Part shown: positions 1 through 64,000 of the stretch, one piece after another | How the letters are laid out: every line of letters begins with the position of its first letter | Numbering within the stretch: the stretch's first letter is position 1 | Notes under the pieces: model-generated | Database searches by the model: none | What the model saw: only the letters and a program-made list of their open reading frames with translations | What the model was told of the DNA's origin: nothing | Translations under genes and position numbers: made by a program | Source: an uncultured candidate division Zixibacteria bacterium | GTDB taxonomy: Bacteria; Zixibacteria; MSB-5A5; RBG-16-43-9 | Direction of reading: 5' to 3' | Length of the DNA stretch: 64,000 nt | NCBI GenBank assembly: GCA_963713865.1 | Contig: OY970208.1 | Coordinates: 704,001 to 768,000 of the forward strand

Positions 1-374
1 AGTTTCTTCTTCTCTTCCTTAGCCTTGCAATTGATACAGAGCCGTGCATGAGGGACTGCTTCTAATCTGGTCGTATTTATCTCCTGATCACATTCCTGAC
101 ACTTGCCGTAAGTTTTGTCTTTTATGCGGCGCAGAGCCTCGTCGATGTGATAGAGCAGTCTTCCGTTCTTGGAGGCGAAAAGAAACGCCTTTTCCCTTTC
201 CATGGCATCGGTTCCCTGATCAGCCATATGATAGGAATAAGAGGACAGGTCTCCGGTGGAGTCCTTAATAGTTGTATCCAGAGCCTCCTTCTTCAAAAAA
301 CCCATCTCCGCTATCAGCTCAGCCCTTTTAGCCAGAAGGAGCTTCTCGTATTTTTCCAGATCTTTTTTCTTCAT
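1..374 (-). CDS. TraR/DksA family C4 zinc-finger protein (3' end runs off the window)
   Basis: Not in the ORF track. Manual translation from ATG 374: MKKKDLEKYEKLLL...HMADQGTDAMERE...DEALRRIKDKTYGKCQEC...RLEAVPHARLCINCK. Lies directly downstream of ileS. Confidence 0.9.
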   Translation of the reverse strand, partial: MKKKDLEKYEKLLLAKRAELIAEMGFLKKEALDTTIKDSTGDLSSYSYHMADQGTDAMEREKAFLFASKNGRLLYHIDEALRRIKDKTYGKCQECDQEINTTRLEAVPHARLCINCKAKEEKKK

Positions 375-377
375 AAT

Positions 378-3300
378 TTAGATCCTGGTTACAGAGATTT
401 CTGCTTTTTCTCCATTTATATCCCATTCTAAGGTGAGTTCTCCTTTCTCTCCCTTGTGGGATATAACCTTGGCTAAAGTCTCCTTTTTTATATAATCCTC
501 AAAAGATTTTATAGCCTTTTCTAATCTTTCGGTTCCAATTATATTAACTTTAATCCGATCCATAACCTGAAATCCGGCCTGTCTCCTCATATTCTGTATC
601 TTGTTCACTAACTCCCGGGCAAAACCCTCATCTTTTAAAGCCTCATTGATATACGTATCAATCCCTACTTTGTATCCATCTCCGGACTCAACTAAAAGAC
701 CTTCTTTCTCTTTTTCTTCCAATTCCAGATCCTCTAAGGAAAGCTCAATCTTTTCACCTTCTGATTCTACCTGAATTTTTTCCTGAGCTTTCAGCTCCTT
801 CAGCTTCTCAGAACTTAAAGACCGTATAAGCTCAACCACCTGATTTACTTTCTTCCCGAACTTCGGACCCAGGCACTGGAACTTAGGCTTGGCTTTATAA
901 TCGACCAGAAATAGTTCATCCTGAACCAGGTTTATATGTTTAATATTTATTTCCTCAGAAATCAAGAGTAAAATTGGCTCAAGCTCATCTTTTTTTGCCC
1001 GCGGAGGGATTAATACGAACATCTTCTCCAAAGGCTGTCTTATCTTTATTCCAGCCCTGTTCCTTCCGGCACGGGCTAAGGATGCGATGATCCTGGCCTT
1101 GTCCATCCTCTCCTCTAATTTGAGATCGATTAACTTCTCCTTATAATCGGGGTAATCCTCTAAATGAACGCTTTCATGAGTGCTATCAAACCTTCCAGCT
1201 AATTCTTGAAAGAGCTCCTCTGAGATAAAGGGAACAAAAGGAGCAATCAATTTAGTCAAGCTTACCAGAACCTCCCAGAGAGTTTGATAAGCACAATATT
1301 TATTTGAATCCAATCCGGATTGCCAGAACCTTTTGCGGTTTCTTCTCACATACCAGTTAGATAAATCCTCGATCACGAACTCCTGTATCTTCCTGGATGT
1401 CCTGGTAATATCATAATTATCTAAATCTGCTATCACTTCTCTGGTCAAAGAATTAAGTTTGGAGATAATCCACCTGTCGATCTCCGGACGATTCTTTACC
1501 TCGATTTTTTCCTTTTCAGGCTCGAACTTATCAATGTTAGCATAAAGGGCAAAGAAGGAATAGGTATTCCTCAGGGTGCTCAAGAATTTCCTTTCGACTT
1601 CCGTTACCCCCTCCATATCAAAACGGGTAGGAAGCCAGGGCTGGCTTACCCAGACCAGATACCATCTTAAGGCATCTGCTCCTTGATTATTCAGCACGTC
1701 CCAGGGATCAACCACGTTCCCGATATGTTTGCTCATCTTCTGCCCTTCTTTATCCTGTATGAACTCGATAACGATAACGTTCTTATAAGCCGGCTGGTCA
1801 AAAAGGAAGGTAGATATGGCTAAAAGTGAATAAAACCATCCACGGGTCTGATCTATGGCCTCGCTTATAAACTCAGCCGGGAACATCTCCTTAAAATATT
1901 CTTTATTCTCAAAGGGATAATGAAACTGGGCATAAGGCATAGAGCCGGAATCAAACCAGCAGTCGATAACCTCAGGCGTCCTTTTCATTAAACCCTTACA
2001 TTTCGGGCAGGTTAAAGTTATTCCGTCTATCATCGGCTTGTGCAAATCTAATCCTTCAGGAACCTCTTTGCTCAAATCCTTTAATTCCTGAATACTGGCA
2101 ACAGATTTCTCCTCACCACATTTCTGGCAGATCCAGATATTCAGGGGGGTTCCCCAGAACCTTTCTCTGGAGAGTGCCCAGTCGACGTTATTCTCCAGCC
2201 ACTCCCCAAACCTCCCTTCTTTGATCTCCTCCGGATACCAGTTTATCTTCTTATTATTAGAAATCAATTTATCTTTATAAGCAGTGGTCTTGATGTACCA
2301 GGATTTACGCGCATAATAAATTAAAGGGGAATCACATCTCCAGCAGAAAGGATAGGTATGCAGGTATTTTCCAGAATAGTAAAGGATTCCTCTTTTTTTC
2401 AAATCCTCCAGGATCAAAGGGTCAGCATCTTTTACAAATTTACCTTTCCAGGGGGTCACTTCATCTGTAAAACTTCCGGTAGAATCCACTGGTTGGACTA
2501 AAGGCAGGTTGTAAACTATTGATAAGTTGTAATCATCCGCTCCAAAAGCTGGTGCAATATGCACAATCCCGGTTCCATCTTCAGTGGTAACAAAATCAGC
2601 CAAACAGACATAGAACGCTTTTTTCCGGTCTAATTTCGCATATTCAAACAGTGGGAAATACCTTATCTTTTCTAAGTCTTTCCCCTTAAACTCTTCTAAG
2701 ATTTTATATTCACCTCGAATGACTTTATCTAAAAGTGGTTTTGCCAGGATTAATTTATCTCCTTTATGTTCGATTTTAACATAATCGACATCCGGATGAA
2801 CTGCTAAGGCAACATTGGAAATCAAAGTCCAGGGTGTAGTAGTCCAGACCAAGAAATAGGTGTCCTCAAACTCCTCCAATCTTATTTTCACAAAAACCGA
2901 AGGATCTTCTACTTCTTCATAACCCTGGGCAACCTCATGGCTGGAAAGGGTTGTGCCGCACCTGGGGCAGTAAGGAACGATCTTGTGTCCTTTATAGATT
3001 AACCCTTTCTTATAATACTCTGATAAAATCCACCAGACCGATTCTATATATTCATTGGTATAGGTGATATAGGCATCTTTTAAATCCAGCCAGTAACCGA
3101 TCCTCTCGGTCAGCTCATCCCAGTCCTTTAAATACCTGAAAACGCTTTCCTTGCATTTAGCGTTGAAATTCTCAATCCCGTATTTTTCAACATCCTCCTT
3201 GGTTTTTAAACCTAATTCCTTTTCAACTTCAATCTCCACTGGAAGGCCATGCGTATCCCAGCCAGCTTTCCTATCCACCCTGTATCCCCGCATAGTCTTG

Positions 3301-3515
3301 TATCTACAGATCAAATCTTTTATGGTCCGGGAGATAACATGATGAACCCCTGGTTTTCCATTGGCAGTAGGCGGACCTTCATAGAACACGAATTTTGGAG
3401 AATCCTTCCTTTTCTGGATGCTCTTTTCAAAGATTTTATTCTCCTTCCAGAAGGATAAAATCCTTTTCTCCATCTCCGGATAGTTAAAATCTTCCTTTAT
3501 CTCTTTAAATGCCAC
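378..3515 (-). CDS. ileS: Isoleucine--tRNA ligase, type 2 (IleRS2)
   Basis: 1045 aa; GPPTANGKPGVHH, GWDTHGLP, WTTTPWTL, DQTRGWFY and KMSK motifs; IleRS2-type C-terminus (ARELVNKIQNMR). Confidence 0.97.
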   Translation of the reverse strand: MAFKEIKEDFNYPEMEKRILSFWKENKIFEKSIQKRKDSPKFVFYEGPPTANGKPGVHHVISRTIKDLICRYKTMRGYRVDRKAGWDTHGLPVEIEVEKELGLKTKEDVEKYGIENFNAKCKESVFRYLKDWDELTERIGYWLDLKDAYITYTNEYIESVWWILSEYYKKGLIYKGHKIVPYCPRCGTTLSSHEVAQGYEEVEDPSVFVKIRLEEFEDTYFLVWTTTPWTLISNVALAVHPDVDYVKIEHKGDKLILAKPLLDKVIRGEYKILEEFKGKDLEKIRYFPLFEYAKLDRKKAFYVCLADFVTTEDGTGIVHIAPAFGADDYNLSIVYNLPLVQPVDSTGSFTDEVTPWKGKFVKDADPLILEDLKKRGILYYSGKYLHTYPFCWRCDSPLIYYARKSWYIKTTAYKDKLISNNKKINWYPEEIKEGRFGEWLENNVDWALSRERFWGTPLNIWICQKCGEEKSVASIQELKDLSKEVPEGLDLHKPMIDGITLTCPKCKGLMKRTPEVIDCWFDSGSMPYAQFHYPFENKEYFKEMFPAEFISEAIDQTRGWFYSLLAISTFLFDQPAYKNVIVIEFIQDKEGQKMSKHIGNVVDPWDVLNNQGADALRWYLVWVSQPWLPTRFDMEGVTEVERKFLSTLRNTYSFFALYANIDKFEPEKEKIEVKNRPEIDRWIISKLNSLTREVIADLDNYDITRTSRKIQEFVIEDLSNWYVRRNRKRFWQSGLDSNKYCAYQTLWEVLVSLTKLIAPFVPFISEELFQELAGRFDSTHESVHLEDYPDYKEKLIDLKLEERMDKARIIASLARAGRNRAGIKIRQPLEKMFVLIPPRAKKDELEPILLLISEEINIKHINLVQDELFLVDYKAKPKFQCLGPKFGKKVNQVVELIRSLSSEKLKELKAQEKIQVESEGEKIELSLEDLELEEKEKEGLLVESGDGYKVGIDTYINEALKDEGFARELVNKIQNMRRQAGFQVMDRIKVNIIGTERLEKAIKSFEDYIKKETLAKVISHKGEKGELTLEWDINGEKAEISVTRI

Positions 3516-3537
3516 TTTGTATCACCTCAAGTTTATT

Positions 3538-3592
3538 ATATACGCAAATTTCATTGTCCTAAGTTGCACAAGTGAAACTTATTACAGGGTAA
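3538..3592 (-). repeat. Diverged direct-repeat copy of the 3' end of the CDF transporter gene (5131-5185)
   Basis: 47/55 nt identical by hand alignment; encodes LPCNKFHLCNLGQ* versus LACSKFPVCNLGE*. Confidence 0.85.
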
Positions 3593-3668
3593 CCGCTCCC
3601 TGCATAAAAGAAGTTCCGCCGAAAACGGAATTTGGGTGAAGGTGCGAAGCACAAACACCGTGTTAGCT
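3590..3668 (-). mobile_element. Degenerate integron attC-like site after the HNH gene
   Basis: AGCTAAC just after the stop. GTTAGCTGAAGTATT (3662-3676, + strand) matches GTTAGCGGAAATATT upstream of the gene (5061-5047, - strand) at 13/15. Internal hairpins; ends near GGTTA at 3594-3590. Confidence 0.6.
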
Positions 3669-3694
3669 GAAGTATTTTTAATTTTCACTTTTCT

Positions 3695-5026
3695 TTAATA
3701 AATTGTATCCAATTTGCCTAAATTACATTCTTTACAAAGTGTCTGTAGATTATCAAAAGTTGTTTCTCCTCCATTTGAATATGGTATTTTATGGTCAATC
3801 TGTAATTCAATTTCAGGTGGTTTTCTTCCACATATCACACACATAAATTTATCTCTCTGCAAAACTCTAAAACGTAATCGAGGAGATGGAATCCTGGGAG
3901 TTTTCATTTCAATAATTTGAGTTTCTCCAGTTTTTTTTGCTTCAGTTGTTCCCTTTTGGGTTATCAAAGGGGTTACTTCTTGCTTATCCTCTTCAATATT
4001 CGTTTTAAACTCTTTATTTTCTGTATGCTCCTCATAATCACCTTTACGGTCATCAACAAATGAATAAATTGCTTTCGTCCAGCTTCCAAATTTCTTTGCA
4101 AAAACACTCCGTGAAATTTGGCTATATTGATTCATTTCCCTCCATGTTGGCTGTCTTCCAAGCTTTTCCCAAATTCTTTGTAACTCAGAAAAAAGTTCCT
4201 CTCGTGAGTATTTTACATGACCGTCTTTCATACCAATCTTTTTTACGGCATTTTCCCAGCTACCAAAATGATTTTGAAAAGTTCCAATAGAATATTTGCC
4301 TCCATATTTTTTATAAGCTGAAAACTTCAATACCTTTAATTTATTTTTTTCAGCTATTGTCTTTAATTGGGATAATAATAATTCAGGTGTAGCTTGACCT
4401 ACCAATCCTTTTATATCATAACCAAATTTTAAACAAAATACTTCTACTGATTTTTTCCATGTTCCAAATTTTCGCTCGTAAACCCTCATGCTTATATTAC
4501 TATTATCTCTAAATTCATCATAGGAAGGGCGTCTGCCGAACTTACCCCATACTCTTGACATTTCTAAAAATAATTCTTCTTCTGTAAATCCCCTTGGCTT
4601 AGGTTTAATAATTTTAATAATCTTTGGCTGTTTTTTCAAAGATAAAACATTTTCTAACAGGTTCTGCCAGGAATTATGCCCTAAACGCTTTTTTAATGTT
4701 TCTACGCTATATTTTCCACCATTCTTAACATAGAAAGTCTGAGTAAAATACTTTCCTTGATTTAAGTCCTTTATTTTATTTAAATCTTTTGTCAAATCTA
4801 TCGAGTTAATTGGTCCTCTCTCATATGGAAACCCACCTTTTTTCATTGCCTCTGGCCAAGAACCAAAGCGCTTGATTATAGTACTCGTATGAACTCTTGA
4901 ATACCTATTAAAATCCCCTGTCTTTGGGGCTTTATTCATAAAATATGTAGATACTACTCTCTTAATTTCAGCGATTATTGCTTCATCGCTATAATTTGTT
5001 AAACGATTTGGTTCGAAATTATTCAT
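3695..5026 (-). CDS. HNH endonuclease with multiple N-terminal homing-endonuclease-associated repeats
   Basis: About five FGSW/FGTW-type repeats; C-terminal CVICG...IDHKIPYSNGG...NLQTLCKECNLGK; visibly more AT-rich than its neighbours. Confidence 0.88.
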   Translation of the reverse strand: MNNFEPNRLTNYSDEAIIAEIKRVVSTYFMNKAPKTGDFNRYSRVHTSTIIKRFGSWPEAMKKGGFPYERGPINSIDLTKDLNKIKDLNQGKYFTQTFYVKNGGKYSVETLKKRLGHNSWQNLLENVLSLKKQPKIIKIIKPKPRGFTEEELFLEMSRVWGKFGRRPSYDEFRDNSNISMRVYERKFGTWKKSVEVFCLKFGYDIKGLVGQATPELLLSQLKTIAEKNKLKVLKFSAYKKYGGKYSIGTFQNHFGSWENAVKKIGMKDGHVKYSREELFSELQRIWEKLGRQPTWREMNQYSQISRSVFAKKFGSWTKAIYSFVDDRKGDYEEHTENKEFKTNIEEDKQEVTPLITQKGTTEAKKTGETQIIEMKTPRIPSPRLRFRVLQRDKFMCVICGRKPPEIELQIDHKIPYSNGGETTFDNLQTLCKECNLGKLDTIY

Positions 5027-5143
5027 TGCAATTTTTTCAATTTAAAAATATTTCCGCTAACTTGTTCATCTCTGCATTGCCGATAAAAGCCTTACGGTTC
5101 GTAGAGCGAATATTATCCCATTTTAGGGGCATATACGCAATTT

Positions 5144-6049
5144 TCATTCTCCTAAGTTGCATACTGGAAACTTACTACAGGCTAAACATTCCAACTGCAA
5201 AGTGGTATGGGTAATGCCAAACTTCTCCTGCAAAATTCTATTTGCCTCTTTTAACATCTGGTCGCTTTTGCTCACCATCTGGTCCTCTATAACTAAATGC
5301 CCGGATAAAGCGTAGATCCCTGAAGATATAGTCCAGAGATGCAAATCATGCACATCCTTAACTCCTTTGATCTTCTTGATCTCCCCAGCGATAGTTTCCG
5401 CATTCAGATGTTTAGGAACCGCCTCCAAGAGTATATTACTTGACTCGGTAATCAAACCTATAGCCCCTCTCAAGATTATTCCGCCGATCAAAATTGCAAC
5501 AATCGGGTCAATTAAATAGAATTTAGTAAAAAATATAATTATCCCTGCTACTATTACTCCGATCGAAGACAAGGCGTCCCCTAAGATATGCAAGAATGCT
5601 CCTCTGATATTCAGATTACCCCTGCTTGAGCCTTTTAATATTAAGATCCCAATTATATTTACCACAAGCCCTAAGGTTGCAACTCCTAACATCAAAGGTG
5701 CTTTTATCTGCGGAGGGGCAAGAAAGCGTCTATAAGCTTCATAGAATATGTATCCAGAAATAAAAATCAAGGTTACTCCATTCAAAAGGGCAACTAAGAT
5801 TTCCGTTCTGTGAAATCCGTAGGTTCTCCTGGCATCTGCCGGTCTTCTGGATAATTTTAAAGCAAAAAAACTCAAAGCCAGGGCTAAAGTATCGGTGAGC
5901 ATATGCCCGGCATCACCGATTAGGGACAAACTACCGGATAATATCCCACCCAGAAACTCCACTAAGGTCATCAGTGCAGTTAATAATAGAGGAATTACTA
6001 AAACCTTTGGCTCAGGTTTGAAATTATTGTTGTGATTATGCTCAGACAT
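5144..6049 (-). CDS. Cation diffusion facilitator (CzcD/ZitB-like) metal efflux transporter
   Basis: SGSLSLIGDAGHMLTD, HILGD and VHDLHLW motifs. Start moved to ATG 6049 because the upstream GTG lies in a repeat. Confidence 0.92.
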   Translation of the reverse strand: MSEHNHNNNFKPEPKVLVIPLLLTALMTLVEFLGGILSGSLSLIGDAGHMLTDTLALALSFFALKLSRRPADARRTYGFHRTEILVALLNGVTLIFISGYIFYEAYRRFLAPPQIKAPLMLGVATLGLVVNIIGILILKGSSRGNLNIRGAFLHILGDALSSIGVIVAGIIIFFTKFYLIDPIVAILIGGIILRGAIGLITESSNILLEAVPKHLNAETIAGEIKKIKGVKDVHDLHLWTISSGIYALSGHLVIEDQMVSKSDQMLKEANRILQEKFGITHTTLQLECLACSKFPVCNLGE

Positions 6050-6077
6050 ATTGATCTTTCGTAGCGTCCTCACTTTT

Positions 6078-6174
6078 TGTCATTGCGAGGAGTCCACAGG
6101 ACGACGAAGCAATCCGTCCCTCACAGAGTAAACAGATTGCTTCGTCTCGCCTTTGTGGCGGACTCGCAATGACA
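6078..6174. repeat. Palindromic intergenic repeat TGTCATTGCGAG...CTCGCAATGACA (related copy 7882-8000)
   Basis: Terminal inverted repeats with internal hairpins such as GAAGCAATC/GATTGCTTC. Confidence 0.8.
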
Positions 6175-6185
6175 AGAGAAGATGA

Positions 6186-6243
6186 TAGCCGCAACCTTTA
6201 GGTTGCGTAAATCCTGATTTCGCAGGCTTAAGCCTGCGGCTAC
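6186..6243. repeat. REP/REPIN-like double hairpin ending in CTAC
   Basis: CGCAACCTTTAGGTTGCG and CGCAGGCTTAAGCCTGCG hairpins; the terminal GTAG on the - strand contains the punA stop. Confidence 0.75.
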
Positions 6244-7067
6244 CACTTCAACTCCTCAACCACCTTAACTATAATCTTCTTCAGATTTGGCTCAGCCTTA
6301 TTGGCTGTAGCTATTATCTCCTCTAAATTTGTCGGCTTTAAAGCATCTGGTAGCCCCATATCCGTGACAATCGAAAAACCCAGAACCTTCATTCCCTGAT
6401 GCCTTGCTACTATAACCTCAGGCACAGTTGACATCCCAACCACATCTGCTCCAGTTCCTCTTAAAAATCTATATTCAGCTGCAGTTTCCAAATTAGGTCC
6501 GGCTACTGATACATAAACCCCTTTTTGCAATTTTGTGCCTAATTTCAATGCACAATTTTCTGCTAAAGCGATCAATTCTTTATCATAGCAGTTATACATA
6601 TCCGGGAACCTTGGACCTAAAAACTCATCATTTGGACCAATCAGAGGATTACTCCCTAAAAGATTTATATGGTCAGAAATAACCATTATATCTCCAGCTT
6701 TATATTGAGGATTCAATCCTCCGCAGGCATTAGAGACAATCAAAAGCTCAATCCCAAGGGCTTTCATCACCCGTAAGGGGAAGGTTACCTGCTGCATTGT
6801 ATAACCTTCATAATAATGGAACCTCCCCTGCATAGCTAAAACCTTTTTATCTGAGATTTTGCCAAATAAAAGCCTTCCAAAGTGGCTTTCCACAGTTGAG
6901 ACCGGGAAATGGGGAATGTCCTGGTAATCTATCTTATGTTCTACTTTAATCCCTTCAGCTAAGGAACCCAGCCCTGTGCCCAGGATAATCCCTATCCGGG
7001 GCTTGTAATCTGCTTTTTTTAGAATAAAATCTTTTGCCTGTTTGATTTTTTCTTTCAGGTTTTCCAT
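6240..7067 (-). CDS. punA: Purine-nucleoside phosphorylase (trimeric type)
   Basis: GIILGTGLG, MQGRFHYYEG, GPNLETAAE and VGMSTVPE motifs. Confidence 0.95.
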   Translation of the reverse strand: MENLKEKIKQAKDFILKKADYKPRIGIILGTGLGSLAEGIKVEHKIDYQDIPHFPVSTVESHFGRLLFGKISDKKVLAMQGRFHYYEGYTMQQVTFPLRVMKALGIELLIVSNACGGLNPQYKAGDIMVISDHINLLGSNPLIGPNDEFLGPRFPDMYNCYDKELIALAENCALKLGTKLQKGVYVSVAGPNLETAAEYRFLRGTGADVVGMSTVPEVIVARHQGMKVLGFSIVTDMGLPDALKPTNLEEIIATANKAEPNLKKIIVKVVEELKW

Positions 7068-7162
7068 TATTTACATCCGTTTTTTAAGATTCAAATTTCT
7101 TTCTAAGGTAGCGTACCCACTCTCGTCCTGCGGATCCGTTAATAGGATGAGGACGAGCATAT

Positions 7163-7252
7163 TTCCCCTCCCTTGATGGGAGGGGATGAAGGGGAGGGTG
7201 AGATTATTTTTATTCCCCTCTCCCTAACCCTCTCCCACAAGGGGAGAGGGAA
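7163..7252. repeat. CCCCTCCC...GGGAGGGG hairpin repeat family (related copies near 8783, 20417, 27107, 30977, 40130)
   Basis: CCCCTCCCTTGATGGGAGGGG and CCCTCTCCCACAAGGGGAGAGGG hairpins recur in both orientations. Confidence 0.8.
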
Positions 7253-7301
7253 TCATATCTCCGCTACCAGAGCAAGCCCTTGTTGGGCACGAGTGGCATC
7301 G

Positions 7302-7856
7302 CTACCGTCTATCTCCTCTAAAATTTTCCTTCTTTTCAAACTGGTCAATCACCTTTTCCATCTCCTCATCTGATAAATCTTTTCTCTTTTCAGACCGAGA
7401 TCCATCAGAGGATTCCTCTAAGCCCTCTAAAAGACTTTTATGCAGATCAAGCATAGATTTAACCTTCAGGAGATACCCATCCTTCAGGTTTTTTAACTCA
7501 TAAATCCCCCTCTTAAGATCGGACAGCTTCAAATTCGATTCCTCTAATAACCTCTGGCTTTTAAGCTTTGCCTCCCGGATTAATAGTTCAGCTTCCTTTT
7601 CTGCGTTTTTCTTAAGCTCGTCTGCACTTTTCTGAGTGGTGAGGATGACATTCTGAAGAGTCTCTTCCATATTCCTGTATTCGGAAAGCTTGTTTTCAAA
7701 GGAGGAAAGCTTCTCCTTTAAAAGATTAATTTCTTTTGTCCCCTCCTCAATCTCTCCTGCTAATATCTCTAAGAAACCATCCACCTCTAAGGGGTCATAC
7801 CCCTTAAATTTCTTTTTAAACTTCTGATTCTTTACTTCAAAAGCTGTTATCTTCAT
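7302..7856 (-). CDS. DivIVA domain-containing protein
   Basis: N-terminal ITAFEVKNQKFKKKFKGYDPLEVDGFL followed by coiled coil; located after yggS. Confidence 0.9.
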   Translation of the reverse strand: MKITAFEVKNQKFKKKFKGYDPLEVDGFLEILAGEIEEGTKEINLLKEKLSSFENKLSEYRNMEETLQNVILTTQKSADELKKNAEKEAELLIREAKLKSQRLLEESNLKLSDLKRGIYELKNLKDGYLLKVKSMLDLHKSLLEGLEESSDGSRSEKRKDLSDEEMEKVIDQFEKKENFRGDRR

Positions 7857-8003
7857 CTTTCACCTCCGGGATTTACTTGGGCTGTCATTGCGAGTCCGCC
7901 AAAGGCGGGTCATTCTGAGTCCGCAGGACGAAGAATCTTCATTTGAATCAACGAGATTCTTCGGTCGTCTCGCTAAAGGCGGACTCCCTCAGAATGACAG
8001 GTT

Positions 8004-8692
8004 TTATTTTCTGGGACCAAAAATAGCTGTCCCAACTCTAATCATATTTGCTCCTTCCTCAATCGCCATTTCAAAATCCGAGCTCATCCCCATAGAAAGA
8101 TATTTCATCTCTACATTTTCCTTTCTCAAATTCTTCATGGACTCAAATATATTCCTTAACTTTACAAAACAGGGTCTTGCTTTTTCTAATTCATCCGTGA
8201 ATAGACCAACGGTCATCAAACCTTTTATCTTTATATTCTCCAACCTCGACACTTCTTCCACTAATCCCGAATCTCACCCGGTTTAACTCCATATTTAGAT
8301 GGCTCATTTGAGGTATTCACCTCAATTAAAACATCTGCTAACTTTCCCTTTTCTTTTGCTCTTTTTGATATCTCCCGAGCTAAATGCAGGCTATCTACGG
8401 ACTGTATCAGATCAAAAAGCTCCAGCGCCTTTTTAACTTTATTGGTCTGCAGATGCCCAACTAAATGTTTTTCGACATCTCTTTTAATAAACTTGAACTT
8501 CTCCTCAGCTTCCTGAATACGATTTTCTCCTATTATCTTTATCCCGGCATCAATTGCCTCATTTATACTCTCCGGCTCAACGTTTTTAGTTACCGCTACC
8601 AGGGTTATATCTTCCCTTTTGCGACCTGATTTTATAGCCGCTTTCTTAATCCTCTCCTCTAATCTTTTTAAATTCTCAACTAAAGAGTTCAT
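8004..8692 (-). pseudogene. yggS: YggS/PLPBP pyridoxal-phosphate homeostasis protein, split by a 1-nt frameshift near 8263 (real lesion or sequencing error)
   Basis: ORFs 8261-8692 (VAVTK, GENRIQE, HLVGHLQTNK) and 8004-8261 (GLMT, LSMGMSSDF, IRVGTAIFG). One extra T in GATTAGTG restores GAT-TTA-GTG. Confidence 0.9.
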
Positions 8693-8749
8693 CGAATTAA
8701 ATTATTATAATATATATTTTTAATAAAAAAGCAACTGAAATTAATGTTT

Positions 8750-9380
8750 TTAGGGATAGGACGGTGTCCTGTCCTCTAAGTATTCCCTCTCCTTTTTAAG
8801 GGGAGAGCAGGGCGAGGTTTATGTAGGGGAAACCTTAAGGTTTCCCCTAAAAACAATGGAAGGTTGAAGCCTTCCGCTACAAACAAAAAACGCAGAGTCG
8901 GGATCAGGCGTTACAATTTTTTTCCTTTGAACCTTAATCCTTTTAACTATTGAACATTTATTTTGGCAGCCATTGGATGCACTTCATAGTTTGAATAACT
9001 AATACCTTTTCACTGCTCTCTTCTTTTTAAGGAGAGGAGGAATGCATAGGGGTTACCCCCTCCTTCGGCTCTGCTCAAGACGGTGCGCTTATCGAACCGT
9101 GTGGTCGCCCATTATCAGGGCAGGCACGGGGGCCTACCCCAATAATATATTTGACCTCTCCTCTCCTACGGATACCTATTGGGAAAGACCCGTTTTTCGG
9201 GAAAAGAGAGGGTAAAAAATTTTTGTAGCGTGTCCCTTTCAGATTCGTCTAAAAAAGAGACGTATTGCTATGCATCTCTACCTCTGATATTCGCAGAGGG
9301 GTGGGTAGTTTGAAGCCCACCCTTACTCCTCTTTCCCTGCGATATACCAATCATGCATTGTCACGGACGGTGCACTCCGT
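8750..9380. repeat. Cluster of stacked REP-like palindromes
   Basis: For example GTAGGGGAAACCTTAAGGTTTCCCC, GGAAGGTTGAAGCCTTCCGCTAC and GGGTGGGT...GCCCACCC; no credible ORF. Confidence 0.65.
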
Positions 9381-9502
9381 ATATTAAAAAACTGTTGACA
9401 TTTTTTTTCAAAACATTACTTTGCCTTCAAAAGTTGGGGTGAACGAAGCGCAAGGATTTAGTCTTCTCCCCTACGGGGAGGGAAAGGGAGGTGGGGTAAG
9501 GT

Positions 9503-9694
9503 ATGGAAAAAGATTTTCCAGAGTGCCTTAAGTGTAACAAAGGAATTCTTTTGCCTCTCTCCGATTATGGCAGAGAGGGTGCAAGCATAAGATATAAAGC
9601 CTGGGTTTGCTCTAACCCAGCCTGCGGATTTTCCATCCGCATAGACAACGGTGAGATAAGCTTTGGCAAGACCATAGCTAATTCTAATAAGTAA
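9503..9694 (+). CDS. Small putative zinc-ribbon protein (63 aa)
   Basis: CLKC...CSNPAC cysteine pairs; strong RBS GGGAGGT; TTGACA at 9395. Confidence 0.75.
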   Translation: MEKDFPECLKCNKGILLPLSDYGREGASIRYKAWVCSNPACGFSIRIDNGEISFGKTIANSNK

Positions 9695-9801
9695 ATAATT
9701 TTTTTAGTCTTTTAAATGCGCTTCGTTCCTTCTCAACTTTATTAAGTTATTTCGGGAAACGGATCCTTCCAGTCTAGGATGGATCCAGAAGATAGGGAAA
9801 G

Positions 9802-10725
9802 ATGTGGGAGAAATTGTTGGATAATCTCTGGCTGAAATTTGGGGCGATCCTTTTAGCCTTCCTTTTGTGGTTTTATGCTTCAACTGATAAGCCTTATGAA
9901 TATACTTTCAATTACGATTTGAAATTGATTAACCTTTCCCCGGAGCTAATCTTGGCTGAACCTCTGCCGGATATGGTTAAGGTGAAAATCTATGGCAAGG
10001 GGAAGGAGCTTTTAAAGCTATTTGTTTTAAAAGAAAGAAGCTTGAAAATCGACGTTCAGAAATATTCTGGTGGAGAGTTTGAGTACCAAATTAAAGCTGA
10101 GATGGCAACTATTCCAGAGGGATTAAATCTATCAGCCATTGAGGTCGTTTCACCTAAGATCCTGAAGATCAATTTACAAAAAGTTGAAGAGAGAAAAGTT
10201 CCAATAATCTCTCAGCTTTCTTTTTCATTAGAGGAAGGTTATTTTCAGAAAGGAGAGATAAGATTTACTCCAGAGAAGGTCTGGATTAAAGGTCCATCTG
10301 AGAATGTTAACAAAATCAAATATATTCTGACCCAGAAGAAGGAATTTCAGGACTTAAGTGAATCTTTTACCGGAAAGATAGATTTAATTTCTCCACCTTT
10401 TTTTAATCTCAAGATATCGCCTCCGAGGGTTGATTTCTCTGTAGAGGTTCAAAAGGGAGAGAAGAAAAGGTTAGAGAATTTACCAATCACAATCATAAAT
10501 ATCCCCAGGGGGAGAAAAATCCACCTGACACCCAAGACTATCAATCTGGAGCTTTTGGGAGAAAAAGAAATACTTGAAAAACTTACTTTAGAGAAAATAA
10601 AAGTAATTATAGACTGTCAAGGAATAAAAAGGGGAGAGACAAAAACTTCTCCTTTGATTCAGCTTCCAGAAGATATACTACTTTTTAAGACAGAGCCAGA
10701 TAGTTTTAACTTAATTGTAAATTAG
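9802..10725 (+). CDS. CdaR/YbbR-like repeat protein
   Basis: N-terminal TM segment (NLWLKFGAILLAFLLWFY) followed by repeated beta-rich P-x-x-V-x-I-x-G units. Confidence 0.8.
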   Translation: MWEKLLDNLWLKFGAILLAFLLWFYASTDKPYEYTFNYDLKLINLSPELILAEPLPDMVKVKIYGKGKELLKLFVLKERSLKIDVQKYSGGEFEYQIKAEMATIPEGLNLSAIEVVSPKILKINLQKVEERKVPIISQLSFSLEEGYFQKGEIRFTPEKVWIKGPSENVNKIKYILTQKKEFQDLSESFTGKIDLISPPFFNLKISPPRVDFSVEVQKGEKKRLENLPITIINIPRGRKIHLTPKTINLELLGEKEILEKLTLEKIKVIIDCQGIKRGETKTSPLIQLPEDILLFKTEPDSFNLIVN

Positions 10726-10726
10726 T

Positions 10727-11737
10727 ATGCTTGTCTTAGGAATTGAAACCTCCTGCGATGAAACCTCAGTAGCTGTAATTCAGGATGGGCGGAGGATACT
10801 TTCCAATGTGGTTTTCTCCCAATGGGTTCATAAAAGATACTGGGGCGTTGTCCCAGAGCTTGCCTCCAGAGAACATATAAAGACGATTTTGCCCATTTTA
10901 AAGACTGCTCTGGATGAAGCTAAAGTCACTCTAAAGGAGATCGAGGGTATCGCGGTTACCTGTGGTCCAGGTCTGGTTGGCTCTCTTTTAATCGGGCTTT
11001 CCTTAACTAAGGGATTAGCTTATGGTTTAAAGGTCCCGTTTATCGGGATAAATCATCTTGAAGGGCATATCTTCGCCAATTTCTTAGAGTATCCTGACCT
11101 TTCACCTCCTTTGATCTGCCTTATAGTCTCTGGAGGGCACTCCACCTTAGTTTATATTAAAGATAAGGGAGAGTATAAGGTTCTGGGACGAACGAGAGAT
11201 GATGCTCCTGGGGAGGCATTTGATAAGGTGGCAAGGATTCTGGACTTAGAATATCCGGGGGGGCCTTCTATTGATAAATTAAGCCAGAGTTGCAAATCTT
11301 CTAAGATGAAATTTCCCAGAGCTTTTTTAGAAGAAGGGAGTTTTGATTTCTCTTTTAGCGGATTGAAAACTGCAGTAGCTATATATGTTTCTAAATTATC
11401 TGTAAAGGAGAAGGAGGAACAAAAGTCCTGTATAGCTAAAGGATTTCAAGAGGCAATCGTGGATGTACTCGTAGAGAAATTTTTAAAAGCTGCCATGGAA
11501 CTTAAAGTAAAGAAGATCGCTTTATCCGGAGGAGTGGCTAATAATAGTTACTTAAGGCAGAAATTGAGTCTGGAAGCTAGCAAAGAAGGGTTGGAGCTTT
11601 ATGTCCCCTCACCTGTCTTGTGTACAGACAATGCAGCCATGATAGCTTCAGCTGGTGATTTTCATCTTCAAAGAAAAGAAAGCTCTTCTCTTAATCTAAA
11701 CGCCTTTCCACATCTTCCTTTGGGTCAAAAAGTATAA
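10727..11737 (+). CDS. tsaD: tRNA N6-threonylcarbamoyltransferase subunit TsaD
   Basis: LGIETSCDET, GVVPELASREH, HLEGH, SGGH, GEAFDK and DNAAM motifs. Confidence 0.96.
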   Translation: MLVLGIETSCDETSVAVIQDGRRILSNVVFSQWVHKRYWGVVPELASREHIKTILPILKTALDEAKVTLKEIEGIAVTCGPGLVGSLLIGLSLTKGLAYGLKVPFIGINHLEGHIFANFLEYPDLSPPLICLIVSGGHSTLVYIKDKGEYKVLGRTRDDAPGEAFDKVARILDLEYPGGPSIDKLSQSCKSSKMKFPRAFLEEGSFDFSFSGLKTAVAIYVSKLSVKEKEEQKSCIAKGFQEAIVDVLVEKFLKAAMELKVKKIALSGGVANNSYLRQKLSLEASKEGLELYVPSPVLCTDNAAMIASAGDFHLQRKESSSLNLNAFPHLPLGQKV

Positions 11738-11967
11738 ACTAAAATTTATTTTAAAAGATGTTTTAGGAATTCTGGAGTGTAAATCTTCAGGTTTACTAAA
11801 ATTAACTTCACAGCTCTTTTTCACGGATTTTTCAATCCACCTTCAGCAGAAAGGTAAAGCTATCCCGCTGATGGCGGGATACACTCCAGTTTTTTATAAA
11901 GCATGACGATAAAGTATATATAAAATTCTTTAATTGTCCAAAAGGGGGCAGAAAAGAGTTCATCTAT

Positions 11968-14967
11968 ATGGATGTGGATATCACGGAACGCAAGCAGGCG
12001 GAAGAGGCTTTGCGTATGTCCGAGGAGAAATACCGGTTTCTCTTTGAGAAAAGTCCTACCTTAAACATAATAATCAGCGTTGATGGCGTGATAAAAGATA
12101 TAAATGAAGGTATGATCAAACAGTACGGTTATGCAAAAGAGGAAATCATCGGCAGGTCTGCGTTAGATTTTGTAATTCCTGAACAAAAGGAGGAAGTAGC
12201 CAAGATACTGGAAAAAGATTTTAAGGATGAATATACCCCTGAAATCGATGTAAGTGTGAAAGCTAAAGACGGGTCGATTCATACGGTATTGTTCATGCCC
12301 GGTAGTATAATATTCTATGAAAAGAATCAGTCTGCCAGCATACTTATCACAGGGATTGACATTACCGAAAGCAAGAAAGCAGAAAAGGCTTTGCGGGAAA
12401 GCGAAGAGAAATTCAGGAACCTTGCGGAACAATCACCAAACATGATCTTCATCAACAAAAAGGGTAGAGTAGTCTATGCCAATCAAAGATGCGAAGAGAT
12501 TATGGGATATTCAAGAAATGAGTTTTACTCCCCTGATTTCGACTTCCTTTCTTTGATCGCACCAGAATGTGTAGATTTAGTAAAGTCAAGTTTTAACATG
12601 CATGTGAAGGATGAAGAGATCACTCCATACGAATATACACTCATCACCAAAGAAGGGGAAAAAGTAGATACCATACTCACCACAAAATTGATAACCTACG
12701 AAGGAGAGAATGCCATCCTTGGAACAGTAACAGATATCACCGAGCGCAAGAAGATGGATGAAAAGATGATCCAGGCAAATGAAGAGCTTAAAGCTTTAAA
12801 TGCCATCGCCTCCATCGCCAACCAAACTTTAAACTTAGAGATGATCCTAGAAGAGACCATAGATAAAGTTCTGGAGGTAACTGAATGCCATGCTGGAGGA
12901 ATTTATATACTAAATCAGGCCACCAAAGAGTTGGAGTTAAAAACCTGCAGAGGTCTTTCCTCTGAAGCAGTTAAAGAGGTTGACAAGTTAAAATTAGGAG
13001 AGGGGTTTTCTGGAAGGATCGCCTTAAACGGTGAGCCCATTATGGTTGAGGATATAACTCAAGATCCCCGGTTAACCCGCTTGATAATGAAGAAAGAAGG
13101 GGTTCATTCTTATTTGGGAGTTCCGCTAAAATCTAAGGGAAAGATACTGGGTACCCTTTTTGTTATCACCCAAAAGAATAGAAAGTATAACTTGGATGAG
13201 GTCGAGCTTTTACTCTCCATTGGAAATCAGATCGGTATGGCTGTGGAAAATGCTTACCTTTTCAAAGAGGCTGAACAATGGATTATTCAGTTAGAGGCTA
13301 TAAGGAACATAACCAATAGATTGAATAAGTTAAATGATGTTAAAACCGTAGCCTCCTCAGTTATGGAAGAGATAAAAAAGGTGATAGATTTTGACAACTG
13401 CAGGGTTTATCTTTTGAGCGAAAATAAAAATGAGCTTATCCCAGTTGCATTCGGGAGTGAGGTTGAGGAATATAGAGGGGAGACTGAGGAGGTCCTGCGT
13501 CTTAAAGTGGGGGAAGGAATAACGGGTTGGGTTGCCCAGACCGGTGAGCCCCAGGTAATAGATGACGGGGAAAGGCACCCTCGCTCCCGGCATATCTCTG
13601 GTTCTCCTTATGTGGATGAATCGATGATTGTCTCACCTATGACCTATGAGGGGGAGGTCAGAGGGGTTATCACCCTGTCCAAATTGGGATTGAAGCAGTT
13701 CAATCAAAACCATCTGACTCTGCTGAATATACTGGCGAATGAGGCGGTAGTGGCAATTGAGAATGCAAAACTTTTCCAGAGCTTAAAACAGGCTTATGCC
13801 AAGCTGAAAGAGGCACAGGAGCAGTTGATTCAGTCTGAGAAGCTGAGGGCTTTAGGGGAGATGGCTGGAGGAGTGGCGCATGATTTTAATAACCTTTTAG
13901 GTGCGATCTTGGGAAGAGCACAACTCTTACTCCTTTCTACCCAGGAGAAAGAGACAAAGAAGGGGCTGAGCGTAATCGAGAAAGCGGCATTAGACGGTGC
14001 GGAGACGGTCCGGCGAATTCAGGAATTCACCCGTTTAAGAACGGATGAAAACTTCAAGCTGCTTGATCTGAACGAGATATTAATGGAATCTTTAGAGATA
14101 ACTAAACATAAATGGAAAGATGAAGCGCAGAAGAAAGGGATTTTGATCCAGGTCGAAACTGATTTAAACCAGAACCTTGCTCCGGTCGCCGGCAACCCTT
14201 CAGAACTGCGTGAGGTTTTCGTCAATATGATCTTGAATTCGGTCGATGCCATGACTAAAGGAGGAACTCTTAAAATCTCCTCACAGATAAATGAAAATCA
14301 TATCCTTGCCTCGATTACGGATACAGGTATAGGGATGTCCGAAGCAGTCAAAAGGAAGGTCTTCGATCCCTTTTTCACCACAAAGGGTCCAAAGGGGAAT
14401 GGATTGGGTATGAGCTTAGCTTATGGGATAATCGTGCGGCACAGTGGAAAGATTTTAATTGAAAGTCAGGAAGGAGAAGGGACCACCTTTACGGTGAGAC
14501 TGCCGAAAAGAAAATTTGACGAGCTAAAAATAATTAAAGAAAAAATTTCAGGGGAAAACCAGTCTGAAAACATTTTGATAATCGACGATGAACCTGCTAT
14601 TCGGGATCTGCTTTGTGATCTCATCCAGTCAAAGGGACACCAAGCTATGGCTGTAGATAACAGCTTAAAAGGGATAGAGTTATTTAAAAAAGGGGAATTC
14701 GGGATTGTCTTTACTGATCTGAGTATGCCGGAGATGTCCGGCTGGGAAGTAGTTGAACAGCTGAAAGCTTTAGAACCGGAGGCGGTGATTGTGATGGTAA
14801 TTGGCTGGGGAACTCAGGTGGATAACAAAAAAATAAAAGCTAATTCGGTAGACCTTTTAATGGATAAACCACTTGAGGTAAAAAAGTTTTTTGAAATCTT
14901 AAACCAGGCACTGAAGATTAAAAAGGACAGGTGGAAAAAGAGATTGGAAAAGGTCGCTTCTCATTAA
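11968..14967 (+). CDS. Hybrid sensor histidine kinase (PAS-PAS-GAF-GAF-HisKA-HATPase-REC)
   Basis: DITE(R/S)K PAC motifs, two GAF domains, AHDFNNLL H-box, DTGIG, GNGLG, C-terminal IIDDE...TDLSMP receiver. Confidence 0.93.
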   Translation: MDVDITERKQAEEALRMSEEKYRFLFEKSPTLNIIISVDGVIKDINEGMIKQYGYAKEEIIGRSALDFVIPEQKEEVAKILEKDFKDEYTPEIDVSVKAKDGSIHTVLFMPGSIIFYEKNQSASILITGIDITESKKAEKALRESEEKFRNLAEQSPNMIFINKKGRVVYANQRCEEIMGYSRNEFYSPDFDFLSLIAPECVDLVKSSFNMHVKDEEITPYEYTLITKEGEKVDTILTTKLITYEGENAILGTVTDITERKKMDEKMIQANEELKALNAIASIANQTLNLEMILEETIDKVLEVTECHAGGIYILNQATKELELKTCRGLSSEAVKEVDKLKLGEGFSGRIALNGEPIMVEDITQDPRLTRLIMKKEGVHSYLGVPLKSKGKILGTLFVITQKNRKYNLDEVELLLSIGNQIGMAVENAYLFKEAEQWIIQLEAIRNITNRLNKLNDVKTVASSVMEEIKKVIDFDNCRVYLLSENKNELIPVAFGSEVEEYRGETEEVLRLKVGEGITGWVAQTGEPQVIDDGERHPRSRHISGSPYVDESMIVSPMTYEGEVRGVITLSKLGLKQFNQNHLTLLNILANEAVVAIENAKLFQSLKQAYAKLKEAQEQLIQSEKLRALGEMAGGVAHDFNNLLGAILGRAQLLLLSTQEKETKKGLSVIEKAALDGAETVRRIQEFTRLRTDENFKLLDLNEILMESLEITKHKWKDEAQKKGILIQVETDLNQNLAPVAGNPSELREVFVNMILNSVDAMTKGGTLKISSQINENHILASITDTGIGMSEAVKRKVFDPFFTTKGPKGNGLGMSLAYGIIVRHSGKILIESQEGEGTTFTVRLPKRKFDELKIIKEKISGENQSENILIIDDEPAIRDLLCDLIQSKGHQAMAVDNSLKGIELFKKGEFGIVFTDLSMPEMSGWEVVEQLKALEPEAVIVMVIGWGTQVDNKKIKANSVDLLMDKPLEVKKFFEILNQALKIKKDRWKKRLEKVASH

Positions 14968-15099
14968 AATGACATTCTGTTAATAAGCTCAATTCTTATG
15001 GAAAGCCGTAGCAATAAATTGCATCGGCTTTTTTTATTGACTTTTGATTATTTAGAGATGAAATTAGGAATGAAAAGAATCTTTATAAAAAGAGACTAC

Positions 15100-15477
15100 A
15101 TGGGAAAAAAAGATGAGCATCAAAATACAGGTTATGAACTTCAAAAATGGCATCATCCCGGTGGTAAACTCAGAGAATTTGGCGCCAAAAGCCTTTCAGA
15201 TGCGGAATTGCTCTCAATTCTGATCTCCACAGGTATCAAAGGGAAATCAGCAGAGAAGATTGCAGAAGAAATACTGGCAAAGTTTGGCTCTTTCAAGGGG
15301 ATGTCAAACCAGCCACTGGAGAAATTCTTAAAGATAAAAGGGCTTGGTGATGTAAAGATTATACGGATTGCTGCAGCTTTTGAAATCGCCAAGAGGTGTG
15401 TTGATTTAATTGTCAAGGATTTAAAAGAGGATAAAGAGTTGCGAAAAGAGGTTCTTGGGGGTAAGGAAGATGAGTAA
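15100..15477 (+). CDS. RadC/UPF0758 N-terminal (helix-hairpin-helix) domain-only protein, no JAB domain
   Basis: GAKSLSDAELLSILISTG...LKIKGLGDVK...AAAFEIAKR; ends without an HxHPSG JAB motif. Start at ATG 15100 is inferred. Confidence 0.8.
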   Translation: MGKKDEHQNTGYELQKWHHPGGKLREFGAKSLSDAELLSILISTGIKGKSAEKIAEEILAKFGSFKGMSNQPLEKFLKIKGLGDVKIIRIAAAFEIAKRCVDLIVKDLKEDKELRKEVLGGKEDE

Positions 15478-18400
15478 ATTAAAAGGAAAGCAGACCAAAA
15501 GTCCCAGTCCTTTTGAAATGAAAACGCACAAAACTGAGCAGACAGCGGTTGCAATTTTGATGCACTGGATGAGGGAAATTATTAAGAAGAAGAGCTTAGA
15601 CTTGGGAATGCCTGATGTTGAAACTTCAGGTACTGATAGGAAGAGACCTGATACTGTCATATATGAATCACGACGAAGCCAAAATGTCCTATGCGTGGTT
15701 GAAGCCAAACAACCTTTTTTCGATGTTTACGATGAAACCTTAAAAGATGATGCAAGAAAGAAAGCCAACAAAAGAGGTGCACGATATTTTGTTACAACCA
15801 ATTTCAAAAAGTTAATATGGTGGAAAACTCAAGAAGCTAACAATCCTAGCATACCTGAGCCAAAACAAATCGTTGATACATATTACCTCTCAGAGATTGA
15901 AAATCTTGATGATATAGAACAGATAAGATACACTGAACCTATAAAAAGGAAACTTGAAGAGTTTCTCACCAAACTCTACGCGATTTATTCTGGTAAAGAA
16001 CCTGAGCCCAAAAAAGCTATAGATGAGCTTTTAATCTTTACCCTTCACGAGAAGATAAGAGTTCTTTCAACTTATTACAGAAGGATTATTGATGACCAGT
16101 GTCATAAGGATACAGTTTTTGCCAAAAAACTAAAAAACTGGTTTTTAGAACAGGGGTGGGGTTTTGCCTGGCAACCGCAGGACTTTGATAAAGCTGCTAG
16201 ACAAACAGCATACCTTCTTGTCAACAAGATTCTTTTCTATAACCTCCTTCAGACAAAAAGACCAGGTGAACTTGACCCCCTCGAAATACCTGAGGGTCTT
16301 ACCAAAGGCGCAATGCTTCAGACAACCTTACAGGGTTATTTCAACCAGATTTTGAAAATAGATTATGAAACCATCTATACTGCGGACTTTATAGATACAA
16401 CTGCTTTCCCTGAGGCAAAAGAGGTTGTAAGGGAAATTAAGGAAATAGTAAACATCTTCAAAAAATATGATTTTTCCACACTTGGTTACGATGTTCTCGG
16501 CAGAATCTTTGAGCGTCTTATCCCGCAGGATGAGCGCCACAATTTAGGTCAGTATTTCACCAGCCCCGATGTGGTTGATTTAATCCTCAGGTTCTGTTTA
16601 CAGCATGAGGATGATAAAATCCTTGACCCAGCTTGTGGAGCTGGAACTTTTCTGGTGAGGGCTTATCAACATAAAAAATTGATGAATCAGAGACTTGGGC
16701 ATGAAAGAATTCTGAATACTCTCTGGGGTAATGACATTGCCAAATTCCCAGCTACCCTTGCTACGATTAACTTGGCTATTAATGACCTGGGTGTGGATAA
16801 AAATTACCCTAATATACTTCAAGAAGATTTTTTTGCCCTTCTTGTGGGAAGGGAAGGTTTTGACCCTGATAAGTGGAGAAAAGCCAGAGCAAAAACTCTT
16901 AGACTCGAAGAGCGAGAGGTTACCTATCCTCGATGGTTTGATGCGATAGTTGGCAATCCACCATATACAAGGCAGGAAGAGATAGCAGAAATATCTCCTG
17001 AGGATATTGAGTATAAGGAAAAACTTATAAAAAAAGCCCTCTTAGATTTACAAGGCAAAAAAGTAGCCGAAATTGGGAAAAGAGCAGGAATACACGCCTA
17101 CTTCTTTGCTCACGGAACAAAGTTCTTAAAAGAAGGTGGACATTTCGGTTTTATCGTCTCCAATTCCTGGCTGGATGTGGATTATGGCAAGGGGTTACAG
17201 GAGTTTTTCCTGGGGAATTATAAGATCATTGCCATCATCGAATCTAAGGTGGAACGCTGGTTTGAAGCCGCAGACATAAACACCTGTATAGTTATTCTTC
17301 AAAAGTATAACGATAAGAAAGAGCGTGACGAAAATATCGTTCGCTTCGTTTATCTTAAAAAGAAACTCCGTGATTTTATACCTCCAGCTCAGGATATGTG
17401 GGAAAAACAGGTGGAAAGATTAAATGCCATAGACAAATTAAAAAAGACAATTCTTGCTCATAACAATCTTTATGAGAATGAAGAACTGAGGATATTTCCT
17501 AAGAGTCAAAAAGAGTTATGGGAGGAAGGATTTGATCCAGAAGAGGACAAATATACCGGAGCAAAATGGGGGAAATATCTGAGAGCACCGGAGATTTTCT
17601 TCAAGATTTTGGAAAAGGGGAAGGGAAAGCTTGTTCCATTGAAAAAAGTTGCTAAAGTGCGCTTTGGAATCAAGACTGGTACCAATGAGTTTTTCTATCT
17701 AACGGAGGAGGAGATAAAGAAAAAAGGGATTGAAAAAGAATTCTGGATGCATAAGGGTAAAAGGGGGAATTGGGTGCCGAATTATGTGATAACATCGCCA
17801 CGAGAGTGTAGGTCTATTGCTGTAAATCCAGAAGGTTTGAAATTTCGTGTTCTGATGATTCACAGTGATAGAAAGAAATTAGAAAATACAAAAGTTTTTA
17901 AGTATATTGAAGCAGGAGAAAGGAAAAAATTTAATGTAAGACCGACTTGTGAAAGTAGGGAAAGATGGTATGATTTAGGGTATCAAACACCTCCCGATGG
18001 TATCTGGTTTAAAGCTTTCAACGATAGATTCTTAGCCCCTCTTAACATTTGGCAAGCCTTCTCAAGTGATAGGTTTTATGCAATTTATCTTAAAAACAAA
18101 GTTTTTAAAAACAGTTTATTTCTCTATCTTAATTCGACATTACCTATCTTAGTCGTTGAACTCTTTGGGAGAGTCAATTTGGGTGAAGGCGCGCTTGATA
18201 ACATGACTTATGAGGCAGCAGCAATGTTTGTTCTAGATGTTAGTAAGGAACATATCAGTAATGGTAGAAAATTTAGAGAAATATTTAATCGTCCCATAGA
18301 GGATGTTTTCAGAGAACTCGGTGCCTCCTTTCCTGAGGAAGTTTCTTTTGACAAGGTCAAGCCTGACCGCAGGGAGCTGGATAAAATTATTATGGGTGAA

Positions 18401-18577
18401 ATCTTGGGCTTAACAGATGAGGAGCAACTGGAAGTTTATCGGGCGGTGGTGGATTTAGTGAAGTCAAGGATTGAGAAAGCGAAGAGTGTGGGGAAAAATA
18501 ATAAGATAGTAGAGGGGATCAATTTATATGCAATTAAGAAAGTGATTATGGATAATATGCTAAGTGATGGAGATTGA
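15470..18577 (+). CDS. Type IIG restriction-modification enzyme (REase + N6-adenine MTase + TRD)
   Basis: N-terminal PD...EAK nuclease motif; LGQYFTSP, DPACGAGTF (motif I), GNPPY (motif IV); C-terminal TRD-like region. ATG 15470 overlaps the end of the upstream gene. Confidence 0.9.
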   Translation: MSKLKGKQTKSPSPFEMKTHKTEQTAVAILMHWMREIIKKKSLDLGMPDVETSGTDRKRPDTVIYESRRSQNVLCVVEAKQPFFDVYDETLKDDARKKANKRGARYFVTTNFKKLIWWKTQEANNPSIPEPKQIVDTYYLSEIENLDDIEQIRYTEPIKRKLEEFLTKLYAIYSGKEPEPKKAIDELLIFTLHEKIRVLSTYYRRIIDDQCHKDTVFAKKLKNWFLEQGWGFAWQPQDFDKAARQTAYLLVNKILFYNLLQTKRPGELDPLEIPEGLTKGAMLQTTLQGYFNQILKIDYETIYTADFIDTTAFPEAKEVVREIKEIVNIFKKYDFSTLGYDVLGRIFERLIPQDERHNLGQYFTSPDVVDLILRFCLQHEDDKILDPACGAGTFLVRAYQHKKLMNQRLGHERILNTLWGNDIAKFPATLATINLAINDLGVDKNYPNILQEDFFALLVGREGFDPDKWRKARAKTLRLEEREVTYPRWFDAIVGNPPYTRQEEIAEISPEDIEYKEKLIKKALLDLQGKKVAEIGKRAGIHAYFFAHGTKFLKEGGHFGFIVSNSWLDVDYGKGLQEFFLGNYKIIAIIESKVERWFEAADINTCIVILQKYNDKKERDENIVRFVYLKKKLRDFIPPAQDMWEKQVERLNAIDKLKKTILAHNNLYENEELRIFPKSQKELWEEGFDPEEDKYTGAKWGKYLRAPEIFFKILEKGKGKLVPLKKVAKVRFGIKTGTNEFFYLTEEEIKKKGIEKEFWMHKGKRGNWVPNYVITSPRECRSIAVNPEGLKFRVLMIHSDRKKLENTKVFKYIEAGERKKFNVRPTCESRERWYDLGYQTPPDGIWFKAFNDRFLAPLNIWQAFSSDRFYAIYLKNKVFKNSLFLYLNSTLPILVVELFGRVNLGEGALDNMTYEAAAMFVLDVSKEHISNGRKFREIFNRPIEDVFRELGASFPEEVSFDKVKPDRRELDKIIMGEILGLTDEEQLEVYRAVVDLVKSRIEKAKSVGKNNKIVEGINLYAIKKVIMDNMLSDGD

Positions 18578-19002
18578 TGAGGAAGCTAATTGGAGAAATC
18601 TATAGAGAAAAAGTCCTGTCTTTGCCTAAAAGGTCGTTGCGTAAGGTGGAGCTGGAATATTCTCCTGAGAATTTAAGGATAGAGAAAGACCTTTTCGGCT
18701 GGAAACTATTCTATACAAGATATGGACGGAAAGCTGAATATTTTTTAGAATGCCGTTCAGAAGAAGAGGCTCGTTTTTTGAAGGTATTTTTTGAGTTAGG
18801 GCTAAAGGATATACGCGTTCCCAAAGATGAGGAATATTTGAAAAACATTCTACCAGAGCTTGAGAAAGAAAAGAACAGAACAGATGAAATCCTCAATTCT
18901 TATCTCGAAACCATATTGAATCGTCACGCCAGAGAACAGCTTAAACATGAGGTCTATATGGAAGTTCTCGAGAGGGATTCATCTTCAGTTTCTAAGAAAT
19001 GA
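18577..19002 (+). CDS. Hypothetical protein translationally coupled to the Type IIG enzyme
   Basis: TGATG stop/start overlap at 18575-18579; about 141 aa, charged, no TM segment. Confidence 0.75.
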   Translation: MRKLIGEIYREKVLSLPKRSLRKVELEYSPENLRIEKDLFGWKLFYTRYGRKAEYFLECRSEEEARFLKVFFELGLKDIRVPKDEEYLKNILPELEKEKNRTDEILNSYLETILNRHAREQLKHEVYMEVLERDSSSVSKK

Positions 19003-19198
19003 AGGATACCAAAATAAAGCTAAATCGTCATATTGCCACTCCTGTGACAACGAAAATCCTATCGTCCTCACAGGAGTGAGAATGTTACATTGATAACTCC
19101 AGTGGTAATGATTACTCGTCCTCATCCTAGAAACGGAGACTACGTCTGGCGGAGCCACCGTAGTACAGGTGTGAGGACGCTACCGGGGAAAATATAGT

Positions 19199-20359
19199 AT
19201 GGGAAACATTACCCAGATACTTTTCAGTTTATTTTTGATCTTTGCCTCAGCCAAGCTTCTGGGAGAGGTCTTCGAGAGATTCAAGCAATCTGCGGTTATT
19301 GGGGAGATCTTAGCCGGGGTTATCCTGGGACCACAGGTTCTAAACCTGATTGGCACCTCGGAGATTTTTCCAGTTTTAGCGGAGATAGGTGTTATAATCC
19401 TTCTTTTCACGATAGGGCTTCAAACCAAAACAGAAGAGATAATGAAGGTTGGGACAACCTCTCTTTTAGTGGCGGTTTTGGGTGTTATCTTCCCTTTTAT
19501 CTTCGGTTATCTTTATACCCTGATCATAGATCATACTACAATTGAAGCGATGTTCATCGGTGCGGCTATGGTGGCTACCAGTGTAGGGATAACTGCCAGG
19601 GTTTTTGCGGATTTGGGAATTGTTGAGACCAGAGCTGCCAGAGTTATCTTAGGTGCAGCAGTTATAGATGATGTCATCGGATTGATAGTACTTGCAGTTG
19701 TTACCGGCTTGGGAAAAGGGACTTTATCTCTGGTAAAAATAGGTCTGATCATGCTGGAGGCAGTCGGATTTATAATCTTTTTGATAATAGTCGGTAGAAG
19801 GTTAATTCATCGTATGGTTCCGAGAGTGGCATCATTCAGGACGAAAGATGCAGTCTTATCCGCAGCTATTATTCTATGTCTTTTCCTCTCCGTAGTCTCC
19901 AGTTACATAGATTTAGCAGCAATCGTTGGTGCGTTTTTAGCCGGGATGGTTCTTTCCGAGTTAAACTTAGAGTATAATCTATCCATCAAAACCGAATCTT
20001 TGTATAATTTTTTAGTCCCCTTCTTCTTCGTAATCCTGGGTTCCTGGATCGATCTCTCTATTTTCTCTCAGCCTACTCTTTTATGGGCAGCTCTGATAAT
20101 TACTCTTTTTGCTATTTTAGGGAAGCTTTTAGGGTGTGGACTGGGTGCACTTAATCTGGGTAAAAAAGAGGCTTTAATGGTGGGGTTTGGAATGGTTCCG
20201 AGGGGCGAAGTGGGGATGATAATTGCCTCGATCGGTTTGAGTATGAAAGCTATAACCTCGGACCTTTACACGGTGATTATATTTATGGTGATGGCAACCA
20301 CCTTTATTACCCCTCCGATATTGAGGAGATTGGTAATAAAAGAAAGAGGTGAGACGTAA
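19199..20359 (+). CDS. Cation:proton antiporter (CPA2, NapA/KefB-like)
   Basis: Multi-TM protein; GEILAGVILGP, ATSVGIT, AVIDD and GMVPRGEVG motifs. Confidence 0.92.
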   Translation: MGNITQILFSLFLIFASAKLLGEVFERFKQSAVIGEILAGVILGPQVLNLIGTSEIFPVLAEIGVIILLFTIGLQTKTEEIMKVGTTSLLVAVLGVIFPFIFGYLYTLIIDHTTIEAMFIGAAMVATSVGITARVFADLGIVETRAARVILGAAVIDDVIGLIVLAVVTGLGKGTLSLVKIGLIMLEAVGFIIFLIIVGRRLIHRMVPRVASFRTKDAVLSAAIILCLFLSVVSSYIDLAAIVGAFLAGMVLSELNLEYNLSIKTESLYNFLVPFFFVILGSWIDLSIFSQPTLLWAALIITLFAILGKLLGCGLGALNLGKKEALMVGFGMVPRGEVGMIIASIGLSMKAITSDLYTVIIFMVMATTFITPPILRRLVIKERGET

Positions 20360-20613
20360 GACGGGAGACGATAGAAGATAGCGTTGCCTCTTCTAAGGCA
20401 ACGGATGATTTCAAATTCCCCTCCCTTGATGGGAGGGGTAAGGGGAGGGTGACCCCTCTCCCGCAAGCGCCGATAAAAGCTTGACGGTTCTAAGGGCTAC
20501 CCCGCCTAGCGGCGGAGGTTACGCTTCTCGTAGAGAGGGGACCTGGAATACAGGAAAGGGACGTTACAGCATCGAATGTGGATAAAATATATGTAAGGTG
20601 ATCAGGTTTAGTT

Positions 20614-21612
20614 ATGGAAGCAGAAAAAAAACTCAAAATAGCTTTAGGTGCCCTTCTGATTGTGATTCTAATTGGCACTCTGGGATATAGTTTAATAGAA
20701 AGATGGAGTATCTTAGATTCGCTTTATATGTCGGTTATAACCATTGCTACTGTAGGGTATAAAGAGGTATGTCCGCTCTCGTTTACCGGCAAGGTCTTCA
20801 CTATCTTTTATATAATCTTCGGGGTGGGGACCACCCTTTATGCAGTAGGAGCGGGAGCGCAATTGATGTTAGAAGGGCAGATCAGGAATATCTTAGGGAG
20901 GAGAAAGATGAGCAAGAAAATAGAGGAGTTAAAAGACCATTACATAATCTGCGGATACGGAAAGGTGGGACAGCAGATCTACAATGAATTATCTTTAAGG
21001 CAAATCCTCTGCACGGTGGTGGAAAAAGATTTACAGACAGTGGAGAATGCTATTAAAGACGGGGTTCTGGTAATTCAGGGAGATTCAACCGAGGATTCTG
21101 TCTTAGAGGAAGCAGGGATAAAGAGAGCCAGGGGGCTGATCTCAGCAGTAGCATCCGAGGCGGATAACGTTTACATTTCACTTTCGGCCAGAGTACTTAA
21201 TCCAAAAATATTAATTGTAGCCCGGGCTGAAACAGAGGGGGCTGAAAAAAAGCTTTTAAGGGCTGGTGCAAATAGAGCAATTTCCCCGCATACCTTAGGA
21301 GGAAGCAGGATGGCTATGGCGGCTTTGAGACCTCATGTGGTTGATTTTATGTCTGTTGCCACTTCCTCCGAAGGAATGGATATCAGGATAGAGGAGTTAG
21401 AGGTAAAGGAGGGAAGCTCTATCTCAAATTCAACTTTGAGGGATTGCGAGATAAGGCAGAAGGTAGGAACGATTGTGTTAGCCATCCATAAAAAGGATGG
21501 GAAGATGCTTTCAGCCCCTTCCTCAGATTCTAAAATAGAGCCAGGGGATATTCTGATCGCCATTGGTAAAAGAGATGAATTGGAGAAGTTGGAAAAGCTG
21601 GTTAGCAGTTAA
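20614..21612 (+). CDS. Potassium channel family protein with TrkA-N/TrkA-C (RCK) domains
   Basis: Two TM helices around TIATVGY pore loop; HYIICGYGKVG Rossmann motif; C-terminal TrkA-C. Confidence 0.92.
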   Translation: MEAEKKLKIALGALLIVILIGTLGYSLIERWSILDSLYMSVITIATVGYKEVCPLSFTGKVFTIFYIIFGVGTTLYAVGAGAQLMLEGQIRNILGRRKMSKKIEELKDHYIICGYGKVGQQIYNELSLRQILCTVVEKDLQTVENAIKDGVLVIQGDSTEDSVLEEAGIKRARGLISAVASEADNVYISLSARVLNPKILIVARAETEGAEKKLLRAGANRAISPHTLGGSRMAMAALRPHVVDFMSVATSSEGMDIRIEELEVKEGSSISNSTLRDCEIRQKVGTIVLAIHKKDGKMLSAPSSDSKIEPGDILIAIGKRDELEKLEKLVSS

Positions 21613-21635
21613 ACTTGGAGTGCAAAAAATAAACT

Positions 21636-22637
21636 ATGCCAGAGATAAGACAGAATCGAGCTACCAAGGAGTGGGTTATCATAGCCACGGAAAGGGCTAA
21701 AAGACCGGATGATTTTAGGCCTGAGGAAGAGAAGAAAATCCTTCCAGCTTTTGATAAGGATTGCCCTTTCTGCCCGGGAAATGAAGATAAAACTCCTTCA
21801 GAGATTTTCTCCTACAGAAAGCCAGGAACAAAAAAAGATGGAACCGGCTGGTGGGTCAGGATTACCCCGAATAAATTCCCGGCTCTGACTTCCGAAGTGG
21901 AACTTTCCAGGATCACTGAAGGGTTTTTCCGCAGGATGGAAGGTTATGGCAGGCACGAGGTTATAATCGAATCACCGGAGCATAATCTTTCCCTGGGTAA
22001 TATGAGCTTGAAACAGGTGGAGGAAGTCTGTTTGGTTTACCGGCAAAGATATATCGAGCTTTCTGCCGAGAAGAATATCAAGATAATTATTATCTTCAGA
22101 AATCATGGAGAAGCGGCTGGTACCTCCCTTTTACACCCTCATTCACAGTTAATCGCCTTGCCCCTGGTTCCTACCCATATCCGGCATCTTTTAGAGGAGG
22201 CGATGAGATATTATGATGACCACGGCGTTTGCGTTTTCTGCGATATGATAAAAGAAGAGTTAGAGTTCAAAAAAAGGGTGATTCTGGAAACAGAATCTTT
22301 TGTAGCTTTCCAGCCCTTTGCCTCCAAGGTTCCTTTTGAGACTTGGGTAGTTCCTAAAAAACATAATGCCGGCTTCAGCAATGTATCGACAGATGAAACC
22401 AAAGGTTTGGCTTTTGTCCTCAGAGAAATCTTAGGGAGACTCCATTCAAAATTATCTGATCCGGATTACAATTTAGTCCTGCACACTGCACCGATAAAAG
22501 ATTCGAATGAGGACTATTATCACTGGTATATTCAAATCCTTCCACGTCTCACTACACCGGCTGGATTTGAGTTAGGCTCAGGAGTATATATAAATACCAT
22601 CCTGCCGGAGGAAACCACGAAATTCATTTCCAGTTAA
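21636..22637 (+). CDS. galT: Galactose-1-phosphate uridylyltransferase
   Basis: CPFCPGNE, NKFPAL, GTSLLHPHSQ catalytic motif, AGFELGSG. Confidence 0.92.
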   Translation: MPEIRQNRATKEWVIIATERAKRPDDFRPEEEKKILPAFDKDCPFCPGNEDKTPSEIFSYRKPGTKKDGTGWWVRITPNKFPALTSEVELSRITEGFFRRMEGYGRHEVIIESPEHNLSLGNMSLKQVEEVCLVYRQRYIELSAEKNIKIIIIFRNHGEAAGTSLLHPHSQLIALPLVPTHIRHLLEEAMRYYDDHGVCVFCDMIKEELEFKKRVILETESFVAFQPFASKVPFETWVVPKKHNAGFSNVSTDETKGLAFVLREILGRLHSKLSDPDYNLVLHTAPIKDSNEDYYHWYIQILPRLTTPAGFELGSGVYINTILPEETTKFISS

Positions 22638-22744
22638 AAGGAGTTTTATGCCAGCCTCGTAGGTCAGGTGCCCTGAGCACCTGATAGGAATAATATCAGG
22701 AGCACAAGGCTACTGACCTACAAAACTGATCTCAGGTTATTCTT

Positions 22745-23431
22745 ATGAAGGTTTTAGTTATCCAGAACTGTAAAACAGAAGGTATTGGATTATATGAAGA
22801 GTATTTCAAGGAAAAAGAGATAGATTATTATGTTTTCCCTGCTTACACTGGGATAAGATTTCCCCCGATGAAACAATTCGATGCGTTTATTGTCGCTGGA
22901 ACTCCGATTTCTGCTTACGAGATTCACAAACATCGTTTCTTAAAGAATGAGTGGAGATATTTGAAAAAGGTCATTAAATTAAATAAACCTTATCTGGGTA
23001 TCTGTTTTGGAGCTCAATTACTGGCTCGACTGCTTGGGGCAAGAGTGAGAAGAAATCCGGTAATGGAGATTGGAGGATATGAGGTGAAGCTTACCTCCGA
23101 TGGTGAAAAGAATAGATTTTTCAAAGGATTTCCGAACAGGTTTCCTGTATTCCACTGGCACGGTGATACATTCGACCTACCCAAAAAAGCTGAATTGCTG
23201 GTTCAGGGAGTTGACTGTAAAAACCAGGCATTCAGCTATAAGAAAGCAGTTGCTTTACAGTTTCATCTTGAGGTTACTTCCAGAGAAGCCAGTATCTGGG
23301 CAGATAAATACAGGAATGAGCTGAAAAGAGTTAATAATACCAAAAAACAAGTGGTCCAAGAAGCTCAAACCAGAGAAAAGAAGATGAAAAAGTTTGCCTT
23401 TTTGTTATTGGATAATTTTCTTAAGAGATGA
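22745..23431 (+). CDS. Type 1 glutamine amidotransferase-like protein
   Basis: LGICFGAQ nucleophile elbow, HWHGDTF, QFHLE. Confidence 0.9.
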   Translation: MKVLVIQNCKTEGIGLYEEYFKEKEIDYYVFPAYTGIRFPPMKQFDAFIVAGTPISAYEIHKHRFLKNEWRYLKKVIKLNKPYLGICFGAQLLARLLGARVRRNPVMEIGGYEVKLTSDGEKNRFFKGFPNRFPVFHWHGDTFDLPKKAELLVQGVDCKNQAFSYKKAVALQFHLEVTSREASIWADKYRNELKRVNNTKKQVVQEAQTREKKMKKFAFLLLDNFLKR

Positions 23432-23521
23432 TGGTTGGTCTCCAGATTTAGGGATATATCCGAACTGGTTCGGTGACAACCAAATTAGCCGAAATTGACT
23501 GGATGCCCAGGAGGAAGTAAA

Positions 23522-24313
23522 GTGTTAGAAGGTAAATCTAATGATATTGAAAGAATTAGAACTCGATGGAACGAACGCGCGGAAAGCTATGATGAATACT
23601 ATAAGAATTTCAGGGGTGCGGTTGAGCATTATGTAGAATGGGAGTTACTGAAGAAGTATCTGCCGAAAAACAAAAATGTAAAAATCTTAGATGCGGCTGG
23701 AGGAACAGGAAGGATTACACTACCTTTAGCAAAAATGGGATATTCAGTTACTTTATGTGACATATCCCCTAAGATGCTGGAGGTGGCTAAGCAAAAAATG
23801 CTCAAAGAAAAGGTGTCGGATAAAGTGACCATCTTAGAATGCAACGTGTATAATATGCCTTTTCCTGATGAGAGCTTTGACTTTGTTCTCTGCTATGGTG
23901 GAGGGATAAAGGCTGTAAAAGAGCTGGTAAGGGTTACAAAGAAGAAAGGAAAAATTTCGATGTGCATAGCGAATAGGTGTGGAACTGCGATTAATAAGTT
24001 TCGTGAATACCCCGAGCATGCTCTTGCATTGCTAACATCGAAATCGAATTATGACTGCTATGAAGATGAGAAATACAGGGTTTTCAGCGAAAAAGAGGCC
24101 AGGGAGCTCCTTGATAAGAAAGGATTCAGGATTGTTGCGATCTATGCCTGCGATATATGGGACTCGCTCTCCATCCCCAAAAGAATTCTTGAGTCTTGCG
24201 ATTGGGATAAAAACTTCTTCAGGCAGACAACAGAGGTAATATTAAGATTGGCTAAAGAGCCAGCCGTTAGAGGGATTTCAAAGCACTGGGTTCTATATGG
24301 GGAGAGAATTTAG
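23522..24313 (+). CDS. Class I SAM-dependent methyltransferase (probable gene cassette)
   Basis: ILDAAGGTG motif I; GTG 23522 preceded by AGGAGG; followed by an attC site. Confidence 0.88.
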   Translation: MLEGKSNDIERIRTRWNERAESYDEYYKNFRGAVEHYVEWELLKKYLPKNKNVKILDAAGGTGRITLPLAKMGYSVTLCDISPKMLEVAKQKMLKEKVSDKVTILECNVYNMPFPDESFDFVLCYGGGIKAVKELVRVTKKKGKISMCIANRCGTAINKFREYPEHALALLTSKSNYDCYEDEKYRVFSEKEARELLDKKGFRIVAIYACDIWDSLSIPKRILESCDWDKNFFRQTTEVILRLAKEPAVRGISKHWVLYGERI

Positions 24314-24367
24314 AATGGGAAAGCCACATATGACGGCCACATCTCAAAAATTTAGTGAGCCAACATC

Positions 24368-24458
24368 GCCTAGCAGAGCGTGTCTGGCTCTGTGCCTTCG
24401 GCACTCCGTCCAAATCCAGCTGTACGGCTGGATTTCAGATACGCTCGGAACGTTAGGC
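24368..24458 (+). mobile_element. Integron attC site (R'' variant GCCTAGC)
   Basis: GCCTAGC...GTTAGGC ends; inner arms GAGCGTGTCTG/CAGATACGCTC; internal hairpins. Confidence 0.8.
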
Positions 24459-24480
24459 GAAACAGCAGAGGTGATAAATT

Positions 24481-25230
24481 ATGAGCATCTATGAAAAATT
24501 CGCATACTTCTATGTAAAAGGACCATACCCTCAATATACCGAGAGAATGGCAGAATTACTTCACCCTGTGCTTACGCGATTTGGTGCAGAACCACGGACG
24601 ATTTTAGATCTAGCCTGCGGAGAAGGGACATTCGCTGTGGTAATGGCAAAGAAAGGATTTCAAGTGATGGGTGTTGATCTATCTCCACAGATGCTACAAT
24701 TTGCCCGAGAACGGGCTGAAAAGGAGAATGTAAATGTAGAGTTTCTCCTTCATGACATGCGATCCCTGCCCTTTGAAGGGAGATTCGATCTTGTGACTTG
24801 CTGGTATGATAGTTTGAATTACCTCCTGGAGTTAGAGGATTTGGAAAAGACTTTTGCAGGTGTGTGGCTGACACTGAAGAAAACAGGACTTTTCATTTTT
24901 GATATGAACACTATTTACGGGTTGGCTGTTAACTGGCAACGGTATCCCTGCAATGTTCAACAAGATACTCCCCAGTTGTTTGAGCTCCACCGTTCAAGCT
25001 ATGACTTTGAGAAAAATATAGTTACTCTAAGAATTGCGGGATTTGTGAAGGAAGAGAGGGGATGGACCCGGATGGACGAAGAACATAAGGAGCGTGGATA
25101 TTCCCTGGAGGAGATAAAACAATGTTTAAAGAAATCCGGCTTGAAGGAACTCGCATGCTGGGGGAGTTTGCAAGAAATGAGCGAACCTCAGCCAAACAAC
25201 GGGCGCGTATGGTTCGTGACGCAGAAATAG
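24481..25230 (+). CDS. Class I SAM-dependent methyltransferase (gene cassette)
   Basis: ILDLACGEG motif I, FDLVTCWYDSLNY; bounded by GTTAGGCGA and TCGTCTAAC. Confidence 0.9.
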   Translation: MSIYEKFAYFYVKGPYPQYTERMAELLHPVLTRFGAEPRTILDLACGEGTFAVVMAKKGFQVMGVDLSPQMLQFARERAEKENVNVEFLLHDMRSLPFEGRFDLVTCWYDSLNYLLELEDLEKTFAGVWLTLKKTGLFIFDMNTIYGLAVNWQRYPCNVQQDTPQLFELHRSSYDFEKNIVTLRIAGFVKEERGWTRMDEEHKERGYSLEEIKQCLKKSGLKELACWGSLQEMSEPQPNNGRVWFVTQK

Positions 25231-25248
25231 ATGTAATTCTGCCGCATC

Positions 25249-25343
25249 GTCTAACACAGCATATACCCTTCGGGCTTACGCCCGTGCCCTTTGGGACATT
25301 GCTCCCTTCGGCCGCAACGTCGTATATCCCGGGAACATTGCAC
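25249..25343 (+). mobile_element. Integron attC site, R' degenerate (ATT instead of GTT)
   Basis: GTCTAAC R''; ATATAC/GTATAT inner arms; ends GGAAC-ATTG at the position where the previous attC has GGAAC-GTTA. Confidence 0.7.
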
Positions 25344-25368
25344 TGAGTAACAAAAAGGAGGTAGCAAG

Positions 25369-25971
25369 ATGAGTGAAGAAAAGAAAATTCTGCTTAAGAA
25401 GATACGAAAATGGTTGATTTTGTTTATATTTATTGCTTTCATTGGAACAACCTCAAGGATTCTATCGGGACAATCTGATACAGGAGGTAGCAAATTGACT
25501 GAAGATGAAAAGTTTACAGAACAAGAATGTCACAAGAAGTTCGCAGTTAGCTTGAATAACCTGGTCTGGAGCTTATTGGGGAAAAAGGATAGAACCGGAC
25601 AGGAAAATGAGACAATGATTCATGCGGCCCATGCTTCCTGTTTTCACTGGGGCAAGGTTGGAACCGCGGTGAATTTACAAAGAGGCGAATGGCTGATTTC
25701 TCACGTATATGCAGTTCTAAACAGGGCTGAACCAGCACTCTATCACGCTGAGAAATGTATAGAGATCACCCAAGAGAATAATCTGGTTGACTTTGATTTT
25801 GCCTATGCTTACGAGGCGATGGCAAGAGCGTATGCTGTTGCCGGGGAAAAATCCGAGTGCGGCAAATACATTAAGTTAGCCAAAGAGGCCGGGGAGAAAA
25901 TAAAAGCCAAGGAGGACCGGGACATTTTCTTAAATGATTTTGAAACGGGTCCCTGGTATGATATGAAGTAG
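25369..25971 (+). CDS. Hypothetical helical protein with N-terminal hydrophobic segment (probable cassette)
   Basis: Strong RBS; MIHAAHAS...HWG...RGEWLISHVYA core; second in-frame RBS plus TTG at 25495. Confidence 0.8.
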   Translation: MSEEKKILLKKIRKWLILFIFIAFIGTTSRILSGQSDTGGSKLTEDEKFTEQECHKKFAVSLNNLVWSLLGKKDRTGQENETMIHAAHASCFHWGKVGTAVNLQRGEWLISHVYAVLNRAEPALYHAEKCIEITQENNLVDFDFAYAYEAMARAYAVAGEKSECGKYIKLAKEAGEKIKAKEDRDIFLNDFETGPWYDMK

Positions 25972-25984
25972 GGTCTGTTACTTC

Positions 25985-26062
25985 GCAAAACAAAGGCTTT
26001 GCCCCTCCGTTACATTTTACCCAAACCGCCTGAACTCTTCGCAAAACCCGGGGAGGTTGGGC
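25985..26062 (+). mobile_element. Degenerate attC-like site
   Basis: Ends in CCCGGGGAG-GTTGGGC (GTTRRRY), resembling the other attC right ends; left end GCAAAAC is weak. Confidence 0.45.
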
Positions 26063-26090
26063 AAAACGATACCTTCCGAGAGGAGGTGGA

Positions 26091-27062
26091 ATGCTGAACA
26101 ACCTGATTGACAAACTGCTCAAATCAGATGAGCCATCGATCCGATTCAAAATTCTGGTGAATGTTCTCGGCAAAGAATTAGAATCCACTGAAATCAAAAA
26201 ACTGCAACAGGAGATAAAATCTTCTCCCCGGGTGAGAGCGCTTTTATCGGAAAGAGGCAGGAATGGGAAAATACCGTTTCACCCTTATCGCAAATGGTAT
26301 GGTGCTCATTGGATTCTGGCAACTCTGGCAGATATCGGCTATCCTGCTGGTGACAAATCACTCATCCCCTTAAGGGAACAGGTCTATGACTGGCTCTTTT
26401 CAAAGGATGAGGAGAAAAACATAAAAACCATACGCGGCCGGGTGAGAAGATGCGCCTCACTCGAAGGAAATGCGCTTCACTACCTGCTCTCGCTCGATCT
26501 GGCAGATACTAAAATTGAGCGGCTGGTGGAGCGCTTGGTTAGGTGGCAGTGGTCCGATGGCGGATGGAATTGCGACAAGAACCCGAAAGCCGTAAATTCG
26601 TCTTTCATGGAAAGCCTTATTCCTCTTCGAGCACTGGCTCTTTATGGAAAGCTAACCGGTTGCCGGGATGCTAAAAGGGCGGCAAGGAATGCTGCTGAGA
26701 TTTTCCTCAAAAGAAAAATGTTTAAAATTAAGCCGAGAAGAAGATGGAGCAAAGAGGACTTCCTAAAGCTTCATTATCCCTGTTACTGGCATTATGATAT
26801 CCTGTTTGGTCTGAAGGTTATGGCAGAGTCAGGTTTTATCGGCGATGAACGGTGCGGTGATGCTCTGGAGTTACTGGAATCAAAATGGCTGCCCGACGGT
26901 GGGTTTCCAGCGGAGGAGAAATATTATCAAGTTATGCAAAAAGGTAAAATAACGAGCGGGCGCTCGTTGGTCGACTGGGGAGGAACAAGCAAGACCTGTA
27001 TGAATGAATTCGTAACGGCAGATGCTTTATACGTATTTAAGAAATCAGGACGATTGATATGA
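26091..27062 (+). CDS. Prenyltransferase/squalene-cyclase-like alpha/alpha barrel protein
   Basis: WQWSDGGWNC and WLPDGGF repeat-like motifs; YPCYWHYDIL. Confidence 0.7.
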   Translation: MLNNLIDKLLKSDEPSIRFKILVNVLGKELESTEIKKLQQEIKSSPRVRALLSERGRNGKIPFHPYRKWYGAHWILATLADIGYPAGDKSLIPLREQVYDWLFSKDEEKNIKTIRGRVRRCASLEGNALHYLLSLDLADTKIERLVERLVRWQWSDGGWNCDKNPKAVNSSFMESLIPLRALALYGKLTGCRDAKRAARNAAEIFLKRKMFKIKPRRRWSKEDFLKLHYPCYWHYDILFGLKVMAESGFIGDERCGDALELLESKWLPDGGFPAEEKYYQVMQKGKITSGRSLVDWGGTSKTCMNEFVTADALYVFKKSGRLI

Positions 27063-27265
27063 TACGGAGATTGTCGTTAGCTCCCCGCGAGAGGAGGGAG
27101 GAGAAGATCCCCTCTCCCCTTGTGGGAGAGGGTTAGGGAGAGGGGAAAATAAAAATGATATCACCCTCCCTTAGTCCCTCCCATCAAGGGAAGGAGAGAA
27201 CTTTTAGGTTCACACATAGGCGATCCGCCTTTGGCAAATCAGCCCATCCAAAAAATGGAGGATTT

Positions 27266-27748
27266 ATGGAAACCAAAATCTATAAGTTGAAAGTTCCTGA
27301 AGGAATAAATGTTATCTTAGGGCAGACGCATTTCATTAAAACGGCTGAGGATTTGTATGAAGTTTTAGTAAGCTCTGTCCCGCAGATAAAATTCGGGCTT
27401 GCCTTCTGTGAGGCTTCGGGTCCCTGTCTGGTTCGCTCTGAAGGCAATGATGAGGAACTAAAAAAACTGGCTGAAACTTCTGCTTTTGAGATCGGAGCAG
27501 GTCACAGTTTTATCATCTATCTCAAAAACGTCTTTCCTATAAATATTTTGAATGCGGTGAAGAACTGTCCTGAGGTCTGCAATATATTCTGCGCTACTGC
27601 CAACCCGGTGGAAGTCATAATTGCAGAGACTGAGCTGGGAAGAGGTGTTTTAGGTGTGATAGATGGCTTTAAGCCTAAGGGGATTGAAAAGGAAGAGGAT
27701 AAAAAACACAGAAAGGAGTTCCTGCGTAAGATCGGCTACAAGTTATGA
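27266..27748 (+). CDS. Adenosine-specific kinase family (DUF355) protein
   Basis: [28 protein letters not shown] motifs; start moved to ATG 27266 after GGAGG. Confidence 0.88.
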
Positions 27749-28743
27749 TCGAATATAAAAACGGAATACATATCCAGGATACCCTTTTCTGGCTGGATGC
27801 CCGGAAGAAAACCGATTTCTCCTTTATCTCCCACGCCCATATTGACCACATTGCCCGGCATAAGGAGATTCTGGCAACGGCGGAGACTAAGGCTTTATAT
27901 GAGCATCGCCTGGGTAAGATTAAAGCTATTACTTTGGGGTATCATATCCCTAAAAGAGTTAAAGGGGTTAAAGTTGAGCTTTTTCCATCCGGGCATATAC
28001 TCGGCTCTGCCCAGATTCTGCTTGATTTAGCCGGGACAAAGATAATCTATACGGGTGATTTTAAATTAAGAAAATCTTTGACTGCTAAAAGAGGAGAGAT
28101 CAAGAAATGTGATATCCTGATTATGGAATCAACCTTTGGACTTCCAAAGTATATCTTCCCACCAGTTGAGGAGATTTATAAGAAGATTATAGACTTTGTG
28201 GAAAAAACTTTAAATCAGAAAAAAGTACCGGTGATATTAGCTTATTCTCTGGGCAAAGCTCAGGAAGCAATAAAGCTCTTAGGGGATAAAGGTTTTAAAT
28301 TAAGTTTGCAGGGAGCGGTTTTCAATCTGGTCGAAATATACGAGGAGTTCGGGGTGAAGTTTAAAAATTACGAAAAATATGAATCTGAAAACCTTAAAGA
28401 TAAAGTCCTGATTACCCCTCCTCACACCCGGAAATTCAAAATGGTGCAAGAGATACCCCAAAAAAAGATTGCTTTTTTAACGGGCTGGGGAATAGATAAT
28501 GGAGCCAAATATTCCTATGGTGTGGACGAGGTTTTTCCTTTATCCGACCATGCGGATTTTAAAGAGCTTCTGGAATATGCAAAAGAATCCAACCCTCAGA
28601 AAATCTATGTAGTTCACGGTTTTAAGGAATTTGTGGAACATTTAAAAAAATTGGGCTTTGATGCGGAAGAATTAAATGAGGGGACAAAATTCGACAGAAA
28701 GTTGAGTAAGGAGATTTTGTTGAATTATGATTTGTTTAGATAA
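27745..28743 (+). CDS. MBL-fold / beta-CASP metallo-hydrolase (exonuclease-like)
   Basis: SHAHIDH, GHILGS, YTGDF, ESTFG, LSDHAD and VHG motifs. Confidence 0.88.
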
Positions 28744-28927
28744 AATTAAATAGCAAAAAGGTATCAGGAGGTAACTCCTGATACCACAATTAAAATTCTA
28801 TATGCCTGTCGTTCACTTCTGGAGGACTAACCCGATGTAAAAAGTAAAGCTAAAAGCTTTACACTCCAGGTCATTTAATTAGTGGACAGCACAATGTCCT
28901 GTCCCTACAATTTTTTCCAGAGACTAC

Positions 28928-30775
28928 CTACTCTTTCTTTTTGAGTTCGTATTCACCAGAAGGATCGATCTGTTTTAAGGCTTTGACTTGGTTATTTTCC
29001 ACCATGAATACGAAGGTGTAGTCAGCGAATTGTTTTATCCGGAAGGTGTGGGTTTTGACGGGTACCAATTCGTACACTGGTTGGCCCGGCACAGACAGGT
29101 AGAGACTGTTGTCAGTTTTTAGTATGACTTCAATGGTCGTGCCTGCAATTTCGTATTTTCCAGCATATTGTTTCAGGATATCGGGGTCGGTGAGAGAAGC
29201 ATCTGTCTTCCGGACAAAGGTTGCTTCGGATTCGTCCAGAGAAAATACCACCCGGTCGATATCACCCTGGGGATTGGTGTAGAAGTTTAGCGACCATAAC
29301 CCGTATTGCTCATCGTTCGGGGTATCGAACCGGTCGTAGTGATAATGATTGAGAGGAAGCTTTATCTTGTGGAAATCAAATTGCAGAGCAGTATCTTCCT
29401 TAGAGATGGTCAGAATTCCATAGGCTGGATGTTCATATTGACCAGCATAATCTGAGAGCGGGTGGGATGGTTTAGTATTAGCAATACGATCCTGTCCAGC
29501 CTTTTGTCTCCCTTCTTTACCAGCCTGTTTACCTTTGATACGGTCCTCCAATCGCCTTTCATTCCAGGGTGTCTGTTTCAACCCAAGAAGTCGCTCATAG
29601 ATATTGTAGGAAATAACGTTGTATAAAGGAGCACCGTGATCTCCGATGACGAAGACGATAACCCCGATACTGTCATAGGGCATACAGGAGATCTGGGAAT
29701 GGAAACCATCGATGTCTCCTCCGTGATAAGTTAAATAATGACCTCTGTAGGAGGCAAACCATCTGCCCATACCATAAACCGAATTCAGCAGCTCTTCATA
29801 ACCCTTGTTTTCCAGATTGGTATTGGGTAGTGCAATGGATGGCTCCAGGGTTGCTTTAACCACGTTCTCCGGGATAACCTGTTTCCTTTCATATTTTCCG
29901 CCATTCATCAAGGCTATTAACCAATGTGACATATCCTGAATGCTTGAAATGATGGAACCGGCTGGACCCATTCCCTGAACATCTTCATAGTATGGAATTC
30001 TATAAAGCAAAGTAGTATCTCTTTTCTCATTATAGGGAACTGCAAAGTCGGGTTGTTTGGTCATTTCCTCTATGGAGAAAAGGGTACTTTTCATATCCAA
30101 TGGTTTGAAGATCCGCTCACGCACGAAATCTTCCCAGGTTTTTTGGGTCAGATACTCGATGATATACCCTGAGGCGGCATACATCATATTGTTGTATAAA
30201 AAACCCTGTCTGAGGGGTTGGCTTGGCTCAAGATATTTCAGACGGTCGAATAACTCCTTGCGCGTAAAGTTCGATTTATACCAGATCATATCATGACGGG
30301 AAATCCCGGTGCGGTGGGATAACATATCGCGGATAGTGACAGTGTTGTTTAATTCGTCATTATAAAACTCTATGATCGGCACATACTGGCGAACAGGTTT
30401 ATCCCAATCTAATTTCTTCTCCTCGACGAGCAGCCCGATGGCTGATGATGTAAATAATTTTGTATTTGAAGCAATCTGGAATAAGGTATTAGGTGTAATC
30501 GGTAGTTTTTTCTCATAGTCCCGGTATCCATACCCCTTGGCGAAAACTAACTGGTCTTTGACAACTACCCCAACTCCAACACCAGGAGTGTTCCAATCCT
30601 TAAGCACTTTTTCCATATACTGGTCAAAACCTTTTAGCTTTTTTTGAACATCCCGGGTTTGAGCGAAAACTGTAAATGGAAGTTGAAAACATAGAAATAT
30701 GAGAATTATTATGCTCAACTTAGTTTTGATAAATGAACGCATATTACCTCTCTCTGGTAAAGGCGTGATTTTCAT
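28928..30775 (-). CDS. Secreted serine hydrolase (class C beta-lactamase fold) with C-terminal DUF3471-like domains
   Basis: Signal peptide; SNTK (SxxK), YNN and HGG motifs. Confidence 0.88.
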   Translation of the reverse strand: MKITPLPERGNMRSFIKTKLSIIILIFLCFQLPFTVFAQTRDVQKKLKGFDQYMEKVLKDWNTPGVGVGVVVKDQLVFAKGYGYRDYEKKLPITPNTLFQIASNTKLFTSSAIGLLVEEKKLDWDKPVRQYVPIIEFYNDELNNTVTIRDMLSHRTGISRHDMIWYKSNFTRKELFDRLKYLEPSQPLRQGFLYNNMMYAASGYIIEYLTQKTWEDFVRERIFKPLDMKSTLFSIEEMTKQPDFAVPYNEKRDTTLLYRIPYYEDVQGMGPAGSIISSIQDMSHWLIALMNGGKYERKQVIPENVVKATLEPSIALPNTNLENKGYEELLNSVYGMGRWFASYRGHYLTYHGGDIDGFHSQISCMPYDSIGVIVFVIGDHGAPLYNVISYNIYERLLGLKQTPWNERRLEDRIKGKQAGKEGRQKAGQDRIANTKPSHPLSDYAGQYEHPAYGILTISKEDTALQFDFHKIKLPLNHYHYDRFDTPNDEQYGLWSLNFYTNPQGDIDRVVFSLDESEATFVRKTDASLTDPDILKQYAGKYEIAGTTIEVILKTDNSLYLSVPGQPVYELVPVKTHTFRIKQFADYTFVFMVENNQVKALKQIDPSGEYELKKKE

Positions 30776-31115
30776 TGTGTCCTCCTGTTCTTAGATTATT
30801 TAACTTACTAAACTAAATTACCGTATTCGAATTTCTGAGTTATGACGTTCTTCTTTCAATTTGACGTGATAAAATCCAAAAGGTTTCATTATTCTTTTCC
30901 TGCAGATTTATAAATCGGACTGTAATCTAACTCTTGGAAAATATTTAGCAAGGAATTTTTGCGGGGGGAAATGATATCGCCCTCCCTCTATCCCTCCCAT
31001 TCCTACGGATCCGTTTAGGACAAGGGAGGGAAAATATAAGGACAGAACATTGTTCTGTCCCTACAAAAATCGGTGGTTCCACCTCCTACTCCAGGCTAAT
31101 TCACTCTGTAATCCG

Positions 31116-31159
31116 AAAAAAACATAAGGGCTGGGAGAGCCTGAGGATTCCCAGCCCTT
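31116..31159 (-). terminator. Intrinsic terminator
   Basis: AAGGGCTGGGA/TCCCAGCCCTT stem followed on the - strand by a T-rich run. Confidence 0.65.
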
Positions 31160-31199
31160 CAGGAGGGGGGCTGTTGGGTTGAAGAATTTATCTTTTTAG

Positions 31200-31847
31200 C
31201 TATGGTGAGCCGTAATTTTTCACCATAAACAAAATACTCTGCAAGGCACCGCTGACATTGGATAATATTTTGGAATATCTTTTCAAAAGCTCACTATACT
31301 GCCAGCGGATGCTGAACGCCTTTTCCGGGAACTCGAAAAGGTCTAAAAGGGTTTTTTTATAAATCTCATCTAAATATTTTAAAACGAAATAGGGATAATC
31401 CGGGACATTAGGATCCTGCACTTCTCCTCTGGATAATCTTTCTTTGTACATCTCAACTTTCTCTAAGATAACTGTACCAAAGCACCAGGGAGACATTATC
31501 ACCTCTAAATCAGAAGAATCAGCATAATAGGTGTAGATATATTTCAGCACCTGATCAGCCAAAAGCCTTTTAGCTCGATAATAGGAAAGGCTCTCGATTT
31601 TTTTAGGGTCACACTGGCTGATCTTTTTATCTATCTCCTTTTTCTCCTCCAGGCATCTGGCTTCTACCCTTTCTAAAAACTGGTAAAAATCCTCAAAATA
31701 AACCTTTACATTCTCATTCAGGGTTAAAATGTAAGACCCTCCCTCATCCCTCTTTATCCTAGGCTCCTTAAGTGAAGAAACCCTTTCTTTTGGAAAACCT
31801 CTTTTTAAACCAGCTTTTAGCATCGATTCCCCTTTCCCAAAAGTCAT
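31200..31847 (-). CDS. Hypothetical cytoplasmic protein
   Basis: 215-aa ORF (start may be 31823) with a sigma-54-type promoter and a terminator; no recognisable motif. Confidence 0.75.
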   Translation of the reverse strand: MTFGKGESMLKAGLKRGFPKERVSSLKEPRIKRDEGGSYILTLNENVKVYFEDFYQFLERVEARCLEEKKEIDKKISQCDPKKIESLSYYRAKRLLADQVLKYIYTYYADSSDLEVIMSPWCFGTVILEKVEMYKERLSRGEVQDPNVPDYPYFVLKYLDEIYKKTLLDLFEFPEKAFSIRWQYSELLKRYSKILSNVSGALQSILFMVKNYGSP

Positions 31848-31879
31848 AAAACCTGAGAAACAAACACACTAAATACAAA

Positions 31880-31895
31880 AGCAAAACCTATGCCG
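31880..31895 (-). promoter_or_regulatory. Sigma-54 (-24/-12) promoter
   Basis: CGGCAT-AGGTT-TTGCT on the - strand with canonical spacing. Confidence 0.6.
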
Positions 31896-32240
31896 TTAGG
31901 ACTGGTAACCCCTTGAAGTATAAGCTATTATTGAGGTTGACCTTGTATTTATGGGAGAATTCCTATAATAAGTTTCAACCTTATATTATGCAACCACATT
32001 CATATTTGGTGCAAAAAGTATTCTTTATTCTTAGTTTGATTTCAAGGGAAATTATCAGGAGAATAAATAGTGTAACGAAAGCTGGACAGTTATAAATTTT
32101 CTCTAACTTTTTTATGATCTTAGAGTTAATTTAATTTTTCTAAAAATTAGAGAAGAAAAATGTTTAAAAACTGAACAATCAAGACAACCCACTAATAAAA
32201 CTTTTATGGTTAAGTTCAGAAAAACATACGAGTTATCAAA

Positions 32241-32257
32241 TTGGCAAATCAGTTGCT
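32241..32257 (+). promoter_or_regulatory. Sigma-54 (-24/-12) promoter of the PEP-CTERM gene
   Basis: TTGGCAA-ATCAG-TTGCT with canonical spacing; TGT-N11-ACA at 32161-32177 is a candidate enhancer. Confidence 0.7.
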
Positions 32258-32314
32258 TATATTTATATATTATTAATACTCATTAAAAAAATTTTAATGA
32301 GGGAGGATGGATAA

Positions 32315-32962
32315 ATGAAAAAAGTTTTAGTCGTATTATTCTTTTGGGGAATCTTAGGTCAAACTTCTTACTCTCAGGCTACACTTTTTGATGGGTGGAT
32401 GTCTTTCTCCTGTAATTATCTGAGTGATAATATCTATGAATACAGTTACAAGTGGGGTGCTAGCACAACCCTGAACCAAGAGGAGATTGATAATCTCTTT
32501 CCGTATGAAACAGGTCCATGTATGAACGATGGGTTATATAGAAGAGCAATTACTGGAATAGGCACAGATTTTGGATTTGCCCTTTGGTGGACCAATACGG
32601 TTGATGTACTTTATATCTCTTCAATTTTAGATGATGAACCTGAAATAGAAAATAGAACAGATATAGGTTCTGTTTTTTATGGCTGGGGAGATAGAGCTGC
32701 CTGGAATCAGAACAGGGAACTTACCTTTAGAACAAGGAGAAATACCGGGAGACAACAGATACTGGTTAATATAGATTATTATGCTTCATACAACTTAATA
32801 TCTGGAGTGGATAGGCCTGGCTTTTGCCTTACTGCAGGAACCCCTCTACAACTTACTGGAAGTTTCGAGCCTGCACCTGAGCCAGGAACTCTTCTTTTAT
32901 TAGGCTCAGGTCTATTAGGTTTGGCTGGGTTTGCAAGGTTTAGATCGAAAAAGAAAAGTTAA
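32315..32962 (+). CDS. PEP-CTERM sorting domain protein
   Basis: Signal peptide; C-terminal APEPGTLLLLGSGLLGLAGFARFRSKKKS. Confidence 0.92.
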   Translation: MKKVLVVLFFWGILGQTSYSQATLFDGWMSFSCNYLSDNIYEYSYKWGASTTLNQEEIDNLFPYETGPCMNDGLYRRAITGIGTDFGFALWWTNTVDVLYISSILDDEPEIENRTDIGSVFYGWGDRAAWNQNRELTFRTRRNTGRQQILVNIDYYASYNLISGVDRPGFCLTAGTPLQLTGSFEPAPEPGTLLLLGSGLLGLAGFARFRSKKKS

Positions 32963-33068
32963 AAATAGAACAAAAAGCGTAGGTCAGCCATATCCCGCCA
33001 AGAGCGGCTGGTTGACAGTCTATTTAATAATTTAACTTATTAGCTAAGCAGGCCCTGCTATGCCTGAG

Positions 33069-34058
33069 CTACTTAAAGAATTTCTCTTTTACTGGGAAAA
33101 GGCCAAATCCTCCGCCGGTGTGCAAGAATATAACATCTTTATTTTTAAAGAACTCGCCTTTCTTTAGCATATCCAAAAAGCCAAACATCGCTTTACCAGT
33201 ATAGACCGGGTCGAGAAGCATTCCAGTCTGGGAAATAAAAGCTTTAATAAATTCCAGTTCCTCTTTTGTATTCAGGGCATATCCTTTTCCCACATAACCC
33301 TCAATTATCTTAATCTCTTTTTCTGAGAATTTTATCTTCAACCGGTATTGTGAAATGGTTTTTTCCAAAAGCGAATAAATCTTCTCAGCAGGATATGACG
33401 GGAGAAAACGAACATTTATACCTACAACCTCTGTTTTCCATCCAGAAAGTTTTGCACCCAGGAAAAGCCCGCCATAGGTCCCGGCAGAGCTTAAAGCAGT
33501 AAAAATCCTGCTTATTTTCAGATTAAATTTATCTATTTGTTTTTTCATCTCGAAAGATGCTCTGATATAACCCCAGACCCCAAGTGGACTTGAGCCACCC
33601 TCAGGTATGATATAAGGATTTTTACCCTGAGATTTTAATTCTTCTGAAATCTCTTCCATTGTCCTATCCACATTACCATATTCACTAGAGGGAATAAATC
33701 TTATCTCCGTTTTACAAAGTTTATCTAAAAGGAGATTTCCATCAATCTGAGGAGTTTCGTCCCCAAAAAGAATCAGGATTGATTTTAATCCCAGGCGAGC
33801 AGAAACCAATGCAACAGCTCTGGCATGATTAGATTGAAAACCTCCACAGGTGATTAAAGTATCTGCTTTTCTCTTCAGAGCATCATAAGCTAAGAATTCC
33901 AGTTTTCTCACTTTGTTACCCGAAAGACCGAACCCGGTCAGATCATCCCTTTTTATGAATATCTTGTATTCTGAAGGAATAAGCGGAATATCTTTGAGTT
34001 TTTCCAGAGGAGTAGGAATATTTGCCAGATTCAAAGATTTAGGAAAAGATTGTTTCAT
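33069..34058 (-). CDS. D-cysteine desulfhydrase / ACC deaminase family PLP enzyme
   Basis: KRDDLTG...GNKVRKLEF, QSNH, LDPVYTGKA and HTGG motifs. Confidence 0.9.
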   Translation of the reverse strand: MKQSFPKSLNLANIPTPLEKLKDIPLIPSEYKIFIKRDDLTGFGLSGNKVRKLEFLAYDALKRKADTLITCGGFQSNHARAVALVSARLGLKSILILFGDETPQIDGNLLLDKLCKTEIRFIPSSEYGNVDRTMEEISEELKSQGKNPYIIPEGGSSPLGVWGYIRASFEMKKQIDKFNLKISRIFTALSSAGTYGGLFLGAKLSGWKTEVVGINVRFLPSYPAEKIYSLLEKTISQYRLKIKFSEKEIKIIEGYVGKGYALNTKEELEFIKAFISQTGMLLDPVYTGKAMFGFLDMLKKGEFFKNKDVIFLHTGGGFGLFPVKEKFFK

Positions 34059-34450
34059 ATTAATTTTAAATTAGTTAATCTTGACTTGGAAAACAAGAAA
34101 ATTCCATTAATGAGTTTCTTTAGGGGTGGGGTCACCCCGTCCCTACAATTTTGCGATCCTGTCCTACGGTGCCTACGGCAGATGTAGTCGCCGTTATTAG
34201 GAAAAGGATCGCACTACGAAATAAAACCTCTTTACAAATTTAGGGCTTGGTTTTAAATTGGTTTTGGATTATTCCCCGCCTTTGAGGGCAAGGCGGGAAT
34301 ACCTGGTGGTAGAACAGACATTCGTGTCTGTTCAGTCAGAGAGCAAAGCATGACCTACGGAGGCGTAGCCACGTAGCCACAGGAATATCTGACCTACTAA
34401 ATGGGTAAACCCAGGTTGCCCTCAACTTGGGTCCATATCCAAGTATATAG

Positions 34451-34891
34451 ATGAGACGTATTTTAGGAATAGATTTCGGTGAAAGAAGGATCGGGTTGGC
34501 ATTATCTGACCCTCTGGGTATAATCGCCCAGCCCTTTTTGACCTTTGATACCCAGAAAGATGGAGACATCTTCAAGAAAATAGAAGAGCTAATCGAAGAG
34601 AAAGGCATAGAAGAGATAGTCCTGGGGATGCCCAGAAATATGGACGGTACCATTGGAGAGAAAGGGAAAGTAGTTCAGGAGTTCTCACAGATGCTTTCCA
34701 ACAGAGTGCAAATACCAATTATTTTTCGCGACGAGAGGTTAAGCTCCGTTGAATCCTTAAGGATTTTGAGGGATGCAGGGGCAAAACTGCACAAATATAA
34801 AAAATCCGTGGATAAACTCTCCGCCGCCTTGATCCTTCAGGGCTATCTGGACAGCTCAAAGCGAAAGGAAGATGAAAAATCAGAGTTTTAA
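34451..34891 (+). CDS. ruvX: YqgF/RuvX RNase H-like protein
   Basis: ILGIDFGERRIGLALSD, DERLSS, DKLSAALILQ. Confidence 0.93.
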   Translation: MRRILGIDFGERRIGLALSDPLGIIAQPFLTFDTQKDGDIFKKIEELIEEKGIEEIVLGMPRNMDGTIGEKGKVVQEFSQMLSNRVQIPIIFRDERLSSVESLRILRDAGAKLHKYKKSVDKLSAALILQGYLDSSKRKEDEKSEF

Positions 34892-36020
34892 AAGCTCACT
34901 TTACCAGTGGACAATCTTCATTCTTTCTACTGTTCTTATTTTCCTCTCTTCAATTCTACTTTTCGTATCAGCTTTGATAATCAACCTGTTTTTACTGGTG
35001 AAAAAAATGACCTATCATTTCAGAAAGAAAACTCTGGTTAAAACTCTTTTATCTTCCTGCATAATCTTACTTTTAATCGTTTTATATATCTTCTTTTATC
35101 CTTTGAGCTGGAAAGTTGAGAAAGACAGTTTCTTTATAGTAGTGGAAAAAGGCGATAATCTGCCAATTATCTCACAGAAACTGAAAAATTCAGGTTTGGG
35201 ATTTAACTCTCCAATTCTCTTTATCTCCTCCAAACTACTGGGCATCGACCGGAAGATCCTCCCTGGAAGGTATGATTTTCAAAAAGGTGTAACCCTTTCT
35301 AATCTCTTAAGAAAATTCTACAAAAACGAAACCTCTTCCATCGACGTTACCATCCCTGAAGGTTATAATCTCTATCAGATAGCCGGGCTTTTAAAAAAAG
35401 AGATAGGGCTGGACTCTGTCCTTTTTGTAAAGACCTCCCTGAATACCAGTTTGATTCACAGCTTGGGATTGGGCACTAAGAGTTTTGAGGGTTATCTTTT
35501 TCCCAATACCTACAGGCTTTTCTGGAAAATGGAACCGGAGAAAATCATCGAAATTATGGTGCAGGAGTTCAAGAAAATTATTGATGTTACAATCCCTATG
35601 CAATTAAAGAGCCTAAATCTGGACCTTTCAAAAATAGTAACTTTAGCCTCCCTGGTGGAATCTGAAGCTAAAGTAGACAACGAGAGACCTTTGATCTCTG
35701 CGGTTTATCATAACCGCTTGAAGATGGGGATGCCTTTACAGTGCGACCCTACGGTTATCTATGCACTGGGCGGGCTGAATCGACCCTTGACCCACGAGGA
35801 TTTAGAAGTTGATTCACCGTATAACACCTATAGATATCCCGGACTTCCTCCAGGACCTATTAGTAACCCTGGAAAAGCCTCCATTCTGGCAGCCTTATTT
35901 CCGGCTAAGGTGAATTATCTTTATTTTGTGGCAAAAGGTGACGGCTCTCATATCTTCTCTGTTAGTTTAGAGGAACATAATCAAGCTATTACTAAAATAA
36001 AAAGGGGAAATAAAAGTTAG
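34872..36020 (+). CDS. mltG: Endolytic transglycosylase MltG
   Basis: TIPEG, EGYLFPNTY, ASLVESE, LQCDPTV, SPYNTY...GLPPGPI. Confidence 0.94.
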   Translation: MKNQSFKSSLYQWTIFILSTVLIFLSSILLFVSALIINLFLLVKKMTYHFRKKTLVKTLLSSCIILLLIVLYIFFYPLSWKVEKDSFFIVVEKGDNLPIISQKLKNSGLGFNSPILFISSKLLGIDRKILPGRYDFQKGVTLSNLLRKFYKNETSSIDVTIPEGYNLYQIAGLLKKEIGLDSVLFVKTSLNTSLIHSLGLGTKSFEGYLFPNTYRLFWKMEPEKIIEIMVQEFKKIIDVTIPMQLKSLNLDLSKIVTLASLVESEAKVDNERPLISAVYHNRLKMGMPLQCDPTVIYALGGLNRPLTHEDLEVDSPYNTYRYPGLPPGPISNPGKASILAALFPAKVNYLYFVAKGDGSHIFSVSLEEHNQAITKIKRGNKS

Positions 36021-36200
36021 AAATGAAAGTTATCAGACAGAAGTTCAACTCCTACCCAAGAGGTAGAAGAAAAAAGTTTGCTTGTTATTAGTCTCCTGAC
36101 TAAAGACCTTTTCCTCGTTAGAGAAGACACCAATGAAGAGCAAGAGTTCTATCAGAAGTAACTGGTGGAACAGGCATCTTGCCTGTTCCTTACAATTTCT

Positions 36201-37271
36201 ATGCGTACCGGAATAGCCTATCTCCCTTTACACTACGGCAAGGCACCGGCCTGGCTTTTCCAGAGGATGAAAAAGCTTGCCCGGGAGATAACCATAATCA
36301 TCGTCTCAGATTTTGGAGCAGAAGAGTTTTTAAAAAGGGTATCAGACCCTTTCTGGTTTCAGTCCTTTGGCTGTGTCTTAGGTTTTGACTGGCATTCCTC
36401 CGGGGTTACTACAACCGTGGGTGGAGCTTTGAAAGAGGGGCTAAAAGGATTAGAAAAAGAGTTAGGTTTGGTTGTCGCAGGAGGTAAAGGTGGAACCTCA
36501 AGGAAGACTCCTTCTGAAATAGAAAGTTTCGGAGAGATTCTATCTTTGCCACAGGAAAAAATTAAGAATCTGGTATATGCTTCCAGGATGAGCGCTAAAG
36601 TCGATACCTCTGCCCTGCAGGATGGTTTTCAGCTTTATCATCACAATTTTATCTTCACCCGTAGGGGAGACTGGGCAGTATTCCAGCAGGGGATGAACCT
36701 GGATTTAAGAGCGGCAAGAAGATATCACTGGCTTTCATCAAGCTTGGAGGATTTTGTAGAAGAACCACATACTGCTATTTGTACTGAGAAAAGATCAACT
36801 ACCCTGGACTTAACCGCTAAAGTAAGTAAAACCACCAGAGAGATGAATGTGGAATTAATTAAAGAAAATTTCCCAACTCTATTGAGAGACCTGAAAAAAT
36901 TGGATACATTAATTTTGCCAAAGTCCCATCCAATTTATCCGGTGAACTTTGATGTTAAAAGATTAGACAAAATTTTAAGAAGCATCAATGATAGAAAACC
37001 AGGGGATTTTGAAAGGATGTTAGGTTTATCCGGAGTAGGTCCAAAAACCATATTAGCTTTAAGCTTAATCTCCGAGCTAATCTATGGCACCAAGCCTTCC
37101 TGGAAAGACCCGGCCCGATACTCTTTTGCCCACGGAGGAAAAGACGGCTATCCCTATCCGGTGCAGAAAGAGACCTACGACCAGTCGATTGAGATTTTAC
37201 GCCAAGCCATAAAAAAAGCAAAAATCGAGAGGTCTGAAAAAATAAAAGCTTTAAAGATATTAAGACCGTAG
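36201..37271 (+). CDS. DUF763 domain protein
   Basis: LPLHYGKAPAWL, DWHSSGVTT, AHGGKDGYP; start moved to ATG 36201. Confidence 0.88.
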   Translation: MRTGIAYLPLHYGKAPAWLFQRMKKLAREITIIIVSDFGAEEFLKRVSDPFWFQSFGCVLGFDWHSSGVTTTVGGALKEGLKGLEKELGLVVAGGKGGTSRKTPSEIESFGEILSLPQEKIKNLVYASRMSAKVDTSALQDGFQLYHHNFIFTRRGDWAVFQQGMNLDLRAARRYHWLSSSLEDFVEEPHTAICTEKRSTTLDLTAKVSKTTREMNVELIKENFPTLLRDLKKLDTLILPKSHPIYPVNFDVKRLDKILRSINDRKPGDFERMLGLSGVGPKTILALSLISELIYGTKPSWKDPARYSFAHGGKDGYPYPVQKETYDQSIEILRQAIKKAKIERSEKIKALKILRP

Positions 37272-37471
37272 CGTTGCCACTCCTGTGGCAACGAATGGAC
37301 GTCCTCATAGGAATGAGGACGCTACAGTTTTTTGGAGTACATTATCCGTGATGATGCTGTGCATCCTTTGGATGCATTCAGTAAAAATCCTACGGGCGCT
37401 ACTAAGACCTCGGTATCCCACTTTGCCCTCAAGGTGGGATTTTTCTCTGTGGAGACGCATGCAATGCGTCT

Positions 37472-39928
37472 CTACTTCAATAACACTAATTTCTTTGCCT
37501 CAGAAAAATCTCCAATTTTTATCTGATAAAAATAAATTCCTGAAGCAACCTCTTTTCCTGAATTATCCTTCCCATCCCAGAGAACAGACTTATAACCTGC
37601 AGATAAATTTTCGGAAACTAAAGTCCTCACTTTTCTACCCAAGATATCATAAATCTCTAAGCTGACAAAACCTGAATTCACCAGAGCAAATTCTATCTTG
37701 GTGCTCTGATTAAAAGGATTTGGGTAATTCTGAGACAAGGAAAACTGTTTGGGCAATTGGTTAATTTCCTCTTCATCTTCTACGTTGACAATAATGGTCC
37801 GATTAAAAAGAATGGATACATTGTCGCTCCAATCATTTGCCACTGCCAGGTCTAAATCTTTATCCCCGTCTAAATCCGCACAAAAAATAGAAGAAGGAAT
37901 AGATCCTGCACCATAATCCACCCTGGTCTGAAAAGTCCCATCCCCGTTGTTCTTTAAGATGGAAACATTGTTGCTACCACCATTTGCGACCGCCAGGTCC
38001 AAATCTGCATCCCCATCTAAATCCGCACAAAAAACTGAAGTAGGACTATCTCCTGCACCGTAATCGACCTTGGTCTGAAAAGTCCCATCCCCGTTGTTCT
38101 TTAGGATGGAAACATTGTCGCTACCACCATTTGCGACCGCCAGGTCCAAATCTGCATCCCCATCTAAATCCGCACAAAAAACAGAAGTAGGATAAGTTCC
38201 TGCACCATAATCCACCTTGGTCTGAAAAGTCCCATCCCCGTTGTTCTTTAAGATGGAGACATTGTCGCTACCATAATTTGCCACTGCTAAGTCTAAATCT
38301 GCATTCCCATCTAAATCCGCACAAAAAACAGAAAAAGGACCATCTCCTGCACCATAATCCATCTTAGTCTGAAAAGTCCCATCCCCGTTGTTCTTTAGGA
38401 TGGAAACATTGTCGCTAAGCCAATTTGCCACTGCTAGGTCTAAATCTGTATTCCCATCTAAATCCGCACAAAAAACAGAAGAAGGACTAGATCCTGCACC
38501 ATAATCTACCTTAGCCTGAAAAGTCCCATCCCCGTTGTTCTTTAAGACGGAAACATTGTCGCTACCACTATTTGCCACTGCTAAATCTAAATCTGTATCC
38601 CCATCTAAATCCGCACAAAAAACAGAAGTAGGATAAGCTCCTGCACCATAATCCATCTTAGTCTGAAAGGTCCCATCCCCGTTATTCTTTAAGATGGATA
38701 CATTGTCGCTCCAGCCATTTGCCACTGCTAGGTCTAAATCTGTATCCCCGTCTAAATCCGCACAAAAAACAGACCAAGGAACATTTCCTGCACCATATTC
38801 CACATTAGTCTGAAAAGTCCCATCCCCGTTGTTCTTTAGGATGGACACATTGTTGCTACCACCATTTGCGACCGCCAGGTCTAAATCTGCATCCCCATCT
38901 AAATCCGCACAAAAAACTGAAGTAGGACTATCTCCTCCACCGTAATCGACCTTGGTCTGAAAAGTCCCATCCCCGTTGTTCTTTAAGATGGAAACATTGT
39001 CGCCGTCCTGATTTGCCACTGCTAAGTCTAAATCTGTATCCCCGTCTAAATCCGCACAAAAAACAGAACGAGGACTATCTCCTGCACCATAATCCACCTT
39101 AGTCTGAAAAGTCCCATCCCCGTTGTTCTTTAAGATGGAAACATTGTTGCTACCACTATTTGCCACTGCTAAGTCTAAATCTGTATCTCCATCTAAATCC
39201 GCACAAAAAACAGAAATAGGATACAATCCTGCACCATAGTTGACCGCACTCTGAAAAGTCCCATCCCCGTTGTTCTTTAAGATGGAAACATTGTTGCTTC
39301 CATAATTTACCACTGCCAAGTCTAAATCTGTATCCCCATCTAAATCCGCACAAAAAATAGAAAAAGGTAATTGTCCTGCACCATAATCTACTTTAACCTG
39401 AAAAGTCCCATCCCCGTTGTTCTTTAAGATGGAAACATTGTCGCCGTCCTGATTTGCCACTGCCAGGTCTAAATCTGTATCCCCATCTAAATCCGCACAA
39501 AAAATAGAAGCAGGATAAACTCCTGCACCATAGTTGACCGCACTCTGAAAAGTCCCGTCCCCGTTGTTCTTTAAGATGGAGATATTGTTGCTTCCATAAT
39601 TTGCCACTGCTAAATCTAAATCAGCATCCCCATCTAAATCCGCACAAAAAACAGAATAAGGATTATATCCTGCAACATAATCCACCTTAGCCTGAAAAGT
39701 CCCATCACCATTGTTCTTTAAGATGGAAACATTGTCGCTACCCCCATTTGCCACAGCTAAGTCCAGATCGCCATCCCCATCTAAATCCGCACAAAAAACA
39801 GAACGAGGATCCAATCCTGCGTCATAGTCTATCCTTGTATCAAAAAGCGGTTCAAAAGCTTGTGCGAAATGTGGGAAAGTAAATAAGAATAAAAAAAGGG
39901 CTGTGAAAAACTTGCCTTTTGAAGACAT
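37472..39928 (-). CDS. Secreted FG-GAP repeat protein (14 x 49 aa) with C-terminal FlgD-Ig/T9SS-like domain
   Basis: Signal peptide from ATG 39928 (RBS AAGGAGG); 14 DLDGxxDLDLAV repeats; C-terminal LSQNYPNPFN...WDGKD...SGIYFY. Confidence 0.92.
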   Translation of the reverse strand: MSSKGKFFTALFLFLFTFPHFAQAFEPLFDTRIDYDAGLDPRSVFCADLDGDGDLDLAVANGGSDNVSILKNNGDGTFQAKVDYVAGYNPYSVFCADLDGDADLDLAVANYGSNNISILKNNGDGTFQSAVNYGAGVYPASIFCADLDGDTDLDLAVANQDGDNVSILKNNGDGTFQVKVDYGAGQLPFSIFCADLDGDTDLDLAVVNYGSNNVSILKNNGDGTFQSAVNYGAGLYPISVFCADLDGDTDLDLAVANSGSNNVSILKNNGDGTFQTKVDYGAGDSPRSVFCADLDGDTDLDLAVANQDGDNVSILKNNGDGTFQTKVDYGGGDSPTSVFCADLDGDADLDLAVANGGSNNVSILKNNGDGTFQTNVEYGAGNVPWSVFCADLDGDTDLDLAVANGWSDNVSILKNNGDGTFQTKMDYGAGAYPTSVFCADLDGDTDLDLAVANSGSDNVSVLKNNGDGTFQAKVDYGAGSSPSSVFCADLDGNTDLDLAVANWLSDNVSILKNNGDGTFQTKMDYGAGDGPFSVFCADLDGNADLDLAVANYGSDNVSILKNNGDGTFQTKVDYGAGTYPTSVFCADLDGDADLDLAVANGGSDNVSILKNNGDGTFQTKVDYGAGDSPTSVFCADLDGDADLDLAVANGGSNNVSILKNNGDGTFQTRVDYGAGSIPSSIFCADLDGDKDLDLAVANDWSDNVSILFNRTIIVNVEDEEEINQLPKQFSLSQNYPNPFNQSTKIEFALVNSGFVSLEIYDILGRKVRTLVSENLSAGYKSVLWDGKDNSGKEVASGIYFYQIKIGDFSEAKKLVLLK
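37805..39835 (-). repeat. Intragenic tandem repeat, 14 x 147 bp
   Basis: Near-identical blocks such as TAAATCCGCACAAAAAA and GAAAAGTCCCATCCCCGTTGTTCTTTAAGATGG recur every 147 bp. Confidence 0.95.
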
Positions 39929-40204
39929 CTCTGCCTCCTTTCTGGGATACATGTGTGTAACAATATATTCATAACTCAAAAATGAAAAAAGTCAATATAA
40001 ATATTCTAAAAAATATGGAGTGCATCATCCGTAGGATGCTTTAAAATCACCTCTCCCCTCTACGAGCCGTAAAGCTATAATCGGTTTGTGAGAGAGGGCT
40101 TCGGTGGGAGCTCAGCCGAACAGTTATGGTGAGGGGGAATAGAAATAGTATCACCCTCCCCCTACCCCCTCCCATTAAGGGAGGGGTAATAAGCATTAAC
40201 ACGG

Positions 40205-40278
40205 TCAATGCACTCCATAAAAGACGTCCGGGATAAACCCGGACGCTACATTCTGTAGCCCCACCTTGCCCACAAGGT
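40205..40278 (+). repeat. About 75-bp direct repeat (second copy 43026-43101) flanking the second FG-GAP gene
   Basis: TCAATGCACTCCA.AAAAGACGTCCGGGATAAACC.GGACGCTACATTCT...CCCCACCTTGCCCACAAGGT in both copies. Confidence 0.85.
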
Positions 40279-40306
40279 AGGATTCGACATCCGTCATGAT
40301 TTTTTA

Positions 40307-42724
40307 TCATTTACAGAGCGGAGGTCCAGATTTAAAAAGGTAATTGATAAGATAGACTATATCCGAAAGAGAGGTCTTGCCATCACAATTGGTATTTCCA
40401 GCCTGGCTCGGAACAGGAGCAGGGCCGAATTTGAAAAGATAATTTATCAGATATACCACATCCGCAAGACTTGCCGAGCCATCACCATTTACATCCCCTG
40501 CGATGTAAGCGGGGATGTTACTTAGGTTAAGCAAAATGGAAACGTTATCGCTATTAAAATTTGCCACTGCTAAATCCAGGTCCAGATCGCCGTCCAGGTC
40601 CGCACTGAAAACAGATTGAGGATCATCTCCTACAGGGTAGTTAGTTTTAGACTGAAAAGTCGCATTCCCGTTGTTTTTTAAAACGGAGATATTGTCTTCA
40701 CCAATATTCGTTACTGCTAAGTCTAAATCTGAATCTCCATCTAAATTCGCACAAAAAACAGAAGTGGGGCCATCTCCTGCCAAATAATCGACTTTAGCTT
40801 GAAATGTCCCATCTCCGTTATTCTTTAAGATGGAAATACTATCGCTGCCAAAATTTGCCACAGCCAAGTCTAAATCTTTATCCCCGTCTAAATCTGCACA
40901 AAAAACAGAAGCTGGATAATCTCCTGCACCGTAATCAATTTTAGTCTCGAACGTCCCATCCCCATTATTTTTTAATATAGAAACATTGTCGTTTAGATAA
41001 TTTGCCACAGCTAAATCATAATCCAAATCACCATCTAAATCTGCACCAAAAACAGACTGGGGACCATCTCCTGCTGCATAGTCAACTTTAGGTTGAAATG
41101 TTCCATCACCGTTATTCTTTAAAATGGAAACGTTGTCAGTAGCAAAATTTGCCACGGCTAAATCTAAATCCAGGTCCCCATCTAAATCTGCACAAAAAAC
41201 AGAAGCGGGGTAATCCCCTGCACCATAGTTAACTTTAGTCTGAAATGTTCCATCTCCGTTATTTTTTAAGATGGAAACGTTATTGCTTAAATAATTTGCT
41301 ACTGCAATGTCCAAATCTGTATCCCCGTCTAAGTCTGCACAGGAAATGGAAACAGGATAATTCCCGGTTCCATAGTTGACTGCAGTTTGAAAAGTCCCGT
41401 CCCCGTTGTTCTTAAGGATGGAGATATTATTGCTGTAAAAATTAGCCACAGCTAAGTCCAGATCTTTGTCCCCATCCAAGTCGGCACTAAAAACAGAAAT
41501 CGGACCATCTCCTGCTGTATAGTTTACCGGCAGGGTAAAGTAAGCGAAGTTAGCCTTATAAAGTGCCAGAGCATAATCAGAATTTGCCTTAAGCAGGTTC
41601 TCGCTTTGCCCGGCTACTACCCCAAAAACCACTCTGATAGAATCACCAACCAGCAAATCAAAAGGACCGGTCCCCTGGCAGAATCTTTTGTCCTGAGGGG
41701 AAGTATCATGGTCGAAAGGTCCACCCGGACGGGGTGATCCGGAAGTGGTCAGCCCTGCCATCAGATTGTATCTTTCCACGTCATTGGCTGGATCAGTATC
41801 TATAGTGAACAAAGTCAAAGAGGTCAAACCCAAAGGACTACCGGATGTATCTTTTGGGCTTTCCAAAAATCTGAAACCCATCATTCCCGGTACACCGCTG
41901 ATGTCCTGGTCATATAGAAGATTATAATTATAAACCCAGCAAAAGTCTCGAGTGGAATCAAACCCGATCATATCATCCGTTGCATTCCCCAAATCCGGGT
42001 CACAGGTGATTCCGAGGTAAACCGAGTCCAGATTCTGGTTTCCTTTATTGAAAATATCCCAGATCATAAATATGATGTCTTTGTCATATTTGGAATTAAA
42101 AGCATAAGTAGTCTGTTTGACCAGGATATTTAACTGATCTCCGGGAATAGCAAAGGGATCATGATAATTAATATCTGCATCGTTATAAAAACACCAGCCG
42201 TCCTCAGCTGAAACGAATTTCGGATTACCCTGAGTATCCTTGACTGGCCAGTTCAGACTATCCTGATGAGACCAGGTTGTAACCTCAGTGGAAAGCAGAA
42301 TCGGATAAGTTGGAGGTGGTCCTGAAATCCCATGGTCAGCTGAATCCGGCTGAACGATAATCCCGGGTCCCCACTCGGAGTAACCATCATTCGGATTATA
42401 TCCAACTGATACCACTTTTTTTAAGCCTCCGCCATCTGCTGGAATCTGCGCCCCAATCCAGATACCTGCTCCGAAGATATACAAATTTCCGGTTCCTTGT
42501 AGCCATTCAGTTCCAGCCCTGCCAGTATAAGGGTTCTGACCAAAAATAGCATCATTTTGAATCGGCATTTTGATATGGTTAACCGTCAGATACTTGGCAT
42601 CAGTTGGGATATTCAAGGGTTTAGCTTTCTTAGCCAAATTACTAGCCTCAATAACTGCTGGTATAGAAAAGGAGAAAAATAAAAAAAGAAAAATGATAGT
42701 AAAGATCTTAAATTTTGGAGACAT
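40307..42724 (-). CDS. Secreted protein: N-terminal domain + 7 FG-GAP repeats + C-terminal dockerin
   Basis: Signal peptide; 7 DLDGD-type repeats; duplicated dockerin motif [19 protein letters not shown] / [19 protein letters not shown]. Confidence 0.9.
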
Positions 42725-43111
42725 CTTTACCTCCTTTTTAACGTTAATAGTTTATATTTGATAATATCTCAAAAATGTAGAAAGTCAAGGGAAGATATTC
42801 TAAAAATATGGATGTTTACTTGCTCAAGGCGGATGTTATCATACGCTTGTGCATTTAAGTTGGTTCGGGAAATGGACTTCCCGAACCAATTCTATTCAAT
42901 TAAATGCGGGAATTCCCTCGCTTACCACGGGGTCTTGATGACAATTCCCGCACCAACGAGATGCGGAATAGGAGCGCATCAGCTTGTCGAATTTGACCTT
43001 GAGGCTGATGCTTGCATTGACAAGTTCAATGCACTCCAAAAAAGACGTCCGGGATAAACCTGGACGCTACATTCTCGGTAACCCCACCTTGCCCACAAGG
43101 TGTGGTTTGAC

Positions 43112-43861
43112 CTAAACCACTACTTTTCTTCTCAAATTATATCTTTCCAGAAGCTGGGGGTCTTTTAAAATCTCTTCCGGGTCTCCTTTGGCAGAAAGGT
43201 CTCCTTTGGAATCCATCAGATAAAGGGTATCCGCAATCTGGGGAACCAACTCCACATCGTGCAAAGCGGTTATCAGAGTAGTATGTTTTGATAAATTGAT
43301 CTCTTTTAAAATCTGAATCATCTCTTCTTCTGATTTAGGGTCTAAATTTGAAAAAGGCTCATCCAGGATCAAAAGCTCAGGCTCCAGGATTAAAGCCCCG
43401 GCTAAAGCCACTTTTTTCTTCTCTCCCCCGGAAAGGTAATGAGGTATTTTATTTTTCAGATGTATGATCCCTATCCTCTGCATTATCTTATTTGCCAACT
43501 CTTCGGCTTTCTCAATCTCATAACTATAATTCAAGGGAGAAAAAATTATATCATCGAAAACCGTAGGACCGATTATCTGCTCGTCCACCTCCTGCAGAAC
43601 CACTCCGATTTTCTCCCTGATCCTCTCAAACTCTTTTGCCGGATTAAGCCCGAATACCTCAACCTCACCTTCCTTCGGGATTAAAATCCCTAATATATGT
43701 TTCAACAATGTAGATTTACCGCACCCATTCGGTCCTAAGATAGCAACTTTCTCCCCTTTACTGACTAAAAAATCCAGTCCGCAGATTTTGACCTGGGTCT
43801 TGTCCTGATAAGTATGACTGATACAATGAACCTTGACTATTATCTCCTGGTCCAAGTGCAA
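43112..43861 (-). CDS. ECF transporter ATPase (CbiO/NikO-like)
   Basis: GPNGCGKS Walker A, LSGGE signature, LILDEP. Confidence 0.92.
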   Translation of the reverse strand: MHLDQEIIVKVHCISHTYQDKTQVKICGLDFLVSKGEKVAILGPNGCGKSTLLKHILGILIPKEGEVEVFGLNPAKEFERIREKIGVVLQEVDEQIIGPTVFDDIIFSPLNYSYEIEKAEELANKIMQRIGIIHLKNKIPHYLSGGEKKKVALAGALILEPELLILDEPFSNLDPKSEEEMIQILKEINLSKHTTLITALHDVELVPQIADTLYLMDSKGDLSAKGDPEEILKDPQLLERYNLRRKVVV

Positions 43862-44490
43862 AACCTCCTCTGATGTTCAATTTTCCCTTCAAACCCTCTG
43901 AGCTTTATCCCTTCATAAAATCTCTGACTGTCATCCATCCCTTTGAGTATCAAATAGCCGATAGCTTTGGCAAAATTAAACAAGCTCCTTTTAGGATGTT
44001 TGATTTGAAAACCTCCCCTTAGCTTAAAACCGGTCCTGATGTTTTCAAAAATCGAAAAGAGAATGAATATCGACCGGTAGGTCATAAAAAAGATGGGTAT
44101 TAAAAAACCAGGTAAGACCTTTCCCAGGTTCGAAAATATGCAGGGATAGGGCGTGGTGGCGAAAAGGAGTATCATGGTGGTAGCAGTTGCCAGAACCCTT
44201 AAAAGGATGATAAAAAACCATTCCCATCCTTTTCCCATACTGGCAAAAGCAAAAATCAAGGCGAAAATCATTGGATACAGGGAAATCAAGAAAATCTTTT
44301 TAAAAGGCAGCCGGGCTAAAAATATCAGGCCATAGAGGAATAATAAAATTATGACTAAAGACAGAACCTGCTGGATGGAAATGATTGCCCCGATAAAGAT
44401 AAGAAAGAGTACTATCTTTAATCCTACAGAAAAGCGGTGTAAAAAGCTTTTTCCGCTGGTAGCCAGATAATCTAAATAAGCTAAATCCAT
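43840..44490 (-). CDS. ECF transporter T component (CbiQ/NikQ-like)
   Basis: Multi-TM protein with two LRG motifs; lies between the M and O components. Confidence 0.85.
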   Translation of the reverse strand: MDLAYLDYLATSGKSFLHRFSVGLKIVLFLIFIGAIISIQQVLSLVIILLFLYGLIFLARLPFKKIFLISLYPMIFALIFAFASMGKGWEWFFIILLRVLATATTMILLFATTPYPCIFSNLGKVLPGFLIPIFFMTYRSIFILFSIFENIRTGFKLRGGFQIKHPKRSLFNFAKAIGYLILKGMDDSQRFYEGIKLRGFEGKIEHQRRFCTWTRR

Positions 44491-45219
44491 TTAATAACCC
44501 TCAAATAATCCCGGTCTTACTTTATGAAGATACTTTAAGATCCCGGCGGTGATCAACCCTTCCAATGCCCAGCCCATAGAGCCAAAACCCAGGACCAGAA
44601 ACAAAAACTTTTTGAAATCAAATTCCGCCAAAGGTTCTTCTTTTTGTTTTTCAGCCTCTTTAGTTTCAAACTTTAAAAATCCTTTGTCTGTTTTTGAATG
44701 GAGTTTTTCTCCAATGCCAAATGCCTTTGATATGTCAGATGTTCCCAACGATACGATTCCTAAGGCAAAAAGAGTCGAGAGAAAAAGGGCGAGAAAAGTG
44801 GAGACAAAACCAGCCCAGAATATCTTTTTAAGAATCGACCAGAGAGTTTTGAAAAGAAAATATCCCAAAATTCCTTCAAAGGTTATTACCAGGCTGTTTA
44901 AACCCACCACCGTTATCCCTCCATGCCCGAAAAAAGCCAGGATAAGGTTAACCACAAAAGAACACAGAATAAACCAGCCCGGACCCAAGATTATTGCAGA
45001 GACCACTGAAAGGTTTATATGATAAAGGATTGGAACGATCTCCAGGGACATCGAAATGACCATTATCGCAGAAAATGTCGCCACCAGCGGAATTTTTGCA
45101 GAGAATCTTTCTTTTTCATAAAATCCTTTAAATATTAATATAAATGAAGCCAATAAAATCCAGCCCAAAACCCAGAGCCAGACAGGTAATATTCCATCGG
45201 GAAGGTGAATGTGAGACAT
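44491..45219 (-). CDS. ECF S component, CbiM/NikM family
   Basis: N-terminal HIHLPDG; GHGGITVVGLN. Confidence 0.88.
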   Translation of the reverse strand: MSHIHLPDGILPVWLWVLGWILLASFILIFKGFYEKERFSAKIPLVATFSAIMVISMSLEIVPILYHINLSVVSAIILGPGWFILCSFVVNLILAFFGHGGITVVGLNSLVITFEGILGYFLFKTLWSILKKIFWAGFVSTFLALFLSTLFALGIVSLGTSDISKAFGIGEKLHSKTDKGFLKFETKEAEKQKEEPLAEFDFKKFLFLVLGFGSMGWALEGLITAGILKYLHKVRPGLFEGY

Positions 45220-45242
45220 AAACTTTTTAAAATAATTTTAAA

Positions 45243-45701
45243 TTATAATCCTGCTTTCAATGCCTGGCATAGAGCCTGAGGATTATCTGAGGTTAGAACG
45301 TACTCCCTTTTCTTATTCTTAACCTTTATCCTCACCCCTTTTCCGAAACGGGTGTTGTAACAGACAGTGCCATCCATGCCCAGGCGGATACCGATACCTC
45401 CGTATCTCAATAAAGTAATTGAAGTCTCCTCGCAGGAGACGATATCTGATCGAAGAATTTTCTTTTTGATGATTCCAAACCCGAACTCTAAAAATCTCCC
45501 CTGAACTTTTATTTCCAGAATACGGAAATTAATAAAAATGAAGAAAAACAATATGCCCAGAAGGATCAAAAATGGAGCAACCCAGAAAGGAGTCTCTGGG
45601 TCCTGGGGAGAAAGGATAACACCTAAGATTATCCCCCCAATAATGAGGAGGAAAAGATATTTAACCCACCAGACTAAATTCTGTTTCTCCGAATAAATCA
45701 T
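45243..45701 (-). CDS. Hypothetical membrane protein (2 TM + PH-like soluble domain)
   Basis: Two hydrophobic helices, then YGGIGIR...G...LTSDNP. Confidence 0.75.
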   Translation of the reverse strand: MIYSEKQNLVWWVKYLFLLIIGGIILGVILSPQDPETPFWVAPFLILLGILFFFIFINFRILEIKVQGRFLEFGFGIIKKKILRSDIVSCEETSITLLRYGGIGIRLGMDGTVCYNTRFGKGVRIKVKNKKREYVLTSDNPQALCQALKAGL

Positions 45702-45851
45702 GGATTTCCTTTCCAATATTTCATTTTCAAAATATCATTCTTTTTAACTTGACACAAGGATTTTCTTTTTTTAAACTAAATTCGAATTATGTTAGGCAAA
45801 AGCCACCCAGATTCGCTGGATGGCTTTTTTAATTTTAAAAGGAGGTTTTAT

Positions 45852-46502
45852 ATGAATTACTATGTAACCCAGAATAATTTGAAAGAGAAAACCAGGGCCT
45901 GGCTGGAGAAGATTTCTCCTTTTAATACCCATAGGTTAAAGTTGGATTTAGGAAATTCCGCCCTTCTGGTCATTGATATGCAGAGATACTTTTTGGAGCC
46001 ACATTCACCAACATTTATCTGTGGTGGTCTGGCGATCCTTCCTCATATTAAAACATTGATAAATTTCTACCGTTCCCGGAAAAGACCGGTAATCTACACT
46101 TGTCATGTCCATCATCCGGATGGAATCGATGCCGGGATTATGGGCTGGTGGTGGCAGGGGATGTGCAAAGAGGGAACTAAGGAAGCAAAAATTTATCCGG
46201 AAATAGAGCCTCTACCTGAGGAGAAGATAATTTATAAACATCGCTATAGCGCCTTTTATAATACAGATTTAGAGACCATATTACGGTGTTTAAAAATAGA
46301 GGATTTGGTTATCTCCGGAATAATGACCAATATGTGCTGTGAATCCACGACCAGGGATGCTTATTTTAGAGATTTTCGCATAAAATTCTTAGCAGATGCC
46401 ACCGGGACAGTTTCCGAGGAGATGCACCTTGCCAGCCTGTTAAATCTGTCTTATGGATTTGCGGATGTCACTACAGTGGATGAGGTTATTAACACGCTTT
46501 AG
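45852..46502 (+). CDS. Isochorismatase-family cysteine hydrolase
   Basis: ALLVIDMQ, KHRYSAF, GIMTNMCCEST (D-K-C triad); start at ATG 45852 after GGAGG. Confidence 0.9.
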   Translation: MNYYVTQNNLKEKTRAWLEKISPFNTHRLKLDLGNSALLVIDMQRYFLEPHSPTFICGGLAILPHIKTLINFYRSRKRPVIYTCHVHHPDGIDAGIMGWWWQGMCKEGTKEAKIYPEIEPLPEEKIIYKHRYSAFYNTDLETILRCLKIEDLVISGIMTNMCCESTTRDAYFRDFRIKFLADATGTVSEEMHLASLLNLSYGFADVTTVDEVINTL

Positions 46503-46788
46503 ATTATAGGGGTTCATCCACTTTTAGTGGACCGAATCCATTATTCATCCCCAAATCAAGTTTGGGGATGCATTGGCTACGCTACAAAATCAAAAGAATG
46601 GAAGTCTAAAAACCTCCTCTACATTTTTCGTAATGGAAGGCTTCAGCCTTCCATTTATTTTCTTTAAAAAATTGAAGAATAACTGTTCTGCCGATTTTAA
46701 TACTTGACAAACTATATAAGTATATCATTATTAAAATCCGATTTTAACCTGGTTTAAAGTATATGGTTAATCAAAAATTTTAAGATAA

Positions 46789-47901
46789 GTGATGAGAAGA
46801 TATAAAATTCTTTTCTTAAACTCTATCCGAGAGAATGTTCTGGGGTGGGGGGAAAATCTGATTTACAACTACTCAGTTCATCTGACCAAAAGGGGGCATA
46901 AAATATATATCGCTGGCAGAAAAAACAGTGAATTCCTAAGCCATTTCTCTCCTGAAAAAATCAATTTAATCCCCATGAAAATCAAAGGAGACTTTGATCC
47001 GGTAAATATCTTTTTTTTAGTCCAATTAATGTCTAAAGAAAAAATAGATTTCCTCTGGGTGAATTTCAACAAAGATTTAAGGCTTGGCGGAATCGCCTCC
47101 AAACTAATCCGGGGACCTAAAATAATCTGGGGGATGGGGGTATTGCTTCCGGAAACTTCTTTAATCCACAGGCTCACGGGAAAATTTTTACCGGATATGA
47201 TTGTAGTTCCCAGCCAGAACTTAAAAGACCAGCTTGGAAGATTTCCCTGGCTGAAACCGGATAAAATCAAAGTTATTCACAACGGTATAGACCTTTCCTC
47301 TTTTGAATTTGATATAAAGAAACAAAGGGAGAAGCTTTTTCAACGTCACAACCTTGATCCCAAACTTACCCTGATAGGAGTCTCTGCCAGATTAGTCCAG
47401 GCAAAAGGTCACCGCTATCTTCTCCAGGCTCTGCCTGAGATAATTAAAGTCCACCCGGATATCAAACTATTTATTGCAGGCGACGGCTCGGAAAAGGAAC
47501 ATCTGATAGAACTGTCTTGTAAATTAAATTTAGATGACTATGTCATATTTGCTGGTTATATAAAAGAGATATTTGAGACTATGGCTGGATTTGACCTACT
47601 GGTTTTGCCCTCGATCATCGAGCCTTTTGGACTGGTTTTAGCTGAAGGTATGGCGCTGAAAAAACCTATAGTCGCTACTCGTGTAGATGGTATTCCTGAA
47701 GTAGTTCAGGATCAGAAAACAGGAATTTTAGTTCCTCCTGAAGACCCTCACTCCTTAGCGCTGGCTATCATCTCTTTACTCAAGGATAAAAATTTAGCTT
47801 TTAGTCTTGGAGAGGAAGGAAGAAAAAGGGTAGAAAAGCTTTTTACTATCGAGAAAATGATAGGCAAAATCGAAGCGCTTTTAGGTGAAATGTCCCGATA
47901 A
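46789..47901 (+). CDS. Glycosyltransferase family 4
   Basis: IHNGID, RL...KG, EPFGLVLAE (EX7E), TGILVPP. Confidence 0.92.
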   Translation: MMRRYKILFLNSIRENVLGWGENLIYNYSVHLTKRGHKIYIAGRKNSEFLSHFSPEKINLIPMKIKGDFDPVNIFFLVQLMSKEKIDFLWVNFNKDLRLGGIASKLIRGPKIIWGMGVLLPETSLIHRLTGKFLPDMIVVPSQNLKDQLGRFPWLKPDKIKVIHNGIDLSSFEFDIKKQREKLFQRHNLDPKLTLIGVSARLVQAKGHRYLLQALPEIIKVHPDIKLFIAGDGSEKEHLIELSCKLNLDDYVIFAGYIKEIFETMAGFDLLVLPSIIEPFGLVLAEGMALKKPIVATRVDGIPEVVQDQKTGILVPPEDPHSLALAIISLLKDKNLAFSLGEEGRKRVEKLFTIEKMIGKIEALLGEMSR

Positions 47902-47939
47902 AAAAGGCTCTATCCACCTCAGTCAGACAGAGCCTTTTT
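47900..47939. terminator. Bidirectional intrinsic terminator
   Basis: AAAAAAGGCTCT...AGAGCCTTTTT between convergent genes. Confidence 0.75.
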
Positions 47940-47960
47940 ACTTGAATTCAGATCTTCTTT

Positions 47961-48698
47961 TTATTTTTTAGGAGTGGTAGCTGGTAAAGTGTTAAATATT
48001 AATGGTATCGAAATCCGGGTCTTCTCTTTCCCCTCCAATTCTAAAGTCAAAGAGCTCTTAAGCCCTTCCTTGGGTAAATCTTTCACCGGTTTTACCTTTA
48101 ACTCAACCGACTTCCCCGGTTTAAGCTTCTTACCTAACTTAACTTTGAAATACTCCTCGGGATAATCGATTAAAGAAACCTTGTACTCCTCTACATCCGA
48201 GTTTTTCAAAGAAAGCTTTTTCTTCTGGGGTTTCCCCTGAATTACAGTGAAATCCAGCGAGGAAGAGGTTAATTGAGCCTTGAAAGTTGAATCCGGCACT
48301 GGAACAACCTGACCATTTAATTTTATATTCTGCACTTGAGAACTGGTATCTTTATAGGAGACATTAGCATATTTGGCAATCTTACCCGAAGCTTTGGTAG
48401 AAGTATAACTTACTATAAGCTCTGTGCTATCACCGATAGCAAGCTCCGTCTTTTTTAAAGGAGCCTTGGTGCACCCTCAGCCAACGCTAACGTTCATACC
48501 CCGCAGAGTATCAGTGCCCACATTCTTTAACCAGAAGCTGTGGCTTACCACAGAATTCTGAGGAATACGACCCCAATCCCAGTTCATCTCTGAAATCTCC
48601 AATTTGGGGGTTCCGGCTTCTAAATTCGTGAAAGCCAGACTTGAAAAGAGAATCGACAATAGAATCGGGAACAAAAACCTGTTCTTTTTCATTTTCAC
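47961..48698 (-). CDS. DUF1573-like exported protein with in-frame UGA (candidate selenoprotein, UGC motif), 245 aa with readthrough
   Basis: ORFs 48477-48698 and 47961-48335 are in one frame separated only by TGA 48479-48477: ...GMNVSVG-UGA-GCTKAPLKKTELAIGDSTELIVSY...; signal peptide present. Confidence 0.82.
48424..48476 (-). promoter_or_regulatory. Candidate SECIS/recoding element
   Basis: Immediately 3' of UGA; stems GGCTCC/GGAGCT and GCTATC/GATAGC; 49/53 identical to 49275-49327. Confidence 0.6.
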
Positions 48699-48817
48699 CT
48701 CCTCCGTTCAGTTAAAAATCTTTATCTATATTTACGAAAAATTCGATTAAAATCTTTAGTTAAATCTGTTTGGTTTTAGATGCTTGTCTTCCCTAGTTTC
48801 CCTTAATCGGGAACGAA

Positions 48818-49531
48818 CTATTTTCCAGTAGGTTTCTCCTTCTTGACTGGAATGGTAATCCTGAATTCCTTTCCTCCTTTAACTTGTAAAGTAATCGACT
48901 TCTTAAGTGTGTCAGGTGGAAGTTTCTTGAGCGGTTTGACTTTGAGCTCTATGACCTTGCCGGGTTTAAGAATATCCCGTTTTAGTTTCACCTCGAAAAG
49001 CTCTTTGGGATAGTCTATTATCTTAAGTTTATATTCTTCTTTACCAGAATTATTGAACTCGACTTTCCTTTCCTTTGTAGCTCCTCCCTTCTCCTCTATG
49101 AACTCTATGGTATAAGGAGAATATCTCAGCAAAAGTAAAGTGTCGGGCTTGGACTTCACATCTGCGGTTATCTCCAATCTATTATACCCGGAGGTAGTAT
49201 CATTAGAGCTCACCTCCACATATTTAGTTTCCTTGGTAGTAGCAGCCCTATTAGTGTAACTAATCTCCAATTCAGTGCTATCGCCGATAGCCAGCTCCGT
49301 CTTTTTCAATGGAGCCTTGGTGCACCCTCAAGGTGTTTTTACGCTGATCCCTTTAAGAATATCAGTCCCGACATTCTTAATCCAGAAGATATGCGTAACT
49401 GTGGAATTTTGTGGTACCCTTCCAAAATCCCAGATCCGCTCGGAAAATTCTATCTTTGGTGTTCCAGCCTGAGAAAAAGAGCAGGATATAAAAACCAGAG
49501 TTATGGCTAAAAATAAACCTTTTAATCTCAC
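48818..49531 (-). CDS. DUF1573-like exported protein with in-frame UGA (candidate selenoprotein, UGC motif), 237 aa with readthrough
   Basis: ORFs 49328-49531 and 48818-49309 are in one frame separated by TGA 49330-49328: ...GISVKTP-UGA-GCTKAPLKKTELAIGDSTELEISY...; signal peptide; RBS GGAGGT before GTG. Confidence 0.82.
49275..49327 (-). promoter_or_regulatory. Candidate SECIS/recoding element
   Basis: Same two-hairpin sequence directly 3' of the UGA. Confidence 0.6.
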
Positions 49532-49556
49532 CCTACCTCCTAAAGTCTACATTAGA

Positions 49557-49584
49557 ATTATAATTGAAAGAATCATTTTGTCAA
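49557..49584 (-). promoter_or_regulatory. Sigma-70 promoter for the DUF1573-like genes
   Basis: TTGACA-16 nt-TATAAT on the - strand. Confidence 0.7.
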
Positions 49585-49690
49585 CCATTTTCTATGTATA
49601 TTTTCGCAGTTACCTGATTTATCAGGCATCTTTATTTCTCGACAACTTGAGTAAATACTTTTACTTATACTAATCGTTTCTCATTTTACC

Positions 49691-49876
49691 TTAATGATTA
49701 ATCCAGAATATATAAAATCCTGCGAAAATTATCAGTAATCCGCTCACCTTTTTGGCAATATTCGAGAAATTTGTTATCCCCTTAGAGTGGGCAAAACTCT
49801 CCACAAAACCAGTTGATACACCGGCTAAAACTATTGACGCATAATGTCCTATGGCGTGGACAAAAAGAAGCGAAAA
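49691..49876 (-). pseudogene. Orphan, diverged 3' fragment of ccdA
   Basis: Translates [60 protein letters not shown]; 42/60 aa identical to the end of CDS 50885-51574. Confidence 0.9.
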
Positions 49877-49929
49877 CCTGAAAAAACACTTGACAAATCG
49901 TCAGGAGATAGACTTATTTATGAGGAGAA

Positions 49930-50137
49930 AAAATCCGTGAGAAAAGCTTTCTTGACTGAGCGGGCCACTTGTCATACGCACCGATATTCTTTCGCCACTC
50001 ATTTGCTGGAAAGTGGTTATGACATTCGAACGGTACAGGAGCTTCTCGGCCACAACGGTGTGAGAACCACAATGATCTATACCCATGTGCTGAACCGTGG
50101 CTGCCGAGGGGTAAAGAGCCCGGTGGACAGCCTATGA
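49930..50137 (+). pseudogene. intI: Integron integrase C-terminal fragment
   Basis: [51 protein letters not shown] matches the IntI C-terminus; the N-terminal part is absent. Confidence 0.88.
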
Positions 50138-50149
50138 GGAGGGAGTGGT

Positions 50150-50307
50150 TGCGTATTATGCGGAAGCCATATAAGACGCAGAAGCATAACAAGATCCCTC
50201 GTAATCCATTGAAAATAGATAGATTACGCGGAAGTCTCATTGGAGTATTCTCTGGAAGCAAAACCCGAAAACGGGTTTATACGGAAACCATATAACCATC
50301 GTTGGGC
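50150..50307 (+). mobile_element. attI-like region downstream of intI
   Basis: Direct repeats TTATGCGGAAGCCATATAA (50156) and TTATACGGAAACCATATAA (50277), partial copy at 50224; ends at GTTGGGC 50301-50307. Confidence 0.6.
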
Positions 50308-50377
50308 GTCATAATCGTGTGCCCCGACGTCTTAGTCGTAGCAATCTTCACCAGAGCACCAGTAAGGAGCATCACAG

Positions 50378-50815
50378 ATGTCCATCAGTAGCAATGCCAA
50401 AGAGATACTCACTCAATTTACCCGCGAGGTATGGAGCGAAGGCAATATCGAAGCCTCAGATAAATATATCGCACCAAAATACACAATTCATCACGATCCT
50501 GGCGATCCATGGGAAGGTCGGGAACTTGATCTCGCAGGATACAAGGAGCGCGTCAAAACATTGCGTGCGGCGTTTCCCGATCAGTTCTTCGATATACAGG
50601 GACTTTTTGCCGACGGTGACGCTGTTGTGATGACTTGGCTCTGGTCAGCCACGCACAAGGGGGACATTCCTGGATTTCCCGCCACAGGCAAACAAATCAA
50701 GATGTTTGGAGCTACGGTTTACTATTTCGATGGTAGCCGACTTACTGGGCATTGGCAGATCACTGATCGTCTTGGCGTGTATCAGCAGTTACAGCGGGCG
50801 TCTACTGGTGTCTGA
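50378..50815 (+). CDS. SnoaL-like ester cyclase / NTF2-fold protein (integron gene cassette)
   Basis: AFPD...GDAV...ATHKG...PATGK motifs; higher GC than its surroundings; bounded by GTTGGGC and GCCCAAC. Confidence 0.9.
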   Translation: MSISSNAKEILTQFTREVWSEGNIEASDKYIAPKYTIHHDPGDPWEGRELDLAGYKERVKTLRAAFPDQFFDIQGLFADGDAVVMTWLWSATHKGDIPGFPATGKQIKMFGATVYYFDGSRLTGHWQITDRLGVYQQLQRASTGV

Positions 50816-50823
50816 CGAATGCC

Positions 50824-50890
50824 GCCCAACCAATCATTCCACCGGACCTGCGCGAAAGACCGCGCAGACCGGTGAATTCAAATGTTATAA
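50824..50890 (+). mobile_element. Integron attC site
   Basis: GCCCAAC...GTTATAA; arms ATTCCACCGG/CCGGTGAAT with an unpaired base; central GCGCG hairpin. Confidence 0.88.
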
Positions 50891-51574
50891 GTTAATGAAC
50901 AAAATGTACAAACCCGCTAAAAAAATCAGAACTCCACTGATTTTCTTAGTGAGGCTGGAGAAGTTACTTACCCCTTTAGACTTGGCGTAGCTTTCCACAA
51001 ATCCCGTTGATACCCCAGCTAAAACTATCAAAGCACAATGTCCTATGGCATATACAAAAAGAAGTGAAATTCCATAGACTATCCTGGCTTTTGTAGCGAC
51101 GAAAGCTAAGATAACTGCTAAAACCGGTGTGGCACAGGGAGAAGAGACTACCCCGAAAAGAAGTCCTAAGAGAAACGCACCCAAGACCCCTTTATGTTTA
51201 GTTTTCAATTCCACAGTTTTGGGAAACGGAATTTTAATCAGGCCTAAAAGATATAAGCCCATAATCAAAGCCACCCCCGCGGCTAAATAAAACCATAACT
51301 TCCCTACATCTCCGAAAAGCTTTCCCAAAAGGGAAGCCATAGCACCTAAAATGGTAAAAGTGATAGATAACCCTAAGGCGAAAACCAAAGAATAAAGCAG
51401 GGCTTTCTTTTTATCCCCCTGAGAATAACCTCCCACAAATCCAATCACCAGAGGGATAATTGCCAGAACACAAGGGCTGGAAGCTGATAAGATACCACCT
51501 AAAAAGATTAAGATATAAGCTAAGCCCGGAGTGTTATTTATTACACTGGATATGTTCCCCAAAATGGATTCCAC
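50885..51574 (-). CDS. ccdA: CcdA/DsbD-beta family membrane electron transporter
   Basis: SSPCVL and SSPCATP cysteine motifs; about six TM segments. Confidence 0.9.
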   Translation of the reverse strand: MESILGNISSVINNTPGLAYILIFLGGILSASSPCVLAIIPLVIGFVGGYSQGDKKKALLYSLVFALGLSITFTILGAMASLLGKLFGDVGKLWFYLAAGVALIMGLYLLGLIKIPFPKTVELKTKHKGVLGAFLLGLLFGVVSSPCATPVLAVILAFVATKARIVYGISLLFVYAIGHCALIVLAGVSTGFVESYAKSKGVSNFSSLTKKISGVLIFLAGLYILFINL

Positions 51575-52011
51575 TATTTGACTCCGATCTCCAAAAACTT
51601 TTGTGTGATGGAAGTTTTATCCATAAACCCCTCATGTCTGTAAACTTCTTTTCCAGAAACATCGAAAAATATCTGTGTAGGGATTAACCTTATTTTATAA
51701 AACCTGGCTGGCTCCGGGTCATATCTGATATCTATAATTTTGATTATTGCTCTCCCTTTATACTCATCTTTTAATTCTTCCAATATAGGCAGCATCATCT
51801 TACAGGCTTTACAGGTGCCCCTGCCCAAATCGATTAAGATTGGTAAATTTTTGGCTATTACGCCTGAACTATCATTAGTCGTAGAAATTTTCTCAGAAGA
51901 AGAAGTCTCCCCCTCCTTAAAAGATGCTTTATCTCTTCCTTGAAAGATAATCCAGCCTGCGATTATAAAAACGACTGCCAAGCTAATCACCAATTTCAGT
52001 AATTTATTCAT
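51574..52011 (-). CDS. Membrane-anchored thioredoxin-family protein
   Basis: N-terminal TM; CKAC active site; IPTQ cis-Pro loop. Confidence 0.88.
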   Translation of the reverse strand: MNKLLKLVISLAVVFIIAGWIIFQGRDKASFKEGETSSSEKISTTNDSSGVIAKNLPILIDLGRGTCKACKMMLPILEELKDEYKGRAIIKIIDIRYDPEPARFYKIRLIPTQIFFDVSGKEVYRHEGFMDKTSITQKFLEIGVK

Positions 52012-52034
52012 AATAAGCTCTTCTCATATCAGTT

Positions 52035-52274
52035 TTACTCTTCTTTAATCAACCATTCTTTAATTTCTGCCAATCCTGGCACCCTGCCAGAACACAGGAC
52101 CTTCCCGTTTATAACTAAAGCAGGTGTCATTAAGATTCCGTACTGCATAATCGATTTAATATCTTTGATTTTAGACACCTCTGCTTCTTTACCTATCTCT
52201 TTTAAAGTCCTCTGCACGATCTCGTAAATCTTCTCACATTTTACACACCCCGGACCTAAGACCTCGATTTTCAT
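52035..52274 (-). CDS. Small redox-active disulfide protein (thioredoxin fold)
   Basis: IEVLGPGCVKC...TPALVING. Confidence 0.9.
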   Translation of the reverse strand: MKIEVLGPGCVKCEKIYEIVQRTLKEIGKEAEVSKIKDIKSIMQYGILMTPALVINGKVLCSGRVPGLAEIKEWLIKEE

Positions 52275-52304
52275 ATCTTATCCTCCTTTTAAATCAAGAT
52301 AATA

Positions 52305-52841
52305 TTATTTTGTAGTTTTTTTGACCTCTTCATCTTTCTTAAGGGCAATAAAATCATTAAGCTCTTTTTGGAAATTAGGAAGAAATTTTTCTTCTTCTTC
52401 ACAAAATTCCCAGACCGATTCGATCTCTTTAAATTCCTCTTTCCCTTTGAATAACTTCTTAAAGCCTAAAGCAGACCAGAAGATTTTATATTTTTTGGCG
52501 GTTGAAGAATCTTCATCTATATTGCATTCCTTGAAGATTATTCTTCGATCTTTGTATGGTTTTGAATAAAATTTCTCTAATCCCTTTTTGGAAAAATTGC
52601 CCACATTTATACAACAGGAACACCGAGCAGTGGGATGAAAATGAATAACCAGTAAACTGTCAAATCCCAGAATTAAAGTAGAATCTGCAACTTCTTTTCT
52701 TGTAGCATCGATCTTCTTTTGAGGAAAATTTGCCGATTTCTCTTTTTGTCCATAACTAACCGACCCTATTAACAAAAAAAGCAGAACTACAATTGAATGT
52801 AATTTGAAATTTCCTCTAAACATTTTAAAATAACGCTCCAA
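52305..52841 (-). CDS. ArsF-like exported thioredoxin-fold protein
   Basis: Signal-like N-terminus; HFHPTARCSCC motif; position inside the ars cluster. Confidence 0.65.
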   Translation of the reverse strand: MERYFKMFRGNFKLHSIVVLLFLLIGSVSYGQKEKSANFPQKKIDATRKEVADSTLILGFDSLLVIHFHPTARCSCCINVGNFSKKGLEKFYSKPYKDRRIIFKECNIDEDSSTAKKYKIFWSALGFKKLFKGKEEFKEIESVWEFCEEEEKFLPNFQKELNDFIALKKDEEVKKTTK

Positions 52842-53859
52842 AGACCATCCCGGTTATAGTTGCCATTATCATTACTAAGATAATGTAAGCCCCTGTTTTC
52901 CTCCACCCCATAATCCCGATTAGCACGATCATACTGGGAAGGCTCAAAGCCGGTCCGGCTAAAAGCAATGCCAGAGCGGGACCCCTGCCCATTCCTAAAT
53001 CCAGCAAAGCTTTTATGATGGGCACTTCGGTTAGAGTTGAAAAATACATAAAGGCACCGAAGATAGAAGCTATGAAATTCGCTCTTAATCCATTTCCGCC
53101 AACCAATTGTTCTACTATCTGTTGAGGAAGTAATATCTTCATCATCCCGGCAACGAAAACCCCGATTAGTAATATGGGAAAAATCTTTTTCCCTAAATCC
53201 CAAGTTTGAAAAAGCCAGTCTTTAAGCTCATCTTTTTTGAACCAGCGATAGAGGATTAAAAGTAAAGCGAGCAAAAGGATTCCAGTTACCAGCCATTTTT
53301 TTGATGCACCGAATACTAAAATTCCTACCAAGACAGCAAAATATAGAATCGTTATTCCCTCGTGTTTAGGTTTCTCGCTTTGAGGCAGAATCAATTCAGA
53401 AGCATTTTTTTCTTTTTCCAGTTCCTCTTTTCTCCAGATAAAAGCCATAATCAACCCGATTATGATTGAAAAAGATATAGCTCCCACTGCTCTGGCAAGT
53501 CCCAGATCAAATCCCAAAAGCCTGGCAGTATAGACAATGGCTAAAACATTAATAGCTGGACCGGAATATAGAAAAGCAATGGCCGGACCCAAGCCCGCAC
53601 CTCTTTTATGTATTCCAGCAAAAAGAGGTAAGATAGTGCAGGAACAGACCGCTAAGATTGCACCGGAAACTGAAGCGACACTATAGGCTAAAACCTTATT
53701 CGCCTGAGCACCGAAATATTTCATCACCGAAGCCTGGGAGACAAAGACTGCAATCGCGCCAGCGATGAAAAATGCCGGAACCAGACAGGTTAGAACGTGG
53801 GCGGAAAGATATTCCAAAAGTGCATTCCAACCGCCTGAAAGTATCTGGGTGAAATTCAT
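52825..53859 (-). CDS. ArsP/DUF318 family permease
   Basis: HVLTCLVPAF, AVCSCTILP, GPAIN, FSTLTEVP. Confidence 0.88.
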   Translation of the reverse strand: MNFTQILSGGWNALLEYLSAHVLTCLVPAFFIAGAIAVFVSQASVMKYFGAQANKVLAYSVASVSGAILAVCSCTILPLFAGIHKRGAGLGPAIAFLYSGPAINVLAIVYTARLLGFDLGLARAVGAISFSIIIGLIMAFIWRKEELEKEKNASELILPQSEKPKHEGITILYFAVLVGILVFGASKKWLVTGILLLALLLILYRWFKKDELKDWLFQTWDLGKKIFPILLIGVFVAGMMKILLPQQIVEQLVGGNGLRANFIASIFGAFMYFSTLTEVPIIKALLDLGMGRGPALALLLAGPALSLPSMIVLIGIMGWRKTGAYIILVMIMATITGMVFGALF

Positions 53860-53873
53860 AGATGTCTTTTTTT

Positions 53874-54260
53874 CTACTTTCTCAAAAACTCTTTTATTTT
53901 CTTCTCTATCTTGTCCCTTACTTCTTTAAACTTTTCTTTTGGCTTTTCTTTAGGGTCTTCGATCTCCCATTCAATCCTCTGTTTAGCCGGCACAAAAGGA
54001 CAAACATCACCACAACCCATAGTGACCATATAGTCAAAGTTAGTATAGGGCAAGTCCTTAAATCCTTTGGATTTTTGTTCAGAAATATCAATCCCTTTTT
54101 CTTTCATCACCTCAATCGCCAACTCATTGACTTTTCCGGAAGGATTTGAGCCGGCACTGAAGACCTCTATTTTATCCCTGCCATAGAATTTAGCAAACCC
54201 CTCTGCCATCTGGCTCCTGCAGGAGTTCTCAATGCAGACAAACAAAATCCTCGGCTTCAT
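53874..54260 (-). CDS. arsC: Arsenate reductase (LMW-PTPase fold, thioredoxin-coupled)
   Basis: CIENSCRSQMAE P-loop, MGCGDVCP, EDP. Confidence 0.88.
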   Translation of the reverse strand: MKPRILFVCIENSCRSQMAEGFAKFYGRDKIEVFSAGSNPSGKVNELAIEVMKEKGIDISEQKSKGFKDLPYTNFDYMVTMGCGDVCPFVPAKQRIEWEIEDPKEKPKEKFKEVRDKIEKKIKEFLRK

Positions 54261-54269
54261 CTGTTACCT

Positions 54270-55319
<1,050 letters not shown>

Positions 55320-55349
55320 AAAGGAGATACTCCTGTTTTTTGATTGGAT

Positions 55350-55697
55350 TTATTTACATTTGTAGGCATATGCCTGAGAGAGTTTTTTCTTCAGTCTTTC
55401 TTCATCCTGTTTAACTGATTCACTATCAGGAAGAGCATTTTTAATAGTCTGAACTACGGACTTCTCAAAATCGTTCTGGGGCTTGAATAGAGAGTAAAAA
55501 ATCCATAAACCCTCTCTTCGGTCTTCTACTAAACCGGTTGAGCGAAGGATGGTTAGATGTCTGGAGACTTTGGACTGGGATAAATCTAAAGCAGCTTCCA
55601 GTTCGCACACGCACAGCTCCCTTTTCAAAAGAAGCTTCAAAATCCTCAGGCGGGTCTCGTCCCCTAAGGCTTTTAACATCTTAATTTGTATTTGCAT
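55350..55697 (-). CDS. arsR: ArsR/SmtB family repressor
   Basis: KALGDETRLRI, ELCVCEL, SRHL. Confidence 0.92.
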   Translation of the reverse strand: MQIQIKMLKALGDETRLRILKLLLKRELCVCELEAALDLSQSKVSRHLTILRSTGLVEDRREGLWIFYSLFKPQNDFEKSVVQTIKNALPDSESVKQDEERLKKKLSQAYAYKCK

Positions 55698-55710
55698 AGA
55701 ACTCCAGAAT

Positions 55711-55740
55711 TATATTCATATATTCGAATATACGGATATA
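55711..55740. promoter_or_regulatory. Probable ArsR operator
   Basis: Imperfect 30-bp palindrome TATATTCATATATTCGAATATACGGATATA adjoining a TTGACA-16-TATATT promoter on the - strand. Confidence 0.7.
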
Positions 55741-55888
55741 ATATAGCTTTATTTATGTTTTTGTCAATAAAAAAACGAAAGTGTCGGACGCTGTCCCGTC
55801 CCTATAAAAGAATATTTCTGGAATTTTTTCATTTCCCTTCCCGTAAAATTTATTGTATCTTAAACAAAACTTTAAACCAGGAGCTGTT

Positions 55889-57732
55889 ATGAGAAAAAAG
55901 ATGACCTTACACTTGGTAACCATACTCCTTCTTCTTTTGACAAACTTGAGCTGGGGCATAACCGGGGAGGAGATACTTTCTAAGCATCTCTTAGCTTTAG
56001 GTGGAAAGGATAACCTCTTAAAAATCAAAACAACCTGTATAAAAGGAAAGGTCAATTATGGTGGACTGCAGGGTGAGTTCACTTCCTATTCTCAATTTCC
56101 TGATCTTTCCCGTCAGGATATTGATTTCAAAATGTTTCAGATGAGCACAGGTACAGATGGAAAGACCTACTGGTCAAAAGACCAGAACGGAAAGATAAAG
56201 CAGCTTGAGAAAATCGAGAGGTTTTATGCCTGGAGCGAAACCTATTTTTCAAATTACCTTTATTTCTTCCCGGAGCAATATAAAAGGGAGCTAAATTACT
56301 TAGGAGAAGAGAAGGATAGTTCAAATCAGTACTACATCATGGAGATAAAGCCAGAAGACGGTAATCCACGCAAACTTTTCATAAATAAAGACACATATCT
56401 CTTAGATAAATACCAGCAGAAGATGGATATAGATATCACCACCTCTTATCTAACCGACTATCGCGAGATCGAGGGGATAAAAATACCCTTTCATACCCGG
56501 GTGACCACTGGAAAACCCCAGTATGATGTTGAGATTGAAATAACTGATCTAAAATTCAATTCGGAAGTTGATCCCTCGATTTTCCAGATGCCTCAGGAGA
56601 AGGTTGAAGATTATTCCTTCTCCACTCCGGATAAAAAAACCACTATCCCTTTTGAACTGACTAACAATCATATCTATGTCAATGTTTTAGTCAACGGGAA
56701 AGACTCAGCTTATTTTGTCCTGGATACTGGCGCAGGCGCTCTTGTATCGATTTAACCTTCGCCAAAAATATCGGTTTAGAAGCAGTCGGTAAATTCGAAG
56801 CCAAGGGGGTAGGAGGTTCGGAAGATGCTGGTTTTCTGGAAATCCAATCATTGGAATTAGAGGGTTTGAAAATGTCCAAGCAGAAACTGGTCAGTCTTAA
56901 TATTAGTCCTATGGAAATATATGAAGGCAGGGAGATGAACGGGATTTTGGGTTATGATTTCCTGAGCCGGTTTGTCTTTGAGATAGACTATCAGAATAAT
57001 AAAATCACCTTCTATGATCCGAAAATATTCAATTATAACGGGAGAGGTGAGACTTTAGAGTTAGATCTATATGGAAATACTCCTCATATCAAAGGGATTA
57101 TAGATGGAAAATATGAAGGGTTATTCACCCTGGATACCGGCTCAAGGAAGAGCTTAGACCTTAATGCCCCTTTTGTTCAGGAATATGAATTTTTGAAAAA
57201 ATATCCAAAAGCTATCGAGGCTTTCGCCGGTGCAGGAATCGGAGGACAGACCAAATCTCTTCAAACCAGGATAAAATCGATACAAATAGGGAACTTCCTG
57301 ATAAAGGAGCCAATCACTGGTCTGAGCTTGGCAGAAGAGGGTGCCTTTAAAAGCGAAAAAACCCAGGGGAATATCGGCGGTGGAATTTTAAAAAGGTTCA
57401 AAGTTATATTCGATTACGAGCATAAAAAGGTGATCCTGGAGAAGAACGATTTGCTTGAGCAGAAGGATGAGTTAGATAAAAGCGGTATGATGGTTATCTG
57501 GAAGGATGGGAAATTCATAATCAATCAGATATACAAAGGGACACCGGCTGAAAAAGCCAAAATTGAAATAGGGGAAGAGATAATCTCCGTAAACGACGAG
57601 CCGGTTTACAAATACAGTTTAAGCCAGCTGAGGGACCTGTTTTTAAGCAAAGATGGGACTAAGATAAAATTACAGCTTAAGAAAGACGATAAGTTAAAAG
57701 AAGTTTCCTTTAAGCTCAAGAGCTTGATTTAA
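55889..57732 (+). pseudogene. Secreted retropepsin-like aspartyl protease (2 x DTG) with PDZ domain, split by a 1-nt frameshift near 56740
   Basis: FVLDTGAG and FTLDTGS motifs, GILGYDFL, C-terminal PDZ. Adding one base to GCTCTTGT restores A-S-C-IDLTFAKNIGL and joins the two ORFs. Confidence 0.85.
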
Positions 57733-57734
57733 TG

Positions 57735-57796
57735 GTAGGGGCACGTTGCAACGTGCCCCTACAGAAAAGTAGAGACGCTTAGCAATGCGTCTCTAC
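57735..57796. repeat. Two GTAG...CTAC REP-like palindromes
   Basis: GTAGGGGCACGTTGCAACGTGCCCCTAC and GTAGAGACGC...GCGTCTCTAC; related copies near 22659, 37449 and 60239. Confidence 0.85.
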
Positions 57797-57799
57797 TTT

Positions 57800-59509
57800 T
57801 TATATATTCTCTTTAAACAGAAACCTTTTTATCTTCCTTGTCGAGGTCTTCTCAAACTCCTCTTTTCTAATCTGGAAATGCTTCACCCGTTTATAATCTG
57901 CAATTCCCTCACAGCATCTGGTTATCTCATCTTTAAACAAAAGTCTCATCTTCTCCTCATCCCGGATTTGGTCTCCTGAGATTTGCTGGAGATACTCATA
58001 ATTCGGAACTATTATTGCCTCTACCTCTTCCACTCCTTCAGAAACTTTTTTCCCTAAGATTAAAGCCTCTAAGATAAAAGGTGACTGCAGGAGCTGGTTT
58101 TCTATCTCTTCCGGATAAATATTCTTCCCGGCGCTTGAAACGATAACGTTCTTTTTTCTGCCAGCTATATAATAATACCCTTCCCTATCTTTCCAGCCTA
58201 AATCGCCAGTGCAAAGCCAGCCATTTTTTAAGATTTTATCTGTCTCTTCTTGATTATTATAATAACCTTTCATAACCATATCCCCTTTAGCTAAGATTTC
58301 ACCTACTCCATCCTTATTCGGTTCTAAAATCTTAAGCTCTGCACCGGGGATGGATTTGCCCACAGATGAATACTTAGGTTTAGAATAAGGACTCAAAGTC
58401 AGAACCGGTGAAGATTCGGTTAAGCCATAGCCCTGGAGAAACTTGATACCTAAAAGGTCGAAACATTCCGGGATTACAGCAGGAAGAGGAGCCGCTCCGC
58501 AGACTAAAATCCTTAAACTGGAGAGCCCGGCTTTTTCCCTTAATCCTTTGAAAACAATTTTACCAAAATTTATTCCAGTGATTTTTTTGAAGACTTTTAC
58601 AAAATTAAAGCTGAGTTTAAAAGAAGCACGAGCTAAAATAGATTTTTTCTGGATATTTTTTCTTAAACCGGTGAAAAGCTTCTCATATAGAAGTGGAACT
58701 CCAATTAAAAGAGTAGCTCCAGCATTCTTTATATCCTCTAAAATTTCCTTGGACTTCAAACTCCGTGCATAGGTAACCCTTGACCCGCCGGAAAGCGGGA
58801 TGAGCAGTCCCGCAGTACATTCCAGGGTATGATGCAGAGGAAGAACCGAGAGGAAATTATCCTCGGGAAAAAGCTCTAAAGCTTCTTTTGTCCCCCAAAC
58901 ATCAGAAAGAATATTCTTATGAGTGAGCATCACTCCTTTTGATTTTCCGGTCGTGCCTGAGGTATAAATTATAACTGCAACATCATCGGGGAGAACTTCG
59001 GGCAGCTCGGATTTATTTTCATCACCTTTGGCCAAAACTTCTGCAAAAGAAAATATCCCTTTCTCTTTCTTCTTGTCCATACATATAAGAAACTCAAAGT
59101 CAGGTATATTTCTTGAGGTTTTAAATATATCCGTAATAAATTTCCCTGAGGTAACCAGCCCTTTCATTCCAGAATCTTTGATCAGAATTTCTAATTCCGA
59201 ACATTTCAATAATGGATCCAAAGGCACAACTGTTCCGCCTGAATTTAGAATTCCCAGATAGGCAATCCCCCATTCAGGACGATTCTCAGAAAGGAGTCCT
59301 ACCTTATCACCCTTATTTATACCTAAGGAGTTTAAACCTCTGGCAAAAACATTTACCTTACTTTCAAGTTCTGCATAAGTACAGGAGTAAAATTTCCCAT
59401 CTTTCCAGGCAGATAAAGCTATGGAATTTGAAAAAAGTCCAGCACTCCTTTTAAGCATCTGGGGAATAGTCAAATCTTTTAGCTCTTTTTTATTCCAGTT
59501 GCTACTCAT
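57800..59509 (-). CDS. Long-chain fatty acid--CoA ligase (AMP-binding)
   Basis: YTSGTTGKSKG, QGYGLTE, TGDLG; start moved to ATG 59509. Confidence 0.92.
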   Translation of the reverse strand: MSSNWNKKELKDLTIPQMLKRSAGLFSNSIALSAWKDGKFYSCTYAELESKVNVFARGLNSLGINKGDKVGLLSENRPEWGIAYLGILNSGGTVVPLDPLLKCSELEILIKDSGMKGLVTSGKFITDIFKTSRNIPDFEFLICMDKKKEKGIFSFAEVLAKGDENKSELPEVLPDDVAVIIYTSGTTGKSKGVMLTHKNILSDVWGTKEALELFPEDNFLSVLPLHHTLECTAGLLIPLSGGSRVTYARSLKSKEILEDIKNAGATLLIGVPLLYEKLFTGLRKNIQKKSILARASFKLSFNFVKVFKKITGINFGKIVFKGLREKAGLSSLRILVCGAAPLPAVIPECFDLLGIKFLQGYGLTESSPVLTLSPYSKPKYSSVGKSIPGAELKILEPNKDGVGEILAKGDMVMKGYYNNQEETDKILKNGWLCTGDLGWKDREGYYYIAGRKKNVIVSSAGKNIYPEEIENQLLQSPFILEALILGKKVSEGVEEVEAIIVPNYEYLQQISGDQIRDEEKMRLLFKDEITRCCEGIADYKRVKHFQIRKEEFEKTSTRKIKRFLFKENI

Positions 59510-59617
59510 ATCTTCATAACTTTTAAAATACCTGACCCACGTTGAGGGCAACGTGGGTATACTGTTACTTATAGGTATCCCCACCTTACCCACAAGGCAG
59601 GTCATGCTTCAATAGTA

Positions 59618-60145
59618 TCAATCGATTAAAATCAAAGAACAAAACTTACACCCTTCTTCATAAGATTTAACAACTTTCAATTCATAACCTGTATTTGCCA
59701 GAGTCTGATAAACATCAATCCCGCAAGCCTCCATTGAGGGGCGGGCAAGATCCTCAAATTTGCAGGGGTAGGAAAGGTTACACACTTTGCACAGATTACA
59801 GGGACCGCAAGCCATCCCAAAAGCTTTATAATGACCATCTAAAAATATTTCCCTTTCTATTTTCGCAACATCCCTTCTGAGTTTCTTTCTCAAGTTTCTC
59901 TCATTTCTTTCAGGGTGAATATCATAAATCATAATCAGAGCTTGAGAATAATCTTTGAGCATCCTATTAGTTTGTTCTGGAGTTGGTGAATAAGGCGGGC
60001 AGGTCAAGCAAGTTCCATACCGGTTACAGCCGTATTGACATTTCAATCTCACCAACTCCGCAGTAACCACATTTTCAGGGTTCATAATTTTTACCCAGGC
60101 TGCCCCTGATTTTTTTGCCAGGTCAAGATATTTTTTGTATTTCAT
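59618..60145 (-). CDS. DUF2284 Cys-rich metal-binding protein
   Basis: KCQYGC..YG...TCPP, GPCNLCKVC, RPSMEACGIDV. Confidence 0.88.
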   Translation of the reverse strand: MKYKKYLDLAKKSGAAWVKIMNPENVVTAELVRLKCQYGCNRYGTCLTCPPYSPTPEQTNRMLKDYSQALIMIYDIHPERNERNLRKKLRRDVAKIEREIFLDGHYKAFGMACGPCNLCKVCNLSYPCKFEDLARPSMEACGIDVYQTLANTGYELKVVKSYEEGCKFCSLILID

Positions 60146-60278
60146 AAGATTGAACCCAGGTTGAGAGCAACCTGGGTTTACCATTTTAGAATGACGGATT
60201 CATTTCTGTTTGACACATCGAATCCTTCATATCTATTTGTAGGGGCGGGGTCACCCCGCCCCTACAGTATGAAAGAGC

Positions 60279-61778
60279 CTATTTAAAAAGCTCTGAAGCT
60301 TTAATAACCGTTATATCTTCAGGTTTGATTTTAAGGTCAAAGGCTTTGATTATTTCATCCTCTTCTTTGAGCAAAGCACCTCCTGCCCCTGAAGGATACT
60401 CGATCACGGTTTTATCCGAGAGCAGTTCTTTTTTGAAATCGTCTGCATTGCTGACTATCGCTACTATAATTAAATCTTCCGGGAAGTTATATTTCTTCAG
60501 ATCCTGGTTTACCTGAGCTGAGGTAACATTTTTCATCTTTCTCTCGAAATTATCCACAAATCCGTAGTTACCATAAAATTCCTCATTCATCAACTGTCCC
60601 AATTTCCTCTGCGGAGTCTCGATCTCGAAGGGGAAATGGTTGATCTCGAAACTCTTATATCTCTCCAATTCTTTTTCCGGAACCCCGTTTTCAACCAGAT
60701 CGGTTAGGTCTTTCAAAACCAGTTTCATGGCAAATTTCCCATTTATCCTTTTGGGATAAGTCCAGATGCTGAAATATTGATCGTGTCTCGGGGTATTGGG
60801 AGAAGCTAAATTAGACCAGCCTGCTTGCTGAAAATACTCCATATAGCTATAAGCGCCATAGCTTAAACCATGTGCAGTCCTGACTGTGCGGAATAAAACC
60901 CCGAACTGTTCACGGTGTTTTCCAAAATAGGTATTTGCCACATAAAGGGGGAAAAAGATTTTTTCATCTTTTCGGTTGAAACTAAGTGGCTGTCCAAAAC
61001 AGAGCTGGGTTTGATCCCTTCCTTCTTTTTCAATCAAAAATAGCTTTCTACCTTTAAGAGGCTGAACTACTCTTTCCGGATGAGTAACTTCACCCTCTTT
61101 CAACCCGGAAAAATCTTTTCTCACCTTATCAACCAGGTTCTGGTCAATATCCCCGGCTAATCCTATGATCAGGTTATTTTTTACAAAATTGGCATTATAG
61201 AAATTCTGAACGTCTTCTTTGGTAAATCCCTTAATAGCGGACAGGTTTCCAACTGGTGGATGACCATAAGGATGCTCTTTATAGATAAAATCCTGCAAGC
61301 ATTCTTTTACTAATTCCGCATCATCCTGCACCAGCATATTTATTCCGTCTTCCTGGTCTTTTTTCTGTTTCTCTATCTCTACTTCCGGAAATGTTGGTTT
61401 TAACAAAACCTCAGAAAAAAGCGGAAAGAATTTATCTAAGTTTTCCTTCAAAGTAGTTCCGCTTATCACTATTGCCTCTTTATCCACTTCAACATTTATT
61501 CCAGCGCTCAGAAAATCCAAAAGATCCTCGATCTGTTCACGGTTATATGACTGAGTTCCTTTTTTCAAGAGGGAAAAGGTGAAATCAGCTAAGCCCTCTT
61601 TCCCCTGAGGGTCATCGGCTGAGCCGGAGAAAACCATCACCTGGAAATGAACCACCGGTATCCCCGGTTTTTTTACTTCAAGAATTTTGAGCTTCGTGGT
61701 TTTACCACAACCCAGCGAAAAAACTAATAAAAATATCATTAAACCTAAGAGTAAAACTTTTAATCTCAGATTTCTCAT
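60279..61778 (-). CDS. M16 peptidase family, non-catalytic subunit (probable lipoprotein)
   Basis: LGC lipobox-like motif; GS..DP.GKEGLA without HXXEH; GLSYG motif. Confidence 0.85.
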   Translation of the reverse strand: MRNLRLKVLLLGLMIFLLVFSLGCGKTTKLKILEVKKPGIPVVHFQVMVFSGSADDPQGKEGLADFTFSLLKKGTQSYNREQIEDLLDFLSAGINVEVDKEAIVISGTTLKENLDKFFPLFSEVLLKPTFPEVEIEKQKKDQEDGINMLVQDDAELVKECLQDFIYKEHPYGHPPVGNLSAIKGFTKEDVQNFYNANFVKNNLIIGLAGDIDQNLVDKVRKDFSGLKEGEVTHPERVVQPLKGRKLFLIEKEGRDQTQLCFGQPLSFNRKDEKIFFPLYVANTYFGKHREQFGVLFRTVRTAHGLSYGAYSYMEYFQQAGWSNLASPNTPRHDQYFSIWTYPKRINGKFAMKLVLKDLTDLVENGVPEKELERYKSFEINHFPFEIETPQRKLGQLMNEEFYGNYGFVDNFERKMKNVTSAQVNQDLKKYNFPEDLIIVAIVSNADDFKKELLSDKTVIEYPSGAGGALLKEEDEIIKAFDLKIKPEDITVIKASELFK

Positions 61779-61811
61779 CTTTATTCCTCCATTAATTTTA
61801 GAATTGCTTGA

Positions 61812-63152
61812 TTACTTTTTAGGAATCAGAGTAAGAACAGTCCGGTTCTCAGGTGTAAAATATTTCTTTGTAACTTCCTGAATTATTTCCGGGGTAACCT
61901 CTTTAAATTTCTTTTGAATCTCAAAAAGGAGATTATAATCCCCGCCGGTCAACTGATAATGCCCGATGGTATAAGCAACTGATAAGGGACTCTCCATCCG
62001 ATAGACCATCTCGGCTTTCACGGAGTTTTTTGCCTTCTGTAGCTCTTCATCGGTCACTGGGTCACTTTTTAATTTATCGAGCTCCTCCAAGATCAGAGAT
62101 TTTACTTCATCTAACGATTTTCCTCTTTTCAGAGAGGCGCGGATGACAAAGAGACCAGGATCCTTTCTATCATCCATATCGCCTGAGATATGCTCAACCA
62201 ATTGCAAGTCCTGGTAAAGTTTTTTAGTAATTCTGCCTGAGGACATAAACATAATCCGGCTGATTAAATGCAATGCGCAGAAATCGTAATCTTTTAACTC
62301 AAAACTCGGTCCGTGAAAAGCCAAAAGAAGCTTGGGCGAGACCTGACTATCCTTCCAGACATAATTTCTTACCCTCTCCTTAACCTGTTGAGGTTCAGCC
62401 GGGATATTAATCTCCGGAGCAGGTGATTTCTCCCAGTCTCCGTAATATTTTTTTATAAGCTCCAATACCTTCGGAGTGTCGAAATTTCCAGTTACGATTA
62501 TAGTGGTATATGCGGGTGAATAGAAATTCTTTTTGAAATCCAAGCCATCTTGAAGTTTAATATTTTTCTCTAAATCCTCCTCAAAACCTATTACCGGATG
62601 ATGATAAGGATGAACCTGATAAGCAAGCTGAACCAGCTCATCGCTTAAAAAACCATCCGGGTCATCTACATCAAACCTTCTTCTCTCCTCTTTAACCGGA
62701 CCCATCTCCGTGCGAAAAGTCTCGTTGGTAAAGATCAGATTCCTTAACCTGTCAGCCTCAATCGGGATTATGTCTTTTAAGTAATCTTTTTTCACTATCA
62801 CAAAATAGTTAGTATAATCTTCATCCGTAGAGGCATTGGTTCCGGCGCCGAAAGAGGCAACCGCATCGTGATAGACCGGGTATTTTTCAGTCCCCCGGAA
62901 CATCATATGCTCGAAGATATGAGCCAAACCGGTAGTTCCAGGCTTTTCCTCCCTGGAACCAGCATTTATAAAAGTTATATAGCAAACCGTAGGAGCTGAC
63001 TTATCCTCACAGGTTAAGATGGTCAAACCGTTATCCAGGACATTTTTCTGGATATTCAATTTTATCTCTTGAGCCTGCACAGGTATAATTGAAATAAAAG
63101 CCAGCAAGAGCAAAGAAAAAACAAGGGTGATAAAACTTTGTTTCTTGATCAT
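61812..63152 (-). CDS. M16 zinc peptidase, catalytic subunit
   Basis: Signal peptide; GLAHIFEHMMFRGT (HXXEH), NAST, EERR. Confidence 0.92.
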   Translation of the reverse strand: MIKKQSFITLVFSLLLLAFISIIPVQAQEIKLNIQKNVLDNGLTILTCEDKSAPTVCYITFINAGSREEKPGTTGLAHIFEHMMFRGTEKYPVYHDAVASFGAGTNASTDEDYTNYFVIVKKDYLKDIIPIEADRLRNLIFTNETFRTEMGPVKEERRRFDVDDPDGFLSDELVQLAYQVHPYHHPVIGFEEDLEKNIKLQDGLDFKKNFYSPAYTTIIVTGNFDTPKVLELIKKYYGDWEKSPAPEINIPAEPQQVKERVRNYVWKDSQVSPKLLLAFHGPSFELKDYDFCALHLISRIMFMSSGRITKKLYQDLQLVEHISGDMDDRKDPGLFVIRASLKRGKSLDEVKSLILEELDKLKSDPVTDEELQKAKNSVKAEMVYRMESPLSVAYTIGHYQLTGGDYNLLFEIQKKFKEVTPEIIQEVTKKYFTPENRTVLTLIPKK

Positions 63153-63476
63153 ATCCTCTCCTTATCTAGATATTTAGAGGGTATAGGTTTTCACCTGACA
63201 TCTGATTATTTAATCTATCAGGCTCGATTTGTCAAATGATTTCTCTACAAATGTTATTGCAAGATTAAAATGTCCTGTTAGCATGTTTTAGTTAAGTGTA
63301 AATACATATGGTTTTTGCGCTTCTTCCACCTGACCTGCTCCCGCATTTTGCGGGATCGGGTCGGTGGACCCGACAGGTACAAGGATATTTAGATACAGTG
63401 AAAATAATGCTCAAAGGAGGTGAGTTTTTGTAGACCCGATTTCAAATCTCATCGGGGAGATTCCCAAGAAAAATAA

Positions 63477-63504
63477 TTGACAAGATAGCATAAATAATTA
63501 TAAT
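63477..63504 (+). promoter_or_regulatory. Sigma-70 promoter
   Basis: TTGACA-16 nt-TATAAT; the downstream gene is unclear. Confidence 0.55.
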
Positions 63505-64000
63505 GCTGTATATGAATATAATAAATTTCTGTGAAAGTCGGGCTACAGAACACTGTTCATTTGTCAGGTGCGCAGGGCACGTGACCTGAGAGGCTTAGGT
63601 CCAAGAACCGTAAAACGCCCAGAAAGTTTATACGGAAGGGAAAAAACTCTATTTACCGGTTTATACAGCCTGTATAAGCCGGAGAGTAATGAAGCAAGAG
63701 AATCATGTCTCAAGATCCAGAATTCGGACAAGACACTAATATTAGGTCCGAATTTGACATTTGACTCAGATGAGGATCCTGTGGACAAGTTAAAACACTT
63801 GGCTTTGTTTTTAAACGACGTATTATACAGAAACGAGCAGCCCGTCTTTGTAGACTTATATGGACTGCATAATCATAGTTAGGCCGCAATTCACACACTA
63901 TATTAATTACTTAATCGGAGTGATAGGTAATTGATGATTACTACTAATGTATGGGAAATCTATTGGAACAATCAAGACAATTGGGACTGGTGGAAAAAGC

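Follow-up and report, generated by a model that had tools for sequence, protein, structure and literature searches.

Two genes, here called A and B, lie in tandem on the minus strand of the window, by which we mean the whole 64,000-nucleotide stretch of contig OY970208.1 from an uncultured candidate division Zixibacteria bacterium that was analysed. Under standard translation they appear as four short open reading frames, at 49328-49531 (67 aa), 48818-49309 (163 aa), 48477-48698 (73 aa) and 47961-48335 (124 aa). When TGA is read as U, these four frames fuse into two, of the lengths given in the original prediction, and each of the two carries a single TGA at the homologous codon in the sequence context that had been claimed (Table 1). 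Apart from that one TGA, neither gene A nor gene B contains any further stop or frameshift. The two predicted proteins are 48% identical. For gene B the likelier start, judged from the sequence, is not the GTG but the ATG at 48692, two codons in, which would give a protein of 243 aa; this ATG is preceded by GGAGGAGG. Four other TGA-bridged frames were considered as candidates in the window, none of which has a Cys-type context, and they were taken as noise.

The expression signals were found to be intact, as originally described. The promoter upstream of gene A is a perfect match to the sigma-70-like consensus, part of which (TTGACAAAATG) is also found upstream of the orthologue in the same genus, and GGAGG stands ahead of the GTG start of gene A. 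Beyond gene B there is a terminator-like hairpin with a T run that adjoins the stop of a convergent glycosyltransferase gene. A simple terminator scan reported nothing 3' of gene B, because the loop of this hairpin exceeds 8 nt.

Upstream of gene A, on the same strand, is a string of genes in the order ArsR-ACR3-ArsC-ArsP-CysRich-Trx3-Trx-CcdA, in which the Cys-rich protein (178 aa) has no match in Pfam. The gap between CcdA and gene A is 1.35 kb and holds an inserted stretch that has no counterpart in a relative of the same genus. In that relative Trx-CcdA and the orthologue of gene A are separated by about 250 nt, and a terminator-like hairpin follows CcdA. The pair in the window has its own promoter, separate from the ars string, and no operator common to the gene A and arsR promoters was found, the promoter hexamers being all that the two share.

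Table 1. Positions of the genes, codons and predicted RNA elements at the locus (window coordinates).
Feature	Position	Strand	Remarks
Gene A, predicted DUF1573 selenoprotein	48818..49531	-	237 aa, GTG start, TAG stop; predicted signal peptide and two Ig-like domains
Gene B, predicted DUF1573 selenoprotein	47961..48698	-	245 aa from GTG; TAA stop
Predicted Sec codon UGA, gene A	49328..49330	-	U68, motif P-U-G-C-T, context VKTP-U-GCT
Predicted Sec codon UGA, gene B	48477..48479	-	U74, motif G-U-G-C-T, context VSVG-U-GCT
Hairpin H1, gene A	49316-49293	-	GGCUCC-N12-GGAGCU, -9.1 kcal/mol
Hairpin H2, gene A	49291-49277	-	GCUAUC-GGC-GAUAGC, -6.6 kcal/mol
Two-hairpin element, gene A	49277..49316	-	folding
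Hairpin H1, gene B	48465-48442	-	-8.1 kcal/mol
Hairpin H2, gene B	48440-48426	-	-6.6 kcal/mol
Two-hairpin element, gene B	48426..48465	-	folding
Sigma-70-like promoter upstream of gene A	49557..49584	-	TTGACA-16-TATAAT, 12/12 consensus match
Terminator-like hairpin and T run 3' of gene B	47900..47934	-	folding, -17.4 kcal/mol, z -3.5
ArsR repressor	55350..55697	-	ELCVCE motif; sequence
ACR3-type arsenite efflux carrier	54270..55319	-	PF01758
ArsC, low-molecular-weight-phosphatase-type arsenate reductase	53874..54260	-	PF01451
ArsP_1-type permease	52825..53859	-	PF03773
178-aa protein	52305..52841	-	apparent signal peptide, C-S-C-C motif; conserved in related ars clusters
Thioredoxin_3 protein, 79 aa	52035..52274	-	'redox-active disulfide protein 2' type, C-V-K-C motif
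Membrane-anchored thioredoxin	51574..52011	-	C-K-A-C motif; PF00085
CcdA/DsbD-type transmembrane thiol-electron carrier	50885..51574	-	PF02683
Inserted stretch between CcdA and gene A	49844..50815	+	without counterpart in same-genus relative
Integrase fragment in inserted stretch	49844-50137	+	
SnoaL-like gene in inserted stretch	50378-50815	+	

Decoding of the in-frame UGA codons

The two TGA codons had been read as programmed recoding to selenocysteine (Sec), a proposal that the decoding machinery, the codon found in homologues, the pattern of selection and hairpins specific to the Sec genes all now favour. The host genome (2.72 Mb, 94% complete) encodes selC (62.3 bits), selD, selA and selB in one cluster, all scoring above their cut-offs, and its selD itself bears one in-frame TGA. 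For the comparison of codons, 74 homologous frames from relatives were aligned, comprising 34 from the best loci, 20 chosen for having one TGA and 20 chosen for having no stop. The codon aligned with Sec could be tabulated in all 74, and is TGA in 54, TGC in 12 and TGT in eight, with no TAA, TAG or any other codon, a regularity well in excess of what chance would produce. The residues that follow are also strongly constrained: C70 never varies and G69 almost never, the motif reading U-G-C in 52 of the 54 Sec rows and U-H-C in the remaining two. Downstream of the TGA, dN/dS measured against orthologues is 0.13-0.23 wherever dS is unsaturated, indicating purifying selection. Over the 18 codons after the UGA dS is 0.08-0.40, compared with values from 0.4 to saturation elsewhere.

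Open and conserved frames of this kind would fit any sense reading of UGA, be it as Trp, Cys or Gly or through a reassigned code, with no Sec involved. We consider such a reading very improbable, however, since TGA terminates five of the 38 long ORFs in the window and the code is therefore not reassigned, a complete Sec operon is present, the codon alternates with Cys codons and no others, and the RNA hairpins described below are tied to the TGA form. Even less credible is that these are split or decaying genes that yield just an N- and a C-terminal fragment or no product at all; standard gene calling does yield four ORFs, but all 54 TGA rows have it at the same codon in genomes spread over the order and class, the sequence 3' of it is under the selection noted above, other disruptions are absent and the full-length structural model is confident across the junction.

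Two hairpins, H1 and H2, follow the UGA in both genes (Table 1). In the Sec genes the consensus for H1 is GCUCC-N12-GGAGC, with its first base 11-12 nt past the UGA, and that for H2 is GCU(A/G)UC-GGY-GA(U/C)AGC, with its first base 36 nt past the UGA. The mean fold energy of the 54 nt downstream of the Sec codon is -16.4 kcal/mol for the 54 Sec genes, whereas it is -10.0 kcal/mol for the 20 Cys genes. Across 50 Sec sequences, 90.5% of the cells in the two helices are paired, a level equalled by none of 500 shuffles, and controls in which the helices were slid gave 28-57%. For the Cys genes, most of which have Pro there, the figure for the same helix columns is 46.3%. Pair 43-51 is G-C in 35 and A-U in 12 of the 50 Sec sequences, the swap being made through a synonymous Asp codon; it arises because this codon, GAC or GAU, follows the Val/Ile codon. 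In more distant Sec subfamilies the hairpins occupy similar positions, but their sequences are quite different.

According to the available part of a 2026 review, the model of the bacterial SECIS (bSECIS) has a G within the first two positions of the apical loop, and that loop lies 16-37 nt from the UGA (PMC13188914). H1 of gene A fits this model in its fold energy (Table 1), in its apical loop (GAAAAA) and in its spacing of 20 nt, but in gene B the first two apical-loop positions of H1 lack a G. H2 does present a G-G loop, but one that is 42 nt from the UGA and on a weak stem (Table 1), and so neither hairpin fits the full model in both genes. An Rfam scan of 47500-50000 returned no SECIS family, its sole output being a chance-level sRNA match (E 9.5). 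We regard H1 and H2 together as a candidate bacterial SECIS.

Taken as a whole, these sequence comparisons indicate that genes A and B are almost certainly real selenoprotein genes with Sec predicted at the UGA, and decoding of each UGA as Sec by the host SelA, SelB, SelC and SelD is strongly supported.

A catalogued family with an Ig-like fold

Both proteins match Pfam DUF1573 (PF07610) over the full length of the profile, at 79.6 bits for A and 65.3 bits for B against a gathering cut-off of 26.1. An AlphaFold2 model of protein A, built from the 74-row alignment, has a pLDDT of 93.8 and consists of an N-terminal helix followed by two Ig-like beta-sandwich domains. The helix, residues 2-17, is predicted to be the signal peptide, in agreement with the signal peptides that had been read from the sequence of both proteins. 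In the model U68-G69-C70 occupies a loop of the first Ig-like domain, past strand 63-65. The residue His47 is nearly invariant, and our guess is that it may be a candidate third ligand. That the U-G-C motif is a conserved U/C-G-C centre of a protein predicted to be exported is strongly supported.

The original prediction had also placed this site on a non-thioredoxin fold, and Pfam, the AlphaFold2 model and Foldseek agree on a predicted fold that is Ig-like and not thioredoxin-like. Foldseek matched the model with ASH/HYDIN-type ciliary Ig domains, the SPD-2 domain of CEP192 and PDB entry 2qsv, and there are weak Pfam matches to the Ig-like ASH, HYDIN and PapD-like families; a PDB sequence search with protein A gave nothing at E up to 1. 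The likeness to these domains and to 2qsv is at the level of fold (Foldseek E 8e-12 to 9e-9), with TM scores of just 0.3-0.4 because the comparison spans two mobile domains. The protein in 2qsv, from Porphyromonas gingivalis, has no assigned function, and the eukaryotic ASH/HYDIN proteins are ciliary, a role unrelated to that of the proteins in the window.

The family had not been recognised when the two genes were first noticed, and its novelty was left unverified. It is not new, since the DUF1573 or OS_HP2 'UxC' selenoprotein family is already catalogued. In the parts of these sources available to us, OS_HP2 is introduced in a 2007 study of Olavius (Zhang and Gladyshev; PMC1976440), a GOS table of 2008 lists it under pfam07610 as a UxC family with two Sec sequences and 354 Cys homologues (PMC2398784), and 'DUF1573, UGC' entries are present in selenoprotein reviews of 2022 and 2026 (PMC9312934, PMC13188914). 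DUF1573 is rarely mentioned in the literature that was searched.

The proteins in the window resemble OS_HP2 in having the PF07610 domain, in having Sec as the first residue of a U-x-C motif (UGC), in having Cys homologues with C-G-C at the same place, in the stem-loops that come after the UGA, and in that neither has an assigned function. They differ in their scores against the NCBIfam model NF041425 ('OS_HP2 family (seleno)protein'), which are 56.9 bits for A and 47.8 bits for B and do not reach its curated cut-off of 100, and they are therefore placed on a divergent branch. Further differences are that they are short, two-domain proteins with a predicted signal peptide, encoded as a tandem pair with a two-hairpin element, and that they adjoin an ars/Trx/CcdA string, a context that does not feature in the available portions of the OS_HP2 accounts compared. 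With NF041425 the domain is detected at E <=1e-10 in 196 of 201 sampled genomes of the phylum, and in none of the 201 is the cut-off reached (top score 95.8 bits). The best scorers are frames of about 400 aa that contain a single TGA and likewise have the U-G-C-T motif. The proteins in the window are thus additional members of a known and uncharacterised selenoprotein family.

Retention of the TGA at one codon in two diverged paralogues had been put forward as an argument for recoding. It can be seen that the TGA is indeed kept in both, but the two genes do not count as independent witnesses. In a quick tree, the orthologues of gene A and those of gene B form sister clades, together 12 rows with a support of 99, that fall within a group of 34 order-level rows in which all are Sec, and so the TGA of A and of B would derive from one Sec-bearing ancestor. 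On this tree the tandem pair is a family-level duplication of a gene already carrying Sec. The Cys paralogues of the order form a separate clade, and across the tree at least four changes between Sec and Cys are forced by the starred branches, with a parsimony count of nine.

Gene neighbourhood and a possible link to arsenic

Across relatives, ars homologues were found within about 8 kb of 10 of the 13 Sec loci examined from the same order. A Trx-CcdA pair accompanies eight of these 13 and abuts the gene A orthologue in four relatives, and in five the next gene downstream of the Sec gene encodes a TlpA-like redoxin. In three, arsR is directly upstream and encodes an ArsR with the CVC motif, and at one of those three the Sec gene is located between arsR and ACR3. 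For the subfamily with frames of about 400 aa, 20 loci spread over many families of the phylum were compared. Of these, 13 have ars homologues, and there the DUF1573-Sec gene often belongs to a recurring string with ArsR, an exported Trx-like protein, a MacB-type permease and an ABC ATPase. By contrast, ars and thiol-redox genes are absent from the vicinity of all 20 Cys-paralogue loci of the order. The Sec and Cys sets are two clades, so this order-level contrast amounts to about one evolutionary event. Within our incomplete coverage of the literature, no publication was found in which an ars operon includes a DUF1573 selenoprotein, and we consider the ars/redox neighbourhood to be modestly new as a functional clue.

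The string in the window has the same set of genes (ArsR, ACR3, ArsC, ArsP_1, Thioredoxin_3, thioredoxin and CcdA) as published ars operons with CcdA. The available part of the paper describing those operons doubts that electrons flow across the membrane, on the grounds that ArsC is cytoplasmic, and names no periplasmic acceptor; in the window, a predicted exported Sec/Cys protein comes after CcdA. The As(III) sites of ArsR and ArsD are made of close cysteines, arranged as C-V-C in ArsR. The U-G-C motif is alike in offering two candidate chalcogen ligands one residue apart, and the DUF1573 pair differs from ArsR and ArsD in its fold, its predicted exported compartment and its predicted use of selenium.

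The best explanation overall, which we hold to be very probable, is that genes A and B encode functional DUF1573/OS_HP2 'UxC' selenoproteins, decoded by the host Sec system and exported, with Ig-like domains. SelA, SelB, SelC and SelD would insert Sec at each UGA, guided by the two conserved hairpins, and the N-terminal signal peptide would direct export of the two-Ig-domain product. Once in the periplasm, the selenol/thiol centre formed by U-G-C might bind or reduce arsenic species, or repair envelope thiols damaged by arsenic, while the neighbouring CcdA and membrane thioredoxin would pass electrons across the membrane and keep the centre reduced. In relatives, a protein of the same kind is encoded next to ArsR and a MacB-type ABC exporter, an arrangement that would fit if the bound species were passed on to be exported. 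The gene neighbourhood is what suggests a periplasmic U-G-C centre that handles arsenic species or damaged thiols and is re-reduced by CcdA and thioredoxin, a role we put forward tentatively, at somewhat short of an even chance.

The main rival on function accepts that these are real selenoproteins and treats the link to arsenic as incidental: the protein would be a general envelope oxidoreductase of thiol-disulfide or isomerase-like type, or bind a different soft metal, for example Cu, Hg, Sb or Te, and would lie in an island of metal and redox genes. Thiol-redox genes are in fact the most frequent close neighbour. Two Sec loci (L103 and L105) have thiol-redox genes and no ars homologue, a TlpA-like redoxin is found directly downstream at five Sec loci and a Trx-like protein at two, and ars genes were found at none of the seven class-level tandem-array loci, which carry MacB/ABC and GWxTD genes instead. 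In addition, CXC peptides act as disulfide isomerase mimics. An incidental link sits poorly, however, with the finding that in three order-level relatives a gene for ArsR with the CVC motif immediately precedes the Sec gene, and with the presence of ACR3, ArsC or ArsP near 10 of 13 loci in one Sec subfamily and 13 of 20 in another, and we judge it unlikely, though a serious contender.

Returning to an arsenic-linked centre, a bolder form of this reading is that the CcdA-thioredoxin pair found in many ars operons has its missing periplasmic clients in the DUF1573 U-G-C selenoproteins. They would provide selenium-based capture or reduction of arsenic in the envelope, be recharged by transmembrane electrons and, in relatives, feed a MacB-type exporter under the control of ArsR. 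We offer this as a speculative proposal that may well prove wrong.

Standard gene callers break genes A and B into four ORFs, and this splitting, together with NCBIfam scores below the cut-off, means that DUF1573 Sec genes may well be mis-annotated in many genomes. The window provides a clean case that combines a tandem pair with a complete Sec system, a two-hairpin element specific to Sec genes and an ars-Trx-CcdA string upstream. Recurrent neighbours of the Sec-type members, though not of the Cys paralogues in those genomes, are arsR, ACR3, ArsC, ArsP, exported proteins of the thioredoxin fold and MacB-type exporters, a clue that turns an exported selenoprotein with no known role into a testable hypothesis of periplasmic arsenic handling. 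An exported Sec/Cys protein beside CcdA would supply the missing client and is a candidate reason why some ars operons carry CcdA. If this is true, selenium would take an active part in how bacteria defend themselves against arsenic outside the cytoplasm.

Recoding machinery and a Cys-type paralogue

The genome of the source organism (G000) encodes selC, selD, selA and selB in a single cluster outside the window. The selD gene of this cluster itself contains an in-frame TGA, and selenophosphate synthetase is therefore probably a further selenoprotein. The same genome carries a third DUF1573 paralogue, with C-A-C at the U-G-C position, that falls in a separate Cys clade and has no ars or thiol-redox neighbours.

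Sequence features of the Sec motif and the downstream region

In two orthologues of gene A (L027 and L028) U-H-C replaces U-G-C; the triad's central position is therefore not strictly fixed. A further Sec subgroup (L063, L069, L070 and L071) has the motif U-G-C-T-x-x-R-x-x-G-I-V-I-P and a single, different hairpin, GGAAUAGUUAUUCC, approximately 23 nt 3' of the UGA. In the window, metagenome contigs from other organisms stack up on the stretch of approximately 60 nt immediately 3' of each TGA and break there, which reflects strong nucleotide-level conservation of the candidate-SECIS hairpin region among relatives.

Genomic neighbourhood

The 178-aa protein of the ars string contains the motif C-S-C-C and has what appears to be a signal peptide; no Pfam match was found for it, and it occurs again, in some cases as two copies, in the ars/Trx clusters of relatives throughout the phylum. 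A string recurring beside ACR3/ArsC genes of relatives comprises ArsR, a Trx-like protein that is exported and carries a Cys-rich tail at its C terminus, a permease of the MacB type, an ABC ATPase and a membrane-anchored DUF1573 Sec protein of approximately 400 aa. Between CcdA and gene A lie an integrase fragment and a SnoaL-like gene which, being absent from the same-genus relative L093, look like an insertion remnant. The window also encodes two large FG-GAP repeat proteins; one has a type IX secretion sorting domain, which suggests that the organism possesses a type IX secretion system, and the other has a dockerin domain.

Locations of the features described
Feature	Location	Strand
selC, selD, selA, selB	G000:C1:1640358-1645027	
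C-A-C paralogue	G000:C1:1487566-1488204	
Contig pile-up and break sites	window 48372-48489 and 49257-49315	
178-aa protein	window 52305-52841	-
ACR3/ArsC-linked string	L154:4433-8884; similar at L150, L152, L159-L161, L163-L165	
Integrase fragment, SnoaL-like gene	window 49844-50815	opposite to CcdA/gene A
FG-GAP repeat proteins	window 37472-42724	-

Follow-up and report, generated by a model that had tools for sequence, protein, structure and literature searches.

The window, a stretch of 64,000 nucleotides of DNA from an uncultured Zixibacteria bacterium, contains two tandem genes on its reverse strand, each with an in-frame TGA. Gene A (47961..48698, reverse strand) encodes an exported DUF1573 selenoprotein of 245 amino acids, in which selenocysteine (Sec) is residue 74 and opens the motif UGCT. 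Gene B (48818..49531, reverse strand) encodes a paralogous DUF1573 selenoprotein of 237 amino acids, with a lipoprotein-like signal peptide and Sec at residue 68. The Sec codons are recognized from the translations and lie at 48477..48479 in gene A and 49328..49330 in gene B, both on the reverse strand; for gene A, the TGA/Cys column in homologues identifies the codon as well. The ribosome-binding site upstream of gene A is GGAGGAGG, and that of gene B is AGGAGG.

Both proteins belong to the DUF1573 family. Pfam PF07610 matches the product of gene A with an E-value of 5.3e-18 and that of gene B with an E-value of 1.9e-22 (65.3 and 79.6 bits; cut-off, 26.1), and the gene A protein has a second Ig-like domain. 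In both genes the TGA takes the place of the first Cys of the DUF1573 CGCT motif, so that both read UGCT. The corresponding column is occupied by TGA at 140 unique homologous sites, and by Cys in 23 homologues. Of 41 related genomes, 40 contain homologues, of which many carry one TGA and others have Cys.

A DUF1573 'UGC' selenoprotein family, OS_HP2, was described by Zhang & Gladyshev in 2007 (PMC1976440); tables in PMC9312934 and PMC13188914 list the family, which traces to that paper. Genes A and B share with OS_HP2 the DUF1573 domain and a Sec in a U-G-C motif that aligns with Cys in homologues. The two proteins (P0001 and P0002) reach 47.8 and 56.9 bits with NCBIfam NF041425 (OS_HP2), where the cut-off is 100. 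They are thus related to OS_HP2 but lie outside that subfamily model, as a branch of their own that has a second Ig-like domain. The DUF1573 selenoprotein family has been known since 2007, and the novelty lies in the proposed architecture of the SECIS.

The same genome carries the machinery for Sec. One cluster holds tRNA-Sec, selB, selA and selD, with selB scoring 398.5 bits (cut-off 242) and selA 559 bits. The selD gene has an in-frame TGA of its own.

Conservation after the UGA codons

The sequence-only reading had drawn attention to the 53 nt that follow each UGA, as a conserved element with two hairpins and a candidate recoding signal. These segments (48424-48476 for gene A; 49275-49327 for gene B) are indeed identical at 49 of 53 positions, while their flanks have diverged: the 53 nt upstream of the TGA match at 32 of 53 positions and the next 53 nt downstream at 26 of 53. 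The remainder of the two genes matches at 350 of 652 aligned positions (53.7%), and the best other non-overlapping 53-nt window reaches 39 of 53. The binomial chance of at least 49 matches in 53 is 8.6e-10 per window (691 windows). All four differences (+18, +21, +36 and +45, counted from the UGA) are synonymous, as had been said, because both genes encode UGCTKAPLKKTELAIGDSTEL. Their positions belong to the loops of the two hairpins and to the single nucleotide that links them.

Hairpin 1 spans +12..+35 (48442..48465 in gene A and 49293..49316 in gene B, reverse strand). Its stem, GGCUCC/GGAGCU (+12..+17 with +30..+35), is the one first proposed, with a loop of 12 nt rather than 11. Hairpin 2 spans +37..+51 (48426..48440 in gene A and 49277..49291 in gene B, reverse strand) and pairs GCUAUC with GAUAGC (+37..+42 with +46..+51) exactly as described, around a GGY loop that is GGU in gene A and GGC in gene B. 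For both hairpins of gene B, the comparative evidence is that of gene A. An alternative pairing of GUGC with GCAC (+3..+6 with +50..+53) is possible in the window and would compete with stem 2, but it lacks comparative support: 80.7% of cells are paired, against a shuffled mean of 80.6%, and 203 of 500 shuffles are as high.

Selection on the RNA can be separated from selection on the protein by comparing third codon positions in Sec and Cys homologues. Information content was calculated, in bits, for 49 Sec and 23 Cys sites, the Cys homologues being more distant paralogues and not sister lineages. It is high in Sec sites and low in Cys sites at codon 5 (GCU; 1.38 vs 0.15), codon 10 (xxG; 1.43 vs 0.03), codon 11 (GAG; 1.45 vs 0.20), codon 13 (GCU; 1.57 vs 0.07), codon 15 (GGU; 1.01 vs 0.25) and codon 17 (AGC; 1.51 vs 0.65). 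Third positions in the loop and linker of the same Sec sequences are nearly unconstrained (0.13-0.47 bits). Synonymous freezing thus coincides with the two stems and the GGU loop in genes with TGA, and the Cys homologues are without it.

Folding energies agree with this pattern. Over 124 Sec sites, the region of hairpin 1 folded at -9.9 kcal/mol, vs -3.2 kcal/mol after synonymous codons were randomised (z -2.9; 86% of sites in the best 5%), and the hairpin 2 region at -7.5 vs -2.6 kcal/mol (z -3.1; 94% in the best 5%). In the 23 Cys homologues the values are -2.9 vs -3.1 kcal/mol for hairpin 1 and -1.4 vs -1.2 kcal/mol for hairpin 2. Codons 1-19 fold at a mean of -19.7 kcal/mol. Single-sequence folds are weak against dinucleotide shuffles (z -0.5 to -1.4). 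The main set of 124 sites was selected with a regular expression that describes hairpin 2, which makes its figures for that hairpin partly circular. Without this filter, the hairpin 2 register is paired in 91.2% of cells over all 140 Sec sites (fully in 103 of 140) and the hairpin 1 register in 80.6%. The same registers in Cys sites are paired in 47.1% and 39.1% of cells, and none of the 23 is fully paired.

Pair counts over 122 sequences give 91.1% of cells paired, compared with 29-62% in slid controls; none of 500 shuffles is as high, a count that overstates significance because the sequences are related. The pair numbered 18-35, for instance, occurs as UA (75), GU (14), AU (6), GC (4) and UG (2). 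Covariation, proposed at the outset as a check, is present in these counts and in the stems of hairpin 1. RNAalifold, run on a codon-fixed alignment, misses hairpin 1 and finds no more than 4 bp of hairpin 2, the outer ones. It also pairs invariant bases that are determined by the protein (G4-C20 and others); these show no covariation and are not taken as structure.

It could be argued that the identity reflects only protein-level constraint after the Cys or Sec, or recent gene conversion between tandem paralogues, with no RNA signal at all. The two genes are adjacent paralogues, and the amino-acid motif C.CT.APL.K..LA is partly kept in Cys homologues too, so some of the conservation does belong to the protein. 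However, this explanation is very improbable, as the freezing of synonymous positions is confined to the stems and the GGU loop of TGA genes, and neither the nucleotide conservation nor the pairing of the Sec genes is found in the 23 Cys sites. A recent conversion tract, which had been named as a possible objection, is excluded: across many genomes, 124 of 140 unique sites retain the element, and a second genome has in its orthologues the same paralogue-specific synonymous states (TTG/CTG/ACT in gene B; TTA/CTT/ACA in gene A), which conversion would have erased. Both hairpins are under selection at the RNA level, in TGA-bearing genes only.

The TGAs might also be true stops in split or decaying genes, the hairpins then serving mRNA stability or forming a palindrome at the DNA level. 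Standard ORF calling does split each gene, and Rfam, at its gathering thresholds, has no match in the window. Yet the DUF1573 domain spans the TGA, Cys fills the column in homologues, and both the TGA column and an open frame on either side are kept in 140 unique sites. Further, the Sec machinery is complete, the G.U pairs (77 at the pair numbered 15-38) are compatible with the mRNA strand only, and no U-run follows hairpin 2. True stops can scarcely be the explanation.

Comparison with known SECIS elements

The bacterial SECIS is called 'a simple stem-loop' in a passage of PMC4561486, and a review places its conserved G about 20 nt downstream (PMC4605307). The bSECISearch model, as given in the legend to Fig 2 of PMC13188914, has an N1-G-[G|U]-N-N2 apex, a stem of 4-16 bp, a loop of 3-9 nt and a distance of 16-37 nt between the UGA and the apical loop. 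The Zixibacteria element resembles bacterial SECIS elements in several ways. Its stem-loops lie in coding sequence directly 3' of an in-frame Sec-UGA, at both TGAs; it is present in Sec genes and absent from Cys homologues; and the genome has cognate selA, selB, selC and selD. Unlike the bSECISearch or E. coli fdhF type, it has a putative binding hairpin that is separated from the UGA by another hairpin of conserved structure. Excerpts of PMC9312934, PMC13188914 and PMC1976440 describe single stem-loops, whereas here there are two hairpins. A search of the running text of openly accessible papers for two-hairpin or bipartite bacterial SECIS elements, and for Zixibacteria with selenocysteine, did not return this layout.

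Hairpin 2 (GCU-RYC-GGU-GAY-AGC) is almost invariant, and over 122 sequences 97.3% of its cells are paired. The loop reads GGU in 100 of these, GGC in 14, GGA in 5 and GGG in 3, so that the apex C-GGN-G, present in all 122, conforms to the N1-G-[G|U]-N-N2 motif. The stem of 6 bp and the loop of 3 nt (5 nt with the closing C-G open) lie within the model's limits, and the hairpin 2 region, by its mean free energy, reaches the limit of -7.5 kcal/mol or lower. The pair numbered 43-51 shows A-U/G-C covariation (GC in 110, AU in 12), but the 12 A-U sequences are the window's own family and may reflect one evolutionary event. The other five of the six pairs have no two-sided change, and three never vary. 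In 20 of the 122 sequences (the GCC variant), pair 44-50 is a C.A mismatch.

The loop of hairpin 2 starts at +43, 42 nt after the UGA and thus beyond the 16-37 nt range. The spacing agrees with the model only if hairpin 1 is the SECIS or if the distance is counted with hairpin 1 folded. The sequence-only reading had called the shape unlike that of the fdhF SECIS. This is true of the distance and of hairpin 1, which are non-canonical, but not of hairpin 2, which fits the published apical motif.

All 122 sequences have a hairpin 1, whose principal stem takes 54 distinct forms, in 7 registers. In 96 sequences it begins (5' base) at +11 or +12, and in 89 it ends (3' base) at +35 or +36. The loop varies from 3 to 12 nt, and that of the window, at 12 nt, is longer than the 3-9 nt of the model. 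A G occurs in the first two positions of the apical loop in only 77 of the 122, at no fixed position, and no loop nucleotide is conserved across the 122 beyond what the protein motif requires.

The position of hairpin 1 raises the question of whether it is itself the SECIS that binds SelB, with hairpin 2 an accessory that provides a second contact, stabilises the structure or holds the ribosome as a roadblock. The E. coli minimal SECIS element begins 11-12 nt after the UGA (the 11-nt spacing rule); most versions of hairpin 1 begin there too, and its apical loop is inside the 16-37 nt window. However, a hairpin so variable in stem, register and loop is unlikely to be read in all its versions by a sequence-specific factor. 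The frequency of G in its loop is close to chance for purine-rich loops, and the invariant G-G/U apex that is common to hdrA and selD belongs to hairpin 2. It is therefore unlikely that hairpin 1 is the part bound by SelB.

Other selenoprotein genes of the same genome had been suggested as a comparison. Among 1,804 TGAs in open frames, genome-wide, 7 are followed by a hairpin of at least 6 bp with a GGUC, GGU, GUU or GGC loop (2.0 expected), and five of these matches are selD, two hdrA-like genes and genes A and B. In-frame TGAs at C1:16405 and C1:782723 have no GGU-type hairpin downstream and were left out as comparators. A trx-like SECIS is known from one sequence only.

The comparison shows that hairpin 2 resembles the hdrA SECIS and that the two-hairpin layout recurs in selD. 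At all 30 real sites, the hdrA-like genes have GGAUGYC-GGUC-GRCAUCC, which covaries as GCC..CGG / GUC..CGA. The apex UGUC-GGUC-GACA is nearly identical to the UGUC-GGU-GACA of hairpin 2, and both elements have a stem of 6-7 bp that covaries through synonymous codons. The hdrA SECIS differs in being a single hairpin (+21..+38) preceded by about 20 unstructured nt, and in its loop of 4 nt instead of 3 nt.

In selD (13 unique relatives) the order is the same as in the DUF1573 genes: 12 nt, then a small hairpin that covaries, one linker nucleotide and a covarying G-GUK-C hairpin. Its first hairpin has only 13 nt, and the loop of the second (+34) is still within 16-37 nt. An outer stem, GGCAA/UUGCC, encloses both hairpins of selD and has no supported counterpart in the DUF1573 element. 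Finally, a subgroup of 7 Sec-DUF1573 sites has a different hairpin 2, AUUCCAC-GGUC-GUGGAAU, whose loop lies at +54..+57 (53 nt after the UGA). Here too a hairpin 1, a longer one, occupies the gap.

A probable two-part SECIS and its possible role

The proposal that the 53 nt are a recoding signal was right, given the Sec-only synonymous constraint and pairing and the Sec machinery in the genome. Judged from sequence comparison, the segment is probably a two-part bacterial SECIS in which hairpin 2 binds SelB and hairpin 1 is a spacer. Hairpin 2 (6-bp stem, C-GGU-G apex, +37..+51) would be the SelB-binding hairpin. Hairpin 1 (about +12..+36), variable in sequence and always present, would act as the spacer by taking about 24 nt out of the path between the UGA and hairpin 2 when it folds. 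About 12 unpaired nt would then separate the UGA from hairpin 2, placing the hairpin at the ribosome's mRNA entrance, in the same position as a canonical SECIS.

Both hairpins could also form the SECIS without hairpin 1 acting as a distance adaptor. It might instead cause a pause at the UGA, guard against mispairing or form a composite platform for SelB. As a guard, it would keep hairpin 2 off purine-rich coding sequence; as a platform, it would stack on hairpin 2. Hairpin 1 abuts hairpin 2 in most sequences with a linker of 0-1 nt, and the hdrA element, which we infer to work with about 20 unstructured nt, may mean that hairpin 1 is not needed for compaction. Such non-spacer roles are nevertheless rather unlikely, as the size of the intervening hairpin scales with the gap in three layouts (13 nt in selD, about 24 nt in the main DUF1573 set and 28-36 nt in the 7-site subgroup), leaving about 11-18 unpaired nt. 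This scaling is what a spacer predicts, yet it is compatible with other roles for hairpin 1.

The spacer reading may well extend to a modular SECIS, in which a sequence-free spacer hairpin stands about 12 nt after the UGA and a SelB-binding hairpin 36-46 nt downstream, the folded rather than the linear distance being constrained. If so, at least two unrelated selenoprotein genes of Zixibacteria-type genomes, DUF1573 and selD, share the layout, and the element would be missed or wrongly assigned by a SECIS finder built for a single hairpin and a 16-37 nt window.

The search for bacterial selenoprotein genes still depends largely on one hairpin in a fixed window after the UGA, and reviews note that a subset of selenoprotein genes does not fit the one-hairpin model. 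The element described here is a concrete and well-sampled case in which that model fails, with about 140 natural variants, a conserved binding-type hairpin that is out of range and, in the gap before it, a hairpin conserved in structure alone. For annotation, both genes and more than 100 homologues should be read through as single selenoproteins. The testable rule on offer is one of effective rather than linear distance, and the natural set of spacer variants can be used to study how SelB bound to the mRNA reaches the ribosomal A site.

Genes A and B and their surroundings

Gene A spans window 47961-48698 and gene B 48818-49531; the two are paralogues arranged in tandem on the minus strand. 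Both are preceded by a ribosome-binding site and encode a signal peptide, a DUF1573 domain (PF07610; E 5.3e-18 in A, 1.9e-22 in B) and a second Ig-like domain. Under standard ORF calling both are cut by an in-frame TGA, which takes the place of the first Cys codon in the DUF1573 motif CGCT, so that the motif reads UGCT.

The sequence-only reading described 49/53 identity in the 53 nt after the two TGAs and divergence outside them. Both observations are borne out: elsewhere the genes are 53.7% identical (350/652), 32 and 26 positions agree in the 53-nt windows on either side, and no other window exceeds 39/53. All four differences are indeed synonymous and lie in loops or the 1-nt linker.

The 2.72-Mb source genome carries tRNA-Sec, adjoined by selD, selA and selB, all scoring above curated cut-offs. 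Its selD contains one in-frame TGA of its own.

Just upstream of gene B lies what is left of a truncated tyrosine recombinase: a 97-aa ORF (49844-50137, plus strand) whose match to the phage integrase family PF00589 covers just the C-terminal part of the profile (positions 115-169 of 172, E 4.2e-15). Farther upstream, some 1.35 kb from gene B and in its orientation, are genes for a thioredoxin and for a membrane protein of the CcdA/DsbD type (50885-52011, minus). When 149 Sec-DUF1573 loci with short flanks were searched by tblastn, a CcdA-like protein was found in 12 and a thioredoxin in 11. These neighbours hint at a connection between the UGC motif and envelope thiol-redox processes.

Constraint on the RNA after the UGA

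Of 41 related genomes, 40 have homologues of genes A and B; many of these homologues contain a single TGA, and others contain no TGA. Loci from these relatives provide a first comparison set of 49 sites with TGA (Sec sites) and 23 with a Cys codon (Cys sites) in the same column. Species-representative genomes were scanned using a pattern in which the TGA, Gly-Cys-Thr and Ala-Pro-x-x-Lys were the sole fixed elements and the 3' stem strands were left free. This gave at least 120 stretches, with at least 124 matches in those loci. From the 124 listed, 112 unique DUF1573 sites were kept; the other 12 were duplicates, had no upstream DUF1573 motif, or contained N or stops in frame. Pooled with the relatives, these make at least 140 unique Sec sites. 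Among the matches listed, the records are mostly labelled (labels as given) Candidatus Zixiibacteriota and Ignavibacteria metagenome-assembled genomes.

Sec-set codons after the UGA read GGN UGC ACN AAR GCU CCN NUN NNN AAR NNG GAG CUK GCU RYC GGU GAY AGC. They include a proximal hairpin 1 (+12..+35, counted from the UGA) and a distal hairpin 2 (+37..+51, apex C-GGU-G). Third codon positions in the stems and GGU loop hold 1.0-1.6 bits in the 49 Sec sequences versus 0.03-0.65 in the 23 Cys homologues, the control that the sequence-only reading had proposed. The Sec set is divergent enough for this comparison, because third positions in its loops and linkers hold only 0.13-0.47 bits.

Folding was compared with synonymous randomisation, in which every codon gives way to a synonym drawn at the frequency with which these same genes use it. 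At 124 Sec sites among the matches listed, the hairpin 1 region folds at -9.9 versus -3.2 kcal/mol (z -2.9) and the hairpin 2 region at -7.5 versus -2.6 (z -3.1). In the 23 Cys homologues, real and randomised sequences fold alike (-2.9 versus -3.1 and -1.4 versus -1.2). Since a hairpin 2 regular expression had been used to pick the 124 sites, pairs were also counted in unselected sets. In the window's register, 91.2% of hairpin 2 and 80.6% of hairpin 1 cells are paired in 140 Sec sites among the matches listed, versus 47.1% and 39.1% in the 23 Cys sites, none of which is fully paired. In 122 unique 60-mers among the matches listed, the paired share of cells is 91.1%, a value that 500 shuffles never reach, and slid controls give 29-62%.

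Covariation, also proposed as a check, is seen in part. In the same 122 listed 60-mers, pair 18-35 is UA 75, GU 14, AU 6, GC 4 and UG 2 times, and pair 43-51 is GC in 110 and AU in 12. In hairpin 2 a single pair covaries, and does so within the window's own family only; 20/122 sequences have a C.A mismatch in stem 2, and RNAalifold recovers hairpin 2 only in part. G.U pairs are frequent and compatible with the sense RNA only. Folds of individual sequences do not stand out from dinucleotide shuffles, and the suggested alternative GUGC/GCAC pairing (+3..+6 with +50..+53) equals its shuffles and is dropped.

Neither protein-level constraint nor gene conversion between A and B accounts for the element: both are ruled out by how synonymous sites vary, by the Cys controls, by how widely the element is conserved and by paralogue-specific synonymous states common to different genomes. 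The proposal that the 53 nt are the recoding signal stands as a prediction, on RNA-level constraint in Sec sites and the Sec machinery of the genome.

Two hairpins and a possible spacer

Hairpin 2 is almost invariant. Among the 122 listed sequences, 68 have GCUGUC-GGU-GACAGC, and the loop is GGU in 100, GGC in 14, GGA in 5 and GGG in 3. Hairpin 1 is present in 122/122 of them, with 54 principal stems in 7 registers; its 5' base lies at +11/+12 in 96 and its 3' base at +35/+36 in 89. The 5' strand is largely set by the Ala-Pro codons, and the 3' strand is formed by codons 10-12, where Cys homologues show no amino-acid conservation.

Sec-DUF1573 genes often stand in tandem arrays, with three copies each at loci L056 and L091 and two each at L151 and L167. 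Every copy carries a UGA of its own and a hairpin 2 of the conserved pattern, and hairpin 1 differs between copies; one L091 copy has a GCC variant of hairpin 2.

Other layouts exist. Seven Sec sites among the matches listed keep the Cys-type protein motif LAPGDS; their hairpin 2 is AUUCCAC-GGUC-GUGGAAU (loop +54..+57), preceded by a longer hairpin 1. One class-level relative has two sites with GGGAU-AGUU-AUCCC as their only hairpin, and the copies differ by compensatory changes.

The bacterial SECIS (bSECIS) is described as a simple stem-loop (PMC4561486). The model stated in PMC13188914 gives a loop of 3-9 nt, a stem of 4-16 bp and N1-G-[G|U]-N-N2. Hairpin 2 fits all these apical constraints and departs only in spacing, at 42 nt from UGA to loop versus 16-37. 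The suggestion of a shape unlike the E. coli fdhF SECIS holds for spacing and for the intervening hairpin 1 but not for the apex. As described in PMC4605307, a conserved G lies about 20 nt downstream and differences are taken up by the SelB hinge; two reviews mention some bSECIS elements outside the model (PMC9312934, PMC13188914). Hairpin 2 is the putative SelB-binding hairpin.

Comparators from a Pfam-checked ORF screen of the source genome are selD, two HdrA-like genes and a thioredoxin-like UPYC gene. In relatives, hdrA has GGAUGYC-GGUC-GRCAUCC at +21..+38 in 30/30 real sites (one extra regex hit is spurious). This hairpin covaries via a synonymous Arg codon, and its apex is one loop base from that of hairpin 2. 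In 13 unique relatives, two successive hairpins follow the selD UGA after 12 nt; both covary, the first is small and the second has a G-GUK-C apex. At selD loci L208-L229, an outer stem GGCAA/UUGCC surrounds both hairpins in most of the 13 sequences, which creates a three-way junction with its start just 4 nt 3' of the UGA.

Genome-wide, 7/1,804 open-frame TGAs have a strong hairpin with a GGU-type loop downstream (2.0 expected), and five of the seven are selD, the two hdrA-like genes and genes A and B. An open-frame TGA at C1:2553759 of the source genome (minus strand, context SAURCF) has a 7-bp GGU-loop hairpin at +17, which may be chance. In-frame TGAs beside Cys occur at C1:16405 (plus; cytidylate-kinase-like ORF, CPAWU) and C1:782723 (plus; rhodanese/beta-helix/dockerin protein, CPGGUGATSCG). 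Neither has a GGU-type hairpin 3' of it; the two could be additional selenoprotein genes using a different SECIS, or else broken genes. Long ORFs with dockerin-like ends are followed by TGA at C1:511861 (plus), 622506 (minus), 1218911 (minus) and 1276153 (plus). All except the last share a similar in-frame post-TGA sequence, AKRNPAAGG.EKQFG, which may point to readthrough or to a downstream element that they have in common.

With hairpin 1 folded, about 11-12 unpaired nt and a 0-1 nt linker separate the UGA from the base of hairpin 2. The corresponding path is 12+1 nt in selD, about 12-18 nt in the LAPGDS subgroup, 20-21 nt without an intervening hairpin in hdrA and 11 nt in the thioredoxin-like gene (one sequence only). 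On these distances, hairpin 1 can be read as a spacer. Its folding would take up the distance to hairpin 2, so that with the UGA in the A site the SelB-binding hairpin would sit at the mRNA entrance. The size of hairpin 1 scales with the gap across three layouts, which supports this role. The unstructured 20-nt spacer of hdrA indicates that distance tolerance is not tight, so hairpin 1 may instead serve as a pause, a guard against misfolding or part of a composite platform, though with lower probability.

Known and new elements

Selenoproteins of the DUF1573 family with a UGC motif are listed in two reviews (PMC9312934, PMC13188914) and go back to the 2007 Olavius symbiont study (PMC1976440). 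The gene A and B proteins match the OS_HP2 model below its cut-off and are thus placed on a separate branch. No description of a two-hairpin bacterial SECIS was found in the running text of the openly available literature searched. The element is predicted to be a real SECIS. What was already known is the DUF1573 UGC selenoproteins; what is new is the two-hairpin form of their predicted SECIS.
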